DNA of 64,000 bases. Source: Minisyncoccota bacterium. Lineage in GTDB: Bacteria > Patescibacteriota > Minisyncoccia > Phycocordibacterales > UBA9973. Positions within the stretch are counted from its first letter, which is position 1, and the number at the start of each line of letters is the position of its first letter. Where the stretch lies: NCBI GenBank assembly GCA_041662205.1, contig JBAZSZ010000002.1, forward strand, positions 103,266 to 167,265, given 5' to 3'. Below are positions 1 through 64,000 of this stretch, piece after piece. A program made the position numbers and the translations under genes. The notes under the pieces are model-generated. The model made no database searches and had not been told where the DNA came from. It was given only the letters and a program-made list of their open reading frames with translations.

Positions 1-2060
1 CAAATTTTTGGCTTCAGATTGTTAGTGTTAAATGTTACTGTTTCTCCTATCCCAGCATTTTCCATATTTGCGAATGCGACAGGGGCGTTTGTTGGCCATG
101 CAGCATTCCCCCCCCATACATTGAGTCTTTCATACTCATTTTTTAATTCCGCATACCACTGATCGATATTATTGGGGTCTGTGGTCACTATCATATTACT
201 GTTAGCAATTTGGTTGATTTGAGCCATACCCATAGATATAAATGATTTTGCTGCCGAAGTGTCAGCCACAAAATATACCGCTTGTCCTGGGTATAATCTT
301 ATATTGAACTCAGTTTGGCCTAGCGCAAGGGGGACGTACTGGTGATTAGTGGGATTCTCAGACTGAGATATTGGAGTAGTAGTACCCACGGTAATATTTA
401 CGACGACATTTTTAACGGGATTAGAAGAATCTTTTATTTTCACAAAGGTGGCGCCATCGGCTATCCCCGATACGATCAAGTTTGCACCAGAGAGGAGAGC
501 TATAGCAACAGCTTCATTAGAATTTGTTTGGATAGAATAAGGTTCTGCCCCTCCGGATATTGCGGTGATAATTTGGCTACCTGTACCAGCAGTAGTTGAA
601 ATATTTGCCGGAGTAGATATTAGGTCTCCAATGTTGTTTACAGTAATATTTACAGTTTTAGTTTTAACTGGGATAGATGTGTCTTGTACTATTATTGAAG
701 TTGTGCCCTTGGTGACACCAACAATTGTGAGTTTTTGAAGAGAGCCAGAAACATCAATAGAGGCAATAGCTATGGCTGTCGATGCTTCTGGTTGAGGTTG
801 GATACTATAAATTCCTGAACCTCCTGATATTACCGTGCTAGCCGTAGCCCCGACAGTTACCGAAGCATTGTCTGGGACGATTAAATCATCAGCGGTGGGA
901 GTACTGCCATCTAAAGTAACACCATCATAACTAAAATTATCTACTGTTGATGGAGTGCCACTTATTGCACCAGAGAGAGCGTTCAAGCCTTTATTTAAAA
1001 AGTGAGTTAAAAGGGCGTCAAAAATACTAGACAAGCTATTCCCTATTGCTCCATCAAGTGCAGTTGTTAGAAATGGAGAGTTGAGTGCAGACATTACTTG
1101 GTTGGCTGCTACCGAACCGGGAGTAGTATTTTTTAAACCACCTGGGCAATCGTTTGTTAATGCCCATGTAGCTTTAGCTGCTGCTTCGTTTGCGTAATAG
1201 TCATGAATATAGTCGTCGTATGCTTGTTGTTGTGCTGGATCTGTTGGAATATTATTGCCTTCAGAATCTAATCCTCCCCCTGTTACTGTGGGAGGATTAA
1301 AGGCAACAGGATTTTGGAAACTTGGTCTGTTAAATTCGTTGGTACCATTGTTGTAACTAGGATTAGATGGACAAGTTTGTGGAGAAAGAAAACCCATGCC
1401 TTGTTGAAGTAGAGATTGATATTTTTGCGCTGGCGCTTGGACTGTGTCTCGAAGTTGTAGGGCAAGGTAATCAGTCATTTGCATTTGGGATCCTATATAA
1501 TTGTTTTGAGGGTACTGGGTGTTTATTAAAAATCCATTCCATCCACCGACGTTAAAATTATTTCTATAACTCTCAGCTTGTGCCCCATTCATTACCTTGC
1601 TCAAGGTGTACCCCATATTATTGGAAAGCTGGCTTTTGTAACTATTTATGGCATTTAGGGCAAATTGTTTTCCGAAAGGATAAAGCAAACTATCATAGCC
1701 AAAAGTATTTACTACATTTTTTAGTTCAGATTTTGCTATATCATTAAAGAAAGAGGTTGGATTTTCTAAAAAAAGTGGTGATCCATGAAAATCAGAATTT
1801 ATCCAATTTATAGTAGATTGGGTCATTTTTGCTAAAAGTTGCTTTGCGATTGTTTTAAGTAATTGTTCACCGATACGTTTAGCCCAATCTTTAAAGGTCC
1901 AAGCCTCAGTTAAATAATCATTAACTGGTACGCCTACTGGTACTACAGCAGCTCTTACTTGTCTTGGTATAGAAAATAAAATAGTGGGAGTAATGATAGA
2001 AATAATTAAAAGAGCAGAGATAAATTTTACTGTTTTATTTTTGGTTGAAATTTTTTCCAT
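1..2060 (-). CDS. Secreted protein with bacterial Ig-like (Big-2-type) domains, truncated by the window edge (start codon near 2058-2060, 3' end outside the window)
   Basis: Open reading frame with no stops on the minus strand from ATG at about 2060 to position 1, found by manual translation and absent from the ORF track because it lacks an in-window stop. It has an N-terminal signal peptide-like segment (MEKISTKNKTVKFISALLIISIITP...) and repeated segments such as GTTSIIVQDTSIPVKTKTVNITV that are typical of Ig-like folds. Confidence 0.6.
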   Translation of the reverse strand, partial: MEKISTKNKTVKFISALLIISIITPTILFSIPRQVRAAVVPVGVPVNDYLTEAWTFKDWAKRIGEQLLKTIAKQLLAKMTQSTINWINSDFHGSPLFLENPTSFFNDIAKSELKNVVNTFGYDSLLYPFGKQFALNAINSYKSQLSNNMGYTLSKVMNGAQAESYRNNFNVGGWNGFLINTQYPQNNYIGSQMQMTDYLALQLRDTVQAPAQKYQSLLQQGMGFLSPQTCPSNPSYNNGTNEFNRPSFQNPVAFNPPTVTGGGLDSEGNNIPTDPAQQQAYDDYIHDYYANEAAAKATWALTNDCPGGLKNTTPGSVAANQVMSALNSPFLTTALDGAIGNSLSSIFDALLTHFLNKGLNALSGAISGTPSTVDNFSYDGVTLDGSTPTADDLIVPDNASVTVGATASTVISGGSGIYSIQPQPEASTAIAIASIDVSGSLQKLTIVGVTKGTTSIIVQDTSIPVKTKTVNITVNNIGDLISTPANISTTAGTGSQIITAISGGAEPYSIQTNSNEAVAIALLSGANLIVSGIADGATFVKIKDSSNPVKNVVVNITVGTTTPISQSENPTNHQYVPLALGQTEFNIRLYPGQAVYFVADTSAAKSFISMGMAQINQIANSNMIVTTDPNNIDQWYAELKNEYERLNVWGGNAAWPTNAPVAFANMENAGIGETVTFNTNNLKPKI

Positions 2061-2098
2061 TTTCTTTTATTTACTTTCTTTATTGTATAATTTTTTAC

Positions 2099-3025
2099 TT
2101 AGTTATTCAATTTTTGTTTAATAGTGTCTGTTAGATTTTTAGCGGAAGATGTTAAGGCAAAGGCATTTTTTTCATATTGGACTATGGCGCCTATTGCTAC
2201 TATCGGATCATTCTCAAAAAGTTTTAGATCGCTTACGGTTTCTTTAATTTTTTGAGAATTATTTATTAAATTTAAATGCAACAAAGAGAGAGATTGTGGT
2301 ACTGGTAGTTTTAATGATTCATTAATAATCTGATTTGTTTGATTAATGACTGAATCAAGTTCTGCTAATTTTGCAGTGTTTGTTTCATCTGCTATAAATT
2401 CTTCCAAGATGGCTGGTACTCCTTTTTTAATGCGGTGTTTTATATAAATATTATTTAAAGAGTCGCTGTATTTTTGGATAACAAGTTTTGTTTCAGTATT
2501 AATGATTTTAATATCAGAAATTCTATAGATTTTTCTTTGGGTAGAATTTTCTATTTTATCGGATAGAGAATTACTTAAGGCATCTATTGTTTCTTGGTCT
2601 ACTTGACCATTTTGACTTAGGGCTGTAACTGTCGCAAAAAGCTCTCTGGAGAATTTGTCCGTTTGAGTTAGGTTTTCTGCACCTGTGGGACCTCCAATAG
2701 TAGCACTAGCACCGGCTTTTTTTTCTTGTTCAGCTCTTAATTTACTTAAGGTAATGCTGTCAGGTGTCCCCAAGGTAGTTTCTTTTTTGTTCGGGTCAAG
2801 ACCATATAAGCTTTCTTGCCAATCCGGTATTCCATCACTGTCGGTATCTTTGTCTACTAGATCTAGTATGGTGGCATTCTCATCATAAGTCAGACCATTT
2901 TTTGTATTATTTTCTTGATTAGATATTTTAGTATTTTTGAATAGAGATGTCTTTTGAAAAATTAAAAGTACCACTAAAAAAAGCACCGCTAAGATGATTA
3001 GAATTATCTTTTTGTGTTTTACCAA
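2099..3025 (-). CDS. Membrane-anchored hypothetical protein with a DxDxDG calcium-binding (thrombospondin type 3-like) motif
   Basis: ORF track, 308 aa, with an N-terminal hydrophobic helix and the motif DKDTDSDGIPDWQE. Confidence 0.55.
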   Translation of the reverse strand: MVKHKKIILIILAVLFLVVLLIFQKTSLFKNTKISNQENNTKNGLTYDENATILDLVDKDTDSDGIPDWQESLYGLDPNKKETTLGTPDSITLSKLRAEQEKKAGASATIGGPTGAENLTQTDKFSRELFATVTALSQNGQVDQETIDALSNSLSDKIENSTQRKIYRISDIKIINTETKLVIQKYSDSLNNIYIKHRIKKGVPAILEEFIADETNTAKLAELDSVINQTNQIINESLKLPVPQSLSLLHLNLINNSQKIKETVSDLKLFENDPIVAIGAIVQYEKNAFALTSSAKNLTDTIKQKLNN

Positions 3026-3127
3026 AAATATTTTAATAACAATCTAATTGTAACATCTCTTTTAAAAGGAAACTAGGTTTTTGGGGATATCTATGTCTTA
3101 TTTTATAATTATAGTATAATTTATTCC

Positions 3128-4126
3128 ATGAGACTGTTTTTTATTTTTTTATTTCTTATTTTCTCTTTACTTTTTTCTTCACAGACAGCTTTTGCAGTTT
3201 CTACAACCTCAGCTTCCTCTGATTGCAGTATTACTCTTAAATTAAAAGTAGGTTCAAAGGGTATCGAAGTAGAATGTCTTCAAAGAAAAATAGGGATTGT
3301 GGCTGATGGAAGCTTTGGACCTTTGACTAAAGCTAAAATTGTAGTTTTTCAATCAAATAATGGTTTAAAGATTGACGGAATAGTCGGTCCGCTCACACGG
3401 ACGGCTCTAAATGGTATAAAAGTAGGTAATATTTACCCAGAAGGTTGTATCTCAAATGTAGGATATAGTCCAACGACTGGCAAAAAATGTGATGGTACTG
3501 TAAAAAGTGTTGTAAATAAAGGCTTTAATCCTACTTCTATTCTTACCCCTACTCTTACTCCAAAACTTACTTCCAATAATGTAAATATGGATCAATTTAT
3601 TAAAACAGTGGTAGAAGTAAGTAGAAAATCTGGTTCCAGTGAAGCAAATCTTAAAATCATAGCGGATACTCTCAGGGAAACAATTCTAAATAGTGATGTT
3701 GATTATAATAAAAAATTTGAAGAATTGTTGACCAATGAAAGTAAATTGAGCACTAATTTAAAAACTAATATTTTTGCTTCTGTGTTTGATAAAGTTCTTA
3801 CAAAGACTTTTTCCTTTTTAGGGATTAAGCCTTCTATGGCTTTTGCTGCAACTGGTATACCGTTTGGTGGAGCTTTACTCTTTCCTTTTTTTTGTGAATA
3901 TAATGCAAGCTGGATGATAACTGTTTCACCTCTTCCCCCAACTTTTGTAACCCTTCTCTCTTATTATCCGGGAACTCAAGGATTTGCGAGTTATAATATA
4001 CCTTTTACTCGTTGGTTGCTCGGTGAATATGTAACACCTGGCGTTTGTTTAATACCAGGTGACCCTGTTATTGTTATTCCCACTACAGGTACTATTACTC
4101 CAAAGGTAGGTTCTTCTCCTATTTAG
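3128..4126 (+). CDS. Secreted protein with two putative peptidoglycan-binding (PG_binding_1-like) repeats
   Basis: Signal peptide MRLFFIFLFLIFSLLFSSQTAFA, followed by two repeats of the form GSKGIEVECLQRKIGIVADGSFGPLTKAKIVVFQSNNGLKIDGIVGPLTRTAL. Confidence 0.6.
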   Translation: MRLFFIFLFLIFSLLFSSQTAFAVSTTSASSDCSITLKLKVGSKGIEVECLQRKIGIVADGSFGPLTKAKIVVFQSNNGLKIDGIVGPLTRTALNGIKVGNIYPEGCISNVGYSPTTGKKCDGTVKSVVNKGFNPTSILTPTLTPKLTSNNVNMDQFIKTVVEVSRKSGSSEANLKIIADTLRETILNSDVDYNKKFEELLTNESKLSTNLKTNIFASVFDKVLTKTFSFLGIKPSMAFAATGIPFGGALLFPFFCEYNASWMITVSPLPPTFVTLLSYYPGTQGFASYNIPFTRWLLGEYVTPGVCLIPGDPVIVIPTTGTITPKVGSSPI

Positions 4127-4961
4127 AAGCAAGAGAAATTAGTATTATCCAATCATTGAGCGATAAATCTTCTGCTCTTTTGTTTTCCAGAGATGCCAAA
4201 TCCTTGTTTTGGCAGACATTCTTTAAATTACCAGAGAGTTTTTTTCTTTTATGGGCGAAGCCTGCTTTTACTATTTCCCAAAATTTTTCTTCGTTTATTT
4301 TGTTTTTTATAAAAGTTTTCCTAGAAATATTTTTTATAGAGATAATAGCTGAATCAACTTTTGGTGCGGGAGAAAAATATCTAGCGGGTACCTTCATTAT
4401 TAATTTTGGATCTCCGTAAGCTTTGACTGAAATGGAAAGGATGCTCTCTTTTTGGTCACGAGCGATGATTCTTTTGGCTACTTCATGCTGGACCATCAGA
4501 ACCATAAGTTCTGGTTGATGCAAACCACCTAAAAATTTTTTTAGAATTGCGCCAGTGATATTGTAAGGAATGTTGGCGATTATCTTATAGCGAAGAGATC
4601 TTAAATTTTTAGAATGGTCTGGCCGGGATAGGGACCCGGAGAACCGAGGACTTGATAAAAATTTGAAAATCTCTTCGCTGATATTAAATTCTAAAATATC
4701 CTCATTTATTAAAATTAATTCCCCCCCAGCAATTTCTTTTTCAAACCTTTCTTTTAAAAATTCAAAAAGTTCTCGGTCTTTTTCTACTGCTATTACAGTT
4801 TCAGATTTTTCTAAAAGTTTTTTTGTGAGAGCTCCTTTCCCCGGCCCTATTTCTAAAATTACATCTCCCTTTTTTATTTCACCCGCTTCAATAATTTTTT
4901 TTAAAGCCAGTTCAGACTTTAAAAAATTTTGCCCTAGTGATTTTTTTGCTTTGTGTTGCAT
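4119..4961 (-). CDS. ksgA: 16S rRNA (adenine1518/1519-N6)-dimethyltransferase KsgA/RsmA, carrying an in-frame palindromic element insertion
   Basis: Motifs LGQNFL and EIGPGKGALT (SAM-binding) plus NIPYNIT. The inserted segment SSPRFSGSLSRPDHS is encoded by repeat copy A. Confidence 0.85.
   Translation of the reverse strand: MQHKAKKSLGQNFLKSELALKKIIEAGEIKKGDVILEIGPGKGALTKKLLEKSETVIAVEKDRELFEFLKERFEKEIAGGELILINEDILEFNISEEIFKFLSSPRFSGSLSRPDHSKNLRSLRYKIIANIPYNITGAILKKFLGGLHQPELMVLMVQHEVAKRIIARDQKESILSISVKAYGDPKLIMKVPARYFSPAPKVDSAIISIKNISRKTFIKNKINEEKFWEIVKAGFAHKRKKLSGNLKNVCQNKDLASLENKRAEDLSLNDWIILISLASK
4606..4660 (+). repeat. GC-rich palindromic element, copy A (core ~4614-4652) inside ksgA
   Basis: agaATGGTCTGGCCGGGATAGGGACCCGGAGAACCGAGGACttgataaaa. 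The central CCGGG-ata-ggga-CCCGG hairpin is flanked by the inverted repeats GGTCTGG/CCGAGGACC and by outer ttttnGA/TnAnAAAA arms. Confidence 0.8.
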
Positions 4962-4965
4962 ATAT

Positions 4966-7047
4966 TTATAAGTAAATTGTTTTTATTCCACTAGCCTCCC
5001 CTTCTTTTTCTAATAAATCTGCTGGAATATCAGAAATAAATTCTGATGGAGCATTGATGTTGCGTGATCCAAAAATAGTGCGGAAATTTGCAAAGGATAA
5101 AAATAATTTTCTTCGGGCGCGGGTGAGCGCTACATAGAAAAGCCTTCTTTCTTCTTCACTATCTTCTCCAGACTGTCTCTCTCCTTGTCTTTGGTGCGGG
5201 AAAAGTCCGTCTTCAAGTCCAGTAATAAAAACGTATTCAAATTCAAGGCCTTTTGAGGCATGTACTGTCATTAATTTTATGGCATTTATTGTTTCTTTTT
5301 TCTCCTGATTTATCATTAAAGAATCCTGATCTGAGGCAAGGGAGGCATCTTCTAGAAGTTTTTCTACCCCTGCTCCATTTGTTAAATTGTCATATTTAAG
5401 AGCAAGGGTGGCGAGTTCTTTAATGTTTTCTAGTCTTTCCATATCTTCTTCAGTACCATTTTGTAATTCTTGTTCTATTCCAGATTTTTTGATTACAAAT
5501 TTTATTAATTCACTTGCTTTCAAGTTCGCTATTTTTTCTTTTATTTCTTCTAGTGTTTCGTAAAATTTGCTGATTTTTAACTGCATTTTTATTGGTAAGG
5601 TTTCTTTTTGGTTGGCAAAAATTTTCATCAAAGTTACTTTGCCGATGCCTCGTGCCGGGAAATTTATTATTCTTTTTATGTCAGATAGGCTGTCAGGATT
5701 TAAAGCTGCGCGCAAATATGCGAGAGTGTCTTTAATTTCTTTTCTTTCAAAAAATTTAACCCCTAAAACTTGGTAAGGGATATTATATCGAAGCATCGCT
5801 TCTTCGAGTGCTCGTGATTGGAAATTTGCGCGATATAAAACTGCGACTTCGCTGGCGATGCTTTTGCTCAGGTTCTCGGTCCCCCGGGTCCCTATCCCGG
5901 CCAGACCATTCTCAAAAGCATCACCAGCCCCGTCTATAATTTCTAAAATTTTTGTCGCGACAAATTCGGCTTCATCAGTTTCATCCAGAGCTTCATAGAG
6001 ACTTATCTTTTCACCTTCCACATTTTTTGTAAATAAATTTTTATCTGGCCGGTATTTATTTTTTTTGATTACTTCATTTGCCGCTTCTAAAATATTTTGA
6101 GTAGATCTATAATTTTGTTCTAATAAAATTATTTTGGCATTTGGGTAATCTTTTTCAAAACTTAAAATGTTTTTCAAATTTGCTCCGCGCCAAGAGTAAA
6201 TATTTTGATCGGCATCACCAACTACACAAATATTTTTATTATTTTCAGAAAGTAGCTTAGACATCAAGTATTGCACTTCATTGGTGTCTTGATATTCATC
6301 CACATGGATATATTCCCATTTTTCTTGATAAATTTTTCTGATTTCTGCATTTTCTTTTAATAATTTTGTCGCTTTAAGGAGCAGATCATCAAAGTCTAAA
6401 GAATTCTCTTTCATTTTTTGCTTCTCATATAAATTCCAAACCTGCGCTACTATTTTTCCGAGAGGACTTGAGCCCCCCTCTTCCCTCTCCGCATAATCTG
6501 CTAAATGTACAAACTTTCCTTTTTCTCGCGAGATTATATTTTTTATTTTTTTTGGATCGTATTGTTTTGGATCTATGCCGAGTTCTTTTAAGATATTTTT
6601 AATAAGGGTAGTCGCATCTCCTTCATCTAAAATAGTGAAATATCTTGTAAGTCCTAATAATCTAGCATTTTCTTTTATTATATAAACTCCTAGAGAGTGA
6701 AAAGTGGATACGAAAGGCGCTTCACTGGGAATACTTTTTTGGATGGTCTGGCCGGGATAGGGACCCGGAGAACCGAGGACCTCCGAAAAAGCATTCCCAG
6801 TGAAGCTGTTTTTTATTGCAACATCAATTCTTTCACGCATTTCCTTGGCAGCTTTATTGGTGAATGTCACTGCCAGAATTTTATCAGGAGACACTCCATT
6901 TTTTATTAAATTTACAATTCGGTGCGTAATGGTTTTTGTTTTTCCAGCTCCAGCTCCAGCAATAATCAAAAGTGGTCCCTTCATATGAAGCGCCGCCTCT
7001 TTTTGTTCAGGATTTAGGCCTTTAAGATGTTTTTCGTCTGTATCCAC
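4966..7047 (-). CDS. uvrD: UvrD/PcrA-family ATP-dependent DNA helicase carrying two in-frame palindromic element insertions
   Basis: Walker A GAGAGKTKT, DEYQDTN, and the VLYRANFQSRALEEA helicase motifs. Two extra loop segments, SEVLGSPGPYPGQTIQ and LAGIGTRGTENLS, are encoded by repeat copies C and B. Confidence 0.85.
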   Translation of the reverse strand: MDTDEKHLKGLNPEQKEAALHMKGPLLIIAGAGAGKTKTITHRIVNLIKNGVSPDKILAVTFTNKAAKEMRERIDVAIKNSFTGNAFSEVLGSPGPYPGQTIQKSIPSEAPFVSTFHSLGVYIIKENARLLGLTRYFTILDEGDATTLIKNILKELGIDPKQYDPKKIKNIISREKGKFVHLADYAEREEGGSSPLGKIVAQVWNLYEKQKMKENSLDFDDLLLKATKLLKENAEIRKIYQEKWEYIHVDEYQDTNEVQYLMSKLLSENNKNICVVGDADQNIYSWRGANLKNILSFEKDYPNAKIILLEQNYRSTQNILEAANEVIKKNKYRPDKNLFTKNVEGEKISLYEALDETDEAEFVATKILEIIDGAGDAFENGLAGIGTRGTENLSKSIASEVAVLYRANFQSRALEEAMLRYNIPYQVLGVKFFERKEIKDTLAYLRAALNPDSLSDIKRIINFPARGIGKVTLMKIFANQKETLPIKMQLKISKFYETLEEIKEKIANLKASELIKFVIKKSGIEQELQNGTEEDMERLENIKELATLALKYDNLTNGAGVEKLLEDASLASDQDSLMINQEKKETINAIKLMTVHASKGLEFEYVFITGLEDGLFPHQRQGERQSGEDSEEERRLFYVALTRARRKLFLSFANFRTIFGSRNINAPSEFISDIPADLLEKEGEASGIKTIYL
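5862..5919 (-). repeat. Palindromic element copy B (reverse orientation) inside uvrD
   Basis: ggttctcggtcccccgggtccctatcccggccagaccat, the reverse complement of the family core with variant termini. Confidence 0.8.
6737..6792 (+). repeat. Palindromic element copy C inside uvrD
   Basis: ggATGGTCTGGCCGGGATAGGGACCCGGAGAACCGAGGACCtccgaaaaag. The 39-nt core is identical to copy A. Confidence 0.8.
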
Positions 7048-7081
7048 GCATTTAATATAGCATGAATTTATTTTCTTAGAC

Positions 7082-9838
7082 TTATTTTCTTAAATTTTCT
7101 TCAAAAATTTCTAGTTTTCCAGTTGCTGTTAATTTTTGTAAGCAACGAGCGATAAAATGCTCACTACTTTCAGCTCCTATTCCAAGGAAACCTGATTTTG
7201 GTTTAAGTTCTGCGTGGTTTTTAAGTATATTTAAATAACCTGATAAGTGGTTTGCTGTCGGATCAGCACTTGGATTTTCTTGATATTCTAGAACTTCATC
7301 CGCTCTTAGTTTAAAACTATTTGATAAGTTATGCCACGTTATTGTTTTTTCCTCTAATAAGAAATCTACGCCATCGTCTTTGGCTTCATAAGCTTGCATT
7401 AATTTTTCCCCAGATAGACCATAAGGATTTTCTGCAAATTCAGGATGTTCTAATAAAATATTATTTTCCTCATGTGAAATATCTAAAAATGGATCATTGA
7501 GATATACATTTCCACCCCCTGTTTGTATTTCATTGCCTGTATGTCTTACTTCGCCGGTTGTTACTTTCATTCCAGTTGTGTATTTCGTGCCTGTGGAATA
7601 TGTTTTATTTCCTAAGGTAGGTTTTTTTATTTCAGTAGTGTCTGTAATGTTTGTTTTGGCTGTTTCAGTATCTATATCATATTGCATTTTTAATCTTGCT
7701 TTTGCTACTTCTATATTTGAATTTAATTCTTTTATTTTAGCATTTGATGCTTCTAATTCTTCAGCCGGGGTAAGTTTTGGAGGTGTTTCAGGTTCAGGCG
7801 TTGTCATGGGTGTAGGTTCAAGTTGTTCCGAGGTTGAAGTTTCGGGAACTTCAGTATCATTTTCATTTTCAAGCATTTCGTTCGCACTTTTTGTTGAAAT
7901 TTTCGCACTTCCATCTGAATCAAACATTTTTTCCGCATAGTATTCGACGTCTTCTCCTGTTTTTGCATCATGAAAAATTAAATTTCCCTGCGCATCAAAT
8001 TTTAAAGTCGAACCTTCTCGAATCAACGCACTTTCTTCAGGACTATTTGGATCATAAAGTCCGAGATTTTTTGCTCCCTCTATCGCATCGGTTTTCATAA
8101 AATCTTGAACACTTTTTGGTGCATTGGAATAATCCTCATTATATTGTTCTGCAATTTGCTTTTTCAAATCTAAAATCCCTTGTATTCCACCTTTTCCATT
8201 TTCAAACTTAATTCCCTCGTTAGTAAATCCTTTAACCGTTTGTGCAAACTTTGGAGTTTCTGGTGTTGGTGTTGCGTCTTGAGGTGCGGGTGCCTTAAAG
8301 GATTCTGTGGGCGCAGGTTTTGTTGCCTGTTCTTCTATCGCTGGAGCTGTACTAGGTGCAGGCTTTGGCGCAGGTGCTGATTTTTCTACCCCTCCCTTTT
8401 TTTCTCCACTAAAGATATTTTTTATAAATTTTCCAGCTCCATCAATTGGGTGAATGCCGTGAGATGTTAAAACCCGTGATATATTCTCAAATATTTTTTC
8501 TGCAGATAGGGCTAGTGTTTCTACCGTTACCACTGCGACGACAGTCTTTCCAGCTGTCTGCGCATAGCGACCAGCCATAGCCAGTCCGTCCACCGTACCG
8601 TATTGTGTAATAATACGATCACAATCTTCCAAATTTTTTCTTTCTTTTGTTAAAAGTTTTTCTATTGCCGTTTCTTTTTGTTCATGTGTAAGTCCCATAT
8701 CTCCTTGTATCTTTGTGATTTTTATATCAAGAAGAGCTAATCCACCCTCGATATCTGTTTTTAATATTTTTTGTATAAAAGAATTTGCAACATCAGGTAT
8801 TTTTAATCTTTCTTGTAAATCTTTAGGCATTTCCATCAAATAAGCTTTTTTTAATGCTTCTGCGGAAACGGAAATATTTCCATCCCACGCTCTATAATAT
8901 ATATTCCAAGCTTCTTCTTCTGCACGTTCCATATCCTCAATTCTGGTTTTTTCTATTACCTTTTCATTTTTTAAACGAGCTTCTTTACCTGCTTCAGCTA
9001 TACGAGTGGTCGCCATGCCTCCCATCATCACATAACGCAAAGGTGAAGCTAGAGATGCACCAGTTAAATCAGTAACCATTCTGCCGTATCTCACAACATT
9101 TCCAAAAAGAAGGCTTGCATTTGAAAGTCTGTGTTTTTCTTTGCCACTAGTAGTATCTTCAGCTTTTTTTACAGCAACTTTTGCGTCCCGTTCAAAACCG
9201 TTTCGCATTTCTGCAAAAAATCTTCCAGCCGTTCCTTTCTTGTCAATTTTCTTTAGTGCTTGATTAAAAGCCCCAGCAAAAAGATCATTTTTCGCCTTTT
9301 CAACTTTAAAACCAATAGTACTCAACCCCCAACCGATTTTTTCTTTATCTTTCGGTGAAAGATTTTTTAATTCTTCTTCTACCTCAACTTCTTCGGGAGT
9401 TTTTGGGGCACTTTCTTTTTTAGGTTCAACTTTGAGTCTGATGGTTTTCAATGCATCTATTATCCTTTTATATTCTTTTATTTCTTCAGTACAAGCATTT
9501 ATATTTTTTTGTTTCGTTGTTTCATTGTATTCTTTATCTTCTAACCAAGAATTTAATAATTCCTCAGCATCGCTTCTTTTTTCACTAAAATATGTTATTG
9601 GATCAGATTCTAATAATTTTACAGATTTTTCACAGTGTTTGATCATATTTTCATCTTGTTGTTCTGTAAAATCTTTCAAGATACTTTTTTCTTTTTTTAA
9701 TTCTTCATCAATAATGTTTTTAACATCTTCAGGTAATTCTGTATTTTCTTTTTTCCCTTCTCTTTTTTTATCTTCCTTAATACCTTTTTCAATTTTTTTA
9801 TTAAGAGCCGTGTTCGGCATTAGATTTATTCTTTTCAT
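7082..9838 (-). CDS. Large hypothetical protein (918 aa) with a Pro/Ala/Thr-rich linker
   Basis: ORF track. I recognise no catalytic motifs. It contains a PAPKPAPSTAP...TPTPETPK low-complexity linker. Confidence 0.5.
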   Translation of the reverse strand: MKRINLMPNTALNKKIEKGIKEDKKREGKKENTELPEDVKNIIDEELKKEKSILKDFTEQQDENMIKHCEKSVKLLESDPITYFSEKRSDAEELLNSWLEDKEYNETTKQKNINACTEEIKEYKRIIDALKTIRLKVEPKKESAPKTPEEVEVEEELKNLSPKDKEKIGWGLSTIGFKVEKAKNDLFAGAFNQALKKIDKKGTAGRFFAEMRNGFERDAKVAVKKAEDTTSGKEKHRLSNASLLFGNVVRYGRMVTDLTGASLASPLRYVMMGGMATTRIAEAGKEARLKNEKVIEKTRIEDMERAEEEAWNIYYRAWDGNISVSAEALKKAYLMEMPKDLQERLKIPDVANSFIQKILKTDIEGGLALLDIKITKIQGDMGLTHEQKETAIEKLLTKERKNLEDCDRIITQYGTVDGLAMAGRYAQTAGKTVVAVVTVETLALSAEKIFENISRVLTSHGIHPIDGAGKFIKNIFSGEKKGGVEKSAPAPKPAPSTAPAIEEQATKPAPTESFKAPAPQDATPTPETPKFAQTVKGFTNEGIKFENGKGGIQGILDLKKQIAEQYNEDYSNAPKSVQDFMKTDAIEGAKNLGLYDPNSPEESALIREGSTLKFDAQGNLIFHDAKTGEDVEYYAEKMFDSDGSAKISTKSANEMLENENDTEVPETSTSEQLEPTPMTTPEPETPPKLTPAEELEASNAKIKELNSNIEVAKARLKMQYDIDTETAKTNITDTTEIKKPTLGNKTYSTGTKYTTGMKVTTGEVRHTGNEIQTGGGNVYLNDPFLDISHEENNILLEHPEFAENPYGLSGEKLMQAYEAKDDGVDFLLEEKTITWHNLSNSFKLRADEVLEYQENPSADPTANHLSGYLNILKNHAELKPKSGFLGIGAESSEHFIARCLQKLTATGKLEIFEENLRK

Positions 9839-9890
9839 AAGTATTTATATTATATATTTTTTAATTTTTAATACCAAATTTAGGTTAAAA

Positions 9891-9903
9891 TAGTTATCCA
9901 CAT
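9891..9903 (+). promoter_or_regulatory. Perfect DnaA-box-like motif TAGTTATCCACA upstream of a -35/-10 pair (LysM-M23 gene leader)
   Basis: TTATCCACA is the canonical DnaA box. The same extended 11-12-mer recurs at 12069-12078, 26966-26976, 42156-42167 and, in reverse orientation, at 37783-37794, each 25-40 nt upstream of a plausible -10 hexamer. Confidence 0.5.
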
Positions 9904-10170
9904 TAATTTACGATTAAATTGACTTTTGACCCTTTTTGAGCTATTTTAGGAGTATAGTTCTGAAGAGAGGTATGGGGCAAATTGACCGAATTCCAGAGAA
10001 GATAGTAACATCGTGAGAATCTTTTTCCACCGGTTGGTGGACACAGTACTGTGGTCGTCCTGTAATTCTAGCCTTATATTTAAAGGCTAGAAAAGGAAAT
10101 CTCGCGACATTTTGTTTGTTTTATAAAACCTAAATTCAAAATTCTAAAATCACTCGTATCCTTTTTCCTG

Positions 10171-11184
10171 TTGTTTGGGGTTCTTTTTGTGCCCTCACTA
10201 CCAGCTCAGGCAGACCTATTCTCTTCCCTCTCTTCTATCTTTGTCGGTGATCAAGCCTATGCGCTTCAGGCCAATGTTTCTTCTATTTCAATTTTAGAGG
10301 ATAAAAATAACAAAGATGGTGCAAAAGACAATATTATCGGTGGCATAAATACAAACACAGACAATATTTCTGACGATGATAAGGCACTTACCCCTAACGT
10401 TGGTTTAATGGGGGTATCAGATGGAAAAGACACTCAAGATTATTCTGAAGAAGATATTAGTGTTTACGTGGTAAGAAATGGTGATTCTATTTCCCAAATA
10501 GCTGATATGTTTGAAGTTTCGACTAATACAATTCTTTGGGCTAATGATATGAAAAAAGGTGATAAATTAGTAGAAGGAGATACTTTGATTATTTTACCAG
10601 TTTCTGGTGTAAAGCATACAGTTCTCAAGGGGCAAACTTTAAAAGGAATTGCTAATAAATACAAAGTAGATATTTCAGACATCGCTAGTTTTAACGGGAT
10701 AGCTATGGATTCAGATCTAGCTCTTGGAGATGAGCTTATTATCCCTGATGCTGAAATGGTTAACGTTGAAGCCCCTAAAAAACCAAAGACTAATTCAGTA
10801 AATAGTATAAAAACAACACTCAAAACTTTAGTAGGATACTTCATCAATCCTGTCCCAGGCTATAAGAGGGTAAGTCAGAAGTTACATGGTAATAATGGTG
10901 TTGATTTAGCTGCTCCAATTGGTACAAAAATTATTGCCGCTGCTTCTGGAACAGTGCTCTTGGCGCGTAATGGATATAATGGAGGTTATGGAAATATGGT
11001 TATTATTAAACACTCAAATGGAACTAAGACTTTATATGCTCACCAATCAAAAATAGCTACCAGTACAGGAGCTAAAGTGTCTCAAGGAGAAATCATTGGC
11101 TATGTAGGGTCCACTGGACGCTCAACCGGCCCTCACCTTCACTATGAAATTCATGGTGCTAGGAATAATACTTTAGATTTGTAA
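10171..11184 (+). CDS. LysM-domain M23-family peptidoglycan endopeptidase
   Basis: LysM segment YVVRNGDSISQIADMFEVSTNTILWAN...GDTLIILP. M23 signature HGNNGVDLAAP...GNMVIIKHSNGTKTLYAHQS...GSTGRSTGPHLHYEIH. The start is a TTG; no in-frame ATG lies upstream. Confidence 0.8.
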   Translation: MFGVLFVPSLPAQADLFSSLSSIFVGDQAYALQANVSSISILEDKNNKDGAKDNIIGGINTNTDNISDDDKALTPNVGLMGVSDGKDTQDYSEEDISVYVVRNGDSISQIADMFEVSTNTILWANDMKKGDKLVEGDTLIILPVSGVKHTVLKGQTLKGIANKYKVDISDIASFNGIAMDSDLALGDELIIPDAEMVNVEAPKKPKTNSVNSIKTTLKTLVGYFINPVPGYKRVSQKLHGNNGVDLAAPIGTKIIAAASGTVLLARNGYNGGYGNMVIIKHSNGTKTLYAHQSKIATSTGAKVSQGEIIGYVGSTGRSTGPHLHYEIHGARNNTLDL

Positions 11185-11218
11185 ATTTGCTCTAAAAAGC
11201 AAAACTACTTATTTGTTG

Positions 11219-11289
11219 TGCGGGATAGGCGAATCGAACGCCTGCCCAGAGTTTGGAAAACTCTTATTCTACCACTAAACTAATCCCGC
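11219..11289 (-). tRNA. tRNA-Gly (anticodon UCC)
   Basis: Manual fold of the reverse complement. Acceptor GCGGGAT/ATCCCGC, anticodon stem AGAGU/ACUCU with loop UUUCCAA, T-arm AGGCG-UUCGAUU-CGCCU. Confidence 0.75.
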
Positions 11290-11334
11290 TTTCGTTAAAG
11301 CTTCGGCGGGCGAGCCCGCTTAGGCTATAACTTG

Positions 11335-11405
11335 TCGGGCTGCTGGGAATCGAACCCAGTCTAAACGCTCCCAAAGCGCTTGTACTACCGGTATACTACA
11401 GCCCG
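11335..11405 (-). tRNA. tRNA-Pro (anticodon UGG)
   Basis: Manual fold. C1:G72 acceptor CGGGCUG/CAGCCCG typical of bacterial tRNA-Pro, anticodon loop UUUGGGA, T-arm CUGGG-UUCGAUU-CCCAG. Confidence 0.75.
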
Positions 11406-11452
11406 TTAAATTATCAAGCTACAAAAACACATAACTACGCTCATATAATATA

Positions 11453-11863
11453 TCACAAGATAATATCACTTACCACTTTTATTTTCGCTTTTTTGTTTTG
11501 TATATCAAGGAATACAATCAATAGATCCACTTGCCATCCTTTTTCATCAGGTATTTTTTCTGATAAAAGATAAGTTTGTATTGTTCGTGATAAACGTTTA
11601 AGTTTCCATGGGTGCATATTGTCTTCAGGCTTATAGTTATCTTTTGTTCCATGTGAAACATTTTTTAAGGTTTTATGTGCGACTGATTTTACTTCAATAA
11701 AGTGTAATTTATTGGTCTTTTCAGCTACAATATCTATTTCACCCCATTTTTTCGTATAATTTCTATTTAATATTAGAAAATTATGTTTCATGAGAAACCT
11801 TACAGCTATATTTTCTCCAATTTCTCCAGTTTTTTGGGTTTTTGAGGTAAATACTTTTGGCAT
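11453..11863 (-). CDS. yraN: YraN-family (UPF0102) predicted endonuclease
   Basis: 136 aa with the GEIDIVA core typical of UPF0102/YraN. Confidence 0.65.
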   Translation of the reverse strand: MPKVFTSKTQKTGEIGENIAVRFLMKHNFLILNRNYTKKWGEIDIVAEKTNKLHFIEVKSVAHKTLKNVSHGTKDNYKPEDNMHPWKLKRLSRTIQTYLLSEKIPDEKGWQVDLLIVFLDIQNKKAKIKVVSDIIL

Positions 11864-12132
11864 TTTATTTATTGTTTTAAAATAAAATCCTTATTTTAAA
11901 AACAAAAAAGCTGTTTCACGTTTAACATGTTTCACATGAAACATAGTAACAAATTTTTAGTAAATTTTATGTCTTTTACTATAATATCCTTATTTTATAA
12001 GATATATACAGAAAAAATGCTAATAAAAGACAGTTTCATATTGTGTCCTTTATGAACAGTACTAACATAGTTATCCACAATTTTATTAAATCTTTAATTT
12101 ATAAGGTATTATTAAGGGACATCATTTTTTTG

Positions 12133-12203
12133 TGCGGCCAGAGAGAATCGGACTCTCGTCTCATCCTTGGCAAGGACGTGTTCTACCACTGAACCATGAC
12201 CGC
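12133..12203 (-). tRNA. tRNA-Gly (anticodon GCC); the T-loop reads UCCGAUU rather than UUCGAUU
   Basis: Manual fold. Acceptor GCGGUCA/UGGCCGC with one U-G pair, D-stem GUUC/GAAC, anticodon loop UUGCCAA, T-stem GAGAG/CUCUC. Confidence 0.65.
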
Positions 12204-12275
12204 AAATTTATCTATGTATAAAGACCACCGAATATGACCGCAAACTACTTATGTATAAAAACCACCGAATATGAC
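12204..12275. repeat. Two tandem ~34-bp direct repeats, each carrying a pseudo-copy of the first ~17 nt of the adjacent tRNA-Gly(GCC)
   Basis: tatgtataaagaccaccgaatatgaccgcaaa occurs twice. On the minus strand it reads gcggtcatattcggtgg, against the tRNA 5' end gcggtcatggttcagtgg. Confidence 0.7.
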
Positions 12276-12418
12276 CGCAAATTATATTTTAAAAAACTAT
12301 AAACAATTATAATATTTAATTAGAACTAATGCAATTATTAAATTAACCAATTAAATAAAGCTTATTTGTGAGTATTTTAAAAATAATGTATAATATGTAG
12401 TATTATTATATTAATTAC

Positions 12419-12490
12419 GCACTCGTAGTGAAATGGATATCACAATAGTCTTCGGAACTATTATTGAGGGTTCGAATCCCCCCGAGTGCA
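12419..12490 (+). tRNA. tRNA-Arg (anticodon UCG)
   Basis: Acceptor GCACUCG/CGAGUGC, D-stem GUGA/UCAC, anticodon stem AUAGU/ACUAU with loop CUUCGGA, T-loop UUCGAAU. A TATAAT-like -10 lies about 30 nt upstream. Confidence 0.7.
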
Positions 12491-14105
12491 CAAAACAAAA
12501 GTGGAACAGGATGTTAAAAATTTAATATCAAAAACACCCAAAGAAGTTTCACATGTAACTAATACGCTCGAAAAAGATGGTTTTGAGGCATATCTAGTTG
12601 GCGGGTGCGTTAGAGATCTTTTGATGTCTAAGGAGCCAAATGACTGGGATATCACAACTAATGCTAAACCAGAGCAAATTATAAGTCTTTTTGAAAAGAC
12701 TGTTTATGAGAATGGCTTTGGTACAGTAGCTGTGGTTGTTCCGCGTGAAACACATCAAGAGGATGTTTCACATGGAACAAACCCTATTCCCTTGTCAGAA
12801 GAGAAAAATATGATTATAGAAGTTACTCCTTATAGAATTGAAGCAAAATATAGCGATTTTAGACATCCAGATGAGGTGAAATTTAGTGATAAGCTGGAGG
12901 ACGATCTTAAAAGACGTGACTTTACGGTTAATGCCATGGCCTTAAACAGTAAAGGACATCTGGTTGATTTTTTTGATGGTATAAAGGACATTAACGAAAA
13001 GACAATAAAGGCAGTAGGGAATCCAGATGATCGTTTTGCTGAAGATGCTCTCAGGATGTTGCGCGCTGTACGTCTTTCCTGCCAGCTTAATTTTTCTGTG
13101 GCTTATGAAACGATGCAAAGTATTTTGAAAAATTCAGAGTTGATAAAAAAAATTTCTGAAGAAAGAATTCGTGATGAGTTTGTAAAAATAATTATGTCGG
13201 AAAATTCCGCGAATGGAATCGTGATGTTACAAAAATTTAATTTGTTAAAAAATATAATTCCTGAACTAGAAGAGGGAATAGGCTGTGAACAATCCGGTGA
13301 GCATATTTACGACGTTTGGAATCATTTACTTCATGCATTAGAACATGCGACAAACAAGAATTGGTCTTTGGAAATAAGGCTCGCAGCGCTTTTCCATGAT
13401 ATTGGGAAGCCCCGAAGTAGGCGTATTGCGGAGCGAATTGATAATTTATCAGGTCCTCGGTCTTTCGGGTCCCTACCCCGGCCAGACCATGACAAATCAT
13501 CAATTCGCTCCGCAAAGAAAAAATTTACTTTTTACGGTCATGAAGTTGTCAGCACGCGGATGGCAAAAAAAATAATGGAGAGATTAAAATTTCCTAAAAA
13601 AGAAATTGAGTTAGTAGAAAAACTTGTTCGCAATCATATGTTTTTTTCTGACACAGAATTAATCACGCTGTCAGCCGTGCGAAGAATTATTGCAAAAGTT
13701 GGAAAAGAAAATATTTGGTTATTGATGAATGTCCGTGAGTGCGACAGGGTAGGGATGAAGAAAAAAGAAACCCCATATCGCCTTCGGAAGTATTTTGCCA
13801 TGATTGAGGAAGCCCTGAGAGATCCTATTTCTGTCGGACAGTTGAAAATCAACGGTGAATTTATGATAAAAGAGCTTGGAATCACTCCCGGACCACGCAT
13901 GGGGTGGATTTTACATGCATTACTCGAAGAAGTGCTAGATGCTCCGGAGAAAAACACGGTAGAACATCTGTCGGAGTTGGTAAAATCTTTAAATATGTTG
14001 GGGGATACAGAACTAAAAACTCTTGGTCTACGTGGAAAAGAAAAAAAAGAAGAATTAGAAGAAGAAGAGGTTGTGAAGCTTCACAAAAAGCATGGAGTGA
14101 AATAA
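12486..14105 (+). CDS. cca: CCA-adding tRNA nucleotidyltransferase with an HD domain, carrying an in-frame palindromic element insertion
   Basis: GGCVRDLL, RRDFTVNA, and the HD motif LFHDIGKP...FYGHE with about 26 extra residues (..NLSGPRSFGSLPRPDHD..) between GKP and FYGHE, encoded by repeat copy D. The start is a GTG at 12486 (overlaps the tRNA-Arg 3' end by 5 nt) or at 12501; there is no early in-frame ATG. Confidence 0.8.
   Translation: MHKTKVEQDVKNLISKTPKEVSHVTNTLEKDGFEAYLVGGCVRDLLMSKEPNDWDITTNAKPEQIISLFEKTVYENGFGTVAVVVPRETHQEDVSHGTNPIPLSEEKNMIIEVTPYRIEAKYSDFRHPDEVKFSDKLEDDLKRRDFTVNAMALNSKGHLVDFFDGIKDINEKTIKAVGNPDDRFAEDALRMLRAVRLSCQLNFSVAYETMQSILKNSELIKKISEERIRDEFVKIIMSENSANGIVMLQKFNLLKNIIPELEEGIGCEQSGEHIYDVWNHLLHALEHATNKNWSLEIRLAALFHDIGKPRSRRIAERIDNLSGPRSFGSLPRPDHDKSSIRSAKKKFTFYGHEVVSTRMAKKIMERLKFPKKEIELVEKLVRNHMFFSDTELITLSAVRRIIAKVGKENIWLLMNVRECDRVGMKKKETPYRLRKYFAMIEEALRDPISVGQLKINGEFMIKELGITPGPRMGWILHALLEEVLDAPEKNTVEHLSELVKSLNMLGDTELKTLGLRGKEKKEELEEEEVVKLHKKHGVK
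13443..13499 (-). repeat. Palindromic element copy D (reverse orientation) inside cca
   Basis: aggtcctcggtctttcgggtccctaccccggccagaccatgac. The variant central hairpin ttcggg/ccccgg contains one G-U-type mismatch. Confidence 0.75.
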
Positions 14106-14153
14106 AAAATAGTGCTTGTGAGTTTGAAAGATTAAAATTATAATAAAACATAT

Positions 14154-15467
14154 ATGAAAGAAGGTATTCCAGTTAGAGAAATATACGAAAATCCAGAAAA
14201 AAAATTTGCTTTGATGGAAGCCGTAATGAATGGATCTTTGAATTCTATTATTGATAAAGAAAAAATACCAACAGCCATTGATTTTCCAGGAATTCCTCCT
14301 AGTTTAACAAAAGAAGGCATGCTTGAATGGATAAAGAAAGAAACAGAAATCGATCCCAAAATTATTTTAGAAAATGGAAAATCTCTAGAATCTCGCGATA
14401 AGTATTTTCTTTTAAACTATGCTTTTCAACAAGCAAAGAATTTTTTGAGAGATACGTTAAAATATTCTGAAAAGGAACTGTTTCTAGGGGTAGATTCTAT
14501 AAAATCCAAAGAAGACATTTTTAATATTTTAGAAAAAACAAAATTGACCGGTGACAAAGAAGGCTTGAGTCAGTCAATAAAATATTGTCGCATAGTAAAA
14601 ACTACGATAGCTACCTATGAAGCATTAAGAAATGATAGTCAGTTATTGAAAAAAATTACTGAAGATTTTGAAGGAGCGCTTGTTTCTACTCCGTCAGAAG
14701 GTGGAATTGTAAAAGATACCCCTTTAGTTTTTTCTGGTGAATATACTCCAGAAGGAAGAGGATTCCGTGCTGTAAGTGATAATAAATTAAAAGGGATTAT
14801 TAATTCTAGGGCAAAGGATTTTGAAAAAATAATACTTCGTTTTCTTACCAGGCCAGAGTCAGACGCAAAAACTGCGTTGAAAGATGGGATAGCTTCTAGA
14901 ATAACTATGGAAAAAGAGCAAGCAGTAAAACTGTTGCCTGAATTGTATGAGTGGCTTGCTAAAACAATGAAGGCAACCGACATAAAAATTGAAAATAAAT
15001 CTTTTTTTTCAACATCACAAATTAAAAAGCTAGTTGGAAAAATAAAAATATCAAATACTAAAGATGAAAAATTTCAAGCATTAGTAATTACTGGTAAATT
15101 GCACAAGGACTCTCATGGTGGACAGTTTGAAATGCAACTTGTAGATCCAAATAATAAAAATGAAGAAGGGGGAATGCATCATGCCATATATGATGTTAAG
15201 AAATTTGTTAATGCTCGCACACGATTAGATGGCGGATGTCCTGAAGATGTATTTGAAGAATTTGTTAAAGATGCTCACATTAAATCAGGGATAAGTGTAA
15301 AAGATATTAAGCATGAATTAATAGAAGAATCTGATGCGCCCATTATTAAGAAAAGAAAAAAGAACGGAAAGTGTATATATGTTACTGATAAGGTATACAA
15401 GCGTTGGTATAATTTTAAATGGGTAGAGGAATCTCTTTTTAAAGATATTCAAGAAGTATGTAAATAA
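14154..15467 (+). CDS. Hypothetical protein (437 aa)
   Basis: ORF track only. No recognisable motif. Confidence 0.5.
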   Translation: MKEGIPVREIYENPEKKFALMEAVMNGSLNSIIDKEKIPTAIDFPGIPPSLTKEGMLEWIKKETEIDPKIILENGKSLESRDKYFLLNYAFQQAKNFLRDTLKYSEKELFLGVDSIKSKEDIFNILEKTKLTGDKEGLSQSIKYCRIVKTTIATYEALRNDSQLLKKITEDFEGALVSTPSEGGIVKDTPLVFSGEYTPEGRGFRAVSDNKLKGIINSRAKDFEKIILRFLTRPESDAKTALKDGIASRITMEKEQAVKLLPELYEWLAKTMKATDIKIENKSFFSTSQIKKLVGKIKISNTKDEKFQALVITGKLHKDSHGGQFEMQLVDPNNKNEEGGMHHAIYDVKKFVNARTRLDGGCPEDVFEEFVKDAHIKSGISVKDIKHELIEESDAPIIKKRKKNGKCIYVTDKVYKRWYNFKWVEESLFKDIQEVCK

Positions 15468-15493
15468 AATTAAAAATATCTCAAATAAAATTT

Positions 15494-17173
15494 TTAATAA
15501 ACTTCTTGTTGGTAACATTTCTCACAATAAACAATCTCTGGTCTGTCTGAAGAATACGTAGTTTCAAATTCTACCTCACATTTTTTTGTGCCATGAGTAT
15601 GATTTTTTAAATCACACATACAAGCACGATGCCAAAGCTGGCGAGGATTTCTTTTTTTCATACGGTCTTTGTGTCGGCACTCAAAATCTTTGTGGGGTAG
15701 TGGAAGGTTCATTCTTTTGTAAAAATCTAATTCACCTTTGGTGATGCGGAAATTCTTTTTACAATCTTTGCAAACTAAAATTTCTTTCAAAATATCTTCT
15801 GTAACTTCAGAAATAGTTTCTGGCACATTTTCTTCTTTTATAGTTTCTTTGTCATAGGTGCCCGTAGTTTGATCTTGCCATTTGAAATCTTTTTCTTTAG
15901 CTTCTTTTTCTGTGATTGGGTAATAATCATACCCGAGAGTTTCATTAAATCCAAAAGGAGCAATTTCTGGCGGGAAAAATTGACCATAAGTGCCTTCGTT
16001 CTTCATTTGCTCATCGATTTGTTCTTTTATTTTATAGTAATCGTCTTTACTGTATTCTTTATTTAGTATCATATATTGACCTTTACGGATACCATTGCAT
16101 CCGATAGCGCTTGAGAGATTATGGCAACTTTCAGAATATTCTACTTCGTTGCAATAAAAAACAAAGGCGCAATTTTTTGATTTACTACTTTGCAATATAC
16201 CCATCATGTTGTAGCAGAGTTCTGATTTGTAATAAAAATTATTGCAGTCCATAGAGTCGATCGGGTCTTCGGCATCTGCCATATAGGAACAGTTTTTTAT
16301 ATTGGAACTATCAAATGCTTTTACTCCATCATGACAATTATATAAATAATCGCCGGTGATATTGTGACATTTTGTTTGGGTAGCGTATTTGACGATCGTT
16401 TTATTTTTTAAATCTAAAAATTCTTTTTTGGCTTGCTCAATGCTTTCATAGCTGGATAAAATTTCTTGTTTCTTTCTTTCGTATTCTTCTTTACTGTATT
16501 TTACATTCAGGATTGAATTAGAAATGTTTCTGCCATTTAGGCAAAAGATACAATTATTTGAATTGCGCACATTGTAGCAAAAGAGAAGATCACTCGAAGC
16601 TTCGCATTGCTCACAATACAGACATTTAAAACATTTATGTGTATCGATACATTCATAACATAGTTCAGAATCATAAATAAAAGCAGAATCAACACAGTTT
16701 TTGGATCTTTGAACTAATCTACCATATAAACAATCCTCATTTCCATCTGCGGCAAAAATTAAATAACAGTCTTTATTATCCGCAGCGCCATTGGTGTACT
16801 CACTCCTGACAGAATTTACTGTCATCAAAGCTATTCTTGGAACTTTTATTTGCAATTCTTTATATTGTTCAAAAAAATTTTTATTTGGATTGTAATCTTG
16901 AGCAAAACTTTTCGGATCCCACTTATCGCTCCACCAACATTCGTGACAGTAGACCGTAAAAGGAGAATTGTTCGCATAGATAGAGATCATGTCTTTTTTG
17001 CAAAGATCACAGGGTCTTTTGTAGAAAGTTCGTTCATTGCGAAAAGCTAAGCGTCTCATCGCACGGCAATCAGGACAGTAGAGCGGGGGAACAGTTTTTA
17101 TTTGTTCGTAAAAAATTAGATCTTCTGGTCTTATTTCAAAATTTTTTTTACAGGTTTGGCAAACTTTCTGCAT
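15494..17173 (-). CDS. Large cysteine-rich protein bracketed by homologous N- and C-terminal zinc-ribbon modules
   Basis: The N-terminus (CQTCKKNFEIRPEDLIFYEQIKTVPPLYCPDCR..RR) and C-terminus (CKDCKKNFRITKGELDFYKRMNLPLPHKDFECRHKDR) are similar. About 50 Cys lie in CxxC pairs throughout. There is no signal peptide. Confidence 0.55.
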   Translation of the reverse strand: MQKVCQTCKKNFEIRPEDLIFYEQIKTVPPLYCPDCRAMRRLAFRNERTFYKRPCDLCKKDMISIYANNSPFTVYCHECWWSDKWDPKSFAQDYNPNKNFFEQYKELQIKVPRIALMTVNSVRSEYTNGAADNKDCYLIFAADGNEDCLYGRLVQRSKNCVDSAFIYDSELCYECIDTHKCFKCLYCEQCEASSDLLFCYNVRNSNNCIFCLNGRNISNSILNVKYSKEEYERKKQEILSSYESIEQAKKEFLDLKNKTIVKYATQTKCHNITGDYLYNCHDGVKAFDSSNIKNCSYMADAEDPIDSMDCNNFYYKSELCYNMMGILQSSKSKNCAFVFYCNEVEYSESCHNLSSAIGCNGIRKGQYMILNKEYSKDDYYKIKEQIDEQMKNEGTYGQFFPPEIAPFGFNETLGYDYYPITEKEAKEKDFKWQDQTTGTYDKETIKEENVPETISEVTEDILKEILVCKDCKKNFRITKGELDFYKRMNLPLPHKDFECRHKDRMKKRNPRQLWHRACMCDLKNHTHGTKKCEVEFETTYSSDRPEIVYCEKCYQQEVY

Positions 17174-17180
17174 ATTAGTT

Positions 17181-17813
17181 TCAGCCCAACATATTTTTTA
17201 AACCCCCGATAAATTTACTAATGAGGTTAGTGCTGATTTGAGAAAAATTAAAAATTACCGCGAGGGTAAATAGAACTAAGGATAAATTATTATTTACAAA
17301 AGAAAGAATAATCGCTAACACGCCAAAAATTACAGGCATAAATATTCTAATAGTGCCACGATGTATTTCTTGTTTGCTGACTTCAATATTTTTAATATGA
17401 TCTGAATTGAATACATAACTTCGGATCATGAAAAGACAAAAACCGATAATAATAGTATGAACCCCGAAAATTATTATTGAAAATTGATTGTTGCTATACT
17501 CCCCGAGTAGGGAAGTGGAAAAAGGAATAAGAGCAAGGAAAAGGAAGAAAATAGCATTGAGATTCGTCAGATTAATATCGATATTTTTCGCATAAACTGA
17601 AACAAAAAAATGATGCGCGCGCCAATAAGTGAAAAGCAAAGAGAAACTCAGAAGATAGCTAAGGAAAATCGGGAGAGTGTGTTTCATTGCTAGGGCAAGT
17701 TCTAATGAATCGTTTGGGTTTACTAAAATGGGTGGTTTGATCTGAAAAACGAGTATCGTCATCACGATGGCAAATATTCCGTCTGCAAGGGTTTCTAATC
17801 TAGCTGCTTTCAT
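17181..17813 (-). CDS. TMEM175/DUF1211-family putative K+ channel (start probably the internal Met; the ORF-track start at 17858 overlaps xth)
   Basis: Signature RLETLADGIFAIVMTILVF (RLExxSDGvfAI) followed by multiple TM helices. Confidence 0.65.
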   Translation of the reverse strand: MKAARLETLADGIFAIVMTILVFQIKPPILVNPNDSLELALAMKHTLPIFLSYLLSFSLLFTYWRAHHFFVSVYAKNIDINLTNLNAIFFLFLALIPFSTSLLGEYSNNQFSIIIFGVHTIIIGFCLFMIRSYVFNSDHIKNIEVSKQEIHRGTIRIFMPVIFGVLAIILSFVNNNLSLVLFTLAVIFNFSQISTNLISKFIGGLKNMLG

Positions 17814-17833
17814 GTTTAGATAATAACATAGAA

Positions 17834-18601
17834 TTAAATTTCTAGCCAAATCGGACAATGATCTGAACCCATATAATCATTTAGCATTCCAGTAGATTTT
17901 ATTTTGGGTATGATTTTTTCATCGGCAAAAAAATAATCCAAGCGCCAGCCGACATTGCGGTCTCGGGCGCGAGTTTTGATATCCCAATAGGTATAGGCCC
18001 CTATTTTTTCTGGATAAAATTTTCTAAATACATCAATAAATTTATTTTTTATCACTTTATCTATCCAAGCGCGCTCTATCGGCAAGAAGCCAGTATTTTC
18101 TTCATTTGCTTTTGGTCGGGCTAGGTCTATCGGAGTGTGAGCGGTGTTTATATCTCCGCAGAAAATTACATTTTCGCCATTTTTACGAAGCTTCAGTATA
18201 AATTTTAAAAAAGCATCATAAAATTCCAATTTGTATTTTAATCTGTGCGGACCTTGGCCACCATTTGGAAAATATCCAGTTATAATTGTGAAATCTTTGA
18301 ACTTAGCGCCAATTAATCTACCTTCATCATCCAATTTTTTTATTCCCATACCATAAAAAACCTCCAGCGGTTCAACCGCTGAATAAATCGCTACGCCACT
18401 ATATCCTTTTTTAATTTTTGGATGCGAAAAATATGAATAATAATTTTTTATATTACGCACCTCTTCTGGAAGTTGGTCTGGTTCGGCTTTGGTTTCTTGC
18501 AAGCACAAAACATCAGGTTTGTATTTCTGAAATAGGGGAGTAAGGAATCCTTGTTTTGCTGTCGCCCGCAGTCCATTTGTGTTCCAGGAAATGATTTTCA
18601 T
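17834..18601 (-). CDS. xth: Exodeoxyribonuclease III (Xth/APE family AP endonuclease)
   Basis: MKIISWNTNGLRA, LCLQETKA, and C-terminal SDHCPI. Confidence 0.85.
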   Translation of the reverse strand: MKIISWNTNGLRATAKQGFLTPLFQKYKPDVLCLQETKAEPDQLPEEVRNIKNYYSYFSHPKIKKGYSGVAIYSAVEPLEVFYGMGIKKLDDEGRLIGAKFKDFTIITGYFPNGGQGPHRLKYKLEFYDAFLKFILKLRKNGENVIFCGDINTAHTPIDLARPKANEENTGFLPIERAWIDKVIKNKFIDVFRKFYPEKIGAYTYWDIKTRARDRNVGWRLDYFFADEKIIPKIKSTGMLNDYMGSDHCPIWLEI

Positions 18602-18603
18602 TT

Positions 18604-19530
18604 TTATTTTTGATTGTGAAACTTTTTGTGGATATCTCGTAAGTGTTTATCAGTGACATGGGTATAAATTTGTGTGGTGTTGATGTTGGCATGGCCGAGC
18701 ATCGCTTGTACAGAACGTAAATCTGCTCCGTTGCTAAGTAAGTCGGTCGCAAACATGTGCCTCATCACGTGCGGAGTAACCTTTTTGGAAATTCCCGCTT
18801 TGGTGGCGTGCTGTTTCACGATTCTTTCAATAGATCTTCTGGTTAATGGTTTTACATCTTTTAATTTTTCATTTTTTTTATTGGTTGTTCCAATTTGGAT
18901 AAATAAAGCATCACTCATATCTTTCCTTGCTGATAGATAATTTTTGACTGCTTTTTTTGCATCATCAGAAATAAAAACCACTCTTACTTTTCCACCTTTA
19001 CCACGAATAGAAAGTTCTTCTGAATGCAAATCAATATCAGCAGTTAGGGAACACAGCTCTGAGACGCGGAGTCCAGTGGAAAATAAAAGTTCTAAAATAG
19101 CCTTATCACGCAAATCTTTCAATTCTGTGCCTTTTGGAGAATCTAAAAGTCTCGAGAGTTCTAGGGGAGTAATCAAATCTAAGGATCTTTCATTTACTTT
19201 GGCTAATTCAATTCGTTCAGATGAAAGTGTTTTCACATCTTGTCGTGCTAAATATTTTAAAAATGCTCTCACTGCAATCAAATAATAATTTTGAGTTTTT
19301 TTCGACAAAGTTTCTCCGGTAGCTCTATTGTTGCCAGTTGATTGGCGGTTCAGCCAAAGACGAAATTCTCTTACCATAGCATCATCTATCTTTTCAGGAT
19401 TGTCATTTTTTATATATTCTAAAAAACGACTTAGGTAATGGTCATAATTTTCTACCGTTTTTAAGGATCGCCCTTTTTCTATCTCTATATATTCCAAAAA
19501 TTGAGTTTTGAGCTGTTTTAAGGAGGACAT
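18604..19530 (-). CDS. xerD: Tyrosine site-specific recombinase XerC/XerD
   Basis: C-terminal HVMRHMFATDLLSNGADLRSVQAMLGHANINTTQIYTHV. The likely start is MSSLKQLK (ATG near 19530) with a GGAGG Shine-Dalgarno sequence upstream. Confidence 0.8.
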   Translation of the reverse strand: MSSLKQLKTQFLEYIEIEKGRSLKTVENYDHYLSRFLEYIKNDNPEKIDDAMVREFRLWLNRQSTGNNRATGETLSKKTQNYYLIAVRAFLKYLARQDVKTLSSERIELAKVNERSLDLITPLELSRLLDSPKGTELKDLRDKAILELLFSTGLRVSELCSLTADIDLHSEELSIRGKGGKVRVVFISDDAKKAVKNYLSARKDMSDALFIQIGTTNKKNEKLKDVKPLTRRSIERIVKQHATKAGISKKVTPHVMRHMFATDLLSNGADLRSVQAMLGHANINTTQIYTHVTDKHLRDIHKKFHNQK

Positions 19531-19567
19531 ATTGCAATTATAACAGTTTTGTGTTAATATTGTGAAT

Positions 19568-19831
19568 ATGTTAAACACCAAGAAAAAGCAAGCAGTAATA
19601 AAGAAAAATCAAATACACGAGAAAGACACAGGCTCTTCAGAGGTGCAGGTGGCTGTTTTGTCTACTCAGATTTCCGAATTGGCAAAACATTTAAAGAAAC
19701 ATAAAAAAGATAATCATTCTCGTCGAGGGTTGATCAAGATGGTCGCTGACAGACGTACTCATTTGAAATATTTGGAACGAAAAAGCAAGCCTCGTTACGC
19801 TGCATTGATGAAGAAAATGGATCTCGCGTAA
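19568..19831 (+). CDS. rpsO: 30S ribosomal protein S15
   Basis: [42 protein letters not shown]. The ATG at 19568 is preceded closely by a TAATAT -10-like hexamer. Confidence 0.9.
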
Positions 19832-19838
19832 AGGAAGG

Positions 19839-19970
19839 TTTTTAAAATTCTTTCTTGGCATACTTTTTATAAAGCAATCTATCTGGCGAAGCTTCGCCAG
19901 CGAACTGCTCGGCTCGTCAGCCTGCGCAAGGCTTTCTAAAAAATACGCCTGCAACAAATTTTAAAAATCT
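19839..19970. repeat. Structured GC-rich intergenic element, family T1, copy 1 (downstream of rpsO)
   Basis: tttttataaagcAATCTATCTGGCGAAGCTTCGCCAGCGAACTGCTCGGCTCGTCAGCCTGCGCAAGgctttctaaaaaa, with outer AT-rich inverted arms. It ends at the TATAAT of the NYN gene. Confidence 0.7.
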
Positions 19971-19984
19971 GCTATAATACACAC

Positions 19985-20494
19985 ATGACAGTTATAAAAC
20001 ATAAAGAACAAAGAGTTGGGGTTTTTATTGATACTCAAAATTTATATCATAGTGCTCGCAATCTATATCAGGCGCGGGTTAATTTCGGTGCAGTTTTGAA
20101 AGATGCAGTAGCGGGGAGGAAGCTCGTGCGGGCAGTGGCTTATGTTATCACCACTGAAGCAGGAGATGAAAAGAATTTTTTTGAAGCGCTTTCGAAGCTT
20201 GGTATAGAAACCAAAACTAAAGACTTACAAATATTTGCTGGGGGTGCAAAAAAAGCGGATTGGGATGTAGGGCTCGCTGTGGATGCGATAAAAATGTCAC
20301 CCCGCCTCGATTCCGTGGTAATAATTTCTGGTGATGGAGACTTCATTCCATTAGTGGAATATTTACAGACGAATGGTGTACAAGTAGAAGTCGTTTCATT
20401 TGGTAAATCAACATCTAGTAAACTCCGTGAAGTGGTAGATGATTTTGTGGACCTATCTGAAAATCCTAGAAAATATTTAATGGGGGTGAAATAA
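19985..20494 (+). CDS. NYN/LabA-like domain protein (PIN-like predicted RNase) sitting between rpsO and pnp
   Basis: VGVFIDTQNLYHSARN and VIISGDGDFIPLVEYLQ, matching the NYN-domain pattern. Confidence 0.7.
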   Translation: MTVIKHKEQRVGVFIDTQNLYHSARNLYQARVNFGAVLKDAVAGRKLVRAVAYVITTEAGDEKNFFEALSKLGIETKTKDLQIFAGGAKKADWDVGLAVDAIKMSPRLDSVVIISGDGDFIPLVEYLQTNGVQVEVVSFGKSTSSKLREVVDDFVDLSENPRKYLMGVK

Positions 20495-20676
20495 TTTCTA
20501 TCTTTTTGCTTTTTGGTTATAAAATGCTAGGATAAATAATAGTTCATTAAAATTATTTATTAGTTAATCAGGTTCGCGTTTAGACACAAAGTAGTGTTTC
20601 CACTTATTATTTAAGTTGTGAAACAACACTGTAGTCTGGATACGAACCCTGCCCGCCTCTGGTGGGTGAAAAAAAG

Positions 20677-22791
20677 ATGCAAAAAAAAGAATATAGTGTA
20701 GAGATCGGAGGGAAAACATTGACTGCTATTTTTACTGATTTAGCAGAACAGGCACAAGGCTCTGTAATATTAAAATATGGAGAGACTATAGTCCTCGCCA
20801 CCGCCTGTATGTCGAAAGATAAACAACAAGGCTTGGGATTTTTTAATTTGACTGTTGACTATGTGGAGAAATTTTATGCAGCTGGAAAAATTTTAGGTTC
20901 TCGTTTTGTTCGCCGAGAAGGCAAGCCATCTGAAGAAGCGATCTTGGCTTGCCGAGTGATAGACCGCACTCTTCGTCCTCTCTTTGATCAAACGATGCGA
21001 CATGCGGTACAGATAATAGTGACAGTACTTTCAGTTGATGATAACGACCCGACTATTTTAGCTGTAAATGCAGCTTCTCTCGCTCTCGCTGTTTCTAATA
21101 TTCCATGGAATGGGCCTATTGGTTGTGTGCGCATTGGCAAGTATGACAACGATGACTTGAGGATTAATCCACCACAAAATTTACGAATAGACGAGGATAC
21201 TCAATATAAATTTGATCTGACTGTTTGCGGAAAAGACGGTAATATAAATATGATAGAAGCTTCTGCGCGCCAAAGTGAAGAGGAGGAATTAGAGTCTGCC
21301 TTGCAAAAAGCAAGTGAGGAAATAAAAAAGTTGGAAGATTTTCAAAAAAATATTATTAAAGAAATTGGCAAAGAAAAAAGAATCATAGAAAAAGAAAAAA
21401 TATCAGAAGAGTCAGTAGCTTTATTCAATGAAAATATTTTACCCAAGATGGAAGATGCTATTTTTGCGGGACCTGGTAAAACTAAAATTGAAGCATTGCA
21501 TAATGTTTGGAATAAAATGGTGAGGGATGGTTTTAAGGATCGTGAAGATTTTAGTTTGGAAGATAATTTATTTGATGATACAGAAAATGAAATTTTGCAT
21601 AAAAAAGCGATAGAAGAAAATAAGCGGGCAGATGGTAGGGGGATGGATGAACTTCGAGATCTATATGCGCAAGCAGGAGGTTTGTCATCACAGCTTCATG
21701 GTTCTGGAATTTTTTATCGTGGAGGCACCCATGTACTTTCGGTTTTAACTTTAGGAGGACCAGAAGATAGAAATTTGGTGGACGGTTTACAATTGAAAGT
21801 AGAAAAAAGATTTATGCATCATTACAATTTTCCGCCATACTCTGCGGGAGAAGTGGGAAGGGCAGGTTTTACTAATCGTCGAGAAGTCGGGCATGGAGCG
21901 CTCGCTCAAAAAGCTCTTGCCATGGTGTTGCCAGCTGTTTCCGAATTTCCATATACGATGCGTTTGGTTTCTGAATCAATGGCTTCAAATGGTTCAACCT
22001 CTCAAGCATCTATTTGTGCTTCCGTTCTTGCCTTGATGGATGGGGGAGTACCGATCTTAGCTCCTGTTGCTGGTATCGCTATGGGACTAATGTATGAGTC
22101 TGATGCAAAATATAAAATCTTAACGGATATTCAAGGCCCTGAAGATCATCATGGAGATATGGATTTTAAAATTGCAGGAACTAGAGAGGGAGTGACGGCT
22201 ATCCAGCTCGATGTAAAAGTGGAAGGTGTACCAATAAAAATATTAGGTGAAGCGATGAGACAATCTAAAGGTGCACGAGTGGCTATCATCGACAGAATTG
22301 AAAAAGAAATTTCAAAACCACGCTCAGATATTTCTCCAAATGCGCCAAAAATTTTGATTATCAAAATTGACCCGAATAAAATTGGTTTAGTAATAGGTGG
22401 TGGAGGAAAAACAATTAAAGAAATTAAAGAAAAATCTGGCGCTGAAATAACTATTGAAGATGATGGAACGGTATATTTGACAGGAAAAGATGGAGCAGCC
22501 GAAAAAGCAAAAGAGATAGTGGAAGAAATGACCCATGAATTTAAAGTTGGCGAAATGTTGAAAGGCGAGGTTGTAAAGATTGCTGACTTTGGAGCTTTTG
22601 TGGCCCTGAATCCTTTTACTGATGGCATGGTGCATATTTCTGAAATAGCACCATTTCGTGTTGAGAGAGTATCGGATATAATAAAAGAAGGTATGATAGT
22701 GCCAGTAAAGGTGATAAAGATAGATAGTGAGAGAGGTAAGATCAGCTTATCTATTAAAGAAGCAGATAAGGATTTCTTCAAAAAGCTTTAA
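20677..22791 (+). CDS. pnp: Polynucleotide phosphorylase
   Basis: Two RNase PH-like domains plus C-terminal KH (IGLVIGGGGKTIKEI) and S1 (GEVVKIADFGAFVAL) domains. An ATG at 20677 follows the GTG at 20662. Confidence 0.9.
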   Translation: MQKKEYSVEIGGKTLTAIFTDLAEQAQGSVILKYGETIVLATACMSKDKQQGLGFFNLTVDYVEKFYAAGKILGSRFVRREGKPSEEAILACRVIDRTLRPLFDQTMRHAVQIIVTVLSVDDNDPTILAVNAASLALAVSNIPWNGPIGCVRIGKYDNDDLRINPPQNLRIDEDTQYKFDLTVCGKDGNINMIEASARQSEEEELESALQKASEEIKKLEDFQKNIIKEIGKEKRIIEKEKISEESVALFNENILPKMEDAIFAGPGKTKIEALHNVWNKMVRDGFKDREDFSLEDNLFDDTENEILHKKAIEENKRADGRGMDELRDLYAQAGGLSSQLHGSGIFYRGGTHVLSVLTLGGPEDRNLVDGLQLKVEKRFMHHYNFPPYSAGEVGRAGFTNRREVGHGALAQKALAMVLPAVSEFPYTMRLVSESMASNGSTSQASICASVLALMDGGVPILAPVAGIAMGLMYESDAKYKILTDIQGPEDHHGDMDFKIAGTREGVTAIQLDVKVEGVPIKILGEAMRQSKGARVAIIDRIEKEISKPRSDISPNAPKILIIKIDPNKIGLVIGGGGKTIKEIKEKSGAEITIEDDGTVYLTGKDGAAEKAKEIVEEMTHEFKVGEMLKGEVVKIADFGAFVALNPFTDGMVHISEIAPFRVERVSDIIKEGMIVPVKVIKIDSERGKISLSIKEADKDFFKKL

Positions 22792-22818
22792 AATTCTTTA
22801 TTTTATAAACTTTTCTTT

Positions 22819-22888
22819 GGTACGGATTTTTTGAAGCTTAAAAAATCCTGAAGTTCTCGGCTCGTCAGCCTCGAAACCCCGCGAAAAG
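22819..22888 (+). repeat. Structured intergenic element, family T2, copy 1 (downstream of pnp)
   Basis: GGTACGGATTTTTTgaagcttAAAAAATCCTGAAGTTCTCGGCTCGTCAGCCTCGAAACCCC. It shares the CTCGGCTCGTCAGCC core with T1. Confidence 0.7.
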
Positions 22889-22913
22889 TTATATAATAAA
22901 GAATTAACGCTAT

Positions 22914-23804
22914 ATGGAAAAAGATAATGAAATATTTCCCCACCCAACGGGTGTAGGCGGGGAACATAAAATAGTGGAGACTTTTGCCGGAGATATGGCA
23001 GAGATACTTGAAAATGACAGAGAGGGTTTGGTAAAAAAAATAATCCATAAGGAGAAAGAATATGAAGAGAAAAAGAAAAACTTTTCTCCAGAATCAAAGG
23101 AAAATAAACTTTTTATGTTTGTTAGTTTTTTATTTTTATTTTTTGCTTTATTAATTTTATTTTTTTTCTTTGTTAAAAAAGAAAATAATGTAGTGCAAGT
23201 TGAAAAAAGATTTACCCCTATTATTTTTAACGACCGGAATACCTTTTTAGAAGTTTCAGAACTTAAAAAAGAAGAAATAGCGCAGACTGTTTTAGGAGAA
23301 ATCAATACTACTAAAGTAAAAGTAGGAGGAGTCGAAGGAATTTATCTAACAGAAAACAAACAAATCATCGGATTCAGAAGATTTCTCACTTTAATTAAGA
23401 GTAATTTTGTTAGCAATATTTCTTTGAGCGACAACACACTTTTTTTTAATGACAATTTCTTATTGGGTGGGGTGATTCTTGAATCTAAGAACTTTTTTAT
23501 CTTACTCAAAGTACGTTCTTTTGCTGATGTTTTTGATGCCCTACATTCATGGGAGGAGAAAATGTTTTTTGATCTGAATGGATTTTTTGGATTGAATCTT
23601 TCAGCTGATACTAATTATCTTTTAACGAAAGAATTTCAAGATGGGATCGTTGAAAATAAAAATGCTCGTATTCTTTATGATAAAGACAATAAAGCAGTTT
23701 TAATGTATGTTTTTGGAGATGATAATTCTGTTGTTATCTCTAACTCACAAAACGCAGTACATGAGATTATGTTGCGTCTCGCTTCTGCTCAAAAAAAGCA
23801 ATAA
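22914..23804 (+). CDS. Hypothetical single-pass membrane protein
   Basis: ORF track. One TM segment, LFMFVSFLFLFFALLILFFFFV. Confidence 0.5.
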   Translation: MEKDNEIFPHPTGVGGEHKIVETFAGDMAEILENDREGLVKKIIHKEKEYEEKKKNFSPESKENKLFMFVSFLFLFFALLILFFFFVKKENNVVQVEKRFTPIIFNDRNTFLEVSELKKEEIAQTVLGEINTTKVKVGGVEGIYLTENKQIIGFRRFLTLIKSNFVSNISLSDNTLFFNDNFLLGGVILESKNFFILLKVRSFADVFDALHSWEEKMFFDLNGFFGLNLSADTNYLLTKEFQDGIVENKNARILYDKDNKAVLMYVFGDDNSVVISNSQNAVHEIMLRLASAQKKQ

Positions 23805-23807
23805 GAT

Positions 23808-24887
23808 TTAATGTTTTATTTTTTTGATTTTTTCCCAAGGAAAATTTTTCTTGCCAAAATGGCCATATATAGCAGTCTGCTCATATATGGGTTTTTGGAG
23901 ACTCAGAGTTTTGATTATAGCGAGTGGTTTAAAGTCAAAATTTTGGCGGACAATTTTTGATAAATCTTCCCCTTTTTCATTTATTGCTTCTATCATCAGA
24001 GGTTCAGCCATACCTATAGCGTAAGCGACAGATACCAATATTTCTTTGCCGTATCCTGATGCTACTAAACTTTTGGCAACAAAACGCGCCATATAAGCAC
24101 CGGAGCGATCCACCTTTGTAGCGTCTTTTCCAGAAAAACATCCGCCTCCGTGGGGAATGAGCGCGCCATAAGTGTCTACTATTATTTTTCTTCCAGTTAA
24201 CCCTGTATCTGCTGCAAAACCACCGGAAGTAAATTTGTCTGTCGGATTTACTAAAATTTTTACTGTTTTTCGCTCTTCGGGAGATAGAAGGGGATTGATT
24301 ATTTTTTTTGTAATTTCTTTTTTTATTTCTTCCAAGGTAACATCTGGTGAATGTTGAGTACTCACTAATACAGTATGCAGTTTTCCATTAGTATAAGTTA
24401 CTTGTGTTTTGCCATCTGGTTGGAGCCATTTTATTTTTTTATTTTTATCAGTACTTTTTCTTGTCTCTTCTAAGCGTCTGGCAAGTTTGTGTGCTAACAC
24501 TACTCCTTTTGGTAAGAATTCCGGTGTTTCATTTGTGGCATATCCATACATAATGCCTTGATCTCCTGCTCCACCAATATCTACTCCTTTCGCTATATCA
24601 GGAGATTGAGTGACTATATGCGCAGAGATATTAAGTTTGTCTGTATAGCCAATTTTTTGATATACATTTTTTGCGATTTTGACATAATCTACCTTTCCTT
24701 TGGAAGTTACTTCTCCGCCGATGACAAGCTTGCCATGGCCACCAAAAATTTCTACGGCTACACGGCTTTTTGGATCTATTTTTAAATACGCATCTAAAAT
24801 AGCGTCTGATATTTGATCACAGATTTTATCTGGATGACCGGAAGTTACACTCTCGACGGTGTAATTGTTGCTGTGTTTGTAAAACAT
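23808..24887 (-). CDS. metK: S-adenosylmethionine synthetase
   Basis: ESVTSGHPDKICDQISDAILD and the GGGAFSGKD-type motif GGGCFSGKDATKVDRSGAY. Confidence 0.9.
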   Translation of the reverse strand: MFYKHSNNYTVESVTSGHPDKICDQISDAILDAYLKIDPKSRVAVEIFGGHGKLVIGGEVTSKGKVDYVKIAKNVYQKIGYTDKLNISAHIVTQSPDIAKGVDIGGAGDQGIMYGYATNETPEFLPKGVVLAHKLARRLEETRKSTDKNKKIKWLQPDGKTQVTYTNGKLHTVLVSTQHSPDVTLEEIKKEITKKIINPLLSPEERKTVKILVNPTDKFTSGGFAADTGLTGRKIIVDTYGALIPHGGGCFSGKDATKVDRSGAYMARFVAKSLVASGYGKEILVSVAYAIGMAEPLMIEAINEKGEDLSKIVRQNFDFKPLAIIKTLSLQKPIYEQTAIYGHFGKKNFPWEKIKKIKH

Positions 24888-24902
24888 GATAGGAGTATAA
24901 CA

Positions 24903-24955
24903 TTTCCCCCACCCCAGGGATAGGGGAAATCCCCTATCCCTGGGGTGGGGGAAAC
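24903..24955. repeat. Perfect 53-bp palindrome (25-bp arms, 3-nt spacer) between divergent metK and the dksA-like gene
   Basis: TTTCCCCCACCCCAGGGATAGGGGA-aat-TCCCCTATCCCTGGGGTGGGGGAAA. GC-rich in an AT-rich genome. Its GGGATAGGG centre resembles the core of the in-frame element family. Confidence 0.85.
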
Positions 24956-24968
24956 TTGCTATGAAAAT

Positions 24969-25346
24969 ATGAAATGTTATGATTGTGGCATGTTAGACAA
25001 GAAAAAAATTAAAGAGAAATTAGAAAAAGAAAGAGATGTTTTGCTTGAGCAGATGAAGGACTGGGGCAAATTAAATGGAGAGACAGGAGAGTGGGAAGCG
25101 ATTCCGGAAGTATTGGAATTTCCGGAAACTGATGAAAATGATAAAGCCGACCGGTTCGAGAATTTTGAAGCTAGAAGTTCTATGATCAGAACCCTAGAGC
25201 CAAGATTAAATATTATTTTAAAATCATTGAAAGGAATAAATAGAGAGTCTTTTGGAAAGTGTGTAGTTTGTGGAAAATTTATTGAAATGGCGCGCTTGGA
25301 AGCAAATCCTGCTGCTCAGACATGTAAGAAACATTTAGAAAGTTAA
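24969..25346 (+). CDS. DksA/TraR-family C4 zinc-finger protein
   Basis: C-terminal CVVCGKFIEMARLEANPAAQTCKKH preceded by a coiled-coil region. The ORF-track start (GTG at 24945) lies inside the palindrome; an ATG at 24969 is more plausible. Confidence 0.65.
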   Translation: MKCYDCGMLDKKKIKEKLEKERDVLLEQMKDWGKLNGETGEWEAIPEVLEFPETDENDKADRFENFEARSSMIRTLEPRLNIILKSLKGINRESFGKCVVCGKFIEMARLEANPAAQTCKKHLES

Positions 25347-25349
25347 TTT

Positions 25350-26966
25350 ATGAGTTTTGCCAAAGTTTATTCAGCGCAAGTTAATTTACTCAAGGGTTCT
25401 ATCGTGACTATTGAAGTAGATCTCTCAAAAGGGCTCCACTCTTTTAGCTTGGTTGGTTTGCCGGACAAAGCGGTGGATGAATCCAAAGATAGAGTAAGCG
25501 GAGCCATAAAAAATTCTGGCTTTAAATCTCCCAAAGCAAAAAATCAAAAGATAATAGTTTCGCTTTCACCGGCTGATTTGAAAAAGGAGGGCCCTTTTTT
25601 TGATTTAGGAATTGCTTTGTCTTATATGCTAGCGGCGGGTGACGTGAAATTTGATTCAGAGAAAAAGATTTTTTTAGGAGAGCTGGGGCTCGATGGAACT
25701 TTGCGGAAAATCCGTGGGGCCTTACCACTTGCGCAAGAAGCTAAAAGACTTGGTTTTGAAGAAATATATTTACCAAAAGAAAATGCAGTCGAGGCGGCGT
25801 TAGTGGAAGGCATAAAAATTTTTGGAGCAAATAGTTTGCAGGAAGTGGTGAGGCATCTAAGCCCCAATGAGGCCAGCAAAATTTTTTCGGGTCCTCGGTC
25901 TGAAGCCAGACCAGCTCAAAAATCTTCTAGCCTCATTGAGGCTGGAGGATTAATTAATATTCAGCCGCAAACAAAAATAAATTATAAAAAAGAAATATCA
26001 CGGATTGATTTTTCAGATATTCGTGGGCAAGAGGGAGCCAAGCGAGGTTTGGAAATTGCGGCAGCTGGCGGACACAATATCGCCATGTATGGCCCACCGG
26101 GCACAGGTAAGACGATGCTTGCTCGGGCATTTTCTCAACTACTACCAGATTTAGATCTTGATGAGGTTTTAGAAATTACAGGCATTCACTCAGTAGCAGG
26201 AAATACAAATGGAGAGTTAGTTTGTTTTCCTCCATTTCGTTCCCCGCATCATACTTCGTCCTATGTTTCTATTATCGGTGGAGGGACATATCCAAAGCCC
26301 GGAGAAGTGACGCTCGCACATCGCGGAGTTTTATTTTTAGATGAATTTCCAGAATTTGAAAAAAGAGTGATCGAATCTCTGCGCCAGCCACTCGAAGACA
26401 ACATTGTTTCAATTTCGCGCGCCAAAGGAAATGCTTGTTTTCCTTCAAATTTTATTTTAGTCGCGGCGATGAATCCTTGTCCTTGTGGGAACGCGACTTC
26501 GAAACAAAAAGCATGCATTTGCAAACCGTCCGACTTAGATAGATATAAAAGAAAATTGTCTGGACCGATTGTGGATCGTATCGATCTCTGGGTTTCTGTC
26601 GGTAACGTTGATTATAAAAAATTAGGAGGCGATGGGGATGGCGAGAAAAGTGAAAAGATAAAAGAAAGAATAATCAAAGCGCGAGAAAACCAAAAAAATA
26701 GATTTAAAAAATTTGAGAAAGATATTAAGAAAAAAATCACAACTAATAGTGAGATGAATGTAAAAGATCTAGGTATGATGGTGCCACTCGGTGGCAAAGT
26801 GAGAGACTTGCTCGATGATAGTGCAGAACGTTTGAGCTTGTCTGCTCGCGCCTATCATCGGATAATTAAAATAGCATGCACGATAGCAGACTTGGAAAAT
26901 TCTCCTGAGGTAGAAGAGCATCATATTTTAGAAGCGATACAATATCGACCGAAAGTTAATAACTAG
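25350..26966 (+). CDS. comM: YifB/ComM-family Mg-chelatase-like AAA+ ATPase, carrying an internally deleted copy of the palindromic element in its linker
   Basis: N-terminal Lon-like domain, Walker A GPPGTGKT, Walker B VLFLDEF, and a C-terminal Mg-chelatase region. The linker SGPRSEARPAQ is encoded by repeat copy E. Confidence 0.8.
   Translation: MSFAKVYSAQVNLLKGSIVTIEVDLSKGLHSFSLVGLPDKAVDESKDRVSGAIKNSGFKSPKAKNQKIIVSLSPADLKKEGPFFDLGIALSYMLAAGDVKFDSEKKIFLGELGLDGTLRKIRGALPLAQEAKRLGFEEIYLPKENAVEAALVEGIKIFGANSLQEVVRHLSPNEASKIFSGPRSEARPAQKSSSLIEAGGLINIQPQTKINYKKEISRIDFSDIRGQEGAKRGLEIAAAGGHNIAMYGPPGTGKTMLARAFSQLLPDLDLDEVLEITGIHSVAGNTNGELVCFPPFRSPHHTSSYVSIIGGGTYPKPGEVTLAHRGVLFLDEFPEFEKRVIESLRQPLEDNIVSISRAKGNACFPSNFILVAAMNPCPCGNATSKQKACICKPSDLDRYKRKLSGPIVDRIDLWVSVGNVDYKKLGGDGDGEKSEKIKERIIKARENQKNRFKKFEKDIKKKITTNSEMNVKDLGMMVPLGGKVRDLLDDSAERLSLSARAYHRIIKIACTIADLENSPEVEEHHILEAIQYRPKVNN
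25884..25913 (-). repeat. Internally deleted palindromic element copy E inside comM
   Basis: ttttcgGGTCCTCGGTCTgaagCCAGACCAgct. Both termini are retained and the central palindrome is replaced by gaag. Confidence 0.6.
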
Positions 26967-26992
26967 TTATCCACAGTACCTTTGTTGACAAG

Positions 26993-27008
26993 TGAACGCT
27001 TGTTCACT
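26993..27008 (+). promoter_or_regulatory. Cheo-type LexA (SOS) box GAAC-N4-GTTC inside a sigma70-like promoter (TTGACA, 18 nt, TATACT)
   Basis: ttgacaAGTGAACGCTTGTTCACttatact. The operator fills the -35/-10 spacer. lexA lies about 260 bp downstream on the same strand. Confidence 0.7.
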
Positions 27009-27065
27009 TATACTATATTTACGACCAAGTCGCGGGTCAAATTAGTAAAAATAATAAATAAACAT

Positions 27066-27272
27066 ATGAGTCAATCACAATATTTAAAAATGCTAGAGAA
27101 GGAAATACAAAAAATCAATAAAAAAATTGATTTGAAAATTCTCCAGGGGCAAGATTATCGAAAGGAAGCAAGAGATCATAAATTGCTTTTAAAAAAAGTT
27201 CGTTATAACTCTAGAGTTAGTTTGACGAACAGATTTGTTACTCTATTCTTCAGAACAAACATCTATGCATAA
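27066..27272 (+). CDS. Small basic protein (68 aa), translationally coupled to lexA
   Basis: MSQSQYLKMLEKEIQKINKK... The stop TAA overlaps the lexA ATG (ATGCATAA). It lies downstream of the SOS-box promoter. The ORF-track TTG-extended version (26982) overlaps the promoter and is probably spurious. Confidence 0.45.
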   Translation: MSQSQYLKMLEKEIQKINKKIDLKILQGQDYRKEARDHKLLLKKVRYNSRVSLTNRFVTLFFRTNIYA

Positions 27273-27843
27273 TTCCTATCAGGAAAAGATTGAATCTTTT
27301 TATAAAGAGAATAAAAGAATGCCAGCATACTCTGAAATGATGAAGTTATTCGGTTTCAAATCAAAGAATGCTGTGTTTCGAGTGGTGGAGAAGTTGATTA
27401 ACATGAATATGGTTGAGAAGGATCATTTGGGTAGATTAATCCCATCTGAAACATTTACAGAAAATATTTCTAGTATTCCCATGCTTGGTTTTGTCACGGC
27501 TGGATTTCCGGCAACGGTGGAAGAAGAGTTGGCAGATAAAGTAAATTTGGATGATCTTTTAATAAAAAATAAGCCGCTAACATATATGCTTGAGGTAGAT
27601 GGAGATTCAATGATCGATGCCCACATAAAACCTGGGGACATGGTACTCGTAGAAAAAACAAATACCGCTCGCGACGGGCAGATAGTTATTGCTGAAGTAG
27701 ATGGAGAATTTACGATGAAATATTTTCGCAAAACTGTTACAAAAGTCTGGCTCGAACCAGCGAATAAAAATTATAAACCGATTTATCCAAAACATTCGCT
27801 AAACATTAATGCAGTAGTTAAGGCGGTTATAAGGAAATATTAA
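27265..27843 (+). CDS. lexA: LexA repressor (S24 peptidase)
   Basis: Winged-helix N-terminus (MPAYSEMMKLFGFKSKNAVFRVVEKL), cleavage region, VDGDSM (Ser nucleophile), GDMVLVE, and the catalytic Lys region MKYFRK. Confidence 0.85.
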   Translation: MHNSYQEKIESFYKENKRMPAYSEMMKLFGFKSKNAVFRVVEKLINMNMVEKDHLGRLIPSETFTENISSIPMLGFVTAGFPATVEEELADKVNLDDLLIKNKPLTYMLEVDGDSMIDAHIKPGDMVLVEKTNTARDGQIVIAEVDGEFTMKYFRKTVTKVWLEPANKNYKPIYPKHSLNINAVVKAVIRKY

Positions 27844-27855
27844 TTTATAGAAAAT

Positions 27856-27882
27856 AAAAAATCCCCATTAAGGGGATTTTTT
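27856..27882. terminator. Bidirectional intrinsic terminator between lexA and hup
   Basis: AAAAAATCCCC-attaa-GGGGATTTTTT, an 11-bp stem flanked by A and T runs. A second perfect palindrome, attttatCTCGAGataaaat, follows. Confidence 0.7.
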
Positions 27883-27902
27883 ATTTTATCTCGAGATAAA
27901 AT

Positions 27903-28178
27903 TTAGGCAACCATGTCTTTCAAACCTTTTGCAGGTCGGAATTTTGGAACTTTCTTTGCAGCTACTTTTACTTGCTCTCCAGTCTTTGGATTGCGAGCCA
28001 TTCTTGCAGCTCTTGCCTTTACGGAAAAGATTCCGAATCCAGCGATTGAAACTTCACCACCCTTTTTCAAGGTCTGGATGATAGCGTCAAACATTGAATC
28101 AACGATTTCCTCAGCTTGTACTTTTGTACCACCGAGCTTTCCATGTACTAATTCGGCTAATGCTTGTTTATTCATATA
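27903..28178 (-). CDS. hup: DNA-binding protein HU
   Basis: MNKQALAELVHGKLGGTKVQAEEIVDSMFDAIIQTLKKGGEVSIAGFGIFSVKARAARMARNPKTGEQVKVAAKKVPKFRPAKGLKD. The ORF-track extension upstream to 28442 is unsupported. Confidence 0.85.
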   Translation of the reverse strand, partial: YMNKQALAELVHGKLGGTKVQAEEIVDSMFDAIIQTLKKGGEVSIAGFGIFSVKARAARMARNPKTGEQVKVAAKKVPKFRPAKGLKDMVA

Positions 28179-28313
28179 TATTTTAAGTTGATATTTATAA
28201 TATTTCGACCAATTAACCCTTATTTTTGATACCTCTACATTATATATCAAGGGTTTTTTAAGGCAAGTCTTTTGAAAAATTAAAAAATCTTTATAAATAC
28301 CAATCTTTTTAGG

Positions 28314-28385
28314 GTACAGATTTTTCAATAAAAGATTAGACTTAAAAAATCCTGAAGTTTGCTCGCCGTCGCTCGCAAAACCCCC
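28314..28385 (+). repeat. Family T2, degenerate copy 3 (downstream of rny, upstream of hup)
   Basis: GGTACAGATTTTTcaataaaagattagacttAAAAAATCCTGAAGTTTGCTCGCCGTCGCTCGCAAAACCCCC. Confidence 0.55.
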
Positions 28386-28410
28386 TAAAAAAATTGTATT
28401 TAAAAGATTT

Positions 28411-29940
28411 TTACCGCGCGTATTCAATAATTCGGGTTTCACGAATCATAGTAACTTTTATTTCTCCTGGATATTTGAGTTCTTGTTCTATTTTTATAGC
28501 TATATCGCGAGCCATAATTTTGGCTTCAGCATCTGATATTTTTTCTGGAGTAACAAAGATACGGATTTCACGCCCAGCTTGGAGAGCATATGATTTTTCA
28601 ACAGCGGGGAAAGCGTTTACTAGTGCTTCGAGTTCTTGAAGTCTTTTTAGGTAATTTTCTACTGAGTCTCGGCGTGCGCCAGGGCGTCCACCCGAAATCG
28701 AGTCTGCTGTTTGCACAATGATGGACTCAATAGTTTCATAAGGGTAATCCTCATGGTGGCTTTTCATGGCAGTGATGATGCGTTCATCTGCTCCGAATTT
28801 TTGTAAAATACGGATACCTATTTCAACATGCGTGCCTTGCACTTCATGATCTAGCGCTTTACCAATATCGTGCACCAAGGCCCCAGCTTTAGCTATCGCT
28901 ACGTCTGCACCTAACTCTTCTGCGAGCATGCCAGCGATATGGGCCATCTCAATAGAATGTTGCAAAACGTTTTGTCCGTAACTTGTGCGGAAATACAATC
29001 GTCCGATGATGGCGATGATACGTGGATCAAAATTAAATATTCCACATTCATAGACTGCTTGTTCTCCTTTTTCTTTTATTATTTTATTTATTTCTTCTTT
29101 GGCTTTTTCCACTAGCTCTTCGATCTTGGCTGGTTGAATACGGCCGTCTAAGATCAGATTTTCTAAAGCTAGTCTGGCGACTTGTCTCCTAATAGGGTCA
29201 AATGAAGAAATCACTATGGAGCCAGGGGTATCATCCACAATGAGTTCCACTCCAGAAGCTCTTTCAAAAGCGCGTATATTTCTGCCTTCTTTCCCGATTA
29301 TTTTACCTTTGATTTCATTGTTTGGAATAGCGACTACGGTGGTCATCAATTCAGAAGCCGTGCTAGAAGATAGGCGCTGAATAGAAGTTGCCAAAATATC
29401 TTTGGCTCTGCGGTCTAGTTTTTCTTCGTTACTGTTTTCTAGTTTTTGGATTCTAACTAAAATATCTTCTTCATATTTTTTTTCAACATCTTTTAAAAGC
29501 TCATCTTTGGCTTCTACTTCAGTTAATTTTGCTACTCTTTCTAATTCTATTATTTTTTCTGCTTCTATTTTAGATACTTTTTCTTGGATTTTTTTTATTT
29601 CTTCTACTTTTACTTTAATATTTTCTACTTCTTTGTTTACTTCGACTTGTCGCGCATCTAAAAACTCGTCTTTTTTAATGAGTCTTTTTTCTGTTTCTTT
29701 AAATTCAATTTCTTTCTTTTTTTCTTCTTCTTTTAGATAAGTGAGTTGTTCTTCAGATTTCTTTTTTGCTTCGTCGGTGATTTTTTGTGCTTCTTCTTTT
29801 GCGCCGACCATCATTTGTTTGATGTCTATTTCAATGGATCTTCTTTTTCCAAGGGCAATAATCAGACGAAGATAATACCCGATGCCAACACCAAAAAAGA
29901 GCGCTATGGCACTTATTAGAATTATTATTGTTATACTCAT
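28411..29940 (-). CDS. rny: Ribonuclease Y
   Basis: N-terminal TM helix, coiled coil, KH domain (GKIIGKEGRNIRAFE), and HD domain (HSIEMAHIAG...LVHDIGKA). Confidence 0.9.
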   Translation of the reverse strand: MSITIIILISAIALFFGVGIGYYLRLIIALGKRRSIEIDIKQMMVGAKEEAQKITDEAKKKSEEQLTYLKEEEKKKEIEFKETEKRLIKKDEFLDARQVEVNKEVENIKVKVEEIKKIQEKVSKIEAEKIIELERVAKLTEVEAKDELLKDVEKKYEEDILVRIQKLENSNEEKLDRRAKDILATSIQRLSSSTASELMTTVVAIPNNEIKGKIIGKEGRNIRAFERASGVELIVDDTPGSIVISSFDPIRRQVARLALENLILDGRIQPAKIEELVEKAKEEINKIIKEKGEQAVYECGIFNFDPRIIAIIGRLYFRTSYGQNVLQHSIEMAHIAGMLAEELGADVAIAKAGALVHDIGKALDHEVQGTHVEIGIRILQKFGADERIITAMKSHHEDYPYETIESIIVQTADSISGGRPGARRDSVENYLKRLQELEALVNAFPAVEKSYALQAGREIRIFVTPEKISDAEAKIMARDIAIKIEQELKYPGEIKVTMIRETRIIEYAR

Positions 29941-30151
29941 AAGCTTTGAGCGAGCTTACAAGAACAAACCACTATATTTTTGGTTTTATTTCCTTGCTGG
30001 AAAAAACTTTAGTAAAGATAGACAAATTTTTCTTTAAAAACTTCATAATATATGGATATTCCTGTGAACCAGCTATAATTAAACAATTAAAAGATTGCGT
30101 TAAATTTTTAAATTTCAACGCTCTAAGTATAACAAACAAATAGAGTTGTGT

Positions 30152-30763
30152 CTAGTTGTCTCTGTTTGGTTTAGAAACAGGGATTTTTGATTTGGTGATT
30201 ATATCGTCTATAATGCCATATTTTTTGGCTTCATTTGCGTCCATAAAGAAATCACGCTCTACATCTTTTTCTATTTCAGGAAGAGATTTACCAGTATTTT
30301 TTGCTAAAAGTTTATTTAAATTATCCCTAGTTTTCAAAATATGTTTGGCTGTAATAGCGATATCTGTTGCTTGGCCTTCTACTCCGCCCATTGGCTGATG
30401 GATCATGACTTCAGCATTTGGCAAAATAAAACGTTTGCCCTTTTTACCAGCTGATAGTACGATGGCTGCGCCTGAAGCGGCGAGTCCGACACAAAAAGTG
30501 GAAATATCTGGACGTACATGATTCATGGTGTCTACGATAGCCATAGTAGAAGTGACGGATCCGCCAGGGGAATTTATATATAGGAAAATATCTTTTTTGG
30601 CATCTTCGGATTCTAGAAAGAGAAGCTGGGCAATGACAATATTTGCCACATTGTCATCAATCGGACCTGCTAAAAAGACAATCCTTTCGCGCAAAAGACG
30701 AGAATAGATATCATAAGCTCTTTCTCCAAATTGTGATTTTTCTATAACTGTAGGTATTAACAT
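30152..30763 (-). CDS. clpP: ATP-dependent Clp protease proteolytic subunit
   Basis: [37 protein letters not shown]...[14 protein letters not shown]...MIHQP. The likely start is the internal Met (the ORF track extends to 30817). Confidence 0.88.
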
Positions 30764-30801
30764 GTTTTGATAATACACCCGTTTTATACTAGAATCAAGA
30801 T

Positions 30802-31884
30802 ATGCTTCTTGAACCATTTTACGATCCTCTAAAATCTTATGAGGAAAATTACGAAAAAGGACCTTTTGGTGCTTTTGCTGATGGAAAAATAGAAAATCCA
30901 GAAAAGGGAGTCTTTGCTGAAAAGTATGATTTTTTGGGTTTCAAAGTAAATTCTCCTTTTGGTATTCCGGCTGGACCGCTTATAAATGGAAAATTTATGA
31001 AAGCAGCGTTCGATAAAGGTTTTGATATTTGTGTGTATAAGACCGTGCGTAGTGAAAAATATCCTTGCCACCCTTGGCCAAATGTTTTGTCGGTAAAGAT
31101 AGACGGTGATTTAACTTTAGAAAAAATGAAAGATGGCGTGGTTGTAGATAAGAATAATAAAGGAATACCAGAACTTATTACTAATTCTTTTGGTGTACCA
31201 TCATCTGAGCCAGAATCCTGGCAAAAAGATTTAACTAATTTATTAAAGAATACCAAATCAGGTCAAATTGTTGTAGGAAGTTTTCAAGGAACAAAAAAAG
31301 AAGGACAAAGTGTAGAAGAATATATAAATGATTATCGCAATGTAGCTAAATTACTTAAAGATACTGGGGTAAAAGTAATGGAAGTTAATTTGAGTTGTCC
31401 AAATGAAGGTTCAAACAATTTACTTTGTTTTGATACAGAACGGAGCGTAAAAGTGGTTGAAGAGATAAAAGAAGTTATTGGAGAAATTCCATTAATTATT
31501 AAAATCGCTTATTTTGAAGATGAAGAAGCGTTAAGAAATTTAGTACAAGAGATTGGTAACATAGTGGAAGGTATTTCTGCGATAAATACTATGCCCACTA
31601 AGGTGTTAGATGAAAATGGAGAACAAGCACTTTCTGGTGAAGGCAGGTTGGTAAGTGGTCTTTGTGGTCATGCCATAAAATGGGCAGGTCTGGATATGGT
31701 AAAAAGATTAAAAAAATTGCGTGACAAAATGAGATATAAATTTACCATTATTGGTGTCGGCGGGGTGACTACACCAGATGATTTTTTTGAATATCAAAAA
31801 GCTGGCGCGGATATTGTGATGTCAGCGACAGGGGCAATGTGGAATCCATATCTTGCAAAAGAGATAAAAGAAAGGTTAAGATAA
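30802..31884 (+). CDS. pyrD: Dihydroorotate dehydrogenase family (class 1 PyrD/DHPD-like)
   Basis: [18 protein letters not shown], and [20 protein letters not shown]. It lies upstream of pyrE and pyrF. Confidence 0.75.
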
Positions 31885-31888
31885 AAAT

Positions 31889-32512
31889 ATGCAAGAGACA
31901 ATTGATATTCTAAAAAGTGTAGGGGCTGTCATTACTGACAGCCATTTTGTTGGTACTTCTAGTAGACATATGAATATATATGTGAATAAAGATAATTTAT
32001 TACCTCACCCAAAAGAAACATTTGAGATAACAAAAAGGTTGGCAGAGTTGTGTAAAGATTTAGATGTGGATGTGGTGGCTGCCCCTGTCGTGGGCGGAGT
32101 AATTTTGGGCCACTTAGTGGCTTATCATTTATCTATATTAAAAGGGAAAGAAATTTTAAGCGCCTATGCAGAAAAAACTGATGAAGGACCAATGGTATTT
32201 AAAAGAGGCTATGACACTTTAATTAAAGATAAAAAAGTTTTGATTATTGATGATACTGTCGCCACTGGTTTTTCTGTACATAAAATGTTGGAAGTTGTTC
32301 GAAACTTTGGAGGAAATATTGTTGCGATGGGAGTTATCGCAAATAGAATTCCAGAAGAAATAAATAGTAAAACTTTAGGTGTACCATTTTTGTGGTTGTG
32401 TGAAATTCCAGCAAAAACTTATGATGAGAAAGATTGTCCATTTTGTAAAGCTGGAATTCCAGTAAATACGAAAGTTGGTCATGGTAAGAAATTTTTAGAA
32501 TCCAAAAAATAA
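31889..32512 (+). CDS. pyrE: Orotate phosphoribosyltransferase-like PRTase
   Basis: PRPP-binding motif VLIIDDTVATGFSV. Confidence 0.7.
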   Translation: MQETIDILKSVGAVITDSHFVGTSSRHMNIYVNKDNLLPHPKETFEITKRLAELCKDLDVDVVAAPVVGGVILGHLVAYHLSILKGKEILSAYAEKTDEGPMVFKRGYDTLIKDKKVLIIDDTVATGFSVHKMLEVVRNFGGNIVAMGVIANRIPEEINSKTLGVPFLWLCEIPAKTYDEKDCPFCKAGIPVNTKVGHGKKFLESKK

Positions 32513-32515
32513 ATA

Positions 32516-33322
32516 ATGATTATCGACAAATACAACAAAAGAGCCAAGAAAATAAATTCACTTTTATGCGTTGGTCTGGATACGGATTTTGCAAAAATTC
32601 CAAAAAGATTTTTGAAAAAGAAATTTCCGCAATTTGAATTTAATAAATGGATTATCGAAGAGACCCACGAATATGCCGCTGCTTATAAACCCAATAGCGC
32701 TTTTTATGAAGCTAGGGGTGATAAAGGAATACGAGAATTAAAAATGACGATGGATTATCTGATAAAAAATCATCCAGATATTTTTACGATTCTTGACGCC
32801 AAGAGGGGGGACATAGGAAATACGAATAATGGTTACGTTGCTTCTATTTTCGATTGGTTTGGCTTTGACGCTTTCACTGTGTATCCATATTTAGGACAGG
32901 AAGCAGTGCAACCGATTTTAGATAGAAAAGATAAAGGAGTGATTTTGCTTTGCCGTACTTCAAATCCTGGAGCAAAAGATTTTCAAGATTTAAAGATTAA
33001 TGGAAAACCACTTTGGCAGATTGTGGCAGAGAAAGTTTCTAAAGAGTGGAATAAGAATAAAAATTGTATGCTCGTCGTCGGGGCGACTTATCCTAAAGAG
33101 ATGAAAAAAATTCGCTCTATTGTGGGGGATATGACTTTTCTAGCTCCAGGCGTGGGTGCTCAAGGTGGGGAATTAAAAGAAATGCTAAAAGCTGGATTAA
33201 ACAGTAAAGGTTTAGGCTTAATAATAAATTCTTCTAGGGGTATAATTTTTTCCAATAATCCAAAAATTGAAGCCAAAAAACTACAAGACGAGATTAGGAA
33301 ACACAAGCAGGAAATTAATTAA
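32516..33322 (+). CDS. pyrF: Orotidine-5'-phosphate decarboxylase (type 2)
   Basis: LCVGLDTD and ILDAKRGDIGNT. Confidence 0.8.
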   Translation: MIIDKYNKRAKKINSLLCVGLDTDFAKIPKRFLKKKFPQFEFNKWIIEETHEYAAAYKPNSAFYEARGDKGIRELKMTMDYLIKNHPDIFTILDAKRGDIGNTNNGYVASIFDWFGFDAFTVYPYLGQEAVQPILDRKDKGVILLCRTSNPGAKDFQDLKINGKPLWQIVAEKVSKEWNKNKNCMLVVGATYPKEMKKIRSIVGDMTFLAPGVGAQGGELKEMLKAGLNSKGLGLIINSSRGIIFSNNPKIEAKKLQDEIRKHKQEIN

Positions 33323-33333
33323 AAAAGAAAATA

Positions 33334-33445
33334 ACTAAAATAGGAAAATATCAAAATTTATAAAGCAATCTATCTGGTGTTGCTACACCAGCGAACTGCT
33401 CGGCCCGTCGGCCTGCGCAAGGCTTTCTAAATTTTTTATTTTCCT
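33334..33445. repeat. Family T1, copy 2 (downstream of pyrF), flanked by a perfect 18-bp inverted repeat
   Basis: aactaaaataggaaaata...ataaagcAATCTATCTGGTGTTGCTACACCAGCGAACTGCTCGGCCCGTCGGCCTGCGCAAGgctttctaaa...tattttcctattttagtt. Compensatory substitutions relative to copy 1 in both internal hairpins. Confidence 0.75.
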
Positions 33446-33631
33446 ATTTTAGTTTTCCACTTTTTCCACTTTTATCTAGGCTTGCTTCTGTGTGTAGAAA
33501 TGTTACTATCATTTTTAATGTATCAACAGAGATTAAAAGAGAAAAAGTCTGGGGAAAAGTTTGCCACTTCTATCTTTTTAAGCTCCATTATCAATATTTT
33601 ATTTTAAAACCCCTTTTGGGGTTATTTTTTT

Positions 33632-34900
33632 ATGAATCAAAAAACATCTTATATAAAGACAGCTTCTTATGAAGCAAAAAATGGAGAAATCGATAAAGTT
33701 TTGCTTTTATATTCTGGTGGGTTAGATACTTCGGTAATGCTGAAATGGATCCAAGATAACTACAATGCAAAAGTAGTGACTTTGACTATGAACCTCGGGC
33801 AACAGCATGATGATCTAAAAGCTATTGAAAAAAAGGCTAAGAAACTCGGGGCATTAAAAACTTATACTTTAGATGTCAGGGAAGAGTTTGCGACTGAATA
33901 TATTGCGAAAGGAATAAAGGCGAATGCTCATTATCAAGGAGAGTATCGTCTTTCGACTCCCATTGGTCGTGCCATTGTGGCTCAAAAAGCGATAGAAATT
34001 GCTCACAAGGAAGGTATCAAGTGTATTGCTCATGGTTGTACTGGTAAAGGAAATGATCAGGTGCGACTCGATGGGTATGTTTTAGCTCTTGATAAAAATA
34101 TGAAAATTATCGCTCCAGTTAGAGAGTGGGGAATGGATCGAGAAGCAGAAATCAGATATGCAGAGGAGAATAAAATTCCTGTTCCAGCGACGATTGATTT
34201 TCCTTATAGTGATGATGACAATATGTGGGGAATCACTTGGGAAGGTGGAGAAATTACAGATCCGAAACTTATAGTGCCAGTAGAAAAATTCTTAACCACC
34301 TATACTCTTCCTAAAAATGCGCCTGATAAAGCTGAATTGGTCAAATTGTCTTTTAATAAAGGAATTCCTACAGCAATCAATGGCAAGAAATTAAAACTTT
34401 CCGAACTCATAATTAATTTAAATAAAATTGCTGGAAAGCATGGAGTGGGAACAGTGCAACTTCTCGAAGACCGTTTGGTAGGTTTAAAAAATAGAGGCAT
34501 CTACGAACATCCTGGAGCGCACACTATTATCGAGGCGCATAGAAATTTGGAGAAATATGTTTCTACTAGACATCTCAATGAATTAAAAGAAATGATGGAT
34601 ATAAAGTGGGGCTATATGTGTTACGGTGCTTTGTGGTTTGATCAAACCATGGATGCTATTAACGCATTTAATGATTCCGTAAATGAGAGGGTTACTGGAG
34701 AGGTGACGGTGAGACTTTACAAAGGAAATCTAGAAGTAGTAGCTCTTACTTCTCCTTATGCGCTTTCTTACACTTCTTTTAACAACAGCGAAGGATATGA
34801 TTTTAATGTAAATAATAGCGCAGGATTTACAGAAGTATATACTTTACAGATGAGACTCGCTAAAGAAATTGATGATAAGAAAAATAAAAAAAATAAATAA
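33632..34900 (+). CDS. argG: Argininosuccinate synthase
   Basis: PP-loop LLYSGGLDTSV and a conserved C-terminal domain. Confidence 0.9.
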   Translation: MNQKTSYIKTASYEAKNGEIDKVLLLYSGGLDTSVMLKWIQDNYNAKVVTLTMNLGQQHDDLKAIEKKAKKLGALKTYTLDVREEFATEYIAKGIKANAHYQGEYRLSTPIGRAIVAQKAIEIAHKEGIKCIAHGCTGKGNDQVRLDGYVLALDKNMKIIAPVREWGMDREAEIRYAEENKIPVPATIDFPYSDDDNMWGITWEGGEITDPKLIVPVEKFLTTYTLPKNAPDKAELVKLSFNKGIPTAINGKKLKLSELIINLNKIAGKHGVGTVQLLEDRLVGLKNRGIYEHPGAHTIIEAHRNLEKYVSTRHLNELKEMMDIKWGYMCYGALWFDQTMDAINAFNDSVNERVTGEVTVRLYKGNLEVVALTSPYALSYTSFNNSEGYDFNVNNSAGFTEVYTLQMRLAKEIDDKKNKKNK

Positions 34901-34906
34901 AAAATC

Positions 34907-36109
34907 ATGACAAAATTGTGGGATAAAAAAGGAGTAAAGAATACTAACAGTAAGATAAGTCAAACCATAGAGGACTATACTGTTGGAGTTGACTATTTGC
35001 TTGACTTAGAACTTTTACCCTATGACATAGAGGGTACTCTCGCTCATGCCAAAATGCTTCATAAAATAAAAATATTAAACAAAAAAGAACTCGATACTTT
35101 ACTTGCTGGCCTCAATAAAATTTTAACGCTTTGGAAAAAAGGAGAGTTTAAAATAGATAAGTCTCAAGAAGATGGGCATACAGCCATAGAAGCATATCTG
35201 ACAGAGCATTATGGAGAAGTCGGCAAGAAAGTGCATACGGGGCGTTCTAGAAATGATCAATCTTTAGTGATGACTCGTCTTTTTAGCAAGGAAAAACTTC
35301 TAGAAATTAAAAAGAATGTTGAGATTTTAATTAAAGAATTAGAACAACAAATTAAAAAACAGGGAAAAATAAAAATGCCTGGCTATACTCACACGCAAAG
35401 AGCGATGCCTAGCTCGGTCGGCATGTGGCTCGGTTCTTTCTGTGATAGTTTGAAAGATGATCTGATTTTGATAGAAGCAGCGATGAAAGTCATCGATCAA
35501 AACCCACTCGGATCGGCAGCTGGTTATGGAGAAAATATTTTAGGATTGGATAAAAAATTTACCACAAAAGAATTAAATTTTAAAAAGGTGCAAGAGAATC
35601 CGATGTATTGCGCTATGTCTCGCGGGAAATTTGAAAATATGGTCTTGCAAGCTATTGGAGAAGTAATGTTTGATCTCGGTAAGATTTCAAATGACCTCAT
35701 TCTTTTCACCACTAAAGAATTTAATTTCTTTACTCTGCCAGATGCATTTAAAACAGGTTCTAGTATTATGCCTCAAAAGAAAAATTATGATGTGTTGGAA
35801 TTAATCAGAGGCAATGTCGCTATTTTTAATGGTTATCAATATCAAATAGAAAATATTATTAAGAATTTATTTTCTGGATACAATAGAGATTTTCAATTAA
35901 CAAAAGAACCGTATCTAAAAGGGATGAAACTCGCCATGAATACCATAGAAATGATGATCCTTGTTATAGAAAATCTTGAAGCAAAAAAAGTAAATTTAGA
36001 AAATGCTTGCAGTACTGAACTTTATGCTACTGATGAAGCCTTGAAATTAGTGAAAGCAGGGAAAAGTTTTAGAGAGGCTTATCAAGAAGTAAAAGAAAAA
36101 TATCAATAA
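34907..36109 (+). CDS. argH: Argininosuccinate lyase (fumarate-lyase family)
   Basis: HTGRSRNDQ and the signature GSSIMPQKKN. Confidence 0.88.
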   Translation: MTKLWDKKGVKNTNSKISQTIEDYTVGVDYLLDLELLPYDIEGTLAHAKMLHKIKILNKKELDTLLAGLNKILTLWKKGEFKIDKSQEDGHTAIEAYLTEHYGEVGKKVHTGRSRNDQSLVMTRLFSKEKLLEIKKNVEILIKELEQQIKKQGKIKMPGYTHTQRAMPSSVGMWLGSFCDSLKDDLILIEAAMKVIDQNPLGSAAGYGENILGLDKKFTTKELNFKKVQENPMYCAMSRGKFENMVLQAIGEVMFDLGKISNDLILFTTKEFNFFTLPDAFKTGSSIMPQKKNYDVLELIRGNVAIFNGYQYQIENIIKNLFSGYNRDFQLTKEPYLKGMKLAMNTIEMMILVIENLEAKKVNLENACSTELYATDEALKLVKAGKSFREAYQEVKEKYQ

Positions 36110-36112
36110 AGT

Positions 36113-37093
36113 ATGGAAAACATAAATCCTTGGAATTTAAAAAAACAAATGCTGAGAGATATCAAAACTAATGGTGGTTTTTCAAATTGCCATGCGCATT
36201 TTGATAAAGCATATTTTATAACTCGAGAAGGATTAGACAAAGCCATGATTGATATGGAGGTAAAGTGGTTTATGAGTGATGGTATGAAACGAAATAGTAC
36301 AGTGGAAGATATAAAGGAAAGAATCAGACGAGCCCTGGATTTTTTAATTGAGCAAGGGTGCGAAATAACTTGTACTTTCGTAGATGCTTATGATGCTGTT
36401 GGGCATAAGGCTATTGATGCGGCTGTAGCCGTGAAAGAAGAATACAAAAACAAAATAACTTTATTGATAGCGACTCAGCCACTCGGTGGACTCATTGACG
36501 ATAAGGCTCGCGCTCTTTATGAAGAAATTACTGCCAAGGCAGATATCGCCGGCGGATTGCCTTCGAAAGATCGCCCAGATGATGAAAAAAGTTTAGATTA
36601 TCTTTTTGAAATTGCGAAGAGATTAAACAAGCCGGTGCATGTGCACATCGATCAGGAAAATAATCCAAACGAACGTGATATGGAGAAATTGATTGCTGCA
36701 GTCAAGCGACATAATTACGAGGGGAGGACTGTGGCTATTCATGCTATCTCTGTTTCGGCGCAACCAAAAGAATATCGGATGAAAATCTATAAAGAAATGG
36801 CGGAGCTCGGTATCGCTGTGGTGGTATGTCCTTCGGCGGCGCTTTCTATGCGACAGCTAGATCAATACAATGCTCCAGTGCATAACTCTATTGCCAATGT
36901 ACCTGAAATGCTCGAAGCTGGAGTGCTGGTAGGCCTCGGTGTAGATAACATCGCAGACTTCTATGAACCTTTTGTGGATGGAGATATGTGGGTAGAGCTT
37001 CGCTTGATGCAAGAAGCTTGCAGGTATTACAATCTCGACGAATTAGTCAAAGTCGCTACTACTAACGGAACTAAAATTCTTTGGTATAAATAA
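36113..37093 (+). CDS. Metal-dependent amidohydrolase (cytosine deaminase-like fold)
   Basis: HxH metal-ligand motif NCHAHFD, later HVHIDQ, and a C-terminal D in GVDNIADF. The substrate is not assignable. Confidence 0.6.
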   Translation: MENINPWNLKKQMLRDIKTNGGFSNCHAHFDKAYFITREGLDKAMIDMEVKWFMSDGMKRNSTVEDIKERIRRALDFLIEQGCEITCTFVDAYDAVGHKAIDAAVAVKEEYKNKITLLIATQPLGGLIDDKARALYEEITAKADIAGGLPSKDRPDDEKSLDYLFEIAKRLNKPVHVHIDQENNPNERDMEKLIAAVKRHNYEGRTVAIHAISVSAQPKEYRMKIYKEMAELGIAVVVCPSAALSMRQLDQYNAPVHNSIANVPEMLEAGVLVGLGVDNIADFYEPFVDGDMWVELRLMQEACRYYNLDELVKVATTNGTKILWYK

Positions 37094-37121
37094 AAAAATA
37101 CCTTATTCAGGTAAAAGTGAG

Positions 37122-37158
37122 ACAGGCAGAGCTGGGTATAAGACCCTGCTCTGCCTGT
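37122..37158. terminator. Long GC-rich hairpin (11-bp stem) between convergent genes; with T-runs on the minus-strand side it probably terminates the 37249-37602 gene
   Basis: ACAGGCAGAGC-tgggtataagaccct-GCTCTGCCTGT. A second hairpin, ccggctgttttatgccgg, lies near 37205-37225. Confidence 0.55.
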
Positions 37159-37248
37159 TGTGATACTAAACGATAAAAAAAACAAAAAACTTTTTGCTTA
37201 AGCCGGCTGTTTTATGCCGGATCTCTTCCTTTTGTTTCCCTTAAGATC

Positions 37249-37602
37249 TTAAGCGGATGTTACCTGTCGGAGTCCTGTTCCATCGTCGCTTGTTTTCCTT
37301 ATTGCCGCTACAGGCTGTAATCCCTTGCCGTCATCCTGGCCCATTGCCTTTGTAGTTGCGATAGTCCAGCCGTCTTCTTTTGCGAGGTCCTGCTGCCCTG
37401 TTGCCTTCATAAGAATACCCTGATCCACGGTAACGGCGTCGGTGATAGTTGCGCCTTCTTCTTTTGCGAGGTCCTGCTGCCCTGTTGCCTTCATAAGAAT
37501 ACCCTGATCCACGGTAACGGCGTCGGTGGCTGCGAACGCGATAGCGGCGCACAGTACTGTAAAACAACAGCATAGCACTACCAATAAAAGTTTCTTCTTC
37601 AT
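37249..37602 (-). CDS. Small secreted protein with two 28-aa tandem repeats and atypically high GC
   Basis: Signal peptide MKKKLLLVVLCCCFTVLCAAIAFA, a strong AGGAGGG Shine-Dalgarno sequence, repeats (A)TDAVTVDQGILMKATGQQDLAKE(E/D)G, and local GC of about 55-59% against about 35% nearby. Confidence 0.6.
   Translation of the reverse strand: MKKKLLLVVLCCCFTVLCAAIAFAATDAVTVDQGILMKATGQQDLAKEEGATITDAVTVDQGILMKATGQQDLAKEDGWTIATTKAMGQDDGKGLQPVAAIRKTSDDGTGLRQVTSA
37374..37541. repeat. 84-bp tandem direct repeat x2 inside the 37249-37602 gene
   Basis: cttcttttgcgaggtcctgctgccctgttgccttcataagaataccctgatccacggtaacggcgtcggtg occurs twice with a period of 84 bp. Confidence 0.8.
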
Positions 37603-37816
37603 ATTTTCCCTCCTAACAGAAAATTTATGAAAAAAATCTTACTCTAAATTTTATCAACAAGCTTCCTAACTTGTCGATACGGGTCTCGAGCGTCCCCGTT
37701 GTTTTTTTATTGTTTCAACGTACCTCCTTCAATTAGATACTATCAAATAACGATTTTTCGTCAATTTAGAAAAAGCGTGATTGTGGATAACTCGCCAGAG
37801 GCGAGCAAGTTCTTTT

Positions 37817-38869
37817 TTATTGGTTTTCTAAAAACTGAAAAATTTTTTCGTTGGTGAGGACATTTTCGGCGTGCATGCGGGCGCGTTCAGGGTCGGCGTC
37901 TTTGTAGTGTTCTAGGATTGCGGCGACTTCGTTGGCTACTTGTTCGTCGTCGGCGACTATTTTTTCCGCTTTAGCTATCTCATTTAAGATCAGAGCGAGT
38001 TTGGCTTTTTTTTCAGCATCAATTCTAAATTCTTTTCGCAAATCTTCTTTTGTTTTGTTTAAATGTTTTAAATAATCTTCAAATTTTAATCCCATTTGGG
38101 TGATGTCGGACTCCATGCGGTATAAGATTTTGTCTAATTCAACTTCCACTAAAATTTCAGGCAGATCCATAATACTACCTTCTACTATTTCTTCTATGAT
38201 TTTTAGACGAGTTTTTTCTTTTTGCCCGTTTTCTTTTTCTAATTTTATATTTTCTCTTAGTTTGGTTTTAAAATCTTCAACATCTTTGAAGGGGCCAAGC
38301 GCTTGCACAAAAGCATCATCGAATGTGGGGAGTTCTGGTTCTGGGTGTACATGTTCCTCACCTTCTTTGTGTTCATGCTCTGCCATATGCACCTTGGGTG
38401 CGCGAGATTTACGGATATCCATGATGGTATTTTCTAAATCTTCATCAGAGACAACGATATTTTTCTCAGCATCGGTAACACCTCCTATTTTTTTTGCAGC
38501 GTCTTTGTAGTCAGGAAGTTTTATTTCCGGTAAGATAGCAGTTTTTATTTTAAATCCTAGAGGATTATTACGCGCTAATTTTATGATAGAAATTTCTGGT
38601 CTACTTATGACGTCTAGTTTTTCATCGGTAATTATTTTGGGGTAATGTTCACCCAAAGCCATCTCTGCCATTTCTTCTAGGATGCTAATCTCTGGGATAT
38701 TAGAAAGCAAAACATTTTCAGGAACTTTGCCCTTTCTAAAACCATCTAATTTAACATTTTCACCAAGCTTTTTTAATGCTTTCGAATAATAAGACTCAAA
38801 AATTTCGGCTTCTAGTTCACCTTCAATTTCTACTTCACTTTTTGGAAGTTTGTTTACTGTTATTTTCAT
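37817..38869 (-). CDS. tig: Trigger factor (compact form)
   Basis: N-terminal ribosome-binding signature GFRKGKVP. Total length about 350 aa. The likely start is MKITVNKLPK. Confidence 0.75.
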   Translation of the reverse strand: MKITVNKLPKSEVEIEGELEAEIFESYYSKALKKLGENVKLDGFRKGKVPENVLLSNIPEISILEEMAEMALGEHYPKIITDEKLDVISRPEISIIKLARNNPLGFKIKTAILPEIKLPDYKDAAKKIGGVTDAEKNIVVSDEDLENTIMDIRKSRAPKVHMAEHEHKEGEEHVHPEPELPTFDDAFVQALGPFKDVEDFKTKLRENIKLEKENGQKEKTRLKIIEEIVEGSIMDLPEILVEVELDKILYRMESDITQMGLKFEDYLKHLNKTKEDLRKEFRIDAEKKAKLALILNEIAKAEKIVADDEQVANEVAAILEHYKDADPERARMHAENVLTNEKIFQFLENQ

Positions 38870-38903
38870 AATTTTTAGTCTATATTTATTTATGTTTTTT
38901 GTC

Positions 38904-38944
38904 AAAAAAATAACCCCGTCGCTCGTGAGCGACGGGGTTATTTT
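38904..38944. terminator. Intrinsic terminator (for the minus-strand gene 38957-39184) just upstream of the tig promoter
   Basis: aaaaaaaTAACCCCGTCGCTC-gtga-GCGACGGGGTTAtttt. Confidence 0.7.
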
Positions 38945-38956
38945 AATTCTTAATTC

Positions 38957-39184
38957 CTAATTTACACTATTCACATCCACGCCAGTGTTAACATCTGTCG
39001 TTTGTATATCTGCTTCTAGGGTATTTAGATCAGCAGAATCTTGAGTAGTGACAGTCTCGGGTGTGACAGAACTTTTATTTGATTTCCACATAAATATTCC
39101 AGCGATAATAATAAGAATAATTATTACTATCCCAATTATCATTCCGTTTGATTTTTTTTCTGTTTCCATAGTTTTCCCCGACAT
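38957..39184 (-). CDS. Small single-pass membrane protein
   Basis: IIGIVIIILIIIAGIFMW TM segment followed by an acidic/Thr-rich tail. Confidence 0.5.
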   Translation of the reverse strand: MSGKTMETEKKSNGMIIGIVIIILIIIAGIFMWKSNKSSVTPETVTTQDSADLNTLEADIQTTDVNTGVDVNSVN

Positions 39185-39212
39185 AGCGAGGTAAGTTAAA
39201 TTTAATAATAAT

Positions 39213-40079
39213 TTATTGACTGTCGCTTCCTGAATTATTAGAATTATCTAATTTCAATTTATCTAATTCTATTTTTACTTCGTCTTTTAAAGATTTAACT
39301 GCATCTCTAAGTGCTTGATGAGCATCTTTAATAAGATTTTGAGTATCTTGTGCAAGAGTTACTAATTTAGCTTTTTCTGTTGCAGAAAGTTTATTAACTG
39401 AGGTTGCTAGAATTGTGTTTATTTCTGTAATTTTTACATTAGCAGTATTTAGTTTTGTTTCAGCTGTTGTTACAAAAGCTTTAGCGTTCGTAACATTTAC
39501 TCCCTTCAATGCTAGTTTGGCTATTTGATTGTTAATTCTATCTTTTAAATTATTCATTCTTGCAACTGCCGCATCAAATCTCTGTAATGCATTTTCTCTT
39601 CCAGAAATTCTTGTCTCGCCATCTAATTTTTTGGCTAAATTTTTTTCTCCTTTAAGGATAGATTTTAAATCCTCTAGTTTATTTTTTGCTACTTCACGTA
39701 GTGCCCTGTTTGCATCATCACCACTATCAGATGAATTGTCGATACGCACTCCAGCTGCATTAAAATCTCCTCTACCTTGGTCTGGGGTCCCATCATCATC
39801 ACCAGGAGTATTGTCTATGCGTACTCCAGCTGCATTAAAATCTCCTCTACCTTGGTCTGGGGTCCCATCATCACCAGGAGTATTATCTACACGTACTCCG
39901 GCAGCGTTGAAATCACCAGAACCTTGGTCAGGAGTTCCATCATCACTACCACCTCCACTACTACTAACGCCACTGGAAGAATTACCAGAACTTCCATCTT
40001 TTGCTTGAGAGTTATTTGCATTCATCATAAACACTAGCATTAAAACAATCACAAACAAACCTATATTTTTTTTCATCAT
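39213..40079 (-). CDS. Secreted protein with three tandem 22-23-aa RGD-containing repeats and a C-terminal coiled coil
   Basis: Signal peptide MMKKNIGLFVIVLMLVFMMNANNSQA. Repeats GDDGTPDQG(R/S)GDFNAAGVR(I/V)DNTP x3. The DNA repeat period is 66-69 bp over about 39740-39950. Confidence 0.6.
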   Translation of the reverse strand: MMKKNIGLFVIVLMLVFMMNANNSQAKDGSSGNSSSGVSSSGGGSDDGTPDQGSGDFNAAGVRVDNTPGDDGTPDQGRGDFNAAGVRIDNTPGDDDGTPDQGRGDFNAAGVRIDNSSDSGDDANRALREVAKNKLEDLKSILKGEKNLAKKLDGETRISGRENALQRFDAAVARMNNLKDRINNQIAKLALKGVNVTNAKAFVTTAETKLNTANVKITEINTILATSVNKLSATEKAKLVTLAQDTQNLIKDAHQALRDAVKSLKDEVKIELDKLKLDNSNNSGSDSQ

Positions 40080-40220
40080 AAATTTTTTAGATATTAATTA
40101 ATAATAATATTATTCTATTCTCAAACATCATCATTAATTTAACATTAATTTGATAATTGTTGATAAATAGAACCTCCTTTTTATATTTTATCAATAAAAC
40201 AACTAAAAACAATAGCAACT

Positions 40221-40805
40221 TTATTCGAAGTTTTTCGAGTAAATATCCGTATATCTTTGTTCACACTCCTTTAATACTTTCAAGGCTTCATTTTTATCAA
40301 AAAACCCTTTTATTATGGTAGTTCCAGGGTTTTTTAGGTGTTTATAGTATTCCCAAAAATGCGTAGTTTCTTTTTTAAATTGCTCTCCTAGATCATCGAT
40401 TGATTTGATGTGGTCGCTTCTTCGGTCATCAGATAAAACTGCGATGATCTTATCATCAATTTCTCCTCCATCTTCAAATTTCATTACACCGATAACACGA
40501 GCTTCAACCAAACATCCAGGGATGAGTGGTTCGGTAACATTGGCGATACAAATATCCAAAGGATCATTGTCATAGTCCCAAGTTTGCGGTATCGCTCCAT
40601 AGGAAAAAGGATAAGCAAGAGATGAGTAGCCGACTCGATCTAGCTTGAGTTGCCCAGATTCGGTAATTATTTCATATTTACTAATAGCGCCAGAATTTAT
40701 TTCAACAATAGTATTAACAACATCACTTTTTTCTTCTACAAATGTAGGAAGAACATGCAACAAATTGAGCATAAATTTTGAAGGTTTGTGATTTATGTTT
40801 GCCAT
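40221..40805 (-). CDS. ppa: Inorganic pyrophosphatase (family I)
   Basis: DNDPLDICI and EARVIGVMKFEDGGEIDDKIIAV. Confidence 0.8.
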   Translation of the reverse strand: MANINHKPSKFMLNLLHVLPTFVEEKSDVVNTIVEINSGAISKYEIITESGQLKLDRVGYSSLAYPFSYGAIPQTWDYDNDPLDICIANVTEPLIPGCLVEARVIGVMKFEDGGEIDDKIIAVLSDDRRSDHIKSIDDLGEQFKKETTHFWEYYKHLKNPGTTIIKGFFDKNEALKVLKECEQRYTDIYSKNFE

Positions 40806-40893
40806 AATTTTTATTATATCAACAAGAGAGGATCAAAGCAAAGCTTGCTTTTGTTTTGTCCGAGCGCCGTTGATATATGGTAATCCATATATT

Positions 40894-42057
40894 TTATTCC
40901 TCAATTTTTTCAACTGTAGAAGAAGTTTGAGCTTCGATGGGGGTAGTTGCTTCATCACCCTTGATATCTATCCTCCAGCCGGTGAGCTTGGCAGCGAGAC
41001 GTACGTTTTGTCCACCTTTACCGATAGCGAGGGACAGCTGATCATTGGCTACTTCTACAATGGCTTTGTGCTCCTTTTCATCTATCACAATTGAAATAAC
41101 TTTTGCTGGGGAAAGGGAATTAGAAACAAATTGGATGGGATTTTCGGACCAAGGAATGATATCAATTTTTTCTCCAGAAAGCTCTGTGGTAATAGTATTT
41201 ACTCGAGTTCCTTTTTGTCCGACACAAGAACCGACTGGGTCAATATGTTCATCGTTTGAAAAAACTGCAATTTTTGTACGGGCGCCTGCTTCACGGGCAA
41301 CAGATTTTATTTCCACTATACCGTTTTCTATTTCTGGTGCTTCGATGGAAAAAAGTTTTTCTACAAATTTAGGATGAGTGCGTGAAAGACGCAAGTTGAT
41401 ACCTCGATGAGTGTCTTCTACGCTATAAAGGTAAGCTCTTATTCTTTGTCCTCGAGTCCAATATTCTCCAGGAATTTGTTCTTCGGCTGGCAAGATTCCT
41501 GTCGCTCTATTGAAATCTACATAGACATTTCCTCTTTCTACTTTTTGAACTATACCAGAGATGACTTCTCCTTCTTTGGTGCCGTATTCGTCAATAATAG
41601 AAGTACGTTCCGCTTCGCGGATTTTCTGGATGATGACTTGCTTGGCAGTTTGTGCGGCGATACGTCCATAATCATCTTTTTGTTCTAGTGGGAAAATGAT
41701 TTCATCATTGAGTTCTGCCCCTTTTTTTATTTTTTTTGCGTCTTCGAGAAGAATGTGATGTTCGGAATTAAAATGTACTCGTTCATCCATGTCATCTTTT
41801 ATGGAATATTCCCCACTTTCTTTTTCGTCATCCATGATAGCGATACTTTCATCAACCACGATTTTTACTTGGAAGAAATCTGTTTTACCAGTTTCCATAT
41901 CAAATTTGGCTCGGATGATTTGTCCTTTTTTACCGTAATCTTTTTTATAAGCAGCAGCCATGGCCTGTTCTATTGCTTCTAATATTTTTGCTTTTGGAAT
42001 TTTCCTTTCTTCTTCCAATTGTTCTAACGCTGATTTGAATGTTTTTATGTCTAACAT
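40894..42057 (-). CDS. nusA: Transcription termination/antitermination factor NusA
   Basis: N-terminal domain, S1 domain, and two KH domains (GSCVGQKGTRV and IGKGGQNVRLA). Confidence 0.9.
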   Translation of the reverse strand: MLDIKTFKSALEQLEEERKIPKAKILEAIEQAMAAAYKKDYGKKGQIIRAKFDMETGKTDFFQVKIVVDESIAIMDDEKESGEYSIKDDMDERVHFNSEHHILLEDAKKIKKGAELNDEIIFPLEQKDDYGRIAAQTAKQVIIQKIREAERTSIIDEYGTKEGEVISGIVQKVERGNVYVDFNRATGILPAEEQIPGEYWTRGQRIRAYLYSVEDTHRGINLRLSRTHPKFVEKLFSIEAPEIENGIVEIKSVAREAGARTKIAVFSNDEHIDPVGSCVGQKGTRVNTITTELSGEKIDIIPWSENPIQFVSNSLSPAKVISIVIDEKEHKAIVEVANDQLSLAIGKGGQNVRLAAKLTGWRIDIKGDEATTPIEAQTSSTVEKIEE

Positions 42058-42086
42058 ATTATTATTTTATTAAGTTTTATTAAAAA

Positions 42087-42110
42087 AAGCCCTGTGGCTA
42101 CAGGACTCAT
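42087..42110 (-). terminator. Candidate leader terminator/attenuator in the nusA 5' region (minus strand)
   Basis: On the minus strand: GUCCUGU-agcc-ACAGGGC followed by UUUUUUU, about 30 nt upstream of the nusA ATG. No co-directional upstream gene exists for it to terminate. Confidence 0.45.
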
Positions 42111-42214
42111 ACCAGAAAATAGTACCATAAGAGTGATTTTTATGCAAACACAATAGAGTTATCCACACCTCTGATTCACCCTTTTTCTTTTTTGTTCTAT
42201 ACTTATCTTAACTT

Positions 42215-42505
42215 ATGAATAAAAATCAAAAGGTCGCAATAATTATTTTGATTGTCATCTTTTTAGGTTTGTTTATCTTTTATTTTATCTTCCGTTCAAA
42301 ATCTCCTCCACCACCACTTACCGAAGCAGAAGTAAGACAAGCTCTCATTGATTCCACAACTGCTCCCATCACCTCAATTCCAATGAACCCAAAAGAAATA
42401 AAGCAACTCATAGATTCCACTACTGCCCCAACACAAAAACAAACACCAGCATTAAAAACAAAACAACCATTAACAGCAAATAAATATAAATATAATGAAA
42501 ACTAA
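42215..42505 (+). CDS. Small membrane protein with a Pro/Thr-rich tail
   Basis: TM segment VAIIILIVIFLGLFIFYFIF. First gene of the pilus-associated cluster. Confidence 0.5.
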   Translation: MNKNQKVAIIILIVIFLGLFIFYFIFRSKSPPPPLTEAEVRQALIDSTTAPITSIPMNPKEIKQLIDSTTAPTQKQTPALKTKQPLTANKYKYNEN

Positions 42506-43370
42506 AATAATCCAAAATATAAAATCAATCATCTTAGCCTTAATTTTAGTACTTGGTGTAAGTTATGTTTCTGCTTTTAGTACTTGGGTTAATCCAACTT
42601 CAACTCCACCTAATAATAATGCTGATACACCACTTAATGTAGGTAATACTGGTCAAATAAAGGTTGGAGGTTTGACGCTGAACACAGGTGGGGCTCCTAA
42701 TGGTCTTATTGTACAAAGTGGTAAGGTGGGTATCGGGGTAGCGAGTCCAGCTCAAAAATTGGATGTAGCTGGAACAATTCAAGCTACTGGATTAAAGATT
42801 ACAACTGGTGCAACTGCGGGAAAAGTTCTGACTTCTGACGCATTAGGTGTAGCGACTTGGCAGGCAGCAGCAGCGGGAAGCGGAGATAATCTAGGTAATC
42901 ATGTAGCGACCCAAGCATTAAATATGAATAATAATGTTATCACTAGGCAGGCCTCGGGTGATTTCAATACTGTTGAACTTCAAAGTGGTTCCGATCGAAT
43001 TAGCTTTGATAATGGTTCTTATAATGGAGAAACAGTTTTTGCAGCGCTTATTAACGAAGGACCTTACCCAATACAGAGAAGAGGGAGTTTGAATTGTCCA
43101 GCTGGGCAGGCTATTCGTACAATTGGTGTAAATGGAAGTGCGACGTGTGTTGATGTGGGAGCAACTACAACAAGTGTTACTTTGACAAATTGTGAGTGGA
43201 CTGCATGGGAATACAATGCTACTGGCGCCAATGTTAAAGGTGCTGGCTTGGGCCCAACATATTGTCCAGCTGGAAAAATTGCAAGTGGGTTTGATCTGGA
43301 TGGTTCTTCAAACAATGATAACGAATCTGTTTTTCAAAGAATGTATTGTTGTTCAATGAGTTTCCAATAA
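42495..43370 (+). CDS. Secreted protein with a phage-tail-fibre-like repeat domain and a Cys-rich C-terminus
   Basis: Signal peptide, then VGIGVASPAQKLDVAGTIQATGLKITTGATAGKVLTSDALGVATWQ (a motif widespread in tail-fibre-like proteins), and a C-terminus with 8 Cys. Confidence 0.55.
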   Translation: MKTKIIQNIKSIILALILVLGVSYVSAFSTWVNPTSTPPNNNADTPLNVGNTGQIKVGGLTLNTGGAPNGLIVQSGKVGIGVASPAQKLDVAGTIQATGLKITTGATAGKVLTSDALGVATWQAAAAGSGDNLGNHVATQALNMNNNVITRQASGDFNTVELQSGSDRISFDNGSYNGETVFAALINEGPYPIQRRGSLNCPAGQAIRTIGVNGSATCVDVGATTTSVTLTNCEWTAWEYNATGANVKGAGLGPTYCPAGKIASGFDLDGSSNNDNESVFQRMYCCSMSFQ

Positions 43371-43389
43371 TCTTTGGTTTAATAAAATA

Positions 43390-44763
43390 ATGAAAATTTC
43401 TTTTTTAAAAATTATTTTTGTTTTAGCATTTATTTTTTGTTTTTCTCCTTTTCTGGCTTCGGCAAGTGTTACAGACAATATGTCAGGTTATGCTTGGTCC
43501 TCAAATATCGGTTGGATTAGTTTTAATTGTACGAACAATAATAGCTGTGCGACTTCAAATTATGGTGTTAATAAAGATGCAAGTGGTAATCTTGTAGGAT
43601 ATGCTTGGTCACCAAATATCGGTTGGATCCAATTTGGTGGGCTTTCTAGTTTTCCAATTGGATCTGGAACGCAATCAATAAATGCAAAGATAAATGGTAA
43701 CAATTTACAAGGTTGGGCAAAAGCACCTTCTGCTAGTGACGGTAGTAGTGGCTGGGATGGCTGGATTTCTTTATCTGGCGCAGGTCCAAATTATGGGGTA
43801 ATTTTGACTGGTAATGATTTTTCTGGTTATGCATGGGGGAGTGAGGTAATAGGTTGGATCAACTTTGTTAGCGTTGCGGTTGATGCTGGACCTATTATGT
43901 CAGGTACTCTAACCCCAGCCACTTCTTCCTGCGTCATTGCTTCGGGGGCAAGTACTTGTACGGTAAACCTAAGTTGGTCTATCGTAAATCCAGTAGGAAC
44001 TCCCACCGCTATTACCGCTAATGGTATGACTAATGTGAATGTGACCAATACCCTAGTAACCCCTCAGTCAGGAGGCCCTCTAGCCTTAACTGTTCCTTGG
44101 GGAGGTAGGATATTTTATCTTTACAACAACAATGTTCTTTTAGCTCAAAGTACAGTTAATTCAACTTCTGTAACTTGCGTAGCAGGAACTAGTTGGGATG
44201 AAACGAAGTGTGCTCCATCTATTTGCACCCCAACTCCTCCAGGCTTTACTGGAAGCGTAAGTCCATCTTCGGTTGCTGTTGGAGGGGCATACACATTATC
44301 TTGTGACTATGGAGTTAATTCTTGGTACATTTTCCCTACTGTTGGTTCTGGTTCGTGTGAATGGGTTAATACTGAAGGAACAAAAGGGAATTTCAATTGT
44401 ACTGCCGGTTCGAGTACTGGAACTTTTAGTAATAATTGTGTCATTTATAATACCCCAACAGACACAGACCCATCCCATGGTGGTCAGTATTGTACAAGCA
44501 CTAATGCTATAAATAGTCTTACGGTTACCGCTGATGGTAGTGGTAATTGTACTGATGGTATTCAAAATGGAAATGAAACTGGTATTGACACTGGTGGTCG
44601 TTGTACTGGTAGCAGTAATACCTGTTCTGATCCTAGTGAGCACTATTTATGTGGTGATGGCAACCCTGGCACAAATCAAACAAGTAGTCCTACTAAATGG
44701 TCTTGGAGGTGTGGTTCAACCCTTTGTTCAGAAAAGAAAATTCCAGGGTTTATAGAGAATTAA
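43390..44763 (+). CDS. Secreted protein with four GYAWSxNIGWIxF repeats and a Cys-rich C-terminal half
   Basis: Signal peptide MKISFLKIIFVLAFIFCFSPFLASA. Repeats SGYAWSSNIGWISF, VGYAWSPNIGWIQF, DGWISLSG, SGYAWGSEVIGWINF. Confidence 0.55.
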   Translation: MKISFLKIIFVLAFIFCFSPFLASASVTDNMSGYAWSSNIGWISFNCTNNNSCATSNYGVNKDASGNLVGYAWSPNIGWIQFGGLSSFPIGSGTQSINAKINGNNLQGWAKAPSASDGSSGWDGWISLSGAGPNYGVILTGNDFSGYAWGSEVIGWINFVSVAVDAGPIMSGTLTPATSSCVIASGASTCTVNLSWSIVNPVGTPTAITANGMTNVNVTNTLVTPQSGGPLALTVPWGGRIFYLYNNNVLLAQSTVNSTSVTCVAGTSWDETKCAPSICTPTPPGFTGSVSPSSVAVGGAYTLSCDYGVNSWYIFPTVGSGSCEWVNTEGTKGNFNCTAGSSTGTFSNNCVIYNTPTDTDPSHGGQYCTSTNAINSLTVTADGSGNCTDGIQNGNETGIDTGGRCTGSSNTCSDPSEHYLCGDGNPGTNQTSSPTKWSWRCGSTLCSEKKIPGFIEN

Positions 44764-44782
44764 GAAAGATTTACTTATAGCA

Positions 44783-44809
44783 AAAAATTCCCCTAGCAGG
44801 GAATTTTTT
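44783..44809 (+). terminator. Intrinsic terminator after the 43390-44763 gene, followed by the pilB promoter (TATACT)
   Basis: aaaaAATTCCC-ctagca-GGGAATTtttttg. Confidence 0.65.
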
Positions 44810-44824
44810 GCTATACTAGTAACA

Positions 44825-46597
44825 ATGCAAATTAACGAAGAACAATTAAAGAAATTTATTTTAGATGAAGGGTTGGTATCTGAAACAGATCTCAAGGATG
44901 CATTTAAAAAAGCTGAAATTAAAAAACAAAAAATTGGGGACGTTTTATTTTCAGATGGGAAAATATCTGAAACTGATTTAAAGCGAATAGAGGCTTATGT
45001 TTTAGGAATACCATTCGTTAGTTTGAATGATAAAAAAATAGATTTTTCTGTTCTTTCTTTTGTGCCTGAACCAATTGCGCGCAATTATAATATTGTCGCT
45101 TATAAAAAAAGTGAAAACAGCTTAGAGGTGGCGATGCTTGATGTTGATGACCTGCCGGTGATTGATTTTATTAAAAAACGTTCCGGCTTAAAAATTTTAC
45201 CTAGGTTAACAGATACAGCTTCTATCAGATCTGTCTTGGTTCAGTATCGACAAAGTTTAGAATCTGAATTTCGAGATATTATTCAAAAAGAAAATGCTAC
45301 TTTAAATAATTCTTTAGGAGAAGACAGTGAAGGTTCTGCAGAAAAAACTGGTGAAAAGTCTGAATTGGAATTAAAACAAATGGCAGAGGATCTGCCAGTG
45401 GTAAAAATAGTAGATTCTTTAATTTTTCATGCAATTTTACAAAATGCGTCCGACATTCATATTGAGCCTGGAGAACATGAGCTCACTGTGCGTTACCGAA
45501 TAGATGGAATCTTGCATGACGCCATGGTCCTTGAGAAAAATGCTGGTTCAGGGATAACTGCGCGTATCAAAGTATTAGCCAATTTAAAATTGGATGAAAA
45601 AAGATTGCCCCAAGACGGCAGATTTAAAATAGAACAAAATGGAGAAAAAATTTCTTTTCGTGTTTCTACTCTACCTACTTTTTTTGGAGAGAAGACAGTG
45701 ATCAGAATTTTAAAAGAAAACACCCATGGTTTTTCTTTAGAAGCGCTTGGTTTTCATGGTGAAGGATTAGAGCGAATACATAACTCATTGAAACAAAAAA
45801 CTGGGATGGTGCTCGCTACTGGTCCGACCGGAAGTGGAAAGACGACTACGCTTTATACTTTGCTTGATATTTTAAATAGACCAGAAGTTAATATTTCAAC
45901 AGTAGAAGATCCTGTCGAATATCAAATGCCTAGAGTCAATCAAACACAGGTTAAACCAGAGATTGGTTTAACTTTTGCCAACGGGCTTCGTTCATTATTG
46001 CGTCAAGATCCGGACATTGTAATGGTGGGAGAAATTCGTGATGGAGAAACAGCTGGATTGGCTATCAATGCTTCGCTTACAGGTCACTTAGTTCTTTCTA
46101 CTATTCATACCAACTCAGCTTCTGGTGCAATTCCAAGACTTATAGATATGGGAGTGGAGCCTTTTTTGATAACCGCCACTGTGAAAACAATTCTAGCTCA
46201 AAGACTAGTGCGTCGACTTACAGCTAATAAAGAAAAATATTTCCTGTCTGATGTAGAGATAAAAAATCTTGCAAAGGTTGTCGATTTAGATAGAGTGTTA
46301 GATTTTTTAAAAATTGAAAAAATTGTGAGTGAAAAAGATGATTGGGAAAAAATTCCTTTTTATAAAGCGATAAAAAATGCTGAATTTGAAGATGGATATT
46401 CGGGTCGGGTTGGGATGCATGAAGTATTAAAAGTTACACCCACTATCAAAGAAATGATTATTAAGGGAAGTTCTCAGGATGATATAGAGGCGCAAGCAAA
46501 AAAAGAAGGAATGATGACTATGATTGAGGATGGAGTTTTCCAAGCAGTATTGGGTTTAACTACCCTTGAAGAAGTGTTCCGAGTTGTTTCAGAATAG
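44825..46597 (+). CDS. pilB: Type IV pilus assembly ATPase PilB (GspE family)
   Basis: N-terminal GSPII-type domain, Walker A GPTGSGKTTTLY, Asp box, Walker B IVMVGEIRD, His box. Confidence 0.9.
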   Translation: MQINEEQLKKFILDEGLVSETDLKDAFKKAEIKKQKIGDVLFSDGKISETDLKRIEAYVLGIPFVSLNDKKIDFSVLSFVPEPIARNYNIVAYKKSENSLEVAMLDVDDLPVIDFIKKRSGLKILPRLTDTASIRSVLVQYRQSLESEFRDIIQKENATLNNSLGEDSEGSAEKTGEKSELELKQMAEDLPVVKIVDSLIFHAILQNASDIHIEPGEHELTVRYRIDGILHDAMVLEKNAGSGITARIKVLANLKLDEKRLPQDGRFKIEQNGEKISFRVSTLPTFFGEKTVIRILKENTHGFSLEALGFHGEGLERIHNSLKQKTGMVLATGPTGSGKTTTLYTLLDILNRPEVNISTVEDPVEYQMPRVNQTQVKPEIGLTFANGLRSLLRQDPDIVMVGEIRDGETAGLAINASLTGHLVLSTIHTNSASGAIPRLIDMGVEPFLITATVKTILAQRLVRRLTANKEKYFLSDVEIKNLAKVVDLDRVLDFLKIEKIVSEKDDWEKIPFYKAIKNAEFEDGYSGRVGMHEVLKVTPTIKEMIIKGSSQDDIEAQAKKEGMMTMIEDGVFQAVLGLTTLEEVFRVVSE

Positions 46598-46605
46598 TTA
46601 GTTGC

Positions 46606-46683
46606 GCTTCTTCCAATTTTTCTTCGGCTCATCCTTCTCGGAGTACCGAGCGGGACCCTACCGAAAGAAAAATTGGAAGAAGC
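46606..46683. repeat. Compound GC-containing palindrome between pilB and pilC
   Basis: cttcttccaatttttcttCGG...CTCGGagtaCCGAG...CCGaagaaaaattggaagaag. An 18-bp outer inverted repeat encloses an inner palindrome. The right arm overlaps the possible TTG start of pilC. Confidence 0.6.
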
Positions 46684-47911
46684 TTTACAAAAAATGTTAT
46701 TTTTATACAGCGCAAAATCAAAAACAGGGGAAATTTTGGAAAGTGTCTTGGACGCCACTGATCGTTATACTCTTGCTCGAGAGTTGCGTTCTCGGGGTTA
46801 TGCTCCATTGTCGATTACAAAAAAAAATAAATATTTTAGTGATAAATTTTTAGCCCTGTCTGATATTTTTTCAAAAATAAAAGTTGCAGAGCAGATCATA
46901 TTGACTAAAAATTTAAGTGGAATGATCAAAGCAGGACTCTCCCTTTCCAGAGCATTATCGGTTTTAAAAAAGCAAACAAAAAATCCTAAACTAATTAAAA
47001 TTTTAACTTCTTTAATAAATGATATAAATTCTGGAGAAACTTTTTCTTTTGCTCTTTCAAAATTTCCAAATGTTTTTTCTAAACTTTTTACCTCGATGGC
47101 TCGTGCTGGGGAAGAATCAGGAAATCTGTCTGGAGCTCTTTCTGATATTGGATTAAATCTGGAAAAGTCTTATTCTTTGAATAAGAAAATTAAAGGCGCG
47201 CTTATTTACCCAGGAGTGATCATGTCAGCGATGGTCGTTATTGGTGTTTTGATGTTTGCTTTTGTGGTGCCAACTTTGGCAGGTACATTCAAAGAACTTG
47301 GAGTGGTATTACCTTTTTCTACTCAGGTCCTTATATTTTTTGGTAATTTTTTCTCGCATAATTTAATCCTAACTTTTCTAATAATTTTCAGTACAGCTCT
47401 CGGTATCATTTCTCTTTTTCAAGCTAAATTCATGGCGCCGTATATTGATTTTATTATTTTAAAAATTCCAGTTGTGAATAATTTAACTAAAGAATTAAAT
47501 ACTGCCCGCACGGCTCGCACTATTTCTTCGCTTTTAATTTCTGGTGTTTCTTTAACTCGAACTATTGAAATAACTGAAGATGTAGTGCAAAATATTTATT
47601 ATAAAAAAGTTTTAAATGAAGCAAAATTAGCGATAGAAAAAGGAGAGCCATTTTCAAAGGCATTCGAAGCTCATCTTGATTTATATCCTGTAATGATGTC
47701 CGAAATGATTGAGGTCGGAGAGGAAACAGGAAAACTATCTGATATGTTGCTTGAAATTGCTTTATTTTATGAAGGAGAGGTAGAAAATAAAACTAAAAAT
47801 CTTTCCACTATTATCGAGCCTTTACTCATGATTGTTATCGGATCGGGGGTTGGGTTTTTTGCTATTTCAATGATTTCCCCATTGTATTCAATTTTAGGAA
47901 GTATAAATTAA
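46673..47911 (+). CDS. pilC: Type IV pilus platform protein PilC (T2SS F-domain x2)
   Basis: Two GspF-like repeats with TM helices. The ORF-track start is a TTG at 46673; an ATG at 46694 is an alternative. Confidence 0.85.
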   Translation: MEEALQKMLFLYSAKSKTGEILESVLDATDRYTLARELRSRGYAPLSITKKNKYFSDKFLALSDIFSKIKVAEQIILTKNLSGMIKAGLSLSRALSVLKKQTKNPKLIKILTSLINDINSGETFSFALSKFPNVFSKLFTSMARAGEESGNLSGALSDIGLNLEKSYSLNKKIKGALIYPGVIMSAMVVIGVLMFAFVVPTLAGTFKELGVVLPFSTQVLIFFGNFFSHNLILTFLIIFSTALGIISLFQAKFMAPYIDFIILKIPVVNNLTKELNTARTARTISSLLISGVSLTRTIEITEDVVQNIYYKKVLNEAKLAIEKGEPFSKAFEAHLDLYPVMMSEMIEVGEETGKLSDMLLEIALFYEGEVENKTKNLSTIIEPLLMIVIGSGVGFFAISMISPLYSILGSIN

Positions 47912-47915
47912 CAAC

Positions 47916-48401
47916 ATGATTAATTTATTAAAAATTAAGAAAGATTTTTTACTAAAGACGCGGGGGATATCTGTAATAGAGATATTGATTATAATTGCAG
48001 TCCTTGGTATTATTTTTTTGATTTTTATTCCTCAATTTTCTAAATTAAGAGAAATGCAAGTACTCAAAAGCGGAGTTGGAGATATCTTGTCTTCCATAGA
48101 CAAAGCACGTAGTGAAACGCTAGCATCTGTTGACTCTTCTTCTTATGGGGTGCATTTTCAATCTGATAAAATTATAATTTTTAAAGGTACAGTTTTTTCT
48201 GATTCTGATGTAAATAATAAAACAATAAACATTACAACACCCGCAACTATTTCTGATATTACTCTCGGGGGTGGGGGGAGTGATCTTTATTTTAATCGTC
48301 TTTCAGGTGCACCAAACACTACCGGAACTGTAATAGTTTCCACCACTTCTTATTCAAAGACGATCACAATTTCTGCTACTGGAGTTGCTAGCGTTAATTA
48401 A
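47916..48401 (+). CDS. Type IV pilin/pseudopilin (class III prepilin signal)
   Basis: KTRG/ISVIEILIIIAVLGIIF: Gly at -1, Glu at +5, then a hydrophobic helix. Confidence 0.75.
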   Translation: MINLLKIKKDFLLKTRGISVIEILIIIAVLGIIFLIFIPQFSKLREMQVLKSGVGDILSSIDKARSETLASVDSSSYGVHFQSDKIIIFKGTVFSDSDVNNKTINITTPATISDITLGGGGSDLYFNRLSGAPNTTGTVIVSTTSYSKTITISATGVASVN

Positions 48402-48402
48402 G

Positions 48403-48828
48403 ATGAAAAATATTTTTTTTAAAAAAGGTTTCATGGTTGTGGAAGTATTAATAGCTGCTTCTATTATTACTGTTTCTGTTTTAGCTGCGATGACGGTTGC
48501 TCAAAAATCTATTTTTGTTTCTCGCCAAGCTTTGCATGTGACACAAGCGTCATTTTTATTAGAAGAAGGAGCCGAGAACGCGCGAATTGCTAGAGATAAT
48601 GCTTGGAGTAATGTAGCGAGTATTAATTCTTCGGAACAAATAGGAATTTTTACTAGAACGGTTGTTGCTTCAAATACGAATCGTGACAATACTACTAAAG
48701 ATATTGTTAGTGTCGGAGGCGTTCTTGATCCTGGAACAAAATTAATAACTGTTACTGTTTTTTGGCAAGAAGGCGGGCAAACAATAACCAAATCATTACA
48801 ATTTTTCATATCTGATATTTTTTTATGA
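48403..48828 (+). CDS. Pseudopilin
   Basis: KKG/FMVVEVLIAASIITVSVLA prepilin signal with Glu at +5. Confidence 0.7.
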   Translation: MKNIFFKKGFMVVEVLIAASIITVSVLAAMTVAQKSIFVSRQALHVTQASFLLEEGAENARIARDNAWSNVASINSSEQIGIFTRTVVASNTNRDNTTKDIVSVGGVLDPGTKLITVTVFWQEGGQTITKSLQFFISDIFL

Positions 48829-49310
48829 TAAAAATTAATCGACAAAAAAATGGTTACGCTATCTTAGAACTTCTTTTTTATGTCGCTTTTTTTTCTATTC
48901 TTTCTTTGGTGGTGATCAATGCGATGATTACAATGGCTAGAGCATTAAAGGAAACTACCATACACGCGGAATTAATTCAGAGTGGAAATATCATGGAAAG
49001 AATGTCGAGAGAAATTAGACAAGCTAGTGATATTATATCAATCAGCGCAAATGATTTAGTGCTTGATGCTGGGTCAGGCAAAACAATAGAATTTAAGTTA
49101 GTTGGTTCAGATGTTCAACTTTGGGATACTAGCACTAATATTGGAAATTTAAATTCACCCAATATTATAGTTACCGCTCTTACTTTTACTCAAATAATTA
49201 CAACAAAAGGAAAAGCGGTTAAAATAGTTTTAACTATAAGGCCTATTAATGATGCATCAGGTAATATCCAAGATTTTTACAATACGATTGTGTTAAGAGG
49301 GAGTTATTAA
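48825..49310 (+). CDS. Pseudopilin
   Basis: KNG/YAILELLFYVAFFSILSLVV prepilin-like N-terminus. Confidence 0.7.
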   Translation: MIKINRQKNGYAILELLFYVAFFSILSLVVINAMITMARALKETTIHAELIQSGNIMERMSREIRQASDIISISANDLVLDAGSGKTIEFKLVGSDVQLWDTSTNIGNLNSPNIIVTALTFTQIITTKGKAVKIVLTIRPINDASGNIQDFYNTIVLRGSY

Positions 49311-49314
49311 TAAA

Positions 49315-50610
49315 ATGAAAAAAACAAGAAGAAAAGTTAATAATCAATCAGGTGCAGCGATGCTTATATCTGTTTTATTTTTCCTTTTCATTTCTTTGGC
49401 AATAATTGCTGGGCTTGTAGGGCCGACTGTGCGGGAATTTAGGAATGCCAGAGTGAATTTGAATTCTAAGCTAGTATATTTTTTAGCGGAATCTGGAACA
49501 GAAGATGCGGCGTATAGGATATTAAACAATATGACGATAGGAAATAGTGAAACAATAACTCTGAATTCTAATTCAGTGACCACTACAATTTCTACTCTTT
49601 TGGGAAATATTAAGGAAGTTGATTCTCTGGGTGACGTTGAAAGTTCACAGCGGAAAACTAGTCTGACTCTTAAAACTGGAGAGGGTACTGTGTTCAAATA
49701 TGGATCACAAGCAGGAGAAGGCGGTTTCGTTTTTCAAAACAATTCTTATGTAAGTGGCAGTTTGTATTCAAATGGTGATATTCTTGGTTCAAATGGTGCT
49801 TATGTCACAGGCGATGCATTTGTGGCTGGGAATACTGGATTAATTTCAAATATGCGTATTGGTTACGGTGGTACTGGGAATGCGCATTCCCATAATGTAA
49901 CTGGTTCAACAGTAACTGGTACAATTTATTGCCAAGTTGGTTCTGGAAACAATAAAAATTGTGATACTTCACAGGCTGATCCTGAGATTAAGGAAATGCC
50001 AATATCTGATGAAAAAATTACTCAATGGAAAACTGATGCAACTAATGGTGGAGTGACGGAAAACAATGTAATAATTTCTACACCAACTTTTCTTGGTCCC
50101 CAAAAGATAATAGGTAATTTGACAATAAATGATATTTTGACCATTACAGATACTATTTATGTAACAGGTAATATTATAATTAATGCTATTCCAGGACAAC
50201 CAACACCACCATCTTTAAAGCTGACTTCTTCTTATGGAGCAACCTCAGGTATTATAATTGCTGATGGTTATATTATAATAAATAATGGTGTTGCTTTTGA
50301 AGACTCCGGAACTACTGGAAGTTATATATTACTTTTATCAAATAGTACTTGTGATGCAAGTATGTCTGGAAGTCCTTGTAATGGACATAATGCGATTGAT
50401 GTCAGCAATAACTCAGCTATTTCAATATTAAATGCTCAAAAGGGCACAATTTATTTTAGTAATAATGCAAGTGTAAAAGAGGCAGCAGGAAAAAAAATAG
50501 AATTAAAAAACAACACGCATTTTGATTATGGAAGTGGGTTGATAAATGTTGATTTCACAAGTGGCCCTTCGGGTTCTTGGGTTATTGATAGTTGGGAGGA
50601 AAGTATTTAA
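49315..50610 (+). CDS. Large minor pilin-like protein (431 aa, PilX/tip-adhesin-like)
   Basis: N-terminus QSGAAMLISVLFFLFISLAIIAGL (prepilin-like but lacking Glu at +5), followed by a Gly/Asn/Thr-rich beta-rich region. Confidence 0.55.
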   Translation: MKKTRRKVNNQSGAAMLISVLFFLFISLAIIAGLVGPTVREFRNARVNLNSKLVYFLAESGTEDAAYRILNNMTIGNSETITLNSNSVTTTISTLLGNIKEVDSLGDVESSQRKTSLTLKTGEGTVFKYGSQAGEGGFVFQNNSYVSGSLYSNGDILGSNGAYVTGDAFVAGNTGLISNMRIGYGGTGNAHSHNVTGSTVTGTIYCQVGSGNNKNCDTSQADPEIKEMPISDEKITQWKTDATNGGVTENNVIISTPTFLGPQKIIGNLTINDILTITDTIYVTGNIIINAIPGQPTPPSLKLTSSYGATSGIIIADGYIIINNGVAFEDSGTTGSYILLLSNSTCDASMSGSPCNGHNAIDVSNNSAISILNAQKGTIYFSNNASVKEAAGKKIELKNNTHFDYGSGLINVDFTSGPSGSWVIDSWEESI

Positions 50611-50629
50611 AATATGTTAGAATAATTCT

Positions 50630-51421
50630 ATGTCTAAAAAAATTATTATTGGTAATTGGAAAATGAACCCGCTTACTTCAAAGGAGGCGGAAAAGCTTTT
50701 TTTTGACGTGGTAAAAGGAATTTCTGAAATTAAAAAAACTGTAAAAAAGACTGAAGTCGTAATTTGTCCGCCCAGTATTTATTTAGAAAAATTAAAAAAA
50801 ATTAGAACTAGTAAAATACTGCTAGGCGCGCAGAATGCTTTTTCTGGAGATGTCGGTGCTTTTACCGGAGAAGTTTCAGGAGAAATGCTTTATGAAATAG
50901 GAGTTAGATATGTGATTTTAGGACATTCAGAAAGACGTAATCCATCAGCCATAGGAGGGGAAACAAATGAAATGATAAATAAAAAAATAAAATCTTCACT
51001 TGTTGCAGGACTTTATCCTATATTATGTGTTGGAGAAAACACTCGTGATCTTAGCCATGGTTATTTTAATTTAGTTAAAACACAAATAGAAGAATGTCTG
51101 GCTGGAATTTCTAAAAACTCAATTTCAAAAATTATCATTGCTTATGAGCCAGTCTGGGCGCTTTCTAGTACAATTGATCGCAAGGATGCCACGGCTCTTG
51201 ATTCTAGAGAAATGGCTATTTTTATTCGTAAAATTCTTTCTGATAAATTTGGCCGAGAAGCAGGGAGCACTAGGATTATTTATGGTGGTTCCGCTAATGA
51301 AAAAGATGCGGAAGATTTTCTAAAAAATGGAGGAGTAGATGGTTTGCTCGCTGGTCGTGCTAGTTTAAATGCAAAAAAGTTTGTAGAAATTGTAAAAATA
51401 TGCGAAGCATTAAATCAATAA
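50630..51421 (+). CDS. tpiA: Triosephosphate isomerase
   Basis: IIGNWKMN, ILGHSERR, and AYEPVWA. Confidence 0.9.
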   Translation: MSKKIIIGNWKMNPLTSKEAEKLFFDVVKGISEIKKTVKKTEVVICPPSIYLEKLKKIRTSKILLGAQNAFSGDVGAFTGEVSGEMLYEIGVRYVILGHSERRNPSAIGGETNEMINKKIKSSLVAGLYPILCVGENTRDLSHGYFNLVKTQIEECLAGISKNSISKIIIAYEPVWALSSTIDRKDATALDSREMAIFIRKILSDKFGREAGSTRIIYGGSANEKDAEDFLKNGGVDGLLAGRASLNAKKFVEIVKICEALNQ

Positions 51422-52419
51422 AAAATATACAAGGGAAAACGGTGCTGGTGCGGGTGGATTTTAATGTGCCTATTAAAAATGGGAAAGTGGAAGATGATTT
51501 TCGCATAAAAAGAGCTTTGCCAACAATTAATTTTTTACTTAAAAAAGGTGCGAAATTAATTTTAATTACTCATCTTGGTAAAGACGGAACAGCAAGTCTG
51601 AAACCAGTGATAAAACATTTTTTTGCAATTTCAAAAATACCTGAAAACAAAATAACTTTTTTTGACAATATCAGAAAATTTCCTGGTGAAATGAAAAATG
51701 ATAAAAATTTTGCCAAAAAACTCTCAACCATGGGGGATATTTATGTGAATGACGCTTTTTCGGTTTCACATAGAAAACATGCTTCATTAGTAACGTTACC
51801 AAAATACTTGCAAAGTTTTGCCGGATTGGAATTTGAAAAAGAAATAGAAAATTTGTCTCACGCTATTTTAAAACCTAAACATCCATTTTTATTTATTTTA
51901 GGCGGGGCTAAATTTTCCACTAAAATGCCTCTCATAAAAAAATACTTAAAATTAGCAGACTACGTTTTTGTCGGTGGAGCTTTAGCCCATGATTTTTTAA
52001 AAGTGAAAGGATGTGAAATCGGTGAGTCTTTGGTCAGTAATGATAATTATGGGATTGAAGAATTATTGAAAAATAAAAAATTGATTATACCTACTGATTT
52101 TATAATGAAAGACGGGGCTATTATAGATATAGGAGAAGAGGCAGTGAAAGATTTAGCTTCTCTAATAAAGAAGTCGAAACTTATACTCTGGAATGGTCCG
52201 CTTGGCAAATATGAAGACGGCGGAGCGAAAGCCACAAAAAAAGCATTGAGGCTGGTTGCAGCTTCTAGAGCTGAAAGTATTATTGGCGGAGGAGATACTG
52301 CGGATTTAATAGATAAAATGAATATAGAAAATAAATTTTCTTTTGTGTCGACCGGAGGTGGCGCCATGCTAGATTTCTTGGCAAATGGAACCCTACCAGG
52401 AATCAAAGCGCTTCGATAA
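51400..52419 (+). CDS. pgk: Phosphoglycerate kinase (compact, 339 aa)
   Basis: VLVRVDFNVP and C-terminal STGGGAMLDFL. Overlaps tpiA by 22 nt. Confidence 0.8.
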   Translation: MRSIKSIKNIQGKTVLVRVDFNVPIKNGKVEDDFRIKRALPTINFLLKKGAKLILITHLGKDGTASLKPVIKHFFAISKIPENKITFFDNIRKFPGEMKNDKNFAKKLSTMGDIYVNDAFSVSHRKHASLVTLPKYLQSFAGLEFEKEIENLSHAILKPKHPFLFILGGAKFSTKMPLIKKYLKLADYVFVGGALAHDFLKVKGCEIGESLVSNDNYGIEELLKNKKLIIPTDFIMKDGAIIDIGEEAVKDLASLIKKSKLILWNGPLGKYEDGGAKATKKALRLVAASRAESIIGGGDTADLIDKMNIENKFSFVSTGGGAMLDFLANGTLPGIKALR

Positions 52420-52795
52420 TTTTTTTGGCAGCTTCTACTGATTCATTATCTTTATATGTTTTTATTGGAAACATAGGTAGAGCATCTTTTAAATATCTTG
52501 GAATTAGGTGAACGTGGAAATGCGGGACGTCTTTGCCTACGACTGATAACTGTACATAATCGCACCCAATTCCTTTTTTAACGGCTAGTATTAATTTTTT
52601 TGCTAATGTAAAAATTTCTGAAATGATTCCATCATCTGCGTCTTGTATCCAGACAATATGCTTTTTAGGAATTATTAAAAGGTGTCCATCGGAAACTGGC
52701 TGGATGTCTAAAAACACCAAAAAATCTTGGTTTTCATGGATTTTTGTGCAAGGGATTTCTCCTTTGACTATTTTACAAAAAATGCAGTTTTCCAT
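52403..52795 (-). CDS. HIT-family (histidine triad) hydrolase
   Basis: CIFCKI zinc-binding region and HFHVHLIP histidine triad. Confidence 0.75.
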   Translation of the reverse strand: MENCIFCKIVKGEIPCTKIHENQDFLVFLDIQPVSDGHLLIIPKKHIVWIQDADDGIISEIFTLAKKLILAVKKGIGCDYVQLSVVGKDVPHFHVHLIPRYLKDALPMFPIKTYKDNESVEAAKKIIEAL

Positions 52796-52812
52796 AGAAA
52801 GTTTTATAAAAT

Positions 52813-52875
52813 AAAGTTTTGGAATGGTCTGGCTGGGATAGGGACCCAGAGAACCGAGGACCTGAGAAAACTTTG
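52813..52875 (+). repeat. Palindromic element copy F, intergenic (HIT gene / recJ), with compensatory stem changes
   Basis: aaagttttggaATGGTCTGGCTGGGATAGGGACCCAGAGAACCGAGGACCtgagaaaacttt. The stem CTGGG/CCCAG replaces CCGGG/CCCGG, a double compensatory change. The outer arms aaagtttt/aaaacttt extend the palindrome to about 63 bp. Confidence 0.8.
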
Positions 52876-52895
52876 ATTTTATAAAACTTTCTATA

Positions 52896-54578
52896 TTGTA
52901 TGCTAAAATTCAATTTATGCAAAGATACGGAGAATTATTGCGAACACTTTTGGAAAAAAGGGGAATTGTTGATGAAAAACAAGCGGAAATTTTTCTAAAT
53001 CCAAATTATGAACGTGATTTTCATGACCCATTTTTAATGCGAGATATGGAAAAAGCTTGTGTGCGTTTATATGAAGCAATAGAAAATAAAGAAAAAATAA
53101 TTATTTACGCAGATTATGATTGCGATGGGATACCTGGGGCAGTTATCTTGACTGATTTGTTTCTATTATTGGGATATAAAAATTTTGAAATTTATATTCC
53201 TCAAAGAAATTCGGAGGGCTACGGACTAAATCTTGAAGCGATAAAACAATTTTCAAAATCTAATGTGAAACTTTTAATTACGGTGGATCTTGGCATTACT
53301 GCAATAAAGGAAGTAGCGCAAGCAGAAGTCGATGGTATAGACGTAATAATAATGGATCACCATTTGCCAAAAGAAACTCTACCTCGTGCTTATGCAATTT
53401 TAAATCCAAAGGTGGATGAATATCCGGAAAAAATGCTTTGTGGGGCGGGAGTTGTTTTTAAATTTGTGCAGGGGTTTATTCAAAAATATAGTAAATATTT
53501 TGACATTAAAGATGGTAGTGAGAAATGGATGCTAGATATGGCGGGATTAGCGACGCTTTCTGATATGGTTCAGCTTACGGGTGAGAATAGAGCTATGGCA
53601 TATTTTGGAATGAAAGTGCTAAAGAAGACTCCTCGTCCAGGATTACAAAAACTTTTAGCAAAAATGAAGATTGAACAGAAATATTTATCTTCTGACGATG
53701 TTGGTTTTATGGTAACACCTAGATTAAATGCCGCCTCAAGGATGGACGATCCGATGCGAGCTTATGAACTTCTTGCCACGAGAGATGAGTCGGAAGCGGA
53801 TGTACTTTCAAATCACTTATCAAAAATAAATGATGAAAGAAAAAATATCGTGAAGGGTATTATGCGTGATGTAAATAAACATATAGATAAAAAATTAGAA
53901 AGTGGAAAAGGGTCTGACGTGATAGTGATAGGTAATCCAGAATGGAAGGTAGGAGTACTGGGACTTATCGCGGGGAAAATATCAGATAAATATAAAAAAT
54001 CTGTTTTTGTATGGGCGAAAGATGAAAATGATTGTATTAAGGGTTCTTGTCGGAGCGATGGATCTGTTTCTGTGGTGGAGCTGATGAGTGAAAACAGTGA
54101 ATCATTTGTGGATTTTGGCGGGCACGAGCTGGCAGGAGGGTTTACTGTTTACGATGATAAAATTCATTTTTTAGAAGAAGCGCTTTCTCTTTCTTTTCAC
54201 AAAGTAAAAAGAGAAAAAAAAGAATATATTGTAGATTATGATATTAAATCTGATTTAGGCATCGTGAATATTAAAAATTGGAAGGAAATAGAAAAAATGA
54301 CACCTTTTGGAATAGGAAATCCTAAACCAGTTTTTTTCTTTTCTGACGTTAAGATAGAAAAAATAAAAAAATTTGGCAAAAATGGATCCGGAGAACATCT
54401 AGAAATTATTTTTTCTGATTCTTCTGGTAAAGTTACAGCAATTTCTTTTTTTTCTGATTGTGATTCTTTTGACGTACCTCTTGTAGAAGATAAAACAGTC
54501 AATCTATTGGCTACATTTGATCTATCTAGATTTAGAGGGAGAGTTGAGTTAAGATTGAGAATAGAGAATATATTATAA
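52896..54578 (+). CDS. recJ: Single-stranded-DNA-specific exonuclease RecJ
   Basis: DHH motifs IIYADYDCDGIPGA and IIMDHH, and the DHHA1 region GGHELAGG. Confidence 0.85.
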   Translation: MYAKIQFMQRYGELLRTLLEKRGIVDEKQAEIFLNPNYERDFHDPFLMRDMEKACVRLYEAIENKEKIIIYADYDCDGIPGAVILTDLFLLLGYKNFEIYIPQRNSEGYGLNLEAIKQFSKSNVKLLITVDLGITAIKEVAQAEVDGIDVIIMDHHLPKETLPRAYAILNPKVDEYPEKMLCGAGVVFKFVQGFIQKYSKYFDIKDGSEKWMLDMAGLATLSDMVQLTGENRAMAYFGMKVLKKTPRPGLQKLLAKMKIEQKYLSSDDVGFMVTPRLNAASRMDDPMRAYELLATRDESEADVLSNHLSKINDERKNIVKGIMRDVNKHIDKKLESGKGSDVIVIGNPEWKVGVLGLIAGKISDKYKKSVFVWAKDENDCIKGSCRSDGSVSVVELMSENSESFVDFGGHELAGGFTVYDDKIHFLEEALSLSFHKVKREKKEYIVDYDIKSDLGIVNIKNWKEIEKMTPFGIGNPKPVFFFSDVKIEKIKKFGKNGSGEHLEIIFSDSSGKVTAISFFSDCDSFDVPLVEDKTVNLLATFDLSRFRGRVELRLRIENIL

Positions 54579-54599
54579 GAGATGCAAAAAGAATATAGC

Positions 54600-55073
54600 A
54601 TGAAAATTTATACAGATGGAGCAGCCAAGGGGAACCCAGGCAGGTCCGGATGGGGGGCGGTTTTTATCGTAATGGATAAGGTTTTTGAAATTGGTGGAGG
54701 GGTAGACCATGCCACAAATAATCAAATGGAGTTAACAGCGCCCATTGAAGCTTTGAAGTTTCTAGCTAGGCAAGGTCTAGTCGGAGATGATGTGGAAATT
54801 GTTTCTGATTCTAAGTATGTGATCTTGGGAATTACAGAATGGATTTTTAATTGGCAAAAAAATAATTGGCGCAATGCTAAAAAGGAGCCTGTTTTAAATC
54901 AGGTTCTTTGGGAAGAATTATATTCTCTTACACAAGAATTTGCTTGTTTACCAAATAGGGAAAAAATTAAATGGACTTATGTAAAAGGACATAATGGAGA
55001 TAAATATAATGAAAGGGCGGACGAAATAGCTACCAGTTTTGCGGAAGGCAAGCCGGTAAAATTGAAAAAATAG
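54600..55073 (+). CDS. rnhA: Ribonuclease HI
   Basis: MKIYTDGAAKGNPGRSGWGAV, SDSKYV, HNGDKYNERADEIA. Confidence 0.85.
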   Translation: MKIYTDGAAKGNPGRSGWGAVFIVMDKVFEIGGGVDHATNNQMELTAPIEALKFLARQGLVGDDVEIVSDSKYVILGITEWIFNWQKNNWRNAKKEPVLNQVLWEELYSLTQEFACLPNREKIKWTYVKGHNGDKYNERADEIATSFAEGKPVKLKK

Positions 55074-55082
55074 TTATCCTAA

Positions 55083-56591
55083 ATGCGAGATAGAATTTTT
55101 TATACAATTTGTTTTGGTTTTTTATTTGGAGTGCTGACGCGCTCTTTTATTTTGGTAGATTTATATTTGGTTATTTTGTTTAGTGTGATTGCTGGTGCAT
55201 TGTTTATATTTTTTACATTAGTCTCAAAAAGTGATTGGACCTGTCTGCGCAGGCAGGGAATTATAGTTTCTATTTTTATTTTGGCTTTTAGTTTAGGTGT
55301 TTACAGATTTAATATGGTGGATGTGCCGAATTCTCTTGTTTTTGAAAATCAAGTGGGACAAGAAGTAACTTTTTCTGGAGAAATTACAGACGAGCCTAGT
55401 ATAAAAGAGAATAACCAGCAATTGATAGTAAAAATAAAAAAAGAAAAAGATAAAACACATATTTTATTAACCACTAATTTAGATATAGATTATAAATATG
55501 GAGATGAGATAAATTTTTTTGGCGAATTAGAAAAGCCGGGAAATTTTATTACTGATCAGGGAAAAGAATTTGACTATATAAATTATTTACGGAAAGATGG
55601 GATTTTGTATGTGATGAGTTATCCAACAATTTCCATTGTTTCGCGCGGGAATGGTAACTCAATTCAAAGCATCTTATTTTCTATTAAAGATAAGTTTTTG
55701 GAGAAAATAAATTTTGCTATTAATGCCCCTGAGAATCTTCTTATGGGCGGGCTTATTTTGGGCGAAAAATCTTCTTTTAGCCAGGAGCTGAGACAGAATT
55801 TTGTGGATACTGGTACGATACACATCGTTGCTCTTTCTGGATACAATGTGACAATTGTGGCTGAATGGATTATGAAATTATTCTCTTATGTAAATTTTGG
55901 CTTGCCTGCACAGGCAGGTATTGGAATGGGAATATTAACAATAATTTTATTCATTATAATGACTGGTGGAATTTCGACCGCTATTCGGGCGGGGATAATG
56001 GCGACTTTGGCATTAGTGGCCCGCGCGACTGGGCGCAACTATGATGTCGCGCGAGCTTTATTATTGGCTGGGTTGTTTATGATAATTCTTAATCCTTTTC
56101 TTCTTGTTTTTGATGCTTCTTTTCAACTTTCTTTTTTGGCGACAGCCGCTGTGATATTTATTGCTCCTAGAATTGAAAAATATTTTCTATGGGTACCGAA
56201 AACTTTTGAGTTACGAGATATAGTATCAGTCACTTGCGCTGCTTATATTTTTGTTTTTCCTTTTATTCTTTATAAAATGGGTAATTTTTCACTCGTAGCC
56301 TTACCAGCTAATATTTTAATTTTGCCCTTTATTCCTCTTACGATGATGTTTGGGTTTGTTACTGGTTTTCTTGGACTTGTTTATTATGTATTGGCAGTGC
56401 CTGTGGGTTATCTTTCTTATTTATTTTTACATTATGAGCTCGGAGTAATAAGTTTTTTTGCTGATCTACCTTTTGCGTCTTTTACTTTTCCAGATTTTCC
56501 ACTTTTGCTAACAGTTTTAATATACATCTATTTTATTTATAAACTTTTTGGCAGAAATATAATAAGTTTTTTTAGAGAAAATCAAGAATAA
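55083..56591 (+). CDS. comEC: ComEC/Rec2-family competence channel protein (DUF4131 + Competence domain only; no MBL domain)
   Basis: Polytopic membrane protein with the Competence-domain motif GTIHIVALSGYNVTIVA. Confidence 0.7.
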   Translation: MRDRIFYTICFGFLFGVLTRSFILVDLYLVILFSVIAGALFIFFTLVSKSDWTCLRRQGIIVSIFILAFSLGVYRFNMVDVPNSLVFENQVGQEVTFSGEITDEPSIKENNQQLIVKIKKEKDKTHILLTTNLDIDYKYGDEINFFGELEKPGNFITDQGKEFDYINYLRKDGILYVMSYPTISIVSRGNGNSIQSILFSIKDKFLEKINFAINAPENLLMGGLILGEKSSFSQELRQNFVDTGTIHIVALSGYNVTIVAEWIMKLFSYVNFGLPAQAGIGMGILTIILFIIMTGGISTAIRAGIMATLALVARATGRNYDVARALLLAGLFMIILNPFLLVFDASFQLSFLATAAVIFIAPRIEKYFLWVPKTFELRDIVSVTCAAYIFVFPFILYKMGNFSLVALPANILILPFIPLTMMFGFVTGFLGLVYYVLAVPVGYLSYLFLHYELGVISFFADLPFASFTFPDFPLLLTVLIYIYFIYKLFGRNIISFFRENQE

Positions 56592-56600
56592 TGTTTTTAA

Positions 56601-56662
56601 GGGGTTTCGAGGCTGTCGAGCCGAGAATTTCAGGATTTTTCAAGCTTCGAAAAATTTGTACC
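56601..56662 (-). repeat. Family T2, copy 2 (reverse orientation) between the convergent comEC and sodA genes
   Basis: The reverse complement reads GGTACAAATTTTTCGAAGCTTGAAAAATCCTGAAATTCTCGGCTCGACAGCCTCGAAACCCC. Confidence 0.7.
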
Positions 56663-56688
56663 GGCAAAAATATTACTCTTGATTTTCT

Positions 56689-57300
56689 CTACTGAGAATT
56701 TTTGAAATTTTCCTCTACCATTTCCCAATTTAGATTTGCGAAAAAGTCTTCAACATATTGTTTTTTACCACTAGGTTGATAGTCTGTCACAAAAGCGTGT
56801 TCCCACATATCAATACCCAAAATCCAATTAAGACCATTTAATTGTCCTAAATGATGCTCATCTATCCAAGCATCTATAAATTGATTTGTTTCTTTGTCCC
56901 AATATAATACGGCCCAGCCGATCCCGCGAGTCATGGCTAGAGATTTAAACTTAGTAAGCCAAGCATCAAAAAATAATCCTTGTTTTTCTATAGCATTTTT
57001 AAATGTAGAATTTGTTGGTAGTGGCCTTGCTCCTCCTTCAAGAGATTTGAAATAATATTCATGATTACGCATGCCGTTGAATTCAAAACCAAATCTTCTA
57101 TGTAATTCTCCTATCAAATAAATAACACCCGGTGTTAATTCTCTTATTTCAGACATTTTGTCATATTCTTCAAGCTTTTCCAAAATTAGGTTTGTGTTTT
57201 TTACATAGCCAGCATAAAGCTTCAAATGTTCTTCAATATTTTTTGAAGAGATACCTTTTAAAGTTCCAATATTAAATTTTTTTTCTTCAAACTTCTTCAT
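56689..57300 (-). CDS. sodA: Fe/Mn superoxide dismutase
   Basis: LHRRFGFEFNGMRNHEYYF and GIDMWEHAFVTDYQ (D-x-W-E-H). Confidence 0.85.
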   Translation of the reverse strand: MKKFEEKKFNIGTLKGISSKNIEEHLKLYAGYVKNTNLILEKLEEYDKMSEIRELTPGVIYLIGELHRRFGFEFNGMRNHEYYFKSLEGGARPLPTNSTFKNAIEKQGLFFDAWLTKFKSLAMTRGIGWAVLYWDKETNQFIDAWIDEHHLGQLNGLNWILGIDMWEHAFVTDYQPSGKKQYVEDFFANLNWEMVEENFKNSQ

Positions 57301-57314
57301 GCTAATATTGTAGC

Positions 57315-58184
57315 ATGTCTAAAGATATCAAACAGTACAGGCTGTTTATTCTTACATTTTTTCTTTTATTTACAACGGTTTTTCTGGCTCATTTAGATTG
57401 GCAAAATTCTCACCGTAGCTTTACTTTTGCTATGCTGGACGTCGGTCAGGGTGATGCGCTTTTTGTAGAATCTCCGACAGGTACGCAAGTAATGTTTGAT
57501 GGTGGACCGGCGCGCAAAGTTTTAGGTCCACTTACAAGAGTGATGTCTCCATTTGATAAAACTATTGATGCATTAGTTATCACTAATCCAGACGCTGATC
57601 ACATTGGCGGGTTTTTAGATATTTTAAAAAATTATAAAGTGGGTGTTGTGTTGGAGTCGGGTACTTTGACTGATTCCAAAACTTATCAAAATCTTAGGGA
57701 AGAAATGAAAAAGCAAAACATTCCGGATATTTTAGCTAAAAGAGGAATGAGATTGGATTTAGGTGGTGGAGTTGTGATTGATATTTTATTTCCTGATAGA
57801 GATGTCTCCGAGTGGGCTACTAATGATGGAGGAGTAGTGGCGCGAATGACTTATGGAGAGACGTCAATCATGCTTACTGGTGATATAGGAGCAAAAACAG
57901 AACAAATAATTCTTGAGGAAAATTCTCAGATACAACTAAAGAGCACTATTTTAAAAGTCGGACATCATGGTTCGCATACTTCTTCGTCTTCGGGTTTTGT
58001 AAAAGCTGTTTCTCCGATGTATGCGCTCATTTCAGATGGTAAAGATAATAACTATGGCCACCCACATAAAGAAACACTCGATACTTTAGCTAAATTTGGA
58101 GCAAATATTTTCCGAACTGACTTATTGGGCACAATGGTTATGAAATCCGACGGTCAGAATGTCAATTTTTTATTCCACAAGTAG
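57315..58184 (+). CDS. Metallo-beta-lactamase-fold protein resembling the ComEC C-terminal domain, encoded separately
   Basis: N-terminal TM helix, then MLDVGQGDALFVESPTGTQVMFDGGP and HxHxDH (DADHIGG). Confidence 0.65.
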   Translation: MSKDIKQYRLFILTFFLLFTTVFLAHLDWQNSHRSFTFAMLDVGQGDALFVESPTGTQVMFDGGPARKVLGPLTRVMSPFDKTIDALVITNPDADHIGGFLDILKNYKVGVVLESGTLTDSKTYQNLREEMKKQNIPDILAKRGMRLDLGGGVVIDILFPDRDVSEWATNDGGVVARMTYGETSIMLTGDIGAKTEQIILEENSQIQLKSTILKVGHHGSHTSSSSGFVKAVSPMYALISDGKDNNYGHPHKETLDTLAKFGANIFRTDLLGTMVMKSDGQNVNFLFHK

Positions 58185-58215
58185 ACAGGAAAATAAATAT
58201 GATATACTTCATTTC

Positions 58216-59406
58216 ATGAAAGATAAAAAAATTGAGAGTCTTATTAAAAATGAGACAAAGAGGCAAAAAAGTATTATTAATCTTATTCCTTCCGAGAATT
58301 ATGTTTCTAAAGATGTTTTAACAGCGCTCGGTTCTATTTTTGACAATAAATATGCTGAAGGATATCCCTATGCTCGATATTATGGAGGGCAAAGATACAC
58401 AGATGAGCTAGAGACTCTTTGCCAAGATAGAGCTCGAAAACTTTTCAAATTAAAAAAAGATTTATGGCATGTAAATGTTCAGCCACTTTCAGGGTCACCA
58501 GCAAATTTAGCTGTATATTTAGCACTTGTGCCACAAGGGGGCAAGATCATGGGGCTACCTCTTTCTTCTGGTGGACATTTGACTCATGGTCAAAAAGTTT
58601 CAATCACTGGTAAAGTTTGGGAACAAGTACCTATCGGGATAGATTTGAAAACTGAACTTATTGATTATAAAAAAATGAAAGAGGATGCTGTTAGAGAAAA
58701 ACCAAAACTAATTGTTGTAGGATTTACTGCCTATCCAAGAATAGTTGATTTCAAAAAATGTCGTGAAGTGGCTGATGCTTGCGGAGCATACTTAATGGTA
58801 GATATGTCTCATTTTGCTGGATTAGTAGCGGGTGAAGCTTATCCATCACCCTTTCAATATGCAGATGTCGTTACAACCACTACCCATAAAACTCTTCGTG
58901 GCCCTCGAGGTGCCATGATTTTTTCTAGAAAAGATAAAAAAATTGGAGATAAAAATATTTCAGTTTTGATTGATAAAGCTATTTTCCCAGGCATACAAGG
59001 AGGTCCGCATATGGGGCAGATAGCAGCTATCGCTGTCGCTCTCAAAGAAGATGATTCACCTGCGTTTAAAAAATATGCAAAACAAATTCTCAAGAATGCA
59101 AAAGCATTAGCAGACGAACTTAGTCGCTTGGGTTGGAGAATCGTTTCTGGGGGGACAGAGTCGCATCTTATTTTGGTGGATACTTGGATGGATGGAAAAG
59201 GTATTTCAGGAAAAGAAGCCGAGGCCAAGCTTGAAAAAGCTGGAATCATTTGCAACAAAAACACGATTCCAGGTGAAACTCGTTCACCATTTGATCCTTC
59301 TGGTATTCGGATAGGTACACCAGCAGAAACTACTTTAGGTAAAAAAGAGAAAGATATGATCTTGATCGCTAGAAAAATAGATAAGACTTTAAAGGGGAAG
59401 AAATAA
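58216..59406 (+). CDS. glyA: Serine hydroxymethyltransferase
   Basis: LIPSENYVS, AEGYP, and the PLP site TTTTHKTLRGPRG. Confidence 0.9.
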   Translation: MKDKKIESLIKNETKRQKSIINLIPSENYVSKDVLTALGSIFDNKYAEGYPYARYYGGQRYTDELETLCQDRARKLFKLKKDLWHVNVQPLSGSPANLAVYLALVPQGGKIMGLPLSSGGHLTHGQKVSITGKVWEQVPIGIDLKTELIDYKKMKEDAVREKPKLIVVGFTAYPRIVDFKKCREVADACGAYLMVDMSHFAGLVAGEAYPSPFQYADVVTTTTHKTLRGPRGAMIFSRKDKKIGDKNISVLIDKAIFPGIQGGPHMGQIAAIAVALKEDDSPAFKKYAKQILKNAKALADELSRLGWRIVSGGTESHLILVDTWMDGKGISGKEAEAKLEKAGIICNKNTIPGETRSPFDPSGIRIGTPAETTLGKKEKDMILIARKIDKTLKGKK

Positions 59407-59455
59407 AAGTTTAAAATAGTTTTTAATTTAGCTCTTTTTCTGCTATATTTTCTAT

Positions 59456-60160
59456 ATGGCCAAGAAGAAACAAAGAGGGAAACTCATCGTTATAGATGGC
59501 ACTGATGGCAGCGGGAAGGCGACGCAGGTTAAATTTTTGTCGGAGAGGCTAAAAAAAGAAGGGAAGATAGTAAAGATTGTTGATTTTCCTGAGTATTATA
59601 AGAATTTTTTTGGAGCATTTCTTGGTCACTGCCTTTCTGAGCAATATTATAATTTTTTAAATGTTCATCCAAAGATTGCTTCGGTGCTGTATGCGGCGGA
59701 TCGTTTTGAATCGAGCGAGGAAATGAGAAGTTGGCTCCAAAAAGGATATATCGTTATTGCGAACCGCTATGTTTCTGCTAATCAAATTCACCAAGGCGGG
59801 AAAATCAAGGACACAAAAAAACGTAATAATTTTATAAAATGGCTGGATGAAATGGAATACGGAGTTTTTAAAATTCCTCGTCCCGACGTTACTCTGTATT
59901 TGAGTTTGCCGATCGATATTGTTTCACAACTTTTAAAACATCGTGATAGTAGTAAAATGAAGAGAGCTTATTTAAAAAAGAAAAAAGATGTGCATGAGGA
60001 AGATGTAAATTTTCTTAAAAATTCTATAAAAAGTGCTTTAAAATTAGAAAAAGAAGTTCCTCATTTTATTAAAATTGACTGTGCTCCTAAGGGAGAAATT
60101 TTATCTCGTGAAATAATCCACGAAAAAATTTATGAAAAGATTAAAAAAGTTTTGAAATAA
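59456..60160 (+). CDS. tmk: Thymidylate kinase-like P-loop kinase
   Basis: P-loop IVIDGTDGSGKAT and the DRY-like motif ADRFESS. Confidence 0.7.
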   Translation: MAKKKQRGKLIVIDGTDGSGKATQVKFLSERLKKEGKIVKIVDFPEYYKNFFGAFLGHCLSEQYYNFLNVHPKIASVLYAADRFESSEEMRSWLQKGYIVIANRYVSANQIHQGGKIKDTKKRNNFIKWLDEMEYGVFKIPRPDVTLYLSLPIDIVSQLLKHRDSSKMKRAYLKKKKDVHEEDVNFLKNSIKSALKLEKEVPHFIKIDCAPKGEILSREIIHEKIYEKIKKVLK

Positions 60161-60167
60161 TAAATAA

Positions 60168-60593
60168 ATGCAAATTAAAGTTAAAAAACTCATAGAAGAT
60201 GCAAAATTGCCAACCCATGGGCACCCCGGGGATGCGGGGATGGATTTTTATTGTGTGGAAGATGTTCTTTTTCCACCTGGTAAACAGGAGAGAGTCCGCA
60301 CTGGCATAGCCATTGAAATTCCAGAAGGACATGTAGGTCTTATCTGGGACAAATCAAGCATATCTTTTAATCTTGGATTGAAGATCATGGGCGGGGTTAT
60401 TGATTCTGGTTTTCGGGGTGAGATCACTATGAATCTTTTGAATGTTTCTAATAAAGAAGTATTGATGACCAAAGATCATAAGATTGCTCAAATGGTAATT
60501 CAAAAATTTGAACATTGTGATATTGTAGAGGTTGATGAGCTTTCAGAGACTGTGCGTGGAGAAGGCCGAGAAGGGAGTACTGGTAAAAAATGA
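60168..60593 (+). CDS. dut: dUTP diphosphatase
   Basis: GDAGMDF, GVIDSGFRGEI, and C-terminal GEGREGSTG. Confidence 0.85.
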   Translation: MQIKVKKLIEDAKLPTHGHPGDAGMDFYCVEDVLFPPGKQERVRTGIAIEIPEGHVGLIWDKSSISFNLGLKIMGGVIDSGFRGEITMNLLNVSNKEVLMTKDHKIAQMVIQKFEHCDIVEVDELSETVRGEGREGSTGKK

Positions 60594-60623
60594 TATAAAA
60601 TTTTTACAAAAACATTCTAAATT

Positions 60624-62363
60624 ATGGAACAAGAAATAAAAAATTTAATAAAAGATGCACTAAATAATCTAAGCATAGAAGTTAGCAATATTGTTCTAGA
60701 ACATCCAGAAAATTCATCCAACGGAGATTATTCTACGAATGTGGCTTTAGCTATATCAAAAAGTGTTGAAAGAAACCCTAAAGAATTAGCAGAAAAAATA
60801 ATTACTGAAATAATTAGGTTAAATATTGATAAAAATATTGAAAAAATAGAAGTTGCTGGTAATGGTTTTATTAATTTCTATTTATCGAGAGAGTTTTTTA
60901 GAAAAAGTATCGAAGAAATTTTAAATAATCCAGAAAACTTTGGGAAAAATAATTCGTTAGAAGGGAAAAAAATAATGGTGGAATATACGGACCCAAACCC
61001 TTTTAAGCCTTTTCATATTGGACATTTGATGAGTAATGCTATAGGAGAATCAATCTCGCGTCTTGTAGAATTTTCTGGAGCAAAAACTACGCGTGCAAAT
61101 TATCAGGGAGATGTCGGGTTGCATGTAGCGAAAGCCATTTACGGACTTTTAGAAAATGAAAAATTACAAAATAAAATAGGATCAAATGCGCTACAAGCAT
61201 CAAATATAGGGCGAGCTTATGCGCGGGGCGCAGAGCTTTATGAAATTGATGAGAAAATAAAAAAAGAAATAGATGAAATAAATAAAAAACTTTATATTAA
61301 AGATAATGATAAAAAAGACAAAAAAATAAATGAAATATATGAGTGGGGTTTCAAGGTGACGATGGAAGCTTTTGAAGATTTGTATAAAATACTCGGTACA
61401 AAATTTGATTTTTATTTTTTGGAAAGCATGATGGCGGATATCGGGCGAGAAATTGTAAATGATAATATGGGAAAAATTTTTGAAGAATCTGAAGGAGCTA
61501 TTGTGTTTAAAGCAGAGAAGTACAATATAGAAGGTCAGCCTAAATTTCACACTCGAGTTTTTATTACTTCCCAAAGTTTACCTACATATGAAACTAAAGA
61601 ACTTGGCTTAACAGCTGAAAAATTTAAAACTTATCCGGAGATGGATTTATCTATTGTGGTTACTGCTAATGAACAAATGGATTATATGCGGGTTGTGGCA
61701 AAAGCTATTTCTCTTATTCATCCTGAATATGAGAAAAAAATGTTTCATATTACTCACGGGATGATGCGTTTGACTACTGGCAAGATGGGGTCCAGAAAGG
61801 GAAATGTCATTACCGGGGAATTTCTCTTAAATGATGCTCGAGATGCTATTTTAGAGAAAATGACTGATAGAGATTTTTCTCCTGAAGAAGAAGAAAAAGT
61901 GGCAAACGAAGTTAGCGTTTCTGCCTTAAAATATTCTATATTAAAACAATCAATTGGTGGAGATATTGTTTTTGATTTTGAAAAATCTATTTCTTTTGAG
62001 GGAGATTCAGGGCCATATTTGCAATATTCTTATGCTAGAGCGAATTCAATTTTAGAAAAAGCACAAAAAGAAAATATCTTGCCAGATCCACATGCTTTCC
62101 TGCCAGAAATTTTTGAAGTAGAAAAATTATTATATAAATTTCCGGAAGTTGTATTACGTTCAGCAAAGGAATATGAACCGCATTATATTGTAAATTATTT
62201 AATAGAAGTTGCTCGTTCTTTTAATAGCTTTTATGGCAACAATATTATTGTAAATAAAGAAGACAAAACTTCTTCTTATAAAATAGCTCTGACTTACGCT
62301 TTTTCTTTTGTAATGAAAAATGGTTTGCGCCTTCTCGGCATCGTGGCTCCGAAGAAAATGTAG
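60624..62363 (+). CDS. argS: Arginyl-tRNA synthetase
   Basis: N-terminal Arg-tRNA-synthetase add-on domain, class I HIGH (PFHIGHL), and a C-terminal DALR anticodon-binding domain (VARSFNSFYGNNIIV). Confidence 0.8.
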   Translation: MEQEIKNLIKDALNNLSIEVSNIVLEHPENSSNGDYSTNVALAISKSVERNPKELAEKIITEIIRLNIDKNIEKIEVAGNGFINFYLSREFFRKSIEEILNNPENFGKNNSLEGKKIMVEYTDPNPFKPFHIGHLMSNAIGESISRLVEFSGAKTTRANYQGDVGLHVAKAIYGLLENEKLQNKIGSNALQASNIGRAYARGAELYEIDEKIKKEIDEINKKLYIKDNDKKDKKINEIYEWGFKVTMEAFEDLYKILGTKFDFYFLESMMADIGREIVNDNMGKIFEESEGAIVFKAEKYNIEGQPKFHTRVFITSQSLPTYETKELGLTAEKFKTYPEMDLSIVVTANEQMDYMRVVAKAISLIHPEYEKKMFHITHGMMRLTTGKMGSRKGNVITGEFLLNDARDAILEKMTDRDFSPEEEEKVANEVSVSALKYSILKQSIGGDIVFDFEKSISFEGDSGPYLQYSYARANSILEKAQKENILPDPHAFLPEIFEVEKLLYKFPEVVLRSAKEYEPHYIVNYLIEVARSFNSFYGNNIIVNKEDKTSSYKIALTYAFSFVMKNGLRLLGIVAPKKM

Positions 62364-62374
62364 TAGAATAGGAC

Positions 62375-63979
62375 GTGACTCAAAGTGAAGCTTTAAATAT
62401 TTTAAAAACTGGCGCCAATGTTTTTTTAACGGGGGAGCCAGGGGCGGGGAAAACGCACACTATAAATAATTTTGTGAATTATTTGCGTGCCTGTGAAGTA
62501 GAACCTGCGATTACTGCTTCTACAGGTATTGCTGCGACGCATATCGGCGGGATGACTATCCATTCTTGGAGCGGAATCGGTATCAGAACTAAATTAGATA
62601 AATATGATTTAGATAAAATTGCGAGCAGTGAATATGTTTGCAAGCGTGTTCGTCGGACCCATGTTTTGATAATTGATGAGATTTCTATGCTCTCTACAAA
62701 GATGCTTGATATGGTGGATCTGGTTTGTCGGGAAATAAAACAAAATGATGAACCATTTGGCGGCATTCAAGTTATTTTGGTAGGTGATTTTTTTCAATTA
62801 CCGCCGATTGTAGGAATGCACGATAATAATAAAAATAAACAAAGTTCACTTATCTCAGAGGTCGGACCTATGGGGATTTTTGCTTATAATAGTGGAGCGT
62901 GGGAGAGAGCTGGGTTAGTTGTTTGTTATCTGACTGAACAGCATCGACAGGATGATAAAGATTTTCTTTCCGTTCTTTCCGGCATACGTGAGAATAATTT
63001 TTCCCAAACACATAAAAAATTTATAACTGCTCGACAGATTGATCTTGATGATATAGGAGAAGAGACCATGAATATTACCAAACTTTTTTCGCATAATATA
63101 GACGTAGATCGGGTAAACAATATTGAACTTGGAAAATTAGAGGAAGAAGTAAAATTATTCAAAATGTCTGGAAATGGAAATGATAAGATGATAGAGACAC
63201 TTAAGAAAGGATGTTTGTCGCCAGAAAATTTAGAGCTTAAAATCGGAGCGGTGGTGATGTGCACCAAGAATAATCAAAAAGAAAGATTTGTAAATGGCAC
63301 ACTCGGCGTGGTGACAGGGTTTGAAGAATTTAGCGGACATCCAATTATCAAAACTAGAAACGGACGAAGTATTATTGTTCCACCCTCGGATTGGATGGTA
63401 GAAGAAAATGGAAAAATCCGCGCACAAATAACCCAGATACCGCTCCGACTGGCTTGGGCTATTACGGTGCACAAGAGCCAGGGGATGAGCATGGATGCAG
63501 CGGTAATGGATTTGTCGCAAGTGTTTGAATTCGGGCAGGGTTATGTGGCGCTTTCTCGTGTGCGCAGGCTCTCGGGTCTTTATCTCCTTGGAATCAACGA
63601 GCACGCTTTTAAGGTGCATCCAGAAGTTTTAGAAAAAGATATTTCTTTTAAGAAAAAGTCTAGAGAAGCAGTAAAAGTCTTTGGAGAACTTTCAGAAAAT
63701 GATCTAAAAAAAATGCACAATGATTTTGTAATTGCTTGCGGTGGAAAGATAGGGAAAGAGAAGATGAAAGGCGCATCGAGTACCGCGCGCCTTGACGCAT
63801 TTTCCGAAATCAGAGAAAAACATCCCAATGCGTATCGTCCATGGAGTAAAGAACAAGATGAAGAATTGAAAAAGTTATTTACTTCAGGCGCTAAAATAAT
63901 TGATCTAATGAAAAGTTTTGGTAGGAAAAGGGGTGGGATTACAGCTAGGCTCGAAAAGCTCGGGTTGGTAGAGAAATAA
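62375..63979 (+). CDS. PIF1/RecD-like (AAA_30 + UvrD_C_2) DNA helicase with a C-terminal extension
   Basis: Walker A GEPGAGKTHT, Walker B LIIDEISM, and motifs VGDFFQLPP and TVHKSQGMS. Confidence 0.75.
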   Translation: MTQSEALNILKTGANVFLTGEPGAGKTHTINNFVNYLRACEVEPAITASTGIAATHIGGMTIHSWSGIGIRTKLDKYDLDKIASSEYVCKRVRRTHVLIIDEISMLSTKMLDMVDLVCREIKQNDEPFGGIQVILVGDFFQLPPIVGMHDNNKNKQSSLISEVGPMGIFAYNSGAWERAGLVVCYLTEQHRQDDKDFLSVLSGIRENNFSQTHKKFITARQIDLDDIGEETMNITKLFSHNIDVDRVNNIELGKLEEEVKLFKMSGNGNDKMIETLKKGCLSPENLELKIGAVVMCTKNNQKERFVNGTLGVVTGFEEFSGHPIIKTRNGRSIIVPPSDWMVEENGKIRAQITQIPLRLAWAITVHKSQGMSMDAAVMDLSQVFEFGQGYVALSRVRRLSGLYLLGINEHAFKVHPEVLEKDISFKKKSREAVKVFGELSENDLKKMHNDFVIACGGKIGKEKMKGASSTARLDAFSEIREKHPNAYRPWSKEQDEELKKLFTSGAKIIDLMKSFGRKRGGITARLEKLGLVEK

Positions 63980-64000
63980 AGCATCTTATGTTAAAATCAG

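Follow-up and report, generated by a model that had tools for sequence, protein, structure and literature searches.

A repeated hairpin element in frame within the CCA-adding enzyme gene of a Patescibacteria genome

Introduction

The stretch of DNA from an uncultured Patescibacteria bacterium considered here, 64 kb in length and referred to below as the window, contains a cca gene whose HD domain coding region was read in a first-pass annotation as being interrupted, in frame, by one copy of a repeated element. The questions raised by this locus are what kind of sequence the interrupting segment represents, and whether the CCA-adding enzyme that carries it between two metal-ligand motifs can still function. 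To our knowledge, palindromic repeats lying in frame within essential genes are known almost only from Rickettsia. The Rickettsia palindromic elements (RPE) are fused in frame in 19 protein genes, and the gmk product that contains such an element is both translated and active (PMC2229807).

Results

The cca gene and its start

The cca product shows Pfam matches to PolyA_pol, PolyA_pol_RNAbd, HD, and tRNA_NucTran2_2, with the PolyA_pol head and the RNA-binding neck and body domains represented by PF01743 (E 3.8e-36), PF12627, and PF13735. It matches 6ibp in the PDB with an E-value of 3.6e-49, and its predicted fold matches those of CCA-adding enzymes in Foldseek (6qy6, E 1.6e-17). A reading of the tRNA-Arg gene located directly upstream indicates that CCA is not encoded. 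The longest possible cca ORF begins with GTG 12486, within the acceptor arm of the tRNA, and only with this maximal ORF do the cca start and the 3' end of tRNA-Arg overlap as had been proposed. Most orthologue N-termini read MEQ(D/N).KNLI, which corresponds to the in-frame GTG 12501, 9 nt past the end of tRNA-Arg. Because most orthologues begin at this position, the overlap is probably a gene-calling artefact, and cca probably starts at GTG 12501, clear of the tRNA gene. A GTG start, also called for in the first-pass annotation, is still required.

Architecture of the inserted unit

The peptide NLSGPRSFGSLPRPDHD is encoded at 13443-13493 in the cca ORF and is flanked by LFHDIGKP (HD codons 13395-13400) and FYGHE (GHE codons 13536-13544). 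These codon coordinates place the insert between the HD and GHE metal-ligand motifs, as was originally thought, and the in-frame element copy (copy D) is borne out by the blastn repeats and the open ORF. A repeat is indeed present at 13443-13499, where it was first located, but the element with its arms is larger. In the unit of 90 nt, or 30 codons (13426-13515), a GC-rich core of 42 nt (13449-13490) is flanked by inverted arms specific to the copy, which measure 26 nt (13426-13451 and 13490-13515) and are 92% complementary. The predicted fold has an energy of -47.8 kcal/mol (z = -7.5). Copy D has diverged furthest among the five full copies in the window (54.4 bits in nhmmer versus 60.7-69.0), and the T/C variant noted in its hairpin is real: it carries CCCTACCCC, whereas the other four full copies carry CCCTATCCC. 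Three features had no place in the first-pass annotation: arms specific to each copy, the many element families that have used the site, and a core conserved irrespective of frame. Features of the locus and of the window are listed in Table 1.

Table 1 Features of the cca locus and copies of the element in the window.
Feature	Position	Strand	Context and evidence
tRNA-Arg, anticodon TCG	12419..12491	+	directly upstream of cca; ARAGORN; Rfam tRNA 63.1 bits
cca	12501..14105	+	class II tRNA nucleotidyltransferase (putative), C-terminal HD domain; ORF listing, orthologue N-termini, Pfam, Foldseek
HD motif codons, H304 and D305	13395..13400	+	upstream of insert; invariant in 55 orthologues
Left arm, copy D	13426..13448	+	encodes IAERIDNL; locus-specific; inverted repeat; homologous arms with compensatory changes in orthologues
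GC-rich conserved core, copy D	13449..13490	+	TCAGGTCCTCGG...CCAGACCAT, frame SGPRSFGSLPRPDH; blastn, nhmmer, core alignment
Right arm, copy D	13491..13515	+	encodes DKSSIRSA; complementary to left arm
GHE motif codons, G351, H352, and E353	13536..13544	+	downstream of insert; invariant in orthologues
Copy A	4589..4679	-	in frame in rsmA/ksgA (ORF 4119..4961, minus); sense, frame SSPRFSGSLSRPDH; Pfam RrnaAD
Copy B	5851..5928	+	in frame in uvrD-like helicase (ORF 4966..7047, minus); antisense, read NGLAGIGTRGTENL; Pfam UvrD
Copy C	6719..6806	-	in frame in uvrD-like helicase (ORF 4966..7047), after motif Ia; sense, frame VLGSPGPYPGQT
Copy E	52794..52894	-	non-coding; hairpin abuts ATG of HIT-family gene (52403..52795, minus)
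Copy F, truncated-apex variant GGGTCCTCGGTCTGAAGCCAGACCAG	25860..25943	+	in frame in Mg-chelatase/ComM-like gene (25350..26966); nhmmer, Pfam

Copies elsewhere in the window and in other genomes

Five full copies and one truncated copy are found in the window. With blastn, the 42-nt core is matched at 4614-4659 (minus), 5868-5909 (plus), 6743-6782 (minus), 13449-13490 (plus), and 52824-52865 (minus) with 86-90% identity, whereas no match is expected by chance. A profile of 68 cores from other genomes recovers the same five with nhmmer (E <= 5e-16), together with the truncated sixth match at 25879-25922 (E 0.0023). Each copy combines the core with a near-perfect, copy-specific stem of 16-27 bp. 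Three of them (A, B, and C) lie in rsmA/ksgA and the uvrD-like helicase, such that the genes with in-frame copies are cca, rsmA, uvrD (two copies), and the ComM-like gene. In copy E, the apical helix displays the compensatory change CTGGG/CCCAG. The hairpins are GC-rich in an AT-rich genome (35% GC). Searched against Rfam at the gathering score, the window yields tRNAs only, and the element in E-value mode matches miRNA precursors alone, in the generic manner of a hairpin and with scores far short of the threshold.

The core pattern is present in 68 stretches of approximately 50 species-level genomes, almost all belonging to Nomurabacteria/Paceibacterota and derived from independent MAGs and metagenomes of many studies. 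The core-plus-arms architecture is common to all but about three of these stretches, and the strict copies number roughly 5-10 per genome. Two matches in GC-rich genomes labeled WS1 and Chromatiaceae (L006 and L035) lack the left half of the core and were rejected as probable chance matches. No matches were found in the viral contig, phage, and plasmid sequence collections searched.

Some 54% of the core instances (41/76) are situated within ORFs of at least 150 aa. All five stop-free frames of the core are in use among these intragenic instances, and the sixth, with its stop (TAG in GGATAGGG), is never used. The same 42 nt are found in rsmA, uvrD, intergenic DNA, and at least eight other genes, in five different reading frames; the host genes (cca, rsmA, uvrD, ComM-like, and others) have no common function. 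The core is read in the sense orientation in 36 of the 41, counts that are inflated by orthologous copies. Among 83 distinct instances, the T/C position is T in 77 and C in six; 52 have a C-G apical pair, 27 a T-A pair, and four a mismatch. The C-G and U-A variants of the apical helix form a mosaic over loci and genomes. The 9-mer CCCTAYCCC is observed seven times versus 0.32 expected, and it occurs twice in one perfect palindrome in a promoter region. Homogenization of the cores within genomes by concerted evolution is at most slight, the identity being 0.83 within and 0.79 between genomes (permutation p = 0.09).

Filled, empty, and reoccupied sites

Without exception, the 80 metagenomic cca loci are open, stop-free, and in frame across the insertion site, and the HDIGKP..TFYGHE segment varies from 23 to 90 aa. 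Approximately 80% of these loci contain a hairpin insert and about a fifth have none. The inserts represent at least eight unrelated core families in either orientation, a number obtained by inspection, as single-linkage clustering merges families via A/T-rich stems and tandem composites. Hairpin length modulo 3 was set aside as a test of frame selection in favor of this open-frame count because the boundaries of greedy stems are not insertion boundaries, which renders the length uninformative.

Close relatives contain the same peptide at the same position in cca, whereas the more distant orthologues carry other elements there, or none. The first-pass annotation had named the presence of the same segment in unrelated orthologues as the observation that would speak against an insertion; the segment is in fact shared by descent among close relatives and gives way to other elements or to none in the distant ones. 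Given that the same nucleotides occur in other genes and frames and that the distant orthologues differ, the segment is regarded as an element rather than a native domain.

The empty sites in uvrD and ksgA display the conserved native loops NAKGQDxIPF and TSNYNLEARTY, respectively, and from the comparison of filled and empty sites, an element within a gene takes the place of 7-10 native codons. An empty intergenic site (L067) provides a counterpart without the hairpin, and therefore the whole hairpin, arms included, constitutes the insert. A native origin of one arm, with the other arising as an inverted target duplication, was rejected, as neither arm is present at the empty uvrD, ksgA, or intergenic sites. 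Judging from the empty uvrD and ksgA loops, L067, and the solved homologue 3WFO, the insertion is taken to be the derived state. Filled and empty sites of uvrD, ksgA, and one intergenic locus exhibit no consistent duplication, with a possible TTC at one locus.

One and the same locus can contain the core in either orientation, as observed for cca, ksgA, uvrD site B, and an intergenic locus, and in related species, one locus can contain unrelated cores or no core. Remnants of earlier occupants are also seen. At uvrD site C, a new hairpin is enclosed by the two old arms in L070, and the old left arm persists in L026; at the cca site, L118 and L121 retain a left arm that belongs to another family. 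Each locus has arms of its own, with no more than a weak deeper consensus, (TTC)GCAGGAAATGCTTTTT, in common.

The insert in the enzyme

In the AlphaFold model, the insert residues 312-342 have pLDDT values below 50 and the rest of the HD domain is confident; the insert is thus predicted to be a disordered loop, in keeping with the surface loop that the first-pass annotation had suggested be looked for by modeling. It is positioned in the turn after the HD motif, where 3WFO has 10 residues as compared to 38 in the window protein. The idea of an unusually permissive loop agrees with the 80/80 in-frame loci, the low pLDDT values, and the short turn in 3WFO, and the turn after the HD motif is a natural insertion-tolerant site. 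In contrast, nothing suggests a loss of function, although an effect on the enzyme was put forward as the other outcome. The residues H273, H280, H304, D305, H352, E353, H384, and D420 do not vary among 55 orthologues, whether these carry an insert or not, and PF01966 (HD) spans residues 272-391 as one stretch despite the insert. On the basis of this conservation, the CCA-adding enzyme is probably functional with the insert, which would be translated as part of the cca product with enzymatic activity retained.

Pairing and conservation

In nine orthologous cca copies, 90.8% of the cells in the alignment are paired, and 12 of the 35 pairs have changed on both sides. None of 500 shuffles reaches this pairing, and slid controls are approximately 40% paired. 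The cca copies are related by vertical descent with compensatory change in the arms. The mean identity is 0.887 in the core, 0.645 in the arms, and 0.608 at third codon positions: the stems drift at about the neutral rate, and the core is kept whatever its frame. This comparison with the neutral rate pertains to cca only, with uvrD site C and ksgA left out because their 300-nt flanks contain indels (amino-acid identity 0.44-0.55), which makes the third-position values there unreliable. The core has changed less than neutral drift would allow, and this in copies that are apparently old and orthologous. Such conservation is not predicted by the neutral decay of dead copies of a selfish element, and it suggests either that the nucleic acid is under selection or that the core is continually being replaced.

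Discussion

The repeat status, the hairpin structure, the conservation of frame at the cca site, the vertical descent with compensating changes in the arms, the above-neutral conservation of the core, and the prediction of a disordered loop are all shown by the data. The insert is probably a MITE-like element, resembling the RPE, that is tolerated in a permissive loop of the enzyme. According to this explanation, a small non-autonomous palindromic element of Nomurabacteria/Paceibacterota (Patescibacteria), ∼80-90 nt in length and built from a conserved 42-46-nt GC-rich apex and long, near-perfectly pairing arms that are different at each locus, would have inserted in an ancestor of this species group into the turn codons of a short β-hairpin following the HD motif. 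The cca copy would since have been inherited vertically, its arms drifting yet staying complementary, and it would be transcribed and translated with cca. With five of the six frames free of stops, only in-frame copies would survive, giving a 27-30-residue disordered surface loop and leaving the nucleotidyltransferase and HD active sites intact. This and other hairpin families would repeatedly have taken over the cca loop and the equivalent positions in rsmA/ksgA and uvrD, with many replacements, flips, and partial deletions. Mobility would presumably be conferred by a trans-acting factor, and recombination of one arm with the other may have brought about flipping. Neither a transposase nor an autonomous parent element nor a target-site duplication was identified, and the 1.45 Mb examined contain no gene with separated left and right halves on either side of it, as would mark an autonomous parent IS.

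These negative results count against the explanation, as do two observations. The exact same site is used by unrelated families, which is difficult to account for by random insertion and selection alone, and the core is far better conserved than the arms or the third codon positions.

It is possible, rather than probable, that the hairpins belong to an undescribed class of structure-directed elements in Patescibacteria, the apex being recognized by a trans-acting factor and new elements being installed at, or replacing, the apices of existing hairpins. The GC-rich apex would then be under frame-independent purifying selection. Such a process would explain the unrelated families, in both orientations, at the exact same codon of cca, rsmA, and uvrD across species, the lasting outer stems with swapped apices (L070, L026, L118, and L121), the mosaic of C-G and U-A apical-helix variants, and the intact cores where the arms have diverged to saturation.

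We consider it rather unlikely that the hairpin is mainly a host-selected nucleic-acid signal and not selfish DNA, a notion that partly overlaps the favored explanation. The signal might be an RNA structure that governs how the mRNA is processed or how stable it is (an RNase III site, for instance), or a protein-binding DNA site, and its placement in gene loops would reflect the limited intergenic space of compact genomes. The conservation of the core, far above neutral in any frame, would fit such a role, as would its near identity across ∼50 species without strong genome-specific homogenization (0.83 versus 0.79, p = 0.09), the covariation in both the stem and the apical helix, and the enrichment of CCCTAYCCC (7 versus 0.32 expected), including its double occurrence in the perfect palindrome of a promoter region. 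A sense bias in genes (36/41) points the same way, but the counts are inflated by orthologous copies. Further, a signal of this kind is hard to reconcile with either core orientation at one locus (cca, ksgA, uvrD site B, and the intergenic locus), with unrelated cores or none at one locus in related species, with host genes that share no function, and with a copy number of only roughly 5-10 per genome.

Translational bypassing is exemplified by T4 gene 60 and by the mitochondrial byp elements derived from GC clusters. That the segment is likewise removed or skipped in expression, by intron-like RNA excision or by bypassing, with a protein that lacks the insert, is very improbable. The stability of the hairpin (-47.8 kcal/mol) does resemble that of an RNA-processing substrate, and GC-rich hairpins in a genome of 35% GC recall the mitochondrial GC clusters and byps. 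The in-frame, stop-free state of all 80 loci, however, with segments of 23-90 aa from at least eight families, would be needless if the insert were removed; in addition, the only stop-containing frame is never used, there is no bulge-helix-bulge geometry, and no intron or ribozyme family in Rfam is matched. Finally, a native lineage-specific loop with a chance resemblance, for which the same peptide at the same place in close relatives might speak, or an assembly artefact, is scarcely credible and is refuted by the repeat copies in the window, the use of the same 42 nt in rsmA, uvrD, intergenic DNA, and at least eight other genes in five frames, the fifth or so of cca orthologues without an insert, and the spread over genomes from independent MAGs and metagenomes.

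The tolerated palindromic element favored here can be compared to several known systems. Like RPE-1 to RPE-8, it is a small non-coding palindromic repeat that folds into a long stem-loop, exists as several coexisting families, and resides in reduced-genome, host-dependent bacteria. Both are found in intergenic DNA and in frame inside conserved protein genes, where the extra peptide segment is tolerated (PMC2229807). The likeness is one of architecture, and the hosts here are Patescibacteria (Candidatus Paceibacterota/Nomurabacteria) rather than Rickettsia. The present elements differ in being ∼80-90 nt rather than 105-146 bp, in having a GC-rich apex as the conserved part with locus-specific, co-evolving arms, in the reuse of identical sites by unrelated families in both orientations, and in a core that, in old orthologous copies, has changed less than expected under neutrality.

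With MITEs such as Correia/NEMIS, ERIC, RUP, and YPAL, the elements share a length below 200 bp, stable RNA hairpins, multiple copies, the lack of a transposase gene or coding capacity of their own, and the in-frame fusion of some copies to ORFs; the inverted arms found in every copy, though different from locus to locus, recall the terminal inverted repeats of MITEs. They differ in a core rich in GC, not AT, and in terminal repeats that are the least conserved part here, whereas in MITEs they are the most conserved. Neither TA ends nor a consistent target-site duplication was seen, and no parent IS with matching ends turned up in 1.45 Mb.

The REP/REPIN sequences, associated with RAYT transposases, are hairpin repeats with long vertical persistence and a conserved recognition sequence; REPs are extragenic, and their conserved sequence forms the stem. 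The present elements are similarly hairpin-forming and vertically persistent and keep a conserved sequence, but 54% of the instances fall within genes, and it is the apex that is conserved. Mitochondrial GC clusters, repetitive hairpin elements, and byps, known from yeasts and sponges, are GC-rich mobile hairpins of AT-rich compact genomes, some of them intragenic, and byps, being skipped by the ribosome, need not be in frame. Both systems consist of GC-rich hairpins in AT-rich DNA, some within protein-coding genes, but the mitochondrial ones are organellar, and the intragenic copies described here all keep the frame and contain no stop.

The literature searched contains no account of such elements in Patescibacteria; they are apparently previously undescribed, and in this lineage they have repeatedly colonized essential genes at the same positions within loops. 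In-frame colonization by palindromic repeats would accordingly be widespread, with many families, in a second, unrelated reduced-genome lineage (CPR/Patescibacteria). Inserts of this type may explain a large part of the length variation and of the "low-complexity inserts" in Patescibacteria proteins, and they would matter for annotation, alignment, phylogenomics, and structure prediction. Within one 90-nt unit, three layers of constraint can be separated, namely the protein frame, the pairing of the stem, and the sequence of the apex. The dozens of natural alleles at one codon, be they filled, empty, flipped, or replaced, would make both the movement and the persistence of these elements testable by comparative and biochemical means.

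Results

Copy D and its relatives in the window

The window is AT-rich (35% GC) and derives from a genome of Candidatus Paceibacterota (Patescibacteria/CPR). Its cca product, to which a protein encoded on a 186-kb MAG contig on record is identical, displays Pfam matches to PolyA_pol, PolyA_pol_RNAbd, HD, and tRNA_NucTran2_2. In the PDB it matches CCA-adding enzymes (E 3.6e-49), and a Foldseek search with its model matched 6qy6 (E 1.6e-17).

The peptide that the first-pass annotation ascribed to a reverse-oriented repeat element, copy D, does lie between LFHDIGKP and FYGHE in the cca ORF. The 57 nt assigned to it (13443-13499) are indeed repeat element, but constitute only the centre of a 90-nt unit, or 30 codons, with arms of 26 nt that are 92% complementary. 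The unit folds into a single long hairpin of -47.8 kcal/mol, as compared to -23.5 ± 3.2 kcal/mol for shuffled sequences (z = -7.5). Searches with blastn and a profile HMM located the 42-nt core, the conserved GC-rich apex, in five full copies and a sixth with a truncated apex. All combine this core with a near-perfect stem of copy-specific sequence. Of the full copies, D has diverged furthest (54 bits versus 61-69 for the others). The T/C variant noted earlier in its central hairpin is real: CCCTACCCC is limited to copy D in the window, and C is the minority state (6/83 instances).

Repeat elements and associated features of the window.
Feature	Position	Strand	Context
Copy A	4589-4679		rsmA/ksgA
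uvrD-like helicase	4966-7047		one sense and one antisense element copy
Copy B	5851-5928		uvrD-like helicase
Copy C	6719-6806		uvrD-like helicase
tRNA-Arg(TCG)	12419-12510 region		3' CCA not encoded; adjoins the gene for the CCA-adding enzyme
cca maximal ORF	12486..14105	+	class II tRNA nucleotidyltransferase with HD domain
cca head-domain variable region	12750-12803		residues 89-106
Copy D	13426-13515		cca
Copy D arms	13426-13451, 13490-13515		cca
Long hairpin	20561-20650
Perfect 25-bp GC-rich palindrome	24877-25000 (core 24903-24954)		between metK (minus strand) and dksA/traR zinc-finger gene (plus strand)
Copy F	25860-25943		Mg-chelatase/ComM-like gene
Long hairpin	28250-28353		within a 180-aa open frame
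Long hairpin	33341-33450
Other-family hairpin	46606-46683		between ORF 44825..46597 and next ORF (first start codon 46673)
Copy E	52794-52894 (region 52793-52895)		non-coding, abuts HIT gene start codon

The hairpin of copy E reaches, at its base, into the ATG of the HIT-family gene and includes its first bases; a Shine-Dalgarno sequence would fit only within the stem. L039 and L044 (L numbers denote loci from other genomes and metagenomes) have the core in the opposite orientation at the orthologous site. In the closest relative, L026 (JBAZSF01), the core at uvrD site B, the position of copy B, is likewise reversed and accompanied by a second hairpin, and at site C, that of copy C, another family replaces it.

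Both arms of the GC-rich palindrome (-69.5 kcal/mol) carry the element's apical 9-mer CCCTATCCC, which occurs seven times in the window versus 0.32 expected and may be a protein-binding motif common to the two. The hairpin at 46606-46683 has a perfect 19-bp stem and the core CGGCTCATCCTTCTCGGAGTACCGAGCGGGACCCTACCG. Much the same peptide, NFSS(A/L)(H/R)PSR..(E/G)WDP, is encoded by cores at the ksgA site of L062 and at uvrD site C of L070 and L128. Three more long hairpins (-26 to -41 kcal/mol), with other or AT-rich centres, may represent additional element families.

The start of cca

The cca start had been thought to overlap the 3' end of tRNA-Arg. Orthologues mostly begin with MEQ(D/N).KNLI, often at an ATG, and the corresponding position is GTG 12501, in frame with GTG 12486 and 9 nt past the tRNA end (12491). 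GTG 12501 is thus the probable start, and the overlap is probably a longest-ORF artefact. The same tRNA-cca arrangement occurs in several orthologues, where N-terminal extensions, MHK(I/S)KVEQ, read through the tRNA end.

The cca site in orthologues

The best 120 protein hits share 73-100% identity with the query, which one of them matches exactly; in this set the segment from HDIGKP to TFYGHE varies from 23 to 90 residues. At the nucleotide level, 80 orthologous metagenomic loci were compared. Approximately 15 are empty, with a segment of 23-27 aa, and the remainder contain hairpin-forming inserts that start right after RR(LAE) and stop before KKK. These belong to at least eight unrelated core families, with tandem or nested inserts in L070, L092, L118, L121, and L135. 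The family of copy D occurs in both orientations (antisense in L005, L056, and L127). Empty alleles L085 and L108 have TAGCTGAAGACTCGGCTA, L080 retains the left-arm GAAAATTTATC, and several such alleles look like remnants of hairpin deletion. The solved homologue 3WFO/3WFP spans this stretch with 10 residues, the window protein with 38; by this comparison, the insertion is the derived state.

A second variable region lies in the head domain, where a small inverted repeat, GTGAAACA...TGTTTCAC, codes for RETHQEDVSH. Across orthologues it spans 12 to 40 aa, consisting of one to three (D/N)VS(R/H)ET units, which the perfect palindrome GTTTCACGTGAAAC can encode, joined in some orthologues by a GC-rich hairpin insert, for instance SPQPSPLQGEG. 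Its AlphaFold confidence is below 50, and its residues are absent from PDB homologues.

Empty and filled sites elsewhere

At uvrD site C, ten empty orthologues conserve a native loop, KNAKGQDxIPF, within a 28-aa segment that measures 50-53 aa when filled. At the ksgA site a native TSNYNLEARTY-type loop of 25 aa compares with 46 aa in the filled state. Filled copies of both genes have the hairpin in place of 7-10 native codons, with no native counterpart of either arm. L067 represents the empty state of an intergenic locus (42 nt). A dozen other species have this locus filled, by elements of either orientation whose stems are unrelated. On these comparisons, the inserted unit is the entire hairpin. 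The arms share a weak consensus, (TTC)GCAGGAAATGCTTTTT, which suggests that they are terminal repeats undergoing rapid divergence. At uvrD site C, an other-family hairpin in L070 is flanked by both old arms and a new hairpin in L026 stands beside a retained old left arm; an old arm is likewise retained at cca in L118 and L121. No consistent target-site duplication was found between filled and empty uvrD, ksgA, and intergenic sites, nor was an autonomous parent element found in 1.45 Mb of sequence.

A search of a species-representative genome collection with the pattern GGGTCCCTAYCCCRGCCAGACC returned 68 stretches, nearly all from Nomurabacteria/Paceibacterota MAGs. All but about three display the same anatomy of core, A/T-rich inner stem, and locus-specific outer stem. 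On GC-rich contigs, L006 (labelled WS1) and L035 (labelled Chromatiaceae) contain the 22-nt pattern, but lack the left half of the core and the hairpin; they are probably chance matches and no evidence for the element outside Patescibacteria. Viral contigs, phages, and plasmids gave no match, and no Rfam family was matched. Within ORFs of at least 150 aa lie 41 of the 76 distinct instances, recurrently in cca, rsmA/ksgA, and two uvrD sites, with some eight more genes also occupied. Five of the six frames of the consensus are stop-free and all five are in use; the TAG-containing frame never is.

Minimal variants at the ksgA site (L009) and an intergenic locus (L014) have GGAAAAAATCC in place of the apical hairpin, but retain the basal motif AGGTCCTCGG...CCAGACCAT, upon which L031, L132, L142, and L147 carry a longer, different apex. 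A variable apex on a retained base suggests that this motif is the essential part of the element.

Constraint on stem and core

In a gapless alignment of nine same-family cca copies, the arms are homologous yet diverged. Of the stem cells, 90.8% are paired, with 12/35 pairs changed on both sides; none of 500 shuffles scored as high, and slid controls were ∼40% paired. Mean pairwise identities, computed over ungapped flanks, are 0.865 for the flanking protein sequence, 0.608 for third codon positions, 0.645 for the outer stems, and 0.887 for the core. Judged by these values, the arms diverge at a roughly neutral rate with complementarity kept, whereas the core is constrained. Copies read in different frames, and non-coding ones, retain the same core nucleotides, so this constraint would act at the nucleic-acid level. 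Covariation in the apical helix extends over all instances (C-G 52, T-A 27, mismatched 4). Core identity is slightly higher within than between genomes (0.83 vs 0.79, p = 0.09).

Effect on the protein

It had been proposed that the insertion either affects enzyme function or occupies a permissive loop, to be checked by an AlphaFold model. AlphaFold2, run on an alignment of 55 sequences, gave a model with mean pLDDT 81 in which residues 312-342, the insert, have pLDDT values below 50 and no secondary structure, and are flanked by the helix ending in LFHD and a short strand (residues 345-347). Neither the HD residues nor the nucleotidyltransferase motifs vary among orthologues, whether these have an insert or not, and nothing points to a loss of function. 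The site is open and in frame in all 80 metagenomic loci. Disorder in the model, invariant motifs, and universal frame conservation support the permissive alternative, namely a translated, tolerated surface loop in a predicted functional enzyme. Removal of the insert at the RNA level, or its bypass by the ribosome, is unlikely since the inserts are in frame and stop-free (80/80).

Discussion

The closest known phenomenon is that of the Rickettsia palindromic elements (RPEs), which form in-frame fusions in 19 conserved genes and of which the one carried by the gmk product is translated in an active protein (PMC2229807). The elements described here behave like RPEs or MITEs, yet fall outside both groups. 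Their phylum is a different one, they are smaller, and what is conserved is a GC-rich apex, not the ends, while the arms vary; no sequence relation is apparent. Full-text literature searches yielded no report of such elements from Patescibacteria.

Flipping of an element would be an expected outcome of recombination between its inverted arms. Simple selfish insertion followed by decay accounts neither for a core that stays conserved in old copies whatever the frame nor for the return of unrelated families, in either orientation, to identical sites. As alternative readings, these two features suggest selection at the level of the host or a factor acting in trans that would recognise the apex and renew it.

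Follow-up and report, generated by a model that had tools for sequence, protein, structure and literature searches.

Probable mobile palindromic repeats capped by a conserved three-way junction in Nomurabacteria-type Patescibacteria

The DNA analyzed here is a 64,000-nt stretch of the genome of a Minisyncoccota bacterium, which we refer to as the window. It contains two copies, A and B, of a GC-rich palindromic element that we term T1, and both lie downstream of housekeeping genes, with Pfam assigning the upstream products to Ribosomal_S15 (rpsO, copy A) and OMPdecase (pyrF, copy B). Copy A is flanked by the rpsO stop codon (19829-19831) upstream and by the −10 hexamer TATAAT (19973-19978) and ATG (19985) of an NYN-domain gene downstream. 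An earlier, sequence-only reading of this DNA had located both elements, and the whole hairpins delimited below lie near where it drew them. It had also placed each element directly upstream of the next gene's −10, which is true of copy A but not of copy B, where pyrF ends at 33322 and argG is ~180 nt away with other features between.

19839-19968, plus strand: T1 copy A, whole element with type I arms; outer stem 19839-19849 / 19958-19968; conserved imperfect arms CTTTCTTGGCATAC / ATACGCCTGCAAC with the core in the middle, an arrangement with 44 type-I copies elsewhere
19863-19943, plus strand: core of copy A (covariance model R1, 104.5 bits)
19871-19875 / 19931-19935, plus strand: inner P1 of copy A
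19883-19889 / 19894-19900, plus strand: P2 of copy A, loop AGCT
19906-19908 / 19926-19928, plus strand: outer P3 of copy A
19911-19914 / 19919-19922, plus strand: hairpin 2 of copy A, loop CGTC
33333-33454, plus strand: T1 copy B, whole element with type II arms, stem AACTAAAATAGGAAAATATCAAAATTTATAAAGC ... GCTTTCTAAATTTTTTATTTTCCTATTTTAGTT
33354-33434, plus strand: core of copy B (R1, 104.9 bits)

The neighboring DNA has features of its own. In all 13 species compared (window 19973-19985 plus 12 loci), a TATAAT or TACAAT hexamer ends 6-8 nt 5' of the ATG of the NYN-domain gene, and this spacing suggests that the NYN transcript is leaderless. Between copy B and argG (33455-33631) lie promoter-like hexamers and two short ORFs (41 and 60 aa), and a terminator-like hairpin, AACCCCTTTTGGGGTT, with a T-run at 33608-33623 sits immediately 5' of the argG ATG.

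The two copies share a conserved 75-nt unit (19866-19940 and 33357-33431) with 91% identity, and a 44-nt core pattern finds two exact matches in the window versus 0 expected from 100 shuffles. Each copy forms a three-way junction made up of P1, P2, and a P3 that carries hairpin 2, with the closing helix TTTATAAAGC/GCTTTCTAAA. P2 reads CTGGCGA-AGCT-TCGCCAG in copy A and CTGGTGT-TGCT-ACACCAG in copy B, and hairpin 2 reads GGCT-CGTC-AGCC and GGCC-CGTC-GGCC, respectively, so that the changes in copy B (GGTGT/ACACC in P2, C-G for T-A in hairpin 2) are compensated and pairing is preserved. The hairpin differences that had been quoted from the sequence alone (CTGGCGAAGCTTCGCCAG versus CTGGTGTTGCTACACCAG and GGCTCGTCAGCC versus GGCCCGTCGGCC) are correct, and both keep the pairing. 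Outside the 75-nt unit is a long AT-rich stem, the arms of which are unrelated in sequence between A and B while each arm pair is self-complementary.

A pattern scan of species-representative genomes returned 105 stretches, ~94 of them true copies, at 89 low-GC loci in 54 assemblies; T1 is not confined to its two sites in the window. The remaining matches are chance occurrences in high-GC genomes, and the scan gave no match in viral contigs. Nearly all hosts are labeled as Nomurabacteria, Paceibacterota, or Patescibacteria (CPR) metagenome-assembled genomes (MAGs), and the S15, NYN-domain, and PNPase proteins of the window are 78-97% identical to those of several T1-bearing MAGs, so the window probably belongs to the same lineage. 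Copy number is low, from a handful to a few tens per genome. A literature search found no published description of T1, and we regard it as an uncatalogued family of the REP/MITE/Rickettsia palindromic element kind.

The fold is conserved across the family. We scored covariation over 85 distinct 81-nt copies (set A2), using a structure composed of P1, P2, outer P3, and hairpin 2. Standard pairs make up 95.0% of cells compared with 77.4% when partners are shuffled, and the covariation score is 0.391 versus 0.089 for shuffled partners (none of 500 shuffles reaches it) and 0.045-0.090 for slid partners. Six pairs of P2 covary, the inner pair of hairpin 2 occurs as U-A, G-C, and C-G, and position 11/73 of P1 runs through all four Watson-Crick pairs. 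RNAalifold, run independently, arrives at the same three-way junction. The 22 bases fixed in the search pattern cannot vary among the copies it finds, which exaggerates their conservation; the evidence comes from the other positions and from the diverged copies found with R1, in which the 'invariant' G-C pairs of hairpin 2 and the outer P3 (UGC/GCA versus UUC/GAA) also covary. P3 also accommodates, in four copies, an extension by a 40-nt hairpin. Both the structure and its conservation are established, and the proposal of a conserved structure of ~110-130 nt held by compensatory change, made from two copies, now rests on 85 distinct ones.

The strand on which the element was originally written is not the one that folds best. 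Its reverse complement gives the more stable fold in 86 of 90 copies (mean, -51.2 versus -44.2 kcal/mol), and on the written strand the A2 stems contain 51 A.C/C.A cells against 8 G.U, spread over at least ~20 independent loci, which places wobble pairs on the reverse strand. On that strand, furthermore, a conserved U.C mismatch in P1 becomes G.A and the UC/UGC loop in P3 becomes GCA/GA (GA/GA in family 2, described below). Deamination bias on the coding or leading strand would be expected to produce the opposite asymmetry. A GC-skew test of the replication strand, positive for 68 of 94 copies, is uninformative because it correlates with the coding strand (r = 0.69).

This strand preference, with its G.A mismatches and purine-rich internal loops, speaks for a rival in which T1 copies are genes of one family, encoding on the reverse strand a small structured RNA that acts in trans (a ribozyme, protein-binding scaffold, or retroelement RNA), with the long stem serving as a processing stalk; the tolerated P3 extension likewise resembles the variable stems of functional RNAs. 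We find such a gene family highly improbable. The 44 type-I copies lack a conserved adjacent promoter, their flanks sharing no motif beyond GTTTT, intact copies lie inside an ORF in both orientations, and close relatives have no copies at the same loci. At the gathering threshold, Rfam 15 identifies only four tRNAs in the whole window, and a permissive scan of 19780-20000 yields nothing above noise (E ≥ 0.9, scores no higher than 16.7 bits where the cut-offs are 34-67), ribozyme families included. A hammerhead-like string, CUGACGAG, is confined to copies with one hairpin-2 variant. The sequence-only reading had also offered an unrecognised structured RNA; the missing promoter and Rfam match do not support a dedicated one, and presence and absence, inversion, and nested remnants at orthologous sites (see below) point to mobile DNA.

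Two specific RNA motifs were considered and rejected. The hammerhead core consists of CUGANGA ... GAAA ... UH around a three-way junction; CUGACGAG, by eye, appears on the reverse strand only with the T-A pair of hairpin 2 and is lost in the G-C and C-G variants, and a hammerhead was dismissed because the string is variant-specific. A K-turn in P3 does not fit the loop sizes or the positions of the G.A pairs.

The covariation and strand data also bear on whether T1 acts as duplex DNA, either as a cruciform or as a site for a nucleoid, segregation, or recombination protein such as a XerC-like recombinase. T1 is palindromic and orientation-tolerant, and a XerC-like gene adjoins rpsO in the window and in relatives. 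However, P2 and hairpin 2 vary freely in sequence while pairing is kept, which argues for a folded single strand rather than sequence-specific recognition of a duplex; moreover, an asymmetry of wobble pairs between strands is meaningless for duplex DNA, and most copies are not near the recombinase gene. A duplex site is scarcely credible on these grounds.

The core of T1 is ~80 nt, and the whole element with its arms spans ~110-160 nt. Outside the core we distinguish 32 arm types, and the two arms of a single copy pair at 14.3 of 20 positions, as against 10.5 when they are matched with arms from other copies. Three types recur at many loci with conserved imperfect arms, namely I (as in copy A, 44 copies), II (as in copy B), and III (at atpD/atpC), and many copies carry locus-specific arms directly on the 75-nt core. 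P2 and hairpin-2 variants are 2.5-3 times more often shared between copies of the same assembly than between copies of different ones, and the P2 variant CGCAAAGCTTTGCG is present at three loci of one MAG and nowhere else.

Searching with R1 reveals diverged relatives of T1, both in the window and, as family 3 and a GC-rich variant, in other genomes.

22809-22889, plus strand: family-2 diverged relative downstream of pnp, same architecture (R1)
56591-56673, minus strand: family-2 copy in the convergent ComEC/sodA slot (R1)
28296-28396 (approximate ends), plus strand: third family-2-like copy, between the genes for RNase Y and HU

The element downstream of pnp has a long stem, an AT-rich P2 with an AGCT loop, and a CUCGGCUCGUCAGCCU hairpin, and its outer P3 is UUC/GAA in place of the UGC/GCA of T1. 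The element at 28296-28396 is antisense to RNase Y and HU, as both genes are on the minus strand. The 179-aa ORF at 27903-28442 (minus strand) has its HU (Bac_DNA_binding) domain confined to residues 90-178, and its N-terminal half is read across the family-2-like element, so that the upstream start is probably an artifact created by the repeat.

Several other structured or repetitive stretches occur in the window. The 167-nt gap between the NYN-domain gene and pnp (20495-20661) folds much better on its plus strand than on its minus strand (-51.4 versus -38.4 kcal/mol) and may, from this modeling, be a pnp leader. The 57-nt gap between metK (minus strand) and a dksA-like gene (plus strand) at 24888-24944 has a GC content of 0.54 and folds to -55 kcal/mol, the densest structure in the window. 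Tandem repeats on the minus strand, inside or beside ORFs, comprise three 75-nt and two 84-nt units (39716-39937, 37360-37527). Two tandem 35-nt units with starts 37 nt apart and 94% identity occupy 12213-12284, between tRNA-Gly (12132-12203) and tRNA-Arg (12419-12491).

Across genomes, T1 copies lie in short intergenic gaps, typically starting 10-30 nt from the adjacent ORFs as delimited by crude ORF calls. Sites common to several species include rpsO/NYN, ribonucleotide reductase/PduO-type adenosyltransferase, atpD/atpC, the position after rpsT, the position next to fpg, ComEC/sodA, and a sugar kinase/transketolase pair. The raw counts suggest an orientation bias, with 39 copies aligned with both neighboring genes and 14 against, but this bias shrinks to 20 versus 14 in tandem contexts once orthologous loci are collapsed, with a further 15 convergent and 8 divergent classes. 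In seven orthologous locus groups, T1 is present in both orientations.

Comparison of orthologous sites shows turnover. T1 occupies the rpsO/NYN slot in nine of 13 species. In L097 it is inverted, with a remnant of a partial forward 3' arm alongside. In place of T1, L107 has a canonical terminator, AAAAAACGGCG-TATA-CGCCGTTTTTT (609-659), L064 has a different GC-rich palindrome, CCCCTTGTCAGGGG ... CCCCTGACAAGGGG (4157-4248), L072 has an unrelated AT-rich hairpin (2211-2291), and L094 has only the promoter and no element. Three species carry a copy between xerC and rpsO instead. The ComEC/sodA gap (55083-57300 in the window) similarly holds family 2 in the window and T1, in both orientations, in four other species. 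Partial duplicates of the type-I 3' arm (GCCTGCGACAAATTTT... and, twice, CTGCAACAAGTTTT) stand beside complete copies at L097 (1105-1268) and L059 (near 6700-6780), and their sequences suggest insertion into or beside an older copy.

Where T1 is present in the rpsO/NYN slot, on the other hand, the intergenic identity between species is 0.87 compared with 0.50 at third codon positions of the flanking genes, which implies either selection in place or homogenization by gene conversion among copies. This identity is one reason to ask whether T1 is a dedicated cis-acting RNA at transcript ends (a terminator, a 3'-end stabilizer, an RNase III site, or a protein-binding junction) that has spread by its usefulness. 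In several species copies follow rpsO, rpsT, atpD, ribonucleotide reductase, and other genes, T1 fills the slot that the canonical terminator occupies in L107, its junction nucleotides are invariant, and its fold is very stable. Canonical terminators, furthermore, are not enriched in the window (16 versus 13.8 in shuffles), so other hairpins could do that job. Against this reading, no U-tract enrichment follows the stem on either strand: the next 8 nt contain 2.40 T on the written strand and 2.12 on the reverse, versus a background of 2.45, and only 12 of 86 copies have at least five T in those 8 nt on either strand. In addition, the near-random orientation, the two orientations at one locus, the eight locus classes between divergent genes, and the copies inside an ORF and between atpD and atpC are poorly suited to such a role, as are wobble pairs on a strand that the neighboring genes often do not transcribe. 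We therefore consider a dedicated cis-acting RNA unlikely, though it can coexist with mobility as an exaptation. The term 'REP-like terminators', proposed from the sequence alone, is fair as to REP-like distribution; the terminator half of it is undercut by the absent U-tract enrichment, the near-random orientation, the eight divergent classes, and the copy inside an ORF.

T1 was also compared with four other element types. An intrinsic terminator has the hairpin, but the U-tract enrichment is absent and orientation in tandem contexts is 20 versus 14. For an integron attC site, the ends AAAACTC ... GAGTTTT do not fit RYYYAAC ... GTTRRRY by eye, and the neighbors are housekeeping genes (rpsO, pyrF, atpD). 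A REP or REPIN would carry the conserved GTAG, which is not seen by eye, the type-I arms having GTAC and GTAT, and P2 is no inverted repeat of P3, as a REPIN doublet would require. For a MITE with target-site duplication, the flanks continue as inverted and not as direct repeats.

T1 can also be found inside a protein-coding gene. In L025, a full type-I T1 lies in frame in the gene for a 906-aa M1 aminopeptidase, between the Peptidase_M1 and ERAP1_C domains, where it adds FRPSFLAQLFIKQSISQSFGSELLGYPPAQGFLKSVPATRG. Inserts of at least ~20 aa, mostly ~40 aa, are present at this single site in ~43 of 120 Nomurabacteria homologues, and the others have no insert and read W-x-I-P-I-x-FKxN-KVNFGE. 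Among these inserts are T1 in both sense and antisense orientation, families 2 and 3 in antisense orientation, and other types. We compared nine alleles at the DNA level. R1 and the DNA sequence identify filled alleles in L110 (106.7 bits, antisense) and L111 (94.8 bits, sense), and there is no model match in the empty alleles L108 and L109. No target-site duplication is seen at the junctions (empty L116, filled L110), where clean junctions are few and the history is layered, and no defined target sequence is seen at them either. L025 and L112 retain a remnant of an earlier antisense left arm beside the later insertion, and the L115 allele looks, from its sequence, like a deletion remnant.

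Peptides encoded by T1 are otherwise rare in proteins. For T1-encoded peptides in other proteins, a word-index search gave one match and an exhaustive HMMER search three, two of which are short ORFs. An 88-aa ORF at 19691-19957 (minus strand) is antisense to rpsO and takes its start from the reverse-strand reading of T1; its peptide is the in-frame insert of the aminopeptidase allele P0008 and also corresponds to two short 'hypothetical proteins' in public databases. The L025 aminopeptidase, at ~residues 206-227, and P0004 have a second, shorter insert, NPSSKRRGGFPLPLRRGSAKG, at a different site. The public protein P0123 (1075 aa) contains five stretches that resemble residues 10-33 of the reverse-strand T1 peptide weakly (35% identity), which may reflect a repeat protein or a chance match between low-complexity sequences.

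A second palindromic family in the window, with the cap TGGTCTGGCCGGGATAGGGACCCGGAGAACCGAGGACC on long locus-specific stems, has four of its five window copies inside genes and one between genes.

4602-4666, plus strand: second palindromic family copy
5845-5909, minus strand: second palindromic family copy
6731-6795, plus strand: second palindromic family copy
13426-13490, minus strand: second palindromic family copy
52812-52876, plus strand: second palindromic family copy

These copies are in frame in ksgA (4119-4961), in the CCA-adding enzyme gene cca (12486-14105), and twice, in both orientations, in the UvrD helicase gene (4966-7047).

Taken together, T1 is a family of short, non-coding palindromic repeats of Nomurabacteria-type Patescibacteria that is probably mobile and selfish and has no gene of its own. 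Its behavior is that of Rickettsia palindromic elements, REPs, and MITEs: orthologous sites show gain, loss, inversion, and nesting of copies, related families take each other's place in a slot, orientation is near random, and in-frame insertions occur. A dedicated terminator or RNA gene does not readily account for the turnover, the exchange between families, the orientation, and the in-frame insertions. Several observations count against mobility, among them the low copy number, the rarity of T1 peptides in proteins, and the lack of a visible target-site duplication or defined target sequence at the aminopeptidase junctions. The 0.87 versus 0.50 identity in the rpsO/NYN slot also counts against it, as a selfish insert undergoing decay would not be so similar between species. 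An element conserved this strongly in place may in addition serve the host at transcript boundaries. A Pfam search of the 60 ORFs of the window found no transposase, HUH, or reverse-transcriptase gene, and the sole recombinase is XerC-like.

In the mobile account, one DNA or RNA strand folds into a long AT-rich stem capped by the GC-rich three-way junction, and this fold would be a requirement of the mobilizing machinery. The machinery would probably recognize the fold in a single-stranded intermediate, on the complement of the written strand, because the wobble pairs lie there. New copies would land preferentially at gene ends that already bear a hairpin or an element, inside it or next to it, with the intergenic copies sitting between a stop codon and the next promoter. 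If transcribed, in either orientation, such a copy would place a very stable hairpin at a transcript boundary, which may be tolerated or useful and yet not be the defining function of T1. A more specific proposal is that the invariant three-way junction is the working part of a new kind of structure-dependent mobile element that uses a folded single-stranded intermediate and homes to gene-end hairpins and to one loop of an essential peptidase. That intermediate would be either DNA or an RNA whose core is catalytic or recruits proteins, and the element would move in genomes where no transposase can be recognized; we give this version only a slim chance of being right.

The genomes of CPR bacteria/Patescibacteria, which count among the smallest and most streamlined known, are commonly said to contain little mobile DNA. 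In these genomes, several related palindromic families persist across dozens of species and fill many of the longer intergenic gaps, and palindromic elements are written into housekeeping proteins (the M1 aminopeptidase and, in the window, the products of ksgA, uvrD, and cca). This bears on the evolution of streamlined genomes and on the origin of new peptide segments. The repeats also matter for annotation, as they generate spurious ORFs, for example the 88-aa one on the minus strand at 19691-19957, and wrongly extended N termini, as in the HU ORF at 27903-28442. The covariance model R1 provides a ready lineage marker, and the preference for folding on one strand offers a handle on the mechanism of mobilization.

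T1 shares features with several known systems. Like an intrinsic, bidirectional terminator, it is a stable hairpin right after a stop codon with an A-rich 5' and a T-rich 3' stem end, and its slot is the canonical terminator slot in L107. Unlike one, it is 110-160 nt long and branched, has no U-tract enrichment beyond the stem, is found between divergent genes, in the atp operon, and in an ORF, and forms a sequence family across species. The Correia/NEMIS, ERIC, and BOX elements are likewise intergenic repeats of ~100-150 bp with inverted arms and, in the case of BOX (A-B-C), a modular build; they are co-transcribed in either orientation as RNA hairpins that RNase III or RNase E can cleave. 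Correia elements, however, are bounded by fixed 26-bp terminal inverted repeats, with a TA duplication, whereas the arms of T1 vary by locus and no duplication is seen.

Other likenesses are found among elements with strand-specific hairpins. REP, BIME, and REPIN sequences are dispersed, extragenic, imperfect palindromes at gene ends that show compensatory change and no target duplication, and their strand-specific fold fits recognition of single-stranded DNA; REP elements can also stabilize the upstream mRNA. REPs are ~35 nt, with a conserved 5' GTAG and hundreds of copies mobilized by RAYT, whereas T1 is larger and branched, has few copies and no conserved GTAG, and can be intragenic, and no RAYT (Y1 HUH) domain was found in the 60 ORFs of the 64-kb window. 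PATEs, which derive from IS200/IS605, resemble T1 in having no strict terminal inverted repeats and no target duplication, hairpins in one DNA strand, and an orientation set by something other than transcription. They have two similar subterminal hairpins and a fixed tetra- or pentanucleotide target, while T1 consists of a single large hairpin that encloses two dissimilar ones, and neither a target motif nor a TnpA was identified for it.

By analogy, the closest match in behavior is to the Rickettsia palindromic elements, reportedly described by Ogata and colleagues in 2000. The resemblance is one of behavior only. T1 differs in belonging to another phylum (Patescibacteria/CPR), in having a conserved GC-rich three-way-junction cap with a stem of free sequence, and in being mostly intergenic, with in-frame copies in one gene only, at a hot spot common to its sister families. 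As in T1, the Rickettsia elements are palindromic repeats of ~100-150 bp that form a long hairpin, belong to several related families in a small, reduced genome, lack a transposase of their own, and are conserved across species. They too lie both between genes and in frame within the genes of conserved proteins, adding a peptide of ~40 aa to proteins whose homologues are without the insert.

Follow-up and report, generated by a model that had tools for sequence, protein, structure and literature searches.

A probable MITE family of Patescibacteria with a conserved three-way-junction core and a link to an IS982-type insertion sequence

INTRODUCTION

Correia/NEMIS, ERIC, RUP/BOX and bcr1-type repeats are small dispersed palindromic repeats that lie in transcribed spacers and form long RNA hairpins. 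Roles as terminators, RNase targets or promoters have been reported for them, and in bcr1 the substitutions preserve the structure. The target duplications of the IS982 family measure 3-9 bp. An IS982-derived MITE is known in Cardinium, where it derives from ISCca4 in strain cOegib (PMC9769881).

Genomes of the CPR/Patescibacteria are usually called small and streamlined. The window, by which we mean the whole 64-kb stretch of DNA that was analysed, carries at least nine capped foldback repeats. Here we describe two related types of these repeats, T1 and T2, which together with further variants probably constitute a MITE family of Patescibacteria linked to an IS982-type insertion sequence. No account of the T element was found in the full-text literature on structured RNAs, repeats and MITEs of Patescibacteria/CPR. 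It is apparently a MITE family not described before and linked to an IS982-like insertion sequence, with the conserved three-way-junction core as its distinctive trait.

RESULTS

T1 and T2 copies in the window

A covariance model made from T2 copies of other genomes (R1) gave five significant matches on the 64-kb window, which are exactly the three T2 and two T1 copies listed below.

22792..22905, + strand: T2 after pnp, whole foldback (R1 105.8 bits; inverted repeat I12; MFE -33 kcal/mol, z -5.2)
22792-22813 and 22884-22905, + strand: arms of this T2
22819-22880, + strand: three-way-junction core of this T2, GGUAC...AAACCCC
56573..56691, - strand: T2 between comEC and sodA, whole foldback (R1 98.6 bits; inverted repeat I6; MFE -38 kcal/mol, z -6.7)
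56662-56601, - strand: core of the comEC/sodA T2, between the convergent neighbours comEC (+, end 56591) and sodA (-, end 56689)
28283..28412, + strand: T2b near rny, whole foldback (R1 66.7 bits; MFE -29.4 kcal/mol, z -4.1)
28312-28385, + strand: core of T2b, (G)GGTAC...AAACCCCC
19836..19970, + strand: long-form T1, between rpsO and the NYN-pnp promoter (R1 34.1 bits; inverted repeat I1; z -3.8)
19871-19935, + strand: core of the rpsO T1, AAAGC...GCUUU
33322..33465, + strand: T1 after pyrF and 5' of argG, whole foldback (R1 35.1 bits; inverted repeat I2; MFE -51.8 kcal/mol, z -8.6)
33362-33426, + strand: core of the pyrF T1

The R1 matches span 22805-22894 (+), 56587-56676 (-) and 28299-28398 (+) for T2, and 33355-33438 (+) and 19864-19947 (+) for T1, with 106, 99, 67, 35 and 34 bits, respectively. 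A sequence check bore out the initial annotation in that T2 sequences occupy 22819-22880 (+), 56662-56601 (-) and 28312-28385 (+), and that both the 9-bp AT stem with its GAAGCUU loop and the GGCU-CGNC-AGCC hairpin are present. The proposed kinship of T1 and T2 also held, as the T2-built model matches both T1 copies (35 and 34 bits). The elements are much larger than annotated: all five are the tips of foldbacks of 114-144 nt, with arms of 22-40 nt and folding z-scores of -3.8 to -8.6. The foldbacks are non-coding and contain no ORF, and their size is within that of MITEs (under ~300-500 bp).

The core CTCGGCTCGTCAGCC, a 15-mer, occurs five times in the window with at most three mismatches, as compared to 0.19 expected, and none of 100 shuffles reached five; one of these occurrences, at 35507, is a chance match inside an argH-like coding sequence. 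In a search of Rfam 15, none of the T1/T2 elements was matched at the gathering threshold or at E values up to 10, and the window gave four tRNAs only. A weak R1 match at 1497-1563 (18 bits, E 0.04) has GGGTAC and a AAAAATCC-like stretch without P3, and is either a chance match or perhaps what is left of a decayed T2.

The window comes from a Candidatus Paceibacterota MAG, with a PNPase 100% identical to P0001. The genes flanking the window copies are rpsO, pnp, pyrF, sodA/comEC and rny, and all five copies share the orientation of the upstream gene. Between comEC and sodA, the outer ends of both arms overlap both TAG stop codons. The copy that had been placed after rny does adjoin the rny stop codon (28411-28413), but it lies on the opposite strand, antisense to rny.

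Core anatomy and covariation

The T2 tip is a three-way junction of ~61 nt composed of the stems P1, P2 and P3. P1 (GGU/ACC) runs on into the arms, J1/2 is AC, P2 is GGAUUUUUU-GAAGCUU-AAAAAAUCC, J2/3 is UGAAR and P3 is U[U/G]C-UC-GGCY-CGWC-RGCC-UC-G[A/C]A. T1 follows the same plan, with AAAGC/GCUUU as P1, AAUCUAU as J1/2 and a G+C-rich P2, while its junction strands differ from those of T2. The outer helix of the rpsO T1 contains a conserved internal loop, UUUCUU/UGCAAC. As compared to this copy, the pyrF T1 bears compensatory changes in P2 (GC to UA) and P3 (UA to CG).

The three stems covary. Among 49 T2 sequences, double changes were found in 8 of 19 pairs, a number that none of 500 shuffles reached. 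Among 26 T1 sequences they affected 18 of 31 pairs, including six of the seven in P2, where 98% of the cells are paired. The P3 stem pairs vary (GGCU/AGCC, GCGC/GCGC, ACGC/GCGU, AGCU/AGCU), and in one sub-family the P3 register is shifted by 2 bp, with the tandem U.C/C.U mismatch and the CGNY loop still kept. The 28.3-kb copy, which had been described as degenerate, is instead a member of this T2b sub-family, also found in L068 and L083 (L-numbers denote loci or contigs outside the window); its P3 register is UUUGC-UC-GC-CGUC-GC-UC-GCAAA and its P2 loop is enlarged.

The arms are near-perfectly Watson-Crick paired. G.U and A.C oppositions number 54 vs 55 in T2 and 20 vs 30 in T1, and G.U occupies only 1 of 182 cells in T1 P2. 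Since G.U is as rare as A.C in the arms, the pairing is without a single-strand RNA signature. As an indicator of the functional strand these symmetric counts are uninformative, and very few positions underlie the minus-strand hints, namely the tandem G.A and, at the outer pair of P2, an A.C mismatch. Homology among the arms of different copies fades past ~17-20 nt from the core, yet the arms stay complementary over a median of ~33 columns despite this divergence.

In T3/T4-like variants (L110 5295-5460, L014 7139-7228, L035 1611-1700 and L129 491-611), the CUC-stem-CGNC-stem-U(G)CG module is kept but P1/P2 and the junctions are different, and some of these variants sit between IS982-type terminal repeats. 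The T superfamily is therefore wider than T1 and T2. Some T2 copies also contain secondary G+C-rich hairpin insertions, such as GCCCCGC...GCGGGG and CCTGCCTGCCGGCAGGCAGG (L026 4385-4517, L013 4915-5036, L071 3105-3214 and L043 6268-6377). They are placed either within the loop of P2 or in the stretch that joins P2 to P3, so extra sequence is tolerated there.

Presence and absence at orthologous sites

In four relatives whose PNPase is 88-92% identical to that of the window, pnp and the gene that follows it overlap or lie 2-4 nt apart, whereas the window spacer measures 122 nt and is filled by T2. The orthologous pnp site in L118-L122 has no T2, and pnp abuts or overlaps the next gene. Given that pnp directly abuts the next gene in close relatives, T2 with its arms is an insertion, and it splits a gene pair that overlaps in relatives. 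Two routes to the present arrangement were rejected. The core was not inserted into a pre-existing terminator hairpin at the pnp and L120 sites, since the relatives there are without any hairpin. Elsewhere such an insertion may have taken place; L033 and L024 resemble terminator stems around a T2. Nor was one arm copied from the target by fold-back synthesis, as neither arm of the pnp copy is present in the empty site. L069 contains a sequence resembling the 5' arm of the T2 in L118, for which deletion accounts equally well.

Other spacers change their occupant between lineages. The rpsO-NYN spacer holds T1 in the window and in L070, T2 in L118 and L024, GC hairpins with T-runs in L121, and nothing in L119, L069 and L141. 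The orthologous T1 copies of the window and L070 have arms ~97% identical and differ by two compensatory double changes in P2. The rny spacer is occupied by T2b in the window, by a different T2 in L033 and by a plain A7-stem-T6 terminator in L102. Between comEC and sodA, T2 lies on the minus strand in the window and, with homologous arms, on the plus strand in L071, while L036 has T1. When window 56573-56691 is set against L071 3090-3240, the arms are homologous and the T2 core is opposite, with ComEC only 66% identical. On this sequence comparison, either the core or the whole foldback is inverted between the lineages, as expected for a segment between long inverted repeats.

The NYN-pnp unit is preceded by an extended -10 promoter, TGCTATAAT, located 6 nt before the ATG (window 19936-19987). 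This distance suggests that the NYN-pnp mRNA is leaderless or nearly so. The T1 3' outer arm contains the motif TGCRAC, 16-17 nt upstream of the NYN-pnp -10 box, and this motif persists at the rpsO site in L118 and L141 though the rest of T1 has been lost, which suggests that the arm end was locally co-opted as promoter sequence. A promoter within the element as a general feature was rejected, as this arm-promoter arrangement occurs at the rpsO site only. Two further observations concern the relatives. In L118 (~3200-3310) and L120 (~3170-3290), an inverted-repeat insertion of ~100-120 nt, CCTGTCCCGTACTAAA...TTTAGTACTGGG, lies between the NYN promoter and the start codon; it is absent from the window and represents a different mobile foldback family. 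L119 6940-9306 encodes a metK homologue of 788 aa, as compared to 359 aa in the window; it contains an intein that has a LAGLIDADG endonuclease domain.

Terminal repeats, target duplications and an IS982-like partner

Young copies of the element have an 18-bp terminal inverted repeat, CTnTGAATTACGAAACTC, and 7-bp target-site duplications. The copies in MFTH01 (Nomurabacteria) are near-identical over ~143 nt, with the ends (CTT)TGAATTACGAAACTC...GAGTTTCGTAATTCA(AAG) and flanking 7-bp direct repeats, and ~12% of the copies elsewhere are bounded by the inverted repeat (CTn)TGAATTACGAAACTC, with 7-bp target duplications on either side. In all, the IS982-type terminal repeat was found on 13 of 113 T1/T2 copies, with scores that are bimodally distributed. 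The arms of the five window copies are inverted repeats as well, but they have no TGAATTACGAAAC and no recognisable duplication; these copies are read as old and immobile.

A metagenome scan with the MFTH01 end sequence returned ~18 elements of 982-1024 bp and 54 of 85-320 bp. The long elements have the same terminal repeats and one ORF of ~267 aa each. This ORF scores 85.7 bits against Pfam DDE_Tnp_1_3 (cut-off 27, E 4e-24), and its best NCBIfam model is IS982 (E 1e-28, 100.6 bits), under the cut-off of 130. Judged by this sub-cut-off score, the putative 267-aa transposase is a distant member of the IS982 family. The 54 short elements have many unrelated hairpin interiors, but some contain T2, T2b or T1-like cores; in L141, L158 and L129 such cores lie between IS982-type repeats with perfect duplications. 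The PNPase on the L141 contig is 82% identical to that of the window.

Among the 72 repeat-bounded elements, 22 have a perfect 7/7 duplication at a fixed 3-nt offset, as compared to 0.2% in the control. By contrast, the 98 repeat-less copies, which include the five window copies, showed no enrichment of target duplications at their ends. It is therefore by core homology and a few intermediates that the window copies are assigned to the family: L014, without the repeat, and L084, with it, share inner arms, and long-form arms are common to T1 and T2 at unrelated loci. The core of the repeat-less copies is as consensus-like as in young copies, whereas their distal arms are unrecognisable yet complementary.

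The insertion sequence occurs in groundwater metagenomes, and its transposase family has ~990 relatives, mostly on ~1-kb contigs. One longer contig bearing the insertion sequence belongs to Patescibacteria by its CysS, nearest to Magasanikbacteria; shared genes were uninformative as a guide to the hosts of the insertion sequence. Neither the window nor the T-bearing loci gave an IS982-like transposase, and the transposase-bearing contigs L243-L251 and L257 gave no T element. The T core is not derived from internal sequence of the insertion sequence.

Distribution and gene context

A pattern scan of species-representative genomes gave at least 117 loci, six of them chance matches in high-GC genomes. 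Among the matches listed, all but these six come from Nomurabacteria, Paceibacterota or other Patescibacteria MAGs. Over 110 T1/T2 copies thus lie in dozens of Patescibacteria MAGs, often several per genome and beside genes of all kinds; an R1 search of 741 kb of T-bearing loci returned 112. No match to the element was found in phage, plasmid and viral-contig collections.

The element typically starts 0-30 nt 3' of a stop codon. By crude ORF calls, 46 copies are forward and 13 reverse in co-directional gene pairs, while 26 copies lie between convergent and 13 between divergent genes; ~22% are antisense to both neighbour genes. Relative to GC skew, the orientation counts are 84 vs 32. Replication-strand bias was rejected as the source of the orientation bias, being no stronger than the bias to gene direction (~75%).

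The initial annotation had proposed a dedicated terminator or decay-control structure for RNA-metabolism genes. The dedication does not hold: the element also follows pyrF and sodA, with over 110 copies after unrelated genes in Patescibacteria, and given flanking genes of all kinds it is not dedicated to RNA-metabolism genes. Its position, on the other hand, is terminator-like, directly after stop codons and in spacers where relatives have canonical hairpin and T-run terminators, as L121 does by rpsO and L102 by rny, but there is no consistent U-tract. A simple terminator scan called none of the five window elements, in which the U-tract of an intrinsic terminator was not found. T-runs 3' of the foldback occur in 13 of 111 copies, equal to A-runs upstream, and some single copies have A/T-tract arm ends. 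Because A/T runs are absorbed into the arms, U-tract and terminator scans are uninformative here. As modelled, the five copies would form a very stable hairpin in 3' or intercistronic mRNA.

Other foldbacks in the window

A second, unrelated capped-foldback family has four copies in the window.

4589-4679, + strand: second foldback family, core GGTCTGGCCGGGATAGGGACCCGGAGAACCGAGGAC
6719-6806, + strand: second foldback family, same core
52794-52894, + strand: second foldback family, same core
13426-13515, - strand: second foldback family, same core

The core of ~37 nt is near-identical, whereas the arms of 22-27 nt differ wholly between copies. The family also occurs in L002, L013, L059 and L109, with unique arms each time. 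Its design is that of T1/T2, a conserved tip on variable but complementary arms.

Three single structures were also noted. Shortly beyond the 5' end of metK (-, 23808-24887), at 24903-24954, is a G+C-rich hairpin with a perfect 25-bp stem and a loop of 2 nt (TTTCCCCCACCCCAGGGATAGGGGA/TCCCCTATCCCTGGGGTGGGGGAAA), which overlaps the first bases of a predicted plus-strand ORF (24945-25346). Rfam matches it spuriously to microRNAs, and it is similar to the CCCCTCC-type cores that some repeat-bounded metagenome MITEs have (L215, L238). A foldback at 46606-46683 has 19-bp perfect arms and a 40-nt structured centre. The perfect 18-bp hairpin AAAATAACCCCGTCGCTC/GAGCGACGGGGTTATTTT at 38907-38944 looks like a bidirectional terminator.

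DISCUSSION

Origin of the T elements

A MITE origin probably explains these elements best. The complete element would be a non-coding, near-perfect foldback of ~115-145 nt with a three-way-junction tip of ~61 nt, in which P2 is a variable hairpin and P3 one that combines a tandem U.C/C.U mismatch with a CGNY loop. The 267-aa IS982-like DDE transposase presumably moves the short elements in trans. Surviving copies would then be confined to the short spacers of compact genomes, typically straight after a stop codon, and we infer that the five window copies are old, immobile insertions derived from the MITE. Dispersal, insertion polymorphism, shared ends, 7-bp duplications, the autonomous partner, the T cores between terminal repeats, the intermediates that link copies with and without the repeat, the Cardinium precedent and the lack of an Rfam family all count for this origin. 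Against it count the small number of repeat-bearing copies, the lack of duplications in the rest, a core that is conserved more strongly than the ends, the lack of a co-located transposase, the placement of the one classifiable insertion-sequence contig nearest to Magasanikbacteria, and a core that does not come from the interior of the insertion sequence. In particular, conserved cores with diverged yet complementary arms would not be expected from the simple neutral decay of a MITE. The core may be conserved better than the ends because selection acts on it, because of repair within the palindrome or because the element has a second mode of spread.

Selection on the core by the host leads to a different account, in which the foldback is an RNA element serving as a terminator or as a barrier to 3'-end exonucleases, with the three-way junction as a protein-binding cap. 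We consider this account possible but clearly less probable than a MITE origin, with which exaptation is compatible. It fits the position 0-30 nt after stops, the co-orientation of all five window copies with the upstream gene and the excess of forward copies (46 vs 13) in co-directional contexts. The re-occupation of the same spacers by canonical terminators (L121, L102) or by changing T variants points the same way, as do the conservation of a core whose arms keep pairing only, the compensatory P2 pairs between orthologous T1 copies, and the folding z-scores of -3.8 to -8.6. However, there is no consistent U-tract and the terminator scan misses the elements, the T2 behind pnp separates two genes that overlap in four relatives, and the close relatives L119, L069 and L141 manage without the element. 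The core is also inverted in L071 as compared to the window, and ~22% of the copies are antisense to both neighbours. Finally, G.U is almost absent and no commoner than A.C, which is not typical of an RNA under selection on one strand. As a side effect or an exaptation, a role in termination or RNA stability is plausible, if tentative, and compatible with a MITE origin; a terminator, RNA-stability or promoter effect is possibly a by-product or a later co-option.

The same rarity of G.U and A.C on both strands, leaving covariation of the Watson-Crick type only, also fits a structure that acts in DNA. According to this explanation, which we regard as unlikely, the hairpins and the junction act in single-stranded or cruciform DNA, for example by pairing the ends for transposition, and complementarity is kept by template-switch or hairpin repair within the palindrome instead of by RNA selection. 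An orientation bias to genes (~75%) no stronger than that to GC skew (84 vs 32), a core that can flip between its arms and the many unrelated hairpin cores within the same terminal repeats are all in agreement with it. Palindrome repair, however, leaves the near-invariant unpaired junction and loop nucleotides unaccounted for, and no requirement for internal structure is known for DDE transposition of the IS982/IS4 type.

More speculative still is the idea that the conserved core is a functional module in its own right, above all P3, with its tandem U.C/C.U mismatch (G.A/A.G on the opposite strand) and its CGNY loop. It might be a protein-binding or processing signal, domesticated by Paceibacteria to cap long 3'-end hairpins, or the recognition element of a second, hairpin-based mobility mechanism without terminal repeats or duplications. 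If true, this would account for the 98 of 111 copies that lack the repeat and the duplication yet have consensus cores, for the diverging but complementary arms and the core flips between lineages, and for the second, unrelated capped-hairpin family of the same design in the window.

It is highly improbable that the element is a self-cleaving ribozyme of a new type or some other autonomous small RNA, an idea prompted by CUGA...GAAA-like strings and the tandem G.A of the opposite strand: although the three-way junction is compact with conserved junction nucleotides, the minus strand has a CGAG/CGAG tandem G.A motif and purine-rich internal loops, and ribozymes often travel with repeats, the hammerhead, twister, pistol and hatchet models are unmatched even at E up to 10, the would-be hammerhead C3 pairs in P2, with G8 being G/A and A9 being U, CUGACGAG sits in a covarying stem, and the junction strands differ between T1 and T2. 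The hammerhead and other known ribozymes or RNA families were accordingly rejected, on the lack of an Rfam match and on core positions that do not fit.

Significance

The abundant IS982-like insertion sequence mostly assembles as ~1-kb orphan contigs and is therefore easily missed in MAGs. Recognising the repeats avoids their mis-annotation as gene-specific regulatory RNAs, helps account for assembly breaks and makes insertions and inversions available as markers with which strains can be tracked. For annotating T repeats, the covariance models from this analysis could be used. The conserved core is a candidate structured RNA or single-stranded DNA module in an uncultured clade with almost no described non-coding elements.

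Comparison with known systems

The type III hammerhead also has a three-way junction, and CUGA-, GAAA- and GUA-like strings lie nearby in T, but T lacks the core C3-U4-G5-A6-N7-G8-A9 / G12-A13-A14 and an Rfam match. Intrinsic terminators resemble T in their position directly after stops, their stable hairpin and, for some T copies, the A-/T-rich outer arm ends. In contrast, the stem of T is 3-5 times longer, carries a structured tip of 61 nt and has no consistent U-tract, and T is mobile and found in both orientations and also inside an operon.

REP/BIME sequences are likewise abundant extragenic palindromes just after genes, with structure partly kept over sequence. REP is a single hairpin of 20-40 nt that has a conserved 5' tetranucleotide, depends on an HUH (Y1) enzyme and makes no target duplication, whereas the core of T is larger and three-stemmed and related copies have DDE-type inverted ends and 7-bp duplications, so that T falls outside REP/RAYT. 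The Correia/NEMIS, ERIC, RUP/BOX and bcr1 repeats differ in that T occurs in CPR, has no sequence similarity to them and has a conserved asymmetric three-way junction as its tip, with the arms least conserved.

T also resembles IS982 sequences and their MITEs. Unlike these, T has as its interior a conserved three-way-junction module and no deletion remnant, most copies are without a terminal repeat, and many unrelated hairpin cores lie between T-associated ends. The likenesses are a ~1-kb partner with one DDE transposase of ~267 aa that matches the IS982 family best, short non-coding derivatives with the ends of this partner, duplications of 7 bp, within the 3-9 bp of the family, and a multicopy, insertion-polymorphic distribution.

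Follow-up and report, generated by a model that had tools for sequence, protein, structure and literature searches.

The question raised by this locus is why a long, perfect and GC-rich palindrome, here called Pal-A, occupies the short gap between metK, encoding S-adenosylmethionine synthetase, and a divergently oriented gene for a DksA/TraR-type zinc-finger protein (dksA-like), which is followed in the same operon by comM/yifB. The locus lies in a window of 64 kb (the whole stretch of DNA that was analysed), and its MetK is 100% identical to P0001, a protein of a 'Candidatus Paceibacterota' MAG. Gene calls and Pfam matches agree with the setting between divergent metK and dksA-like/comM genes given in the preliminary description, which had considered a hairpin in a 5' leader, a DNA cruciform or an operator, and a motif shared with a family of in-frame elements. 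The coordinates of all features are collected in the table below.

An inverted-repeat search shows that the palindrome consists of 25-nt arms with 100% complementarity around a 2-nt centre, reading TTTCCCCCACCCCAGGGATAGGGGA-AA-TCCCCTATCCCTGGGGTGGGGGAAA. The perfect 25-nt arms reported earlier are thereby retained, whereas the total length is 52 bp instead of 53 bp and the spacer is 2 nt (AA) instead of 3 nt. No hairpin-type inverted repeat of the window is longer than Pal-A, and no other long one is perfect; among the remaining close inverted repeats, the best have arms of 16-19 nt. By our own estimate, the chance expectation for such a repeat at 35% GC is about 1e-9 (0.27^25 x 2.5e5). The arms have a GC content of 64%, compared to about 35% for the genome and the window. 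The predicted RNA hairpin reaches -65.7 and -64.8 kcal/mol on the two strands (z = -8.6 and -9.5), and the predicted DNA hairpin -31.9 kcal/mol. Within the 64 kb, the arm motif has no second copy.

Each arm has an internal symmetry of its own. The left arm, CCCCCACCCC-A-GGGATAGGGG, is quasi-palindromic and corresponds to one REP-like unit, and the repeat search finds this quasi-palindrome within each arm as ATTTCCCCCACCCC/GGGATAGGGGAAAT (14 nt at 86%). The overall plan can be written as X-A-Y-(centre)-Y'-T-X', in which X is CCCCCACCCC and Y is GGGATAGGGG. In Pal-A, X and Y' differ by 2 bases, while in a variant from the Paceibacterota MAG L002 (see below) X equals Y'. The units appear to be built from the 10-mer CCCCTATCCC/GGGATAGGGG and the variant CCCCCACCCC/GGGGTGGGGG. 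Members of the Pal-A family thus resemble an inverted pair of quasi-palindromic units of about 21-25 nt, a unit that is also found solo.

Table. Features of the metK/dksA-like locus (positions within the window)
Feature	Position	Strand	Basis or remark
metK, S-adenosylmethionine synthetase, 359 aa	23808..24887	-	Pfam PF00438, PF02772, PF02773
Predicted metK extended -10 TGTTATACT, followed by 6 nt and ATG	24894..24902	-	Motif and conservation; abuts Pal-A directly
Pal-A element, GC-rich perfect palindrome	24903..24954	none	Repeat search and alignment to empty-site relatives
Pal-A left arm TTTCCCCCACCCCAGGGATAGGGGA	24903..24927	+	Repeat search
Pal-A centre AA	24928-24929		Read from sequence
Pal-A right arm TCCCCTATCCCTGGGGTGGGGGAAA, exact reverse complement of left arm	24930..24954	+	Repeat search
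Predicted dksA-like -35 box TTGCTA	24956..24961	+	1 nt past the end of Pal-A
Predicted dksA-like extended -10 TGTTATGAT, followed by 6 nt and ATG 24990	24975..24983	+	16 nt after TTGCTA
DksA/TraR-type zinc-finger gene (zf-dskA_traR), 118 aa	24990..25346	+	PF01258, E = 5.8e-7; start by orthology
comM/yifB, Mg-chelatase-like AAA+, downstream in the dksA-like operon	25350..26966	+	

Where transcription and translation of the two genes begin determines whether the palindrome could be part of a messenger. The dksA-like orthologues in four related loci are 118 aa long, which places the start codon at ATG 24990 and makes the metK/dksA-like intergenic region 102 bp long (24888-24989). A GTG at 24945, inside Pal-A, would yield an ORF of 133 aa and was rejected as an ORF-calling artefact in view of the length of the orthologues. 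The earlier figure of 14-16 bp between the palindrome and each start codon therefore holds for metK, with 15 nt to its ATG, and not for the dksA-like gene, with 35 nt to ATG 24990; for the latter it had presupposed a start at ATG 24969 or GTG 24945.

Across the window, Shine-Dalgarno sequences are almost absent from start-codon contexts. Instances of the motif TGnTAnnnT within 45 nt upstream of candidate ATGs number 27, thirteen of which are positioned either 6 nt (nine cases) or 7 nt (four cases) before the ATG, and at other distances within the same 45 nt the motif almost never occurs. Because it sits 6-7 nt before start codons, this spacing indicates a signature of leaderless mRNAs made from putative extended -10 promoters. 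Both genes at the present locus have such a box. The metK box is kept as TGnTATACTC in six genomes, and the sequence CTTGCTAT at the dksA-like -35 position is conserved in the related loci L024, L027, L029, L030 and L034. As a set, TGnTATACTC and CTTGCTAT...TGnTAT(C/G/T)AT are conserved in every relative examined. Since both core promoters fit in the flanks, Pal-A is predicted to be located upstream of both start sites and outside any 5' leader. An outer imperfect inverted repeat (24877-24906 / 24971-25000) was considered as part of the element and discarded, as it represents the two divergent TGTTAT... extended -10 boxes.

These predicted promoters bear directly on the proposal that no room is left for either promoter except within the palindrome or on its far side, so that an extremely stable hairpin would stand in the 5' leader of metK and/or the dksA-like gene. 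The proposal is not supported, since conserved extended -10 boxes are predicted 6 nt before both ATGs. A leader hairpin controlling translation or stability of one or both mRNAs would draw on the extreme RNA stability of about -65 kcal/mol and on the GTG start within the palindrome that an ORF finder permits. It is nevertheless barely credible, given the genome-wide leaderless pattern, the conservation of the boxes in relatives, the 118-aa orthologues starting at 24990, the absence of any Rfam or riboswitch match and the existence of a sister genome without any leader. The statement that no SAM-riboswitch-like leader precedes metK was upheld, as no Rfam family was found at the site. A search around it with a permissive E-value returned only sub-threshold microRNA-hairpin noise, and a search of the whole window at gathering score nothing beyond such noise and four tRNAs. 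A SAM riboswitch or other cis-regulatory leader RNA was rejected on the lack of a covariance-model match and on the predicted starts at the ATGs. An intrinsic terminator was likewise rejected. A terminator scan gave no terminator-like sites at Pal-A, which reads TTT-stem-AAA on both strands, whereas the terminators of the window (27851-27887 and 38907-38944) have the order A-run, stem, T-run.

Comparison with relatives shows what the locus looks like when the palindrome is missing. Comparison loci with the gene order pnp, hypothetical gene, metK and, divergently, dksA-like and comM were found via MetK homologues. Three of these (L023, L027/28 and L029) are empty sites with 50-51 bp between metK and the dksA-like gene and without a palindrome, compared to 102 bp in the window. 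They read ...GAGTATAGCAC TTGCTATGG..., and the flanks in the window match them base for base around ...GAGTATA(A/G)CA / CTTGCTATG..., the slash marking the insertion point. Aligned to the three empty sites, Pal-A is a clean 52-bp insertion that leaves the flank lengths unchanged, and the same alignment gives no target-site duplication (...AACA/TTTCC...GGAAA/CTTG...). The insertion point is the 1-2-nt gap between the metK extended -10 box and the dksA-like -35 box.

This gap has been filled more than once. Inserts are present at exactly the same nucleotide gap in four genomes, namely the window, L030/31, L024 and L034. The insert of L030/31 (Hainich H52) is a palindrome related to Pal-A, TTTTCCCCGACACCAGGAAAAGGGGATTTCCCCTTCTCCTGGTGTCGGGGAAA. 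That of L024 is a double hairpin of about 70 nt with GTTGGAC motifs (Pal-B), which is unrelated to Pal-A, and that of L034 is a composite holding a Pal-B unit with its loop inverted. Furthermore, in the MetK proteins P0023 and P0118 the over-called N-termini are translations of further inserts located between the metK and dksA-like boxes, following the pattern ...YSK / insert / xYTQ(I/L)M. The centre is AA in the window and TT in L030, and the Pal-B loop reads GTTGGAC in L024 and GTCCAAC in L034, from which it follows that the elements sit in either orientation.

A neighbour-joining tree of 2677 aligned nt of metK, dksA and comM (200 bootstraps; L034 not included) pairs the window with L023 (200/200), L029 with L030 (181/200) and L024 with L027 (200/200). 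Each of the three insert carriers in the tree therefore has an empty-site sister, which implies three or more independent gains at the metK/dksA-like gap, or losses of the same precision. Formally, independent gain cannot be told apart from precise loss in the three sister lineages or from allelic recombination. A recombination tract bringing the palindrome from an L030-like lineage was sought, but a continuous tract was not found: L023 is the sequence closest to the window over nearly the whole region, and a short stretch at 24543-24767 is slightly nearer to L030, though within noise. The reuse of one gap may reflect selection, as the only position in the 50-bp promoter pair that tolerates 50-110 bp without loss of a box. 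It may also reflect targeting, as the empty site ATAGCA-CT-TGCTAT is a small palindrome in an underwound divergent region and could be a preferred target. The occupancy of a single gap could thus be a product of purifying selection, insertions at other positions breaking a promoter, rather than of targeting.

The arm sequence also occurs at loci that have nothing to do with metK. The search for the 25-mer arm suggested in the preliminary description was run as scans with a 20-mer of the arm in one genome per GTDB species and with a 20-mer and an 18-mer in metagenome collections; it yielded a near-identical copy at an unrelated locus. In the Patescibacteria MAG H43-bin140_1 (L003), a palindrome located 2 nt after the lepA stop codon shares 49/52 nt with Pal-A at 98% identity and has GAATTC as its centre. 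This lepA-side palindrome is present in three independent assemblies, two of them being Hainich metagenome assemblies. The Paceibacterota MAG L002 has a solo arm (4788-4815) from which folD takes its last codons and its TAG stop, and a full variant, GCCCCTATCCCAGGGATAAGGGA-GT-TCCCCTATCCCTGGGATAGGGGC, between folD and a gene that is rodA/ftsW-like by inspection. Within the genome and metagenome collections, the arm scans found the element only in L003 and in the Hainich contigs L016 and L021, with the solo arm in L002; most other metagenome matches were set aside as conserved coding sequence or GC-rich chance matches. Viral contigs scanned for Pal-A, its 21-nt unit, the in-frame core and Pal-B gave nothing relevant, the match L035 being a chance match of 63% GC. 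With one copy in the 64-kb window, the copy number of Pal-A looks low; 8 kb of L002 contain two copies and 10 kb of L016 contain one. A further copy of Pal-B lies at another place in L024. An assembly artefact as the source of Pal-A was rejected, since copies related to it were recovered in independent assemblies of different samples.

Recurrence at distant loci weighs against the idea that Pal-A is a local mutational product, each lineage having formed its own GC-rich palindrome de novo through fold-back or template-switch repair at a fragile site between divergent promoters. The correction of quasi-palindromes, an established route of mutation, would also explain the perfect arms, and different palindromes in different lineages at an identical gap, together with the absence of a target-site duplication, fit such an origin. 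The insert is not derived from neighbouring DNA, however, and a de novo origin cannot yield the same 49 of 52 nt twice, at 98% identity, at an unrelated locus of another MAG; the second copy of Pal-B elsewhere in L024 points the same way. A purely local origin is therefore quite improbable.

When the four full copies are compared, 96% of the pair cells are complementary and 6/25 arm pairs have changed on both sides with pairing kept. None of 500 shuffles (0/500) reached the observed values, and controls with slid arms gave at most one such pair. Co-variation beyond that of the shuffles implies that a process tied to pairing keeps the arms complementary. This could be selection for a mobilisable hairpin, if only a perfect hairpin is mobile, or correction of one arm against the other, which might proceed by template switching within the hairpin.

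The same observations serve to judge the operator or cruciform option of the preliminary description, in which a dimeric regulator or supercoil-driven extrusion would co-regulate metK and the dksA-like/comM operon. Cruciform extrusion is favoured by the negative supercoiling that divergent transcription produces. Pal-A is perfectly palindromic, its DNA hairpin is very stable, and it stands exactly between the two divergent core promoters, in a gap whose repeated filling by hairpin-forming DNA could be adaptive. Two findings nevertheless make an operator role unlikely: the palindrome is missing from the sister genome, and copies of the same sequence occur at non-promoter loci, after a stop codon and between co-directional genes. 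Two other relatives also lack it while having the same genes and promoter boxes. In addition, the unrelated occupants of the gap (Pal-A and Pal-B) share no common operator, the arms co-vary instead of conserving a half-site sequence, and 25-bp arms are far longer than known operators. A conserved operator was rejected specifically on its absence in L023, L027/28 and L029 and on the unrelated hairpins in L024 and L034.

Three observations have to be explained: the insertion at one gap, which is clean, recurs and is scattered over the tree; the copies of the family at unrelated loci; and the co-variation of the arms. They are best accounted for if Pal-A is a non-autonomous mobile palindromic mini-element of Paceibacteria (Patescibacteria/CPR), REPIN-like or GC-cluster-like, inserted in a permissive or targeted hot spot; this reading is considered probable, its mobility being read from the comparison of genomes. 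Such an element would move as a folded single strand or via a hairpin-dependent cut-and-paste or copy step. The mobilising enzyme would act in trans from outside the window, and possibly recognises GGGATAGGG. A Pfam scan of 40 window ORFs revealed ordinary housekeeping genes and no transposase or other mobilising gene, the sole recombinase among them being a Xer-like tyrosine recombinase (18604..19581). At the metK locus, Pal-A is probably not transcribed and, as the boxes of both promoters are intact, would be mostly neutral. Physically, it would chiefly double the distance that separates the two start sites (about 104 bp instead of about 52 bp), and this wider, cruciform-prone spacer may relieve competition between two RNA polymerases. 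Pal-A is probably a tolerated passenger.

The recombinase gene, 5 kb away from the palindrome, brings in a further possibility, namely that Pal-A is the site or footprint of site-specific recombination, such as the attachment or resolution site of an integrated element, or a substrate of a Xer-like or integron-like tyrosine recombinase. Folded palindromes are substrates of integron integrases, and the precision of the insertions without duplications would suit such a system. This possibility is considered very improbable, as no cargo DNA accompanies the insert and the recombinase looks like an ordinary chromosomal Xer protein. By direct reading, the attC cores (RYYYAAC/GTTRRRY) are absent from Pal-A, which pairs perfectly without extrahelical bases or bulges.

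If Pal-A is a mobile mini-element, it can be compared to the small palindromic elements known from other genomes. REP and REPIN elements are moved by Y1 transposases without target duplication. Similar to the RAYT-associated REP, REPIN and BIME sequences of Proteobacteria, Pal-A has an imperfect-palindromic unit of about 25 nt, within the 20-40 bp of such units. As in REPINs, the unit forms an inverted doublet that folds into one long hairpin (the window, L003, L030 and L002) and also occurs solo (L002). Like these sequences it is intergenic, often just past stop codons, lacks a target-site duplication and varies in presence among close relatives. In contrast, direct reading shows that GTAG and CGTC are absent from the element and its ends, its copy number is seemingly very low compared to tens to hundreds for REPs, and no RAYT or Y1 (HUH) transposase was found among the 40 window ORFs scanned with Pfam. 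The Pal-A doublet further differs from a REPIN in having essentially no spacer, perfect arms and an AT-rich CPR host. By the published definition of REPs, a conserved GTAG or CGTC tetranucleotide stands at one end (PMC3733652).

The GC clusters of yeast mitochondria, together with the byp elements, offer a second parallel, being short, GC-rich, palindromic mobile inserts in a very AT-rich and compact genome (PMC8811140). They are mostly intergenic but also found in frame (var1), and they comprise several families that evolve quickly by merging and shuffling and are polymorphic among strains (PMC8811140). The genome of the window resembles such genomes in having both intergenic and in-frame families of GC-rich hairpins, and Pal-A is likewise a 64% GC insert in a genome of about 35% GC, and sister genomes differ in whether they have it. 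The AG/TAG terminal repeats typical of GC clusters, which are read as target duplications (PMC8811140), are absent from Pal-A; the host domain and presumably the machinery also differ.

Further parallels come from bacterial elements. MITEs, such as the Correia/NEMIS elements of Neisseria, share with Pal-A that they are short, non-autonomous, bounded by inverted repeats and often located at or inside promoters, where they can change promoter geometry. They have target-site duplications and a non-palindromic, IS-derived interior, whereas Pal-A consists of two arms and 2 nt without a duplication, and a classical MITE was rejected on that absence. The Rickettsia palindromic elements (RPEs), reportedly described by Ogata and colleagues in 2000, are said to be palindromic repeats of a reduced, AT-rich genome that can insert in frame into protein genes. 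They are 100-150 bp long and not perfect palindromes, while Pal-A is intergenic and 52 bp long, which is not a multiple of three. It is instead the companion family with GGGATAGGG that resembles RPEs, being in frame in ksgA, uvrD and the cca gene. Taken together, Pal-A lacks a defining feature of REPs (the GTAG or CGTC tag) and of MITEs (the target-site duplication), yet behaves like REPs, MITEs and mitochondrial GC clusters. A literature search for work linking Patescibacteria/CPR with REP, MITE or palindromic elements found none among the papers it returned.

This companion family has the core GGTCTGGCCGGGATAGGGACCCGGAGAACCGAGGACC, of which the window holds five copies: one in ksgA, two in uvrD, one in the CCA-adding enzyme (cca) gene and one between the divergent HIT and recJ genes. 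One more is present in L003, at the locus that also holds the palindrome. The motif GGGATAGGG is shared by Pal-A and the in-frame core, and a shared 9-mer is unlikely to arise by chance (P = 0.008 in 5000 composition-matched shuffles). An 11-mer of the L002 variant, CTGGGATAGGG, is found again in the in-frame copy at 52822. The link to the in-frame family through a shared motif, hinted at in the preliminary description, is moderately supported by the 9-mer, the 11-mer and the presence of both families in the window and in L003. Judged from these shared words, a common recognition motif for the palindrome and the in-frame family is plausible.

Other GC-rich hairpin families in these genomes are also polymorphic among orthologues. 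UvrD orthologues vary in length between 629 and 758 aa, as inserts of at least two families are present or absent at two hot spots, and small in-frame inserts are also present in MetK orthologues. Comparison with an empty uvrD site left the boundaries ambiguous as to whether the copy-specific arms of the in-frame family are inverted duplications of the target. These genomes harbour a wider population of GC-rich hairpin mini-elements, to which Pal-A belongs. A more far-reaching, and doubtful, proposal is that perfect palindromes, Pal-B hairpins and in-frame GGGATAGGG elements form a guild in Paceibacteria. One hairpin-specific enzyme would move them by recognising GGGATAGGG-type motifs and target the centre of promoter or palindromic DNA. 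Colonisation of the gap would then be adaptive, with a GC-rich spacer of 50-110 bp uncoupling overlapping, mutually exclusive promoters.

The genomes of CPR/Patescibacteria are tiny and regarded as nearly repeat-free. The metK locus indicates that they hold several small families of GC-rich hairpins that turn over between sister genomes. These elements reuse insertion points and can sit in promoters or in frame in essential genes. For annotation, this means that starts are mis-called through inserts, as exemplified by the 133-aa dksA-like ORF and by MetK calls of 383-415 aa in relatives, with consequences for comparative genomics of protein lengths in CPR. The elements also bear on promoter architecture in a phylum in which transcription is almost unstudied. 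With its empty, Pal-A-filled and Pal-B-filled versions, the locus represents a natural series at one putatively leaderless divergent promoter pair, which may be used to study the effects of spacing and cruciforms on overlapping promoters and to help find the mobilising enzyme.

The sequence GGTCTGGCCGGGATAGGGACCCGGAGAACCGAGGACC forms the core of a family of GC-rich hairpin elements found in the window and at L003, a locus of the Patescibacteria MAG H43-bin140_1, and each core lies between inverted repeats, 16-30 nt long, whose sequence is specific to the copy. Members of the family lie in frame within ksgA, the gene for the CCA-adding enzyme, a glycerate-kinase-like gene and uvrD, which holds two copies in opposite orientations. 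One further copy lies between the promoters from which HIT and recJ are divergently transcribed. The copy at 52822 carries a compensated stem change, from CCGGG/CCCGG to CTGGG/CCCAG. In uvrD, the insert amounts to 63 nt net compared to the empty site of the L032 locus, and one of its arms may be an inverted copy of the target.

UvrD/PcrA orthologues sharing 75-84% identity (alignment A1) range from 629 to 758 aa, because in-frame inserts are present, absent or stacked at two hot spots, one after ...GNA and the other after LEIxDG. These inserts belong to at least two families, AFSEVLGSPGPYPGQTIQKS and LERTLGRSDGDGQRKFSAENFRGESE, and both empty uvrD sites of L032 show the junction sequence GGCTCCGCC. 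Small G-, P-, R- and S-rich inserts, either in-frame or C-terminal, were also observed in the MetK of relatives (P0045, P0103, P0118, P0080, P0090, P0019 and P0041), such as LGHSPTGEP, ACPVRDREGSQRVPISNG and the C-terminal ...REGSQRPSVSNG..., which suggests further mini-element families.

The gap between metK and the dksA-like gene, occupied by the palindrome Pal-A in the window, is filled in two other genomes by a different hairpin family, Pal-B (CCTCCAGACGTTGGACGTCTGGAGG and relatives), whose loop is inverted between the two. One of these loci, L024, contains an additional Pal-B copy away from this gap. Where gene callers read through hairpin inserts, N-termini are over-extended, as for the dksA-like ORF in the window (called at 133 aa) and MetK in relatives (called at 383-415 aa), an artefact that recurs systematically in the annotation of these genomes.

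Two other hairpin motifs were observed. An intergenic GC-rich motif occurs twice in the window, as CTGGCGAAGCTTCGCCAGCGAACTGCTCGGCTCGTCAGCCTGCGCAAGGCTTTCT and CTGGTGTTGCTACACCAGCGAACTGCTCGGCCCGTCGGCCTGCGCAAGGCTTTCT, upstream of an NYN-domain gene and argG; its first hairpin is still paired despite several changes, and the motif has no Rfam entry. The hairpin GCCACCCC-AGGGATA-GGGGTGGC is present in two AT-rich metagenome contigs (35-37% GC), and shares its AGGGATA loop with the half unit of Pal-A.

Coordinates of hairpin elements, orthologue loci, over-called ORFs and example starts
Feature	Sequence	Positions
GGTCTGGCCGGGATAGGGACCCGGAGAACCGAGGACC-family copy	window	4612-4655
GGTCTGGCCGGGATAGGGACCCGGAGAACCGAGGACC-family copy	window	5864-5914
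GGTCTGGCCGGGATAGGGACCCGGAGAACCGAGGACC-family copy	window	6740-6787
GGTCTGGCCGGGATAGGGACCCGGAGAACCGAGGACC-family copy	window	13448-13493
GGTCTGGCCGGGATAGGGACCCGGAGAACCGAGGACC-family copy	window	52822-52866
GGTCTGGCCGGGATAGGGACCCGGAGAACCGAGGACC-family copy	L003	2426-2483
UvrD orthologue	L033	3001-5259
UvrD orthologue	L032	1501-3453
Pal-B family	L024	3020-3100; 300-350
Pal-B family	L034	1505-1570
CTGGCGAAGCTTCGCCAGCGAACTGCTCGGCTCGTCAGCCTGCGCAAGGCTTTCT/CTGGTGTTGCTACACCAGCGAACTGCTCGGCCCGTCGGCCTGCGCAAGGCTTTCT motif	window	19883-19933; 33376-33428
AGGGATA-loop hairpin	L011	2426-2450
AGGGATA-loop hairpin	L018	618-642
Over-called ORF	window	24945-25346
Over-called ORF	L024	3001-4188
Over-called ORF	L034	1501-2652
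Predicted leaderless extended -10 starts (examples)	window	3128, 7047, 19530, 19985, 40805, 44825, 57300, 57315, 59456

Across the window, TGnTAnnnT recurs 6-7 nt ahead of candidate start codons and Shine-Dalgarno motifs are nearly absent. Leaderless mRNAs transcribed from extended -10 promoters thus appear to be the main design of this genome.
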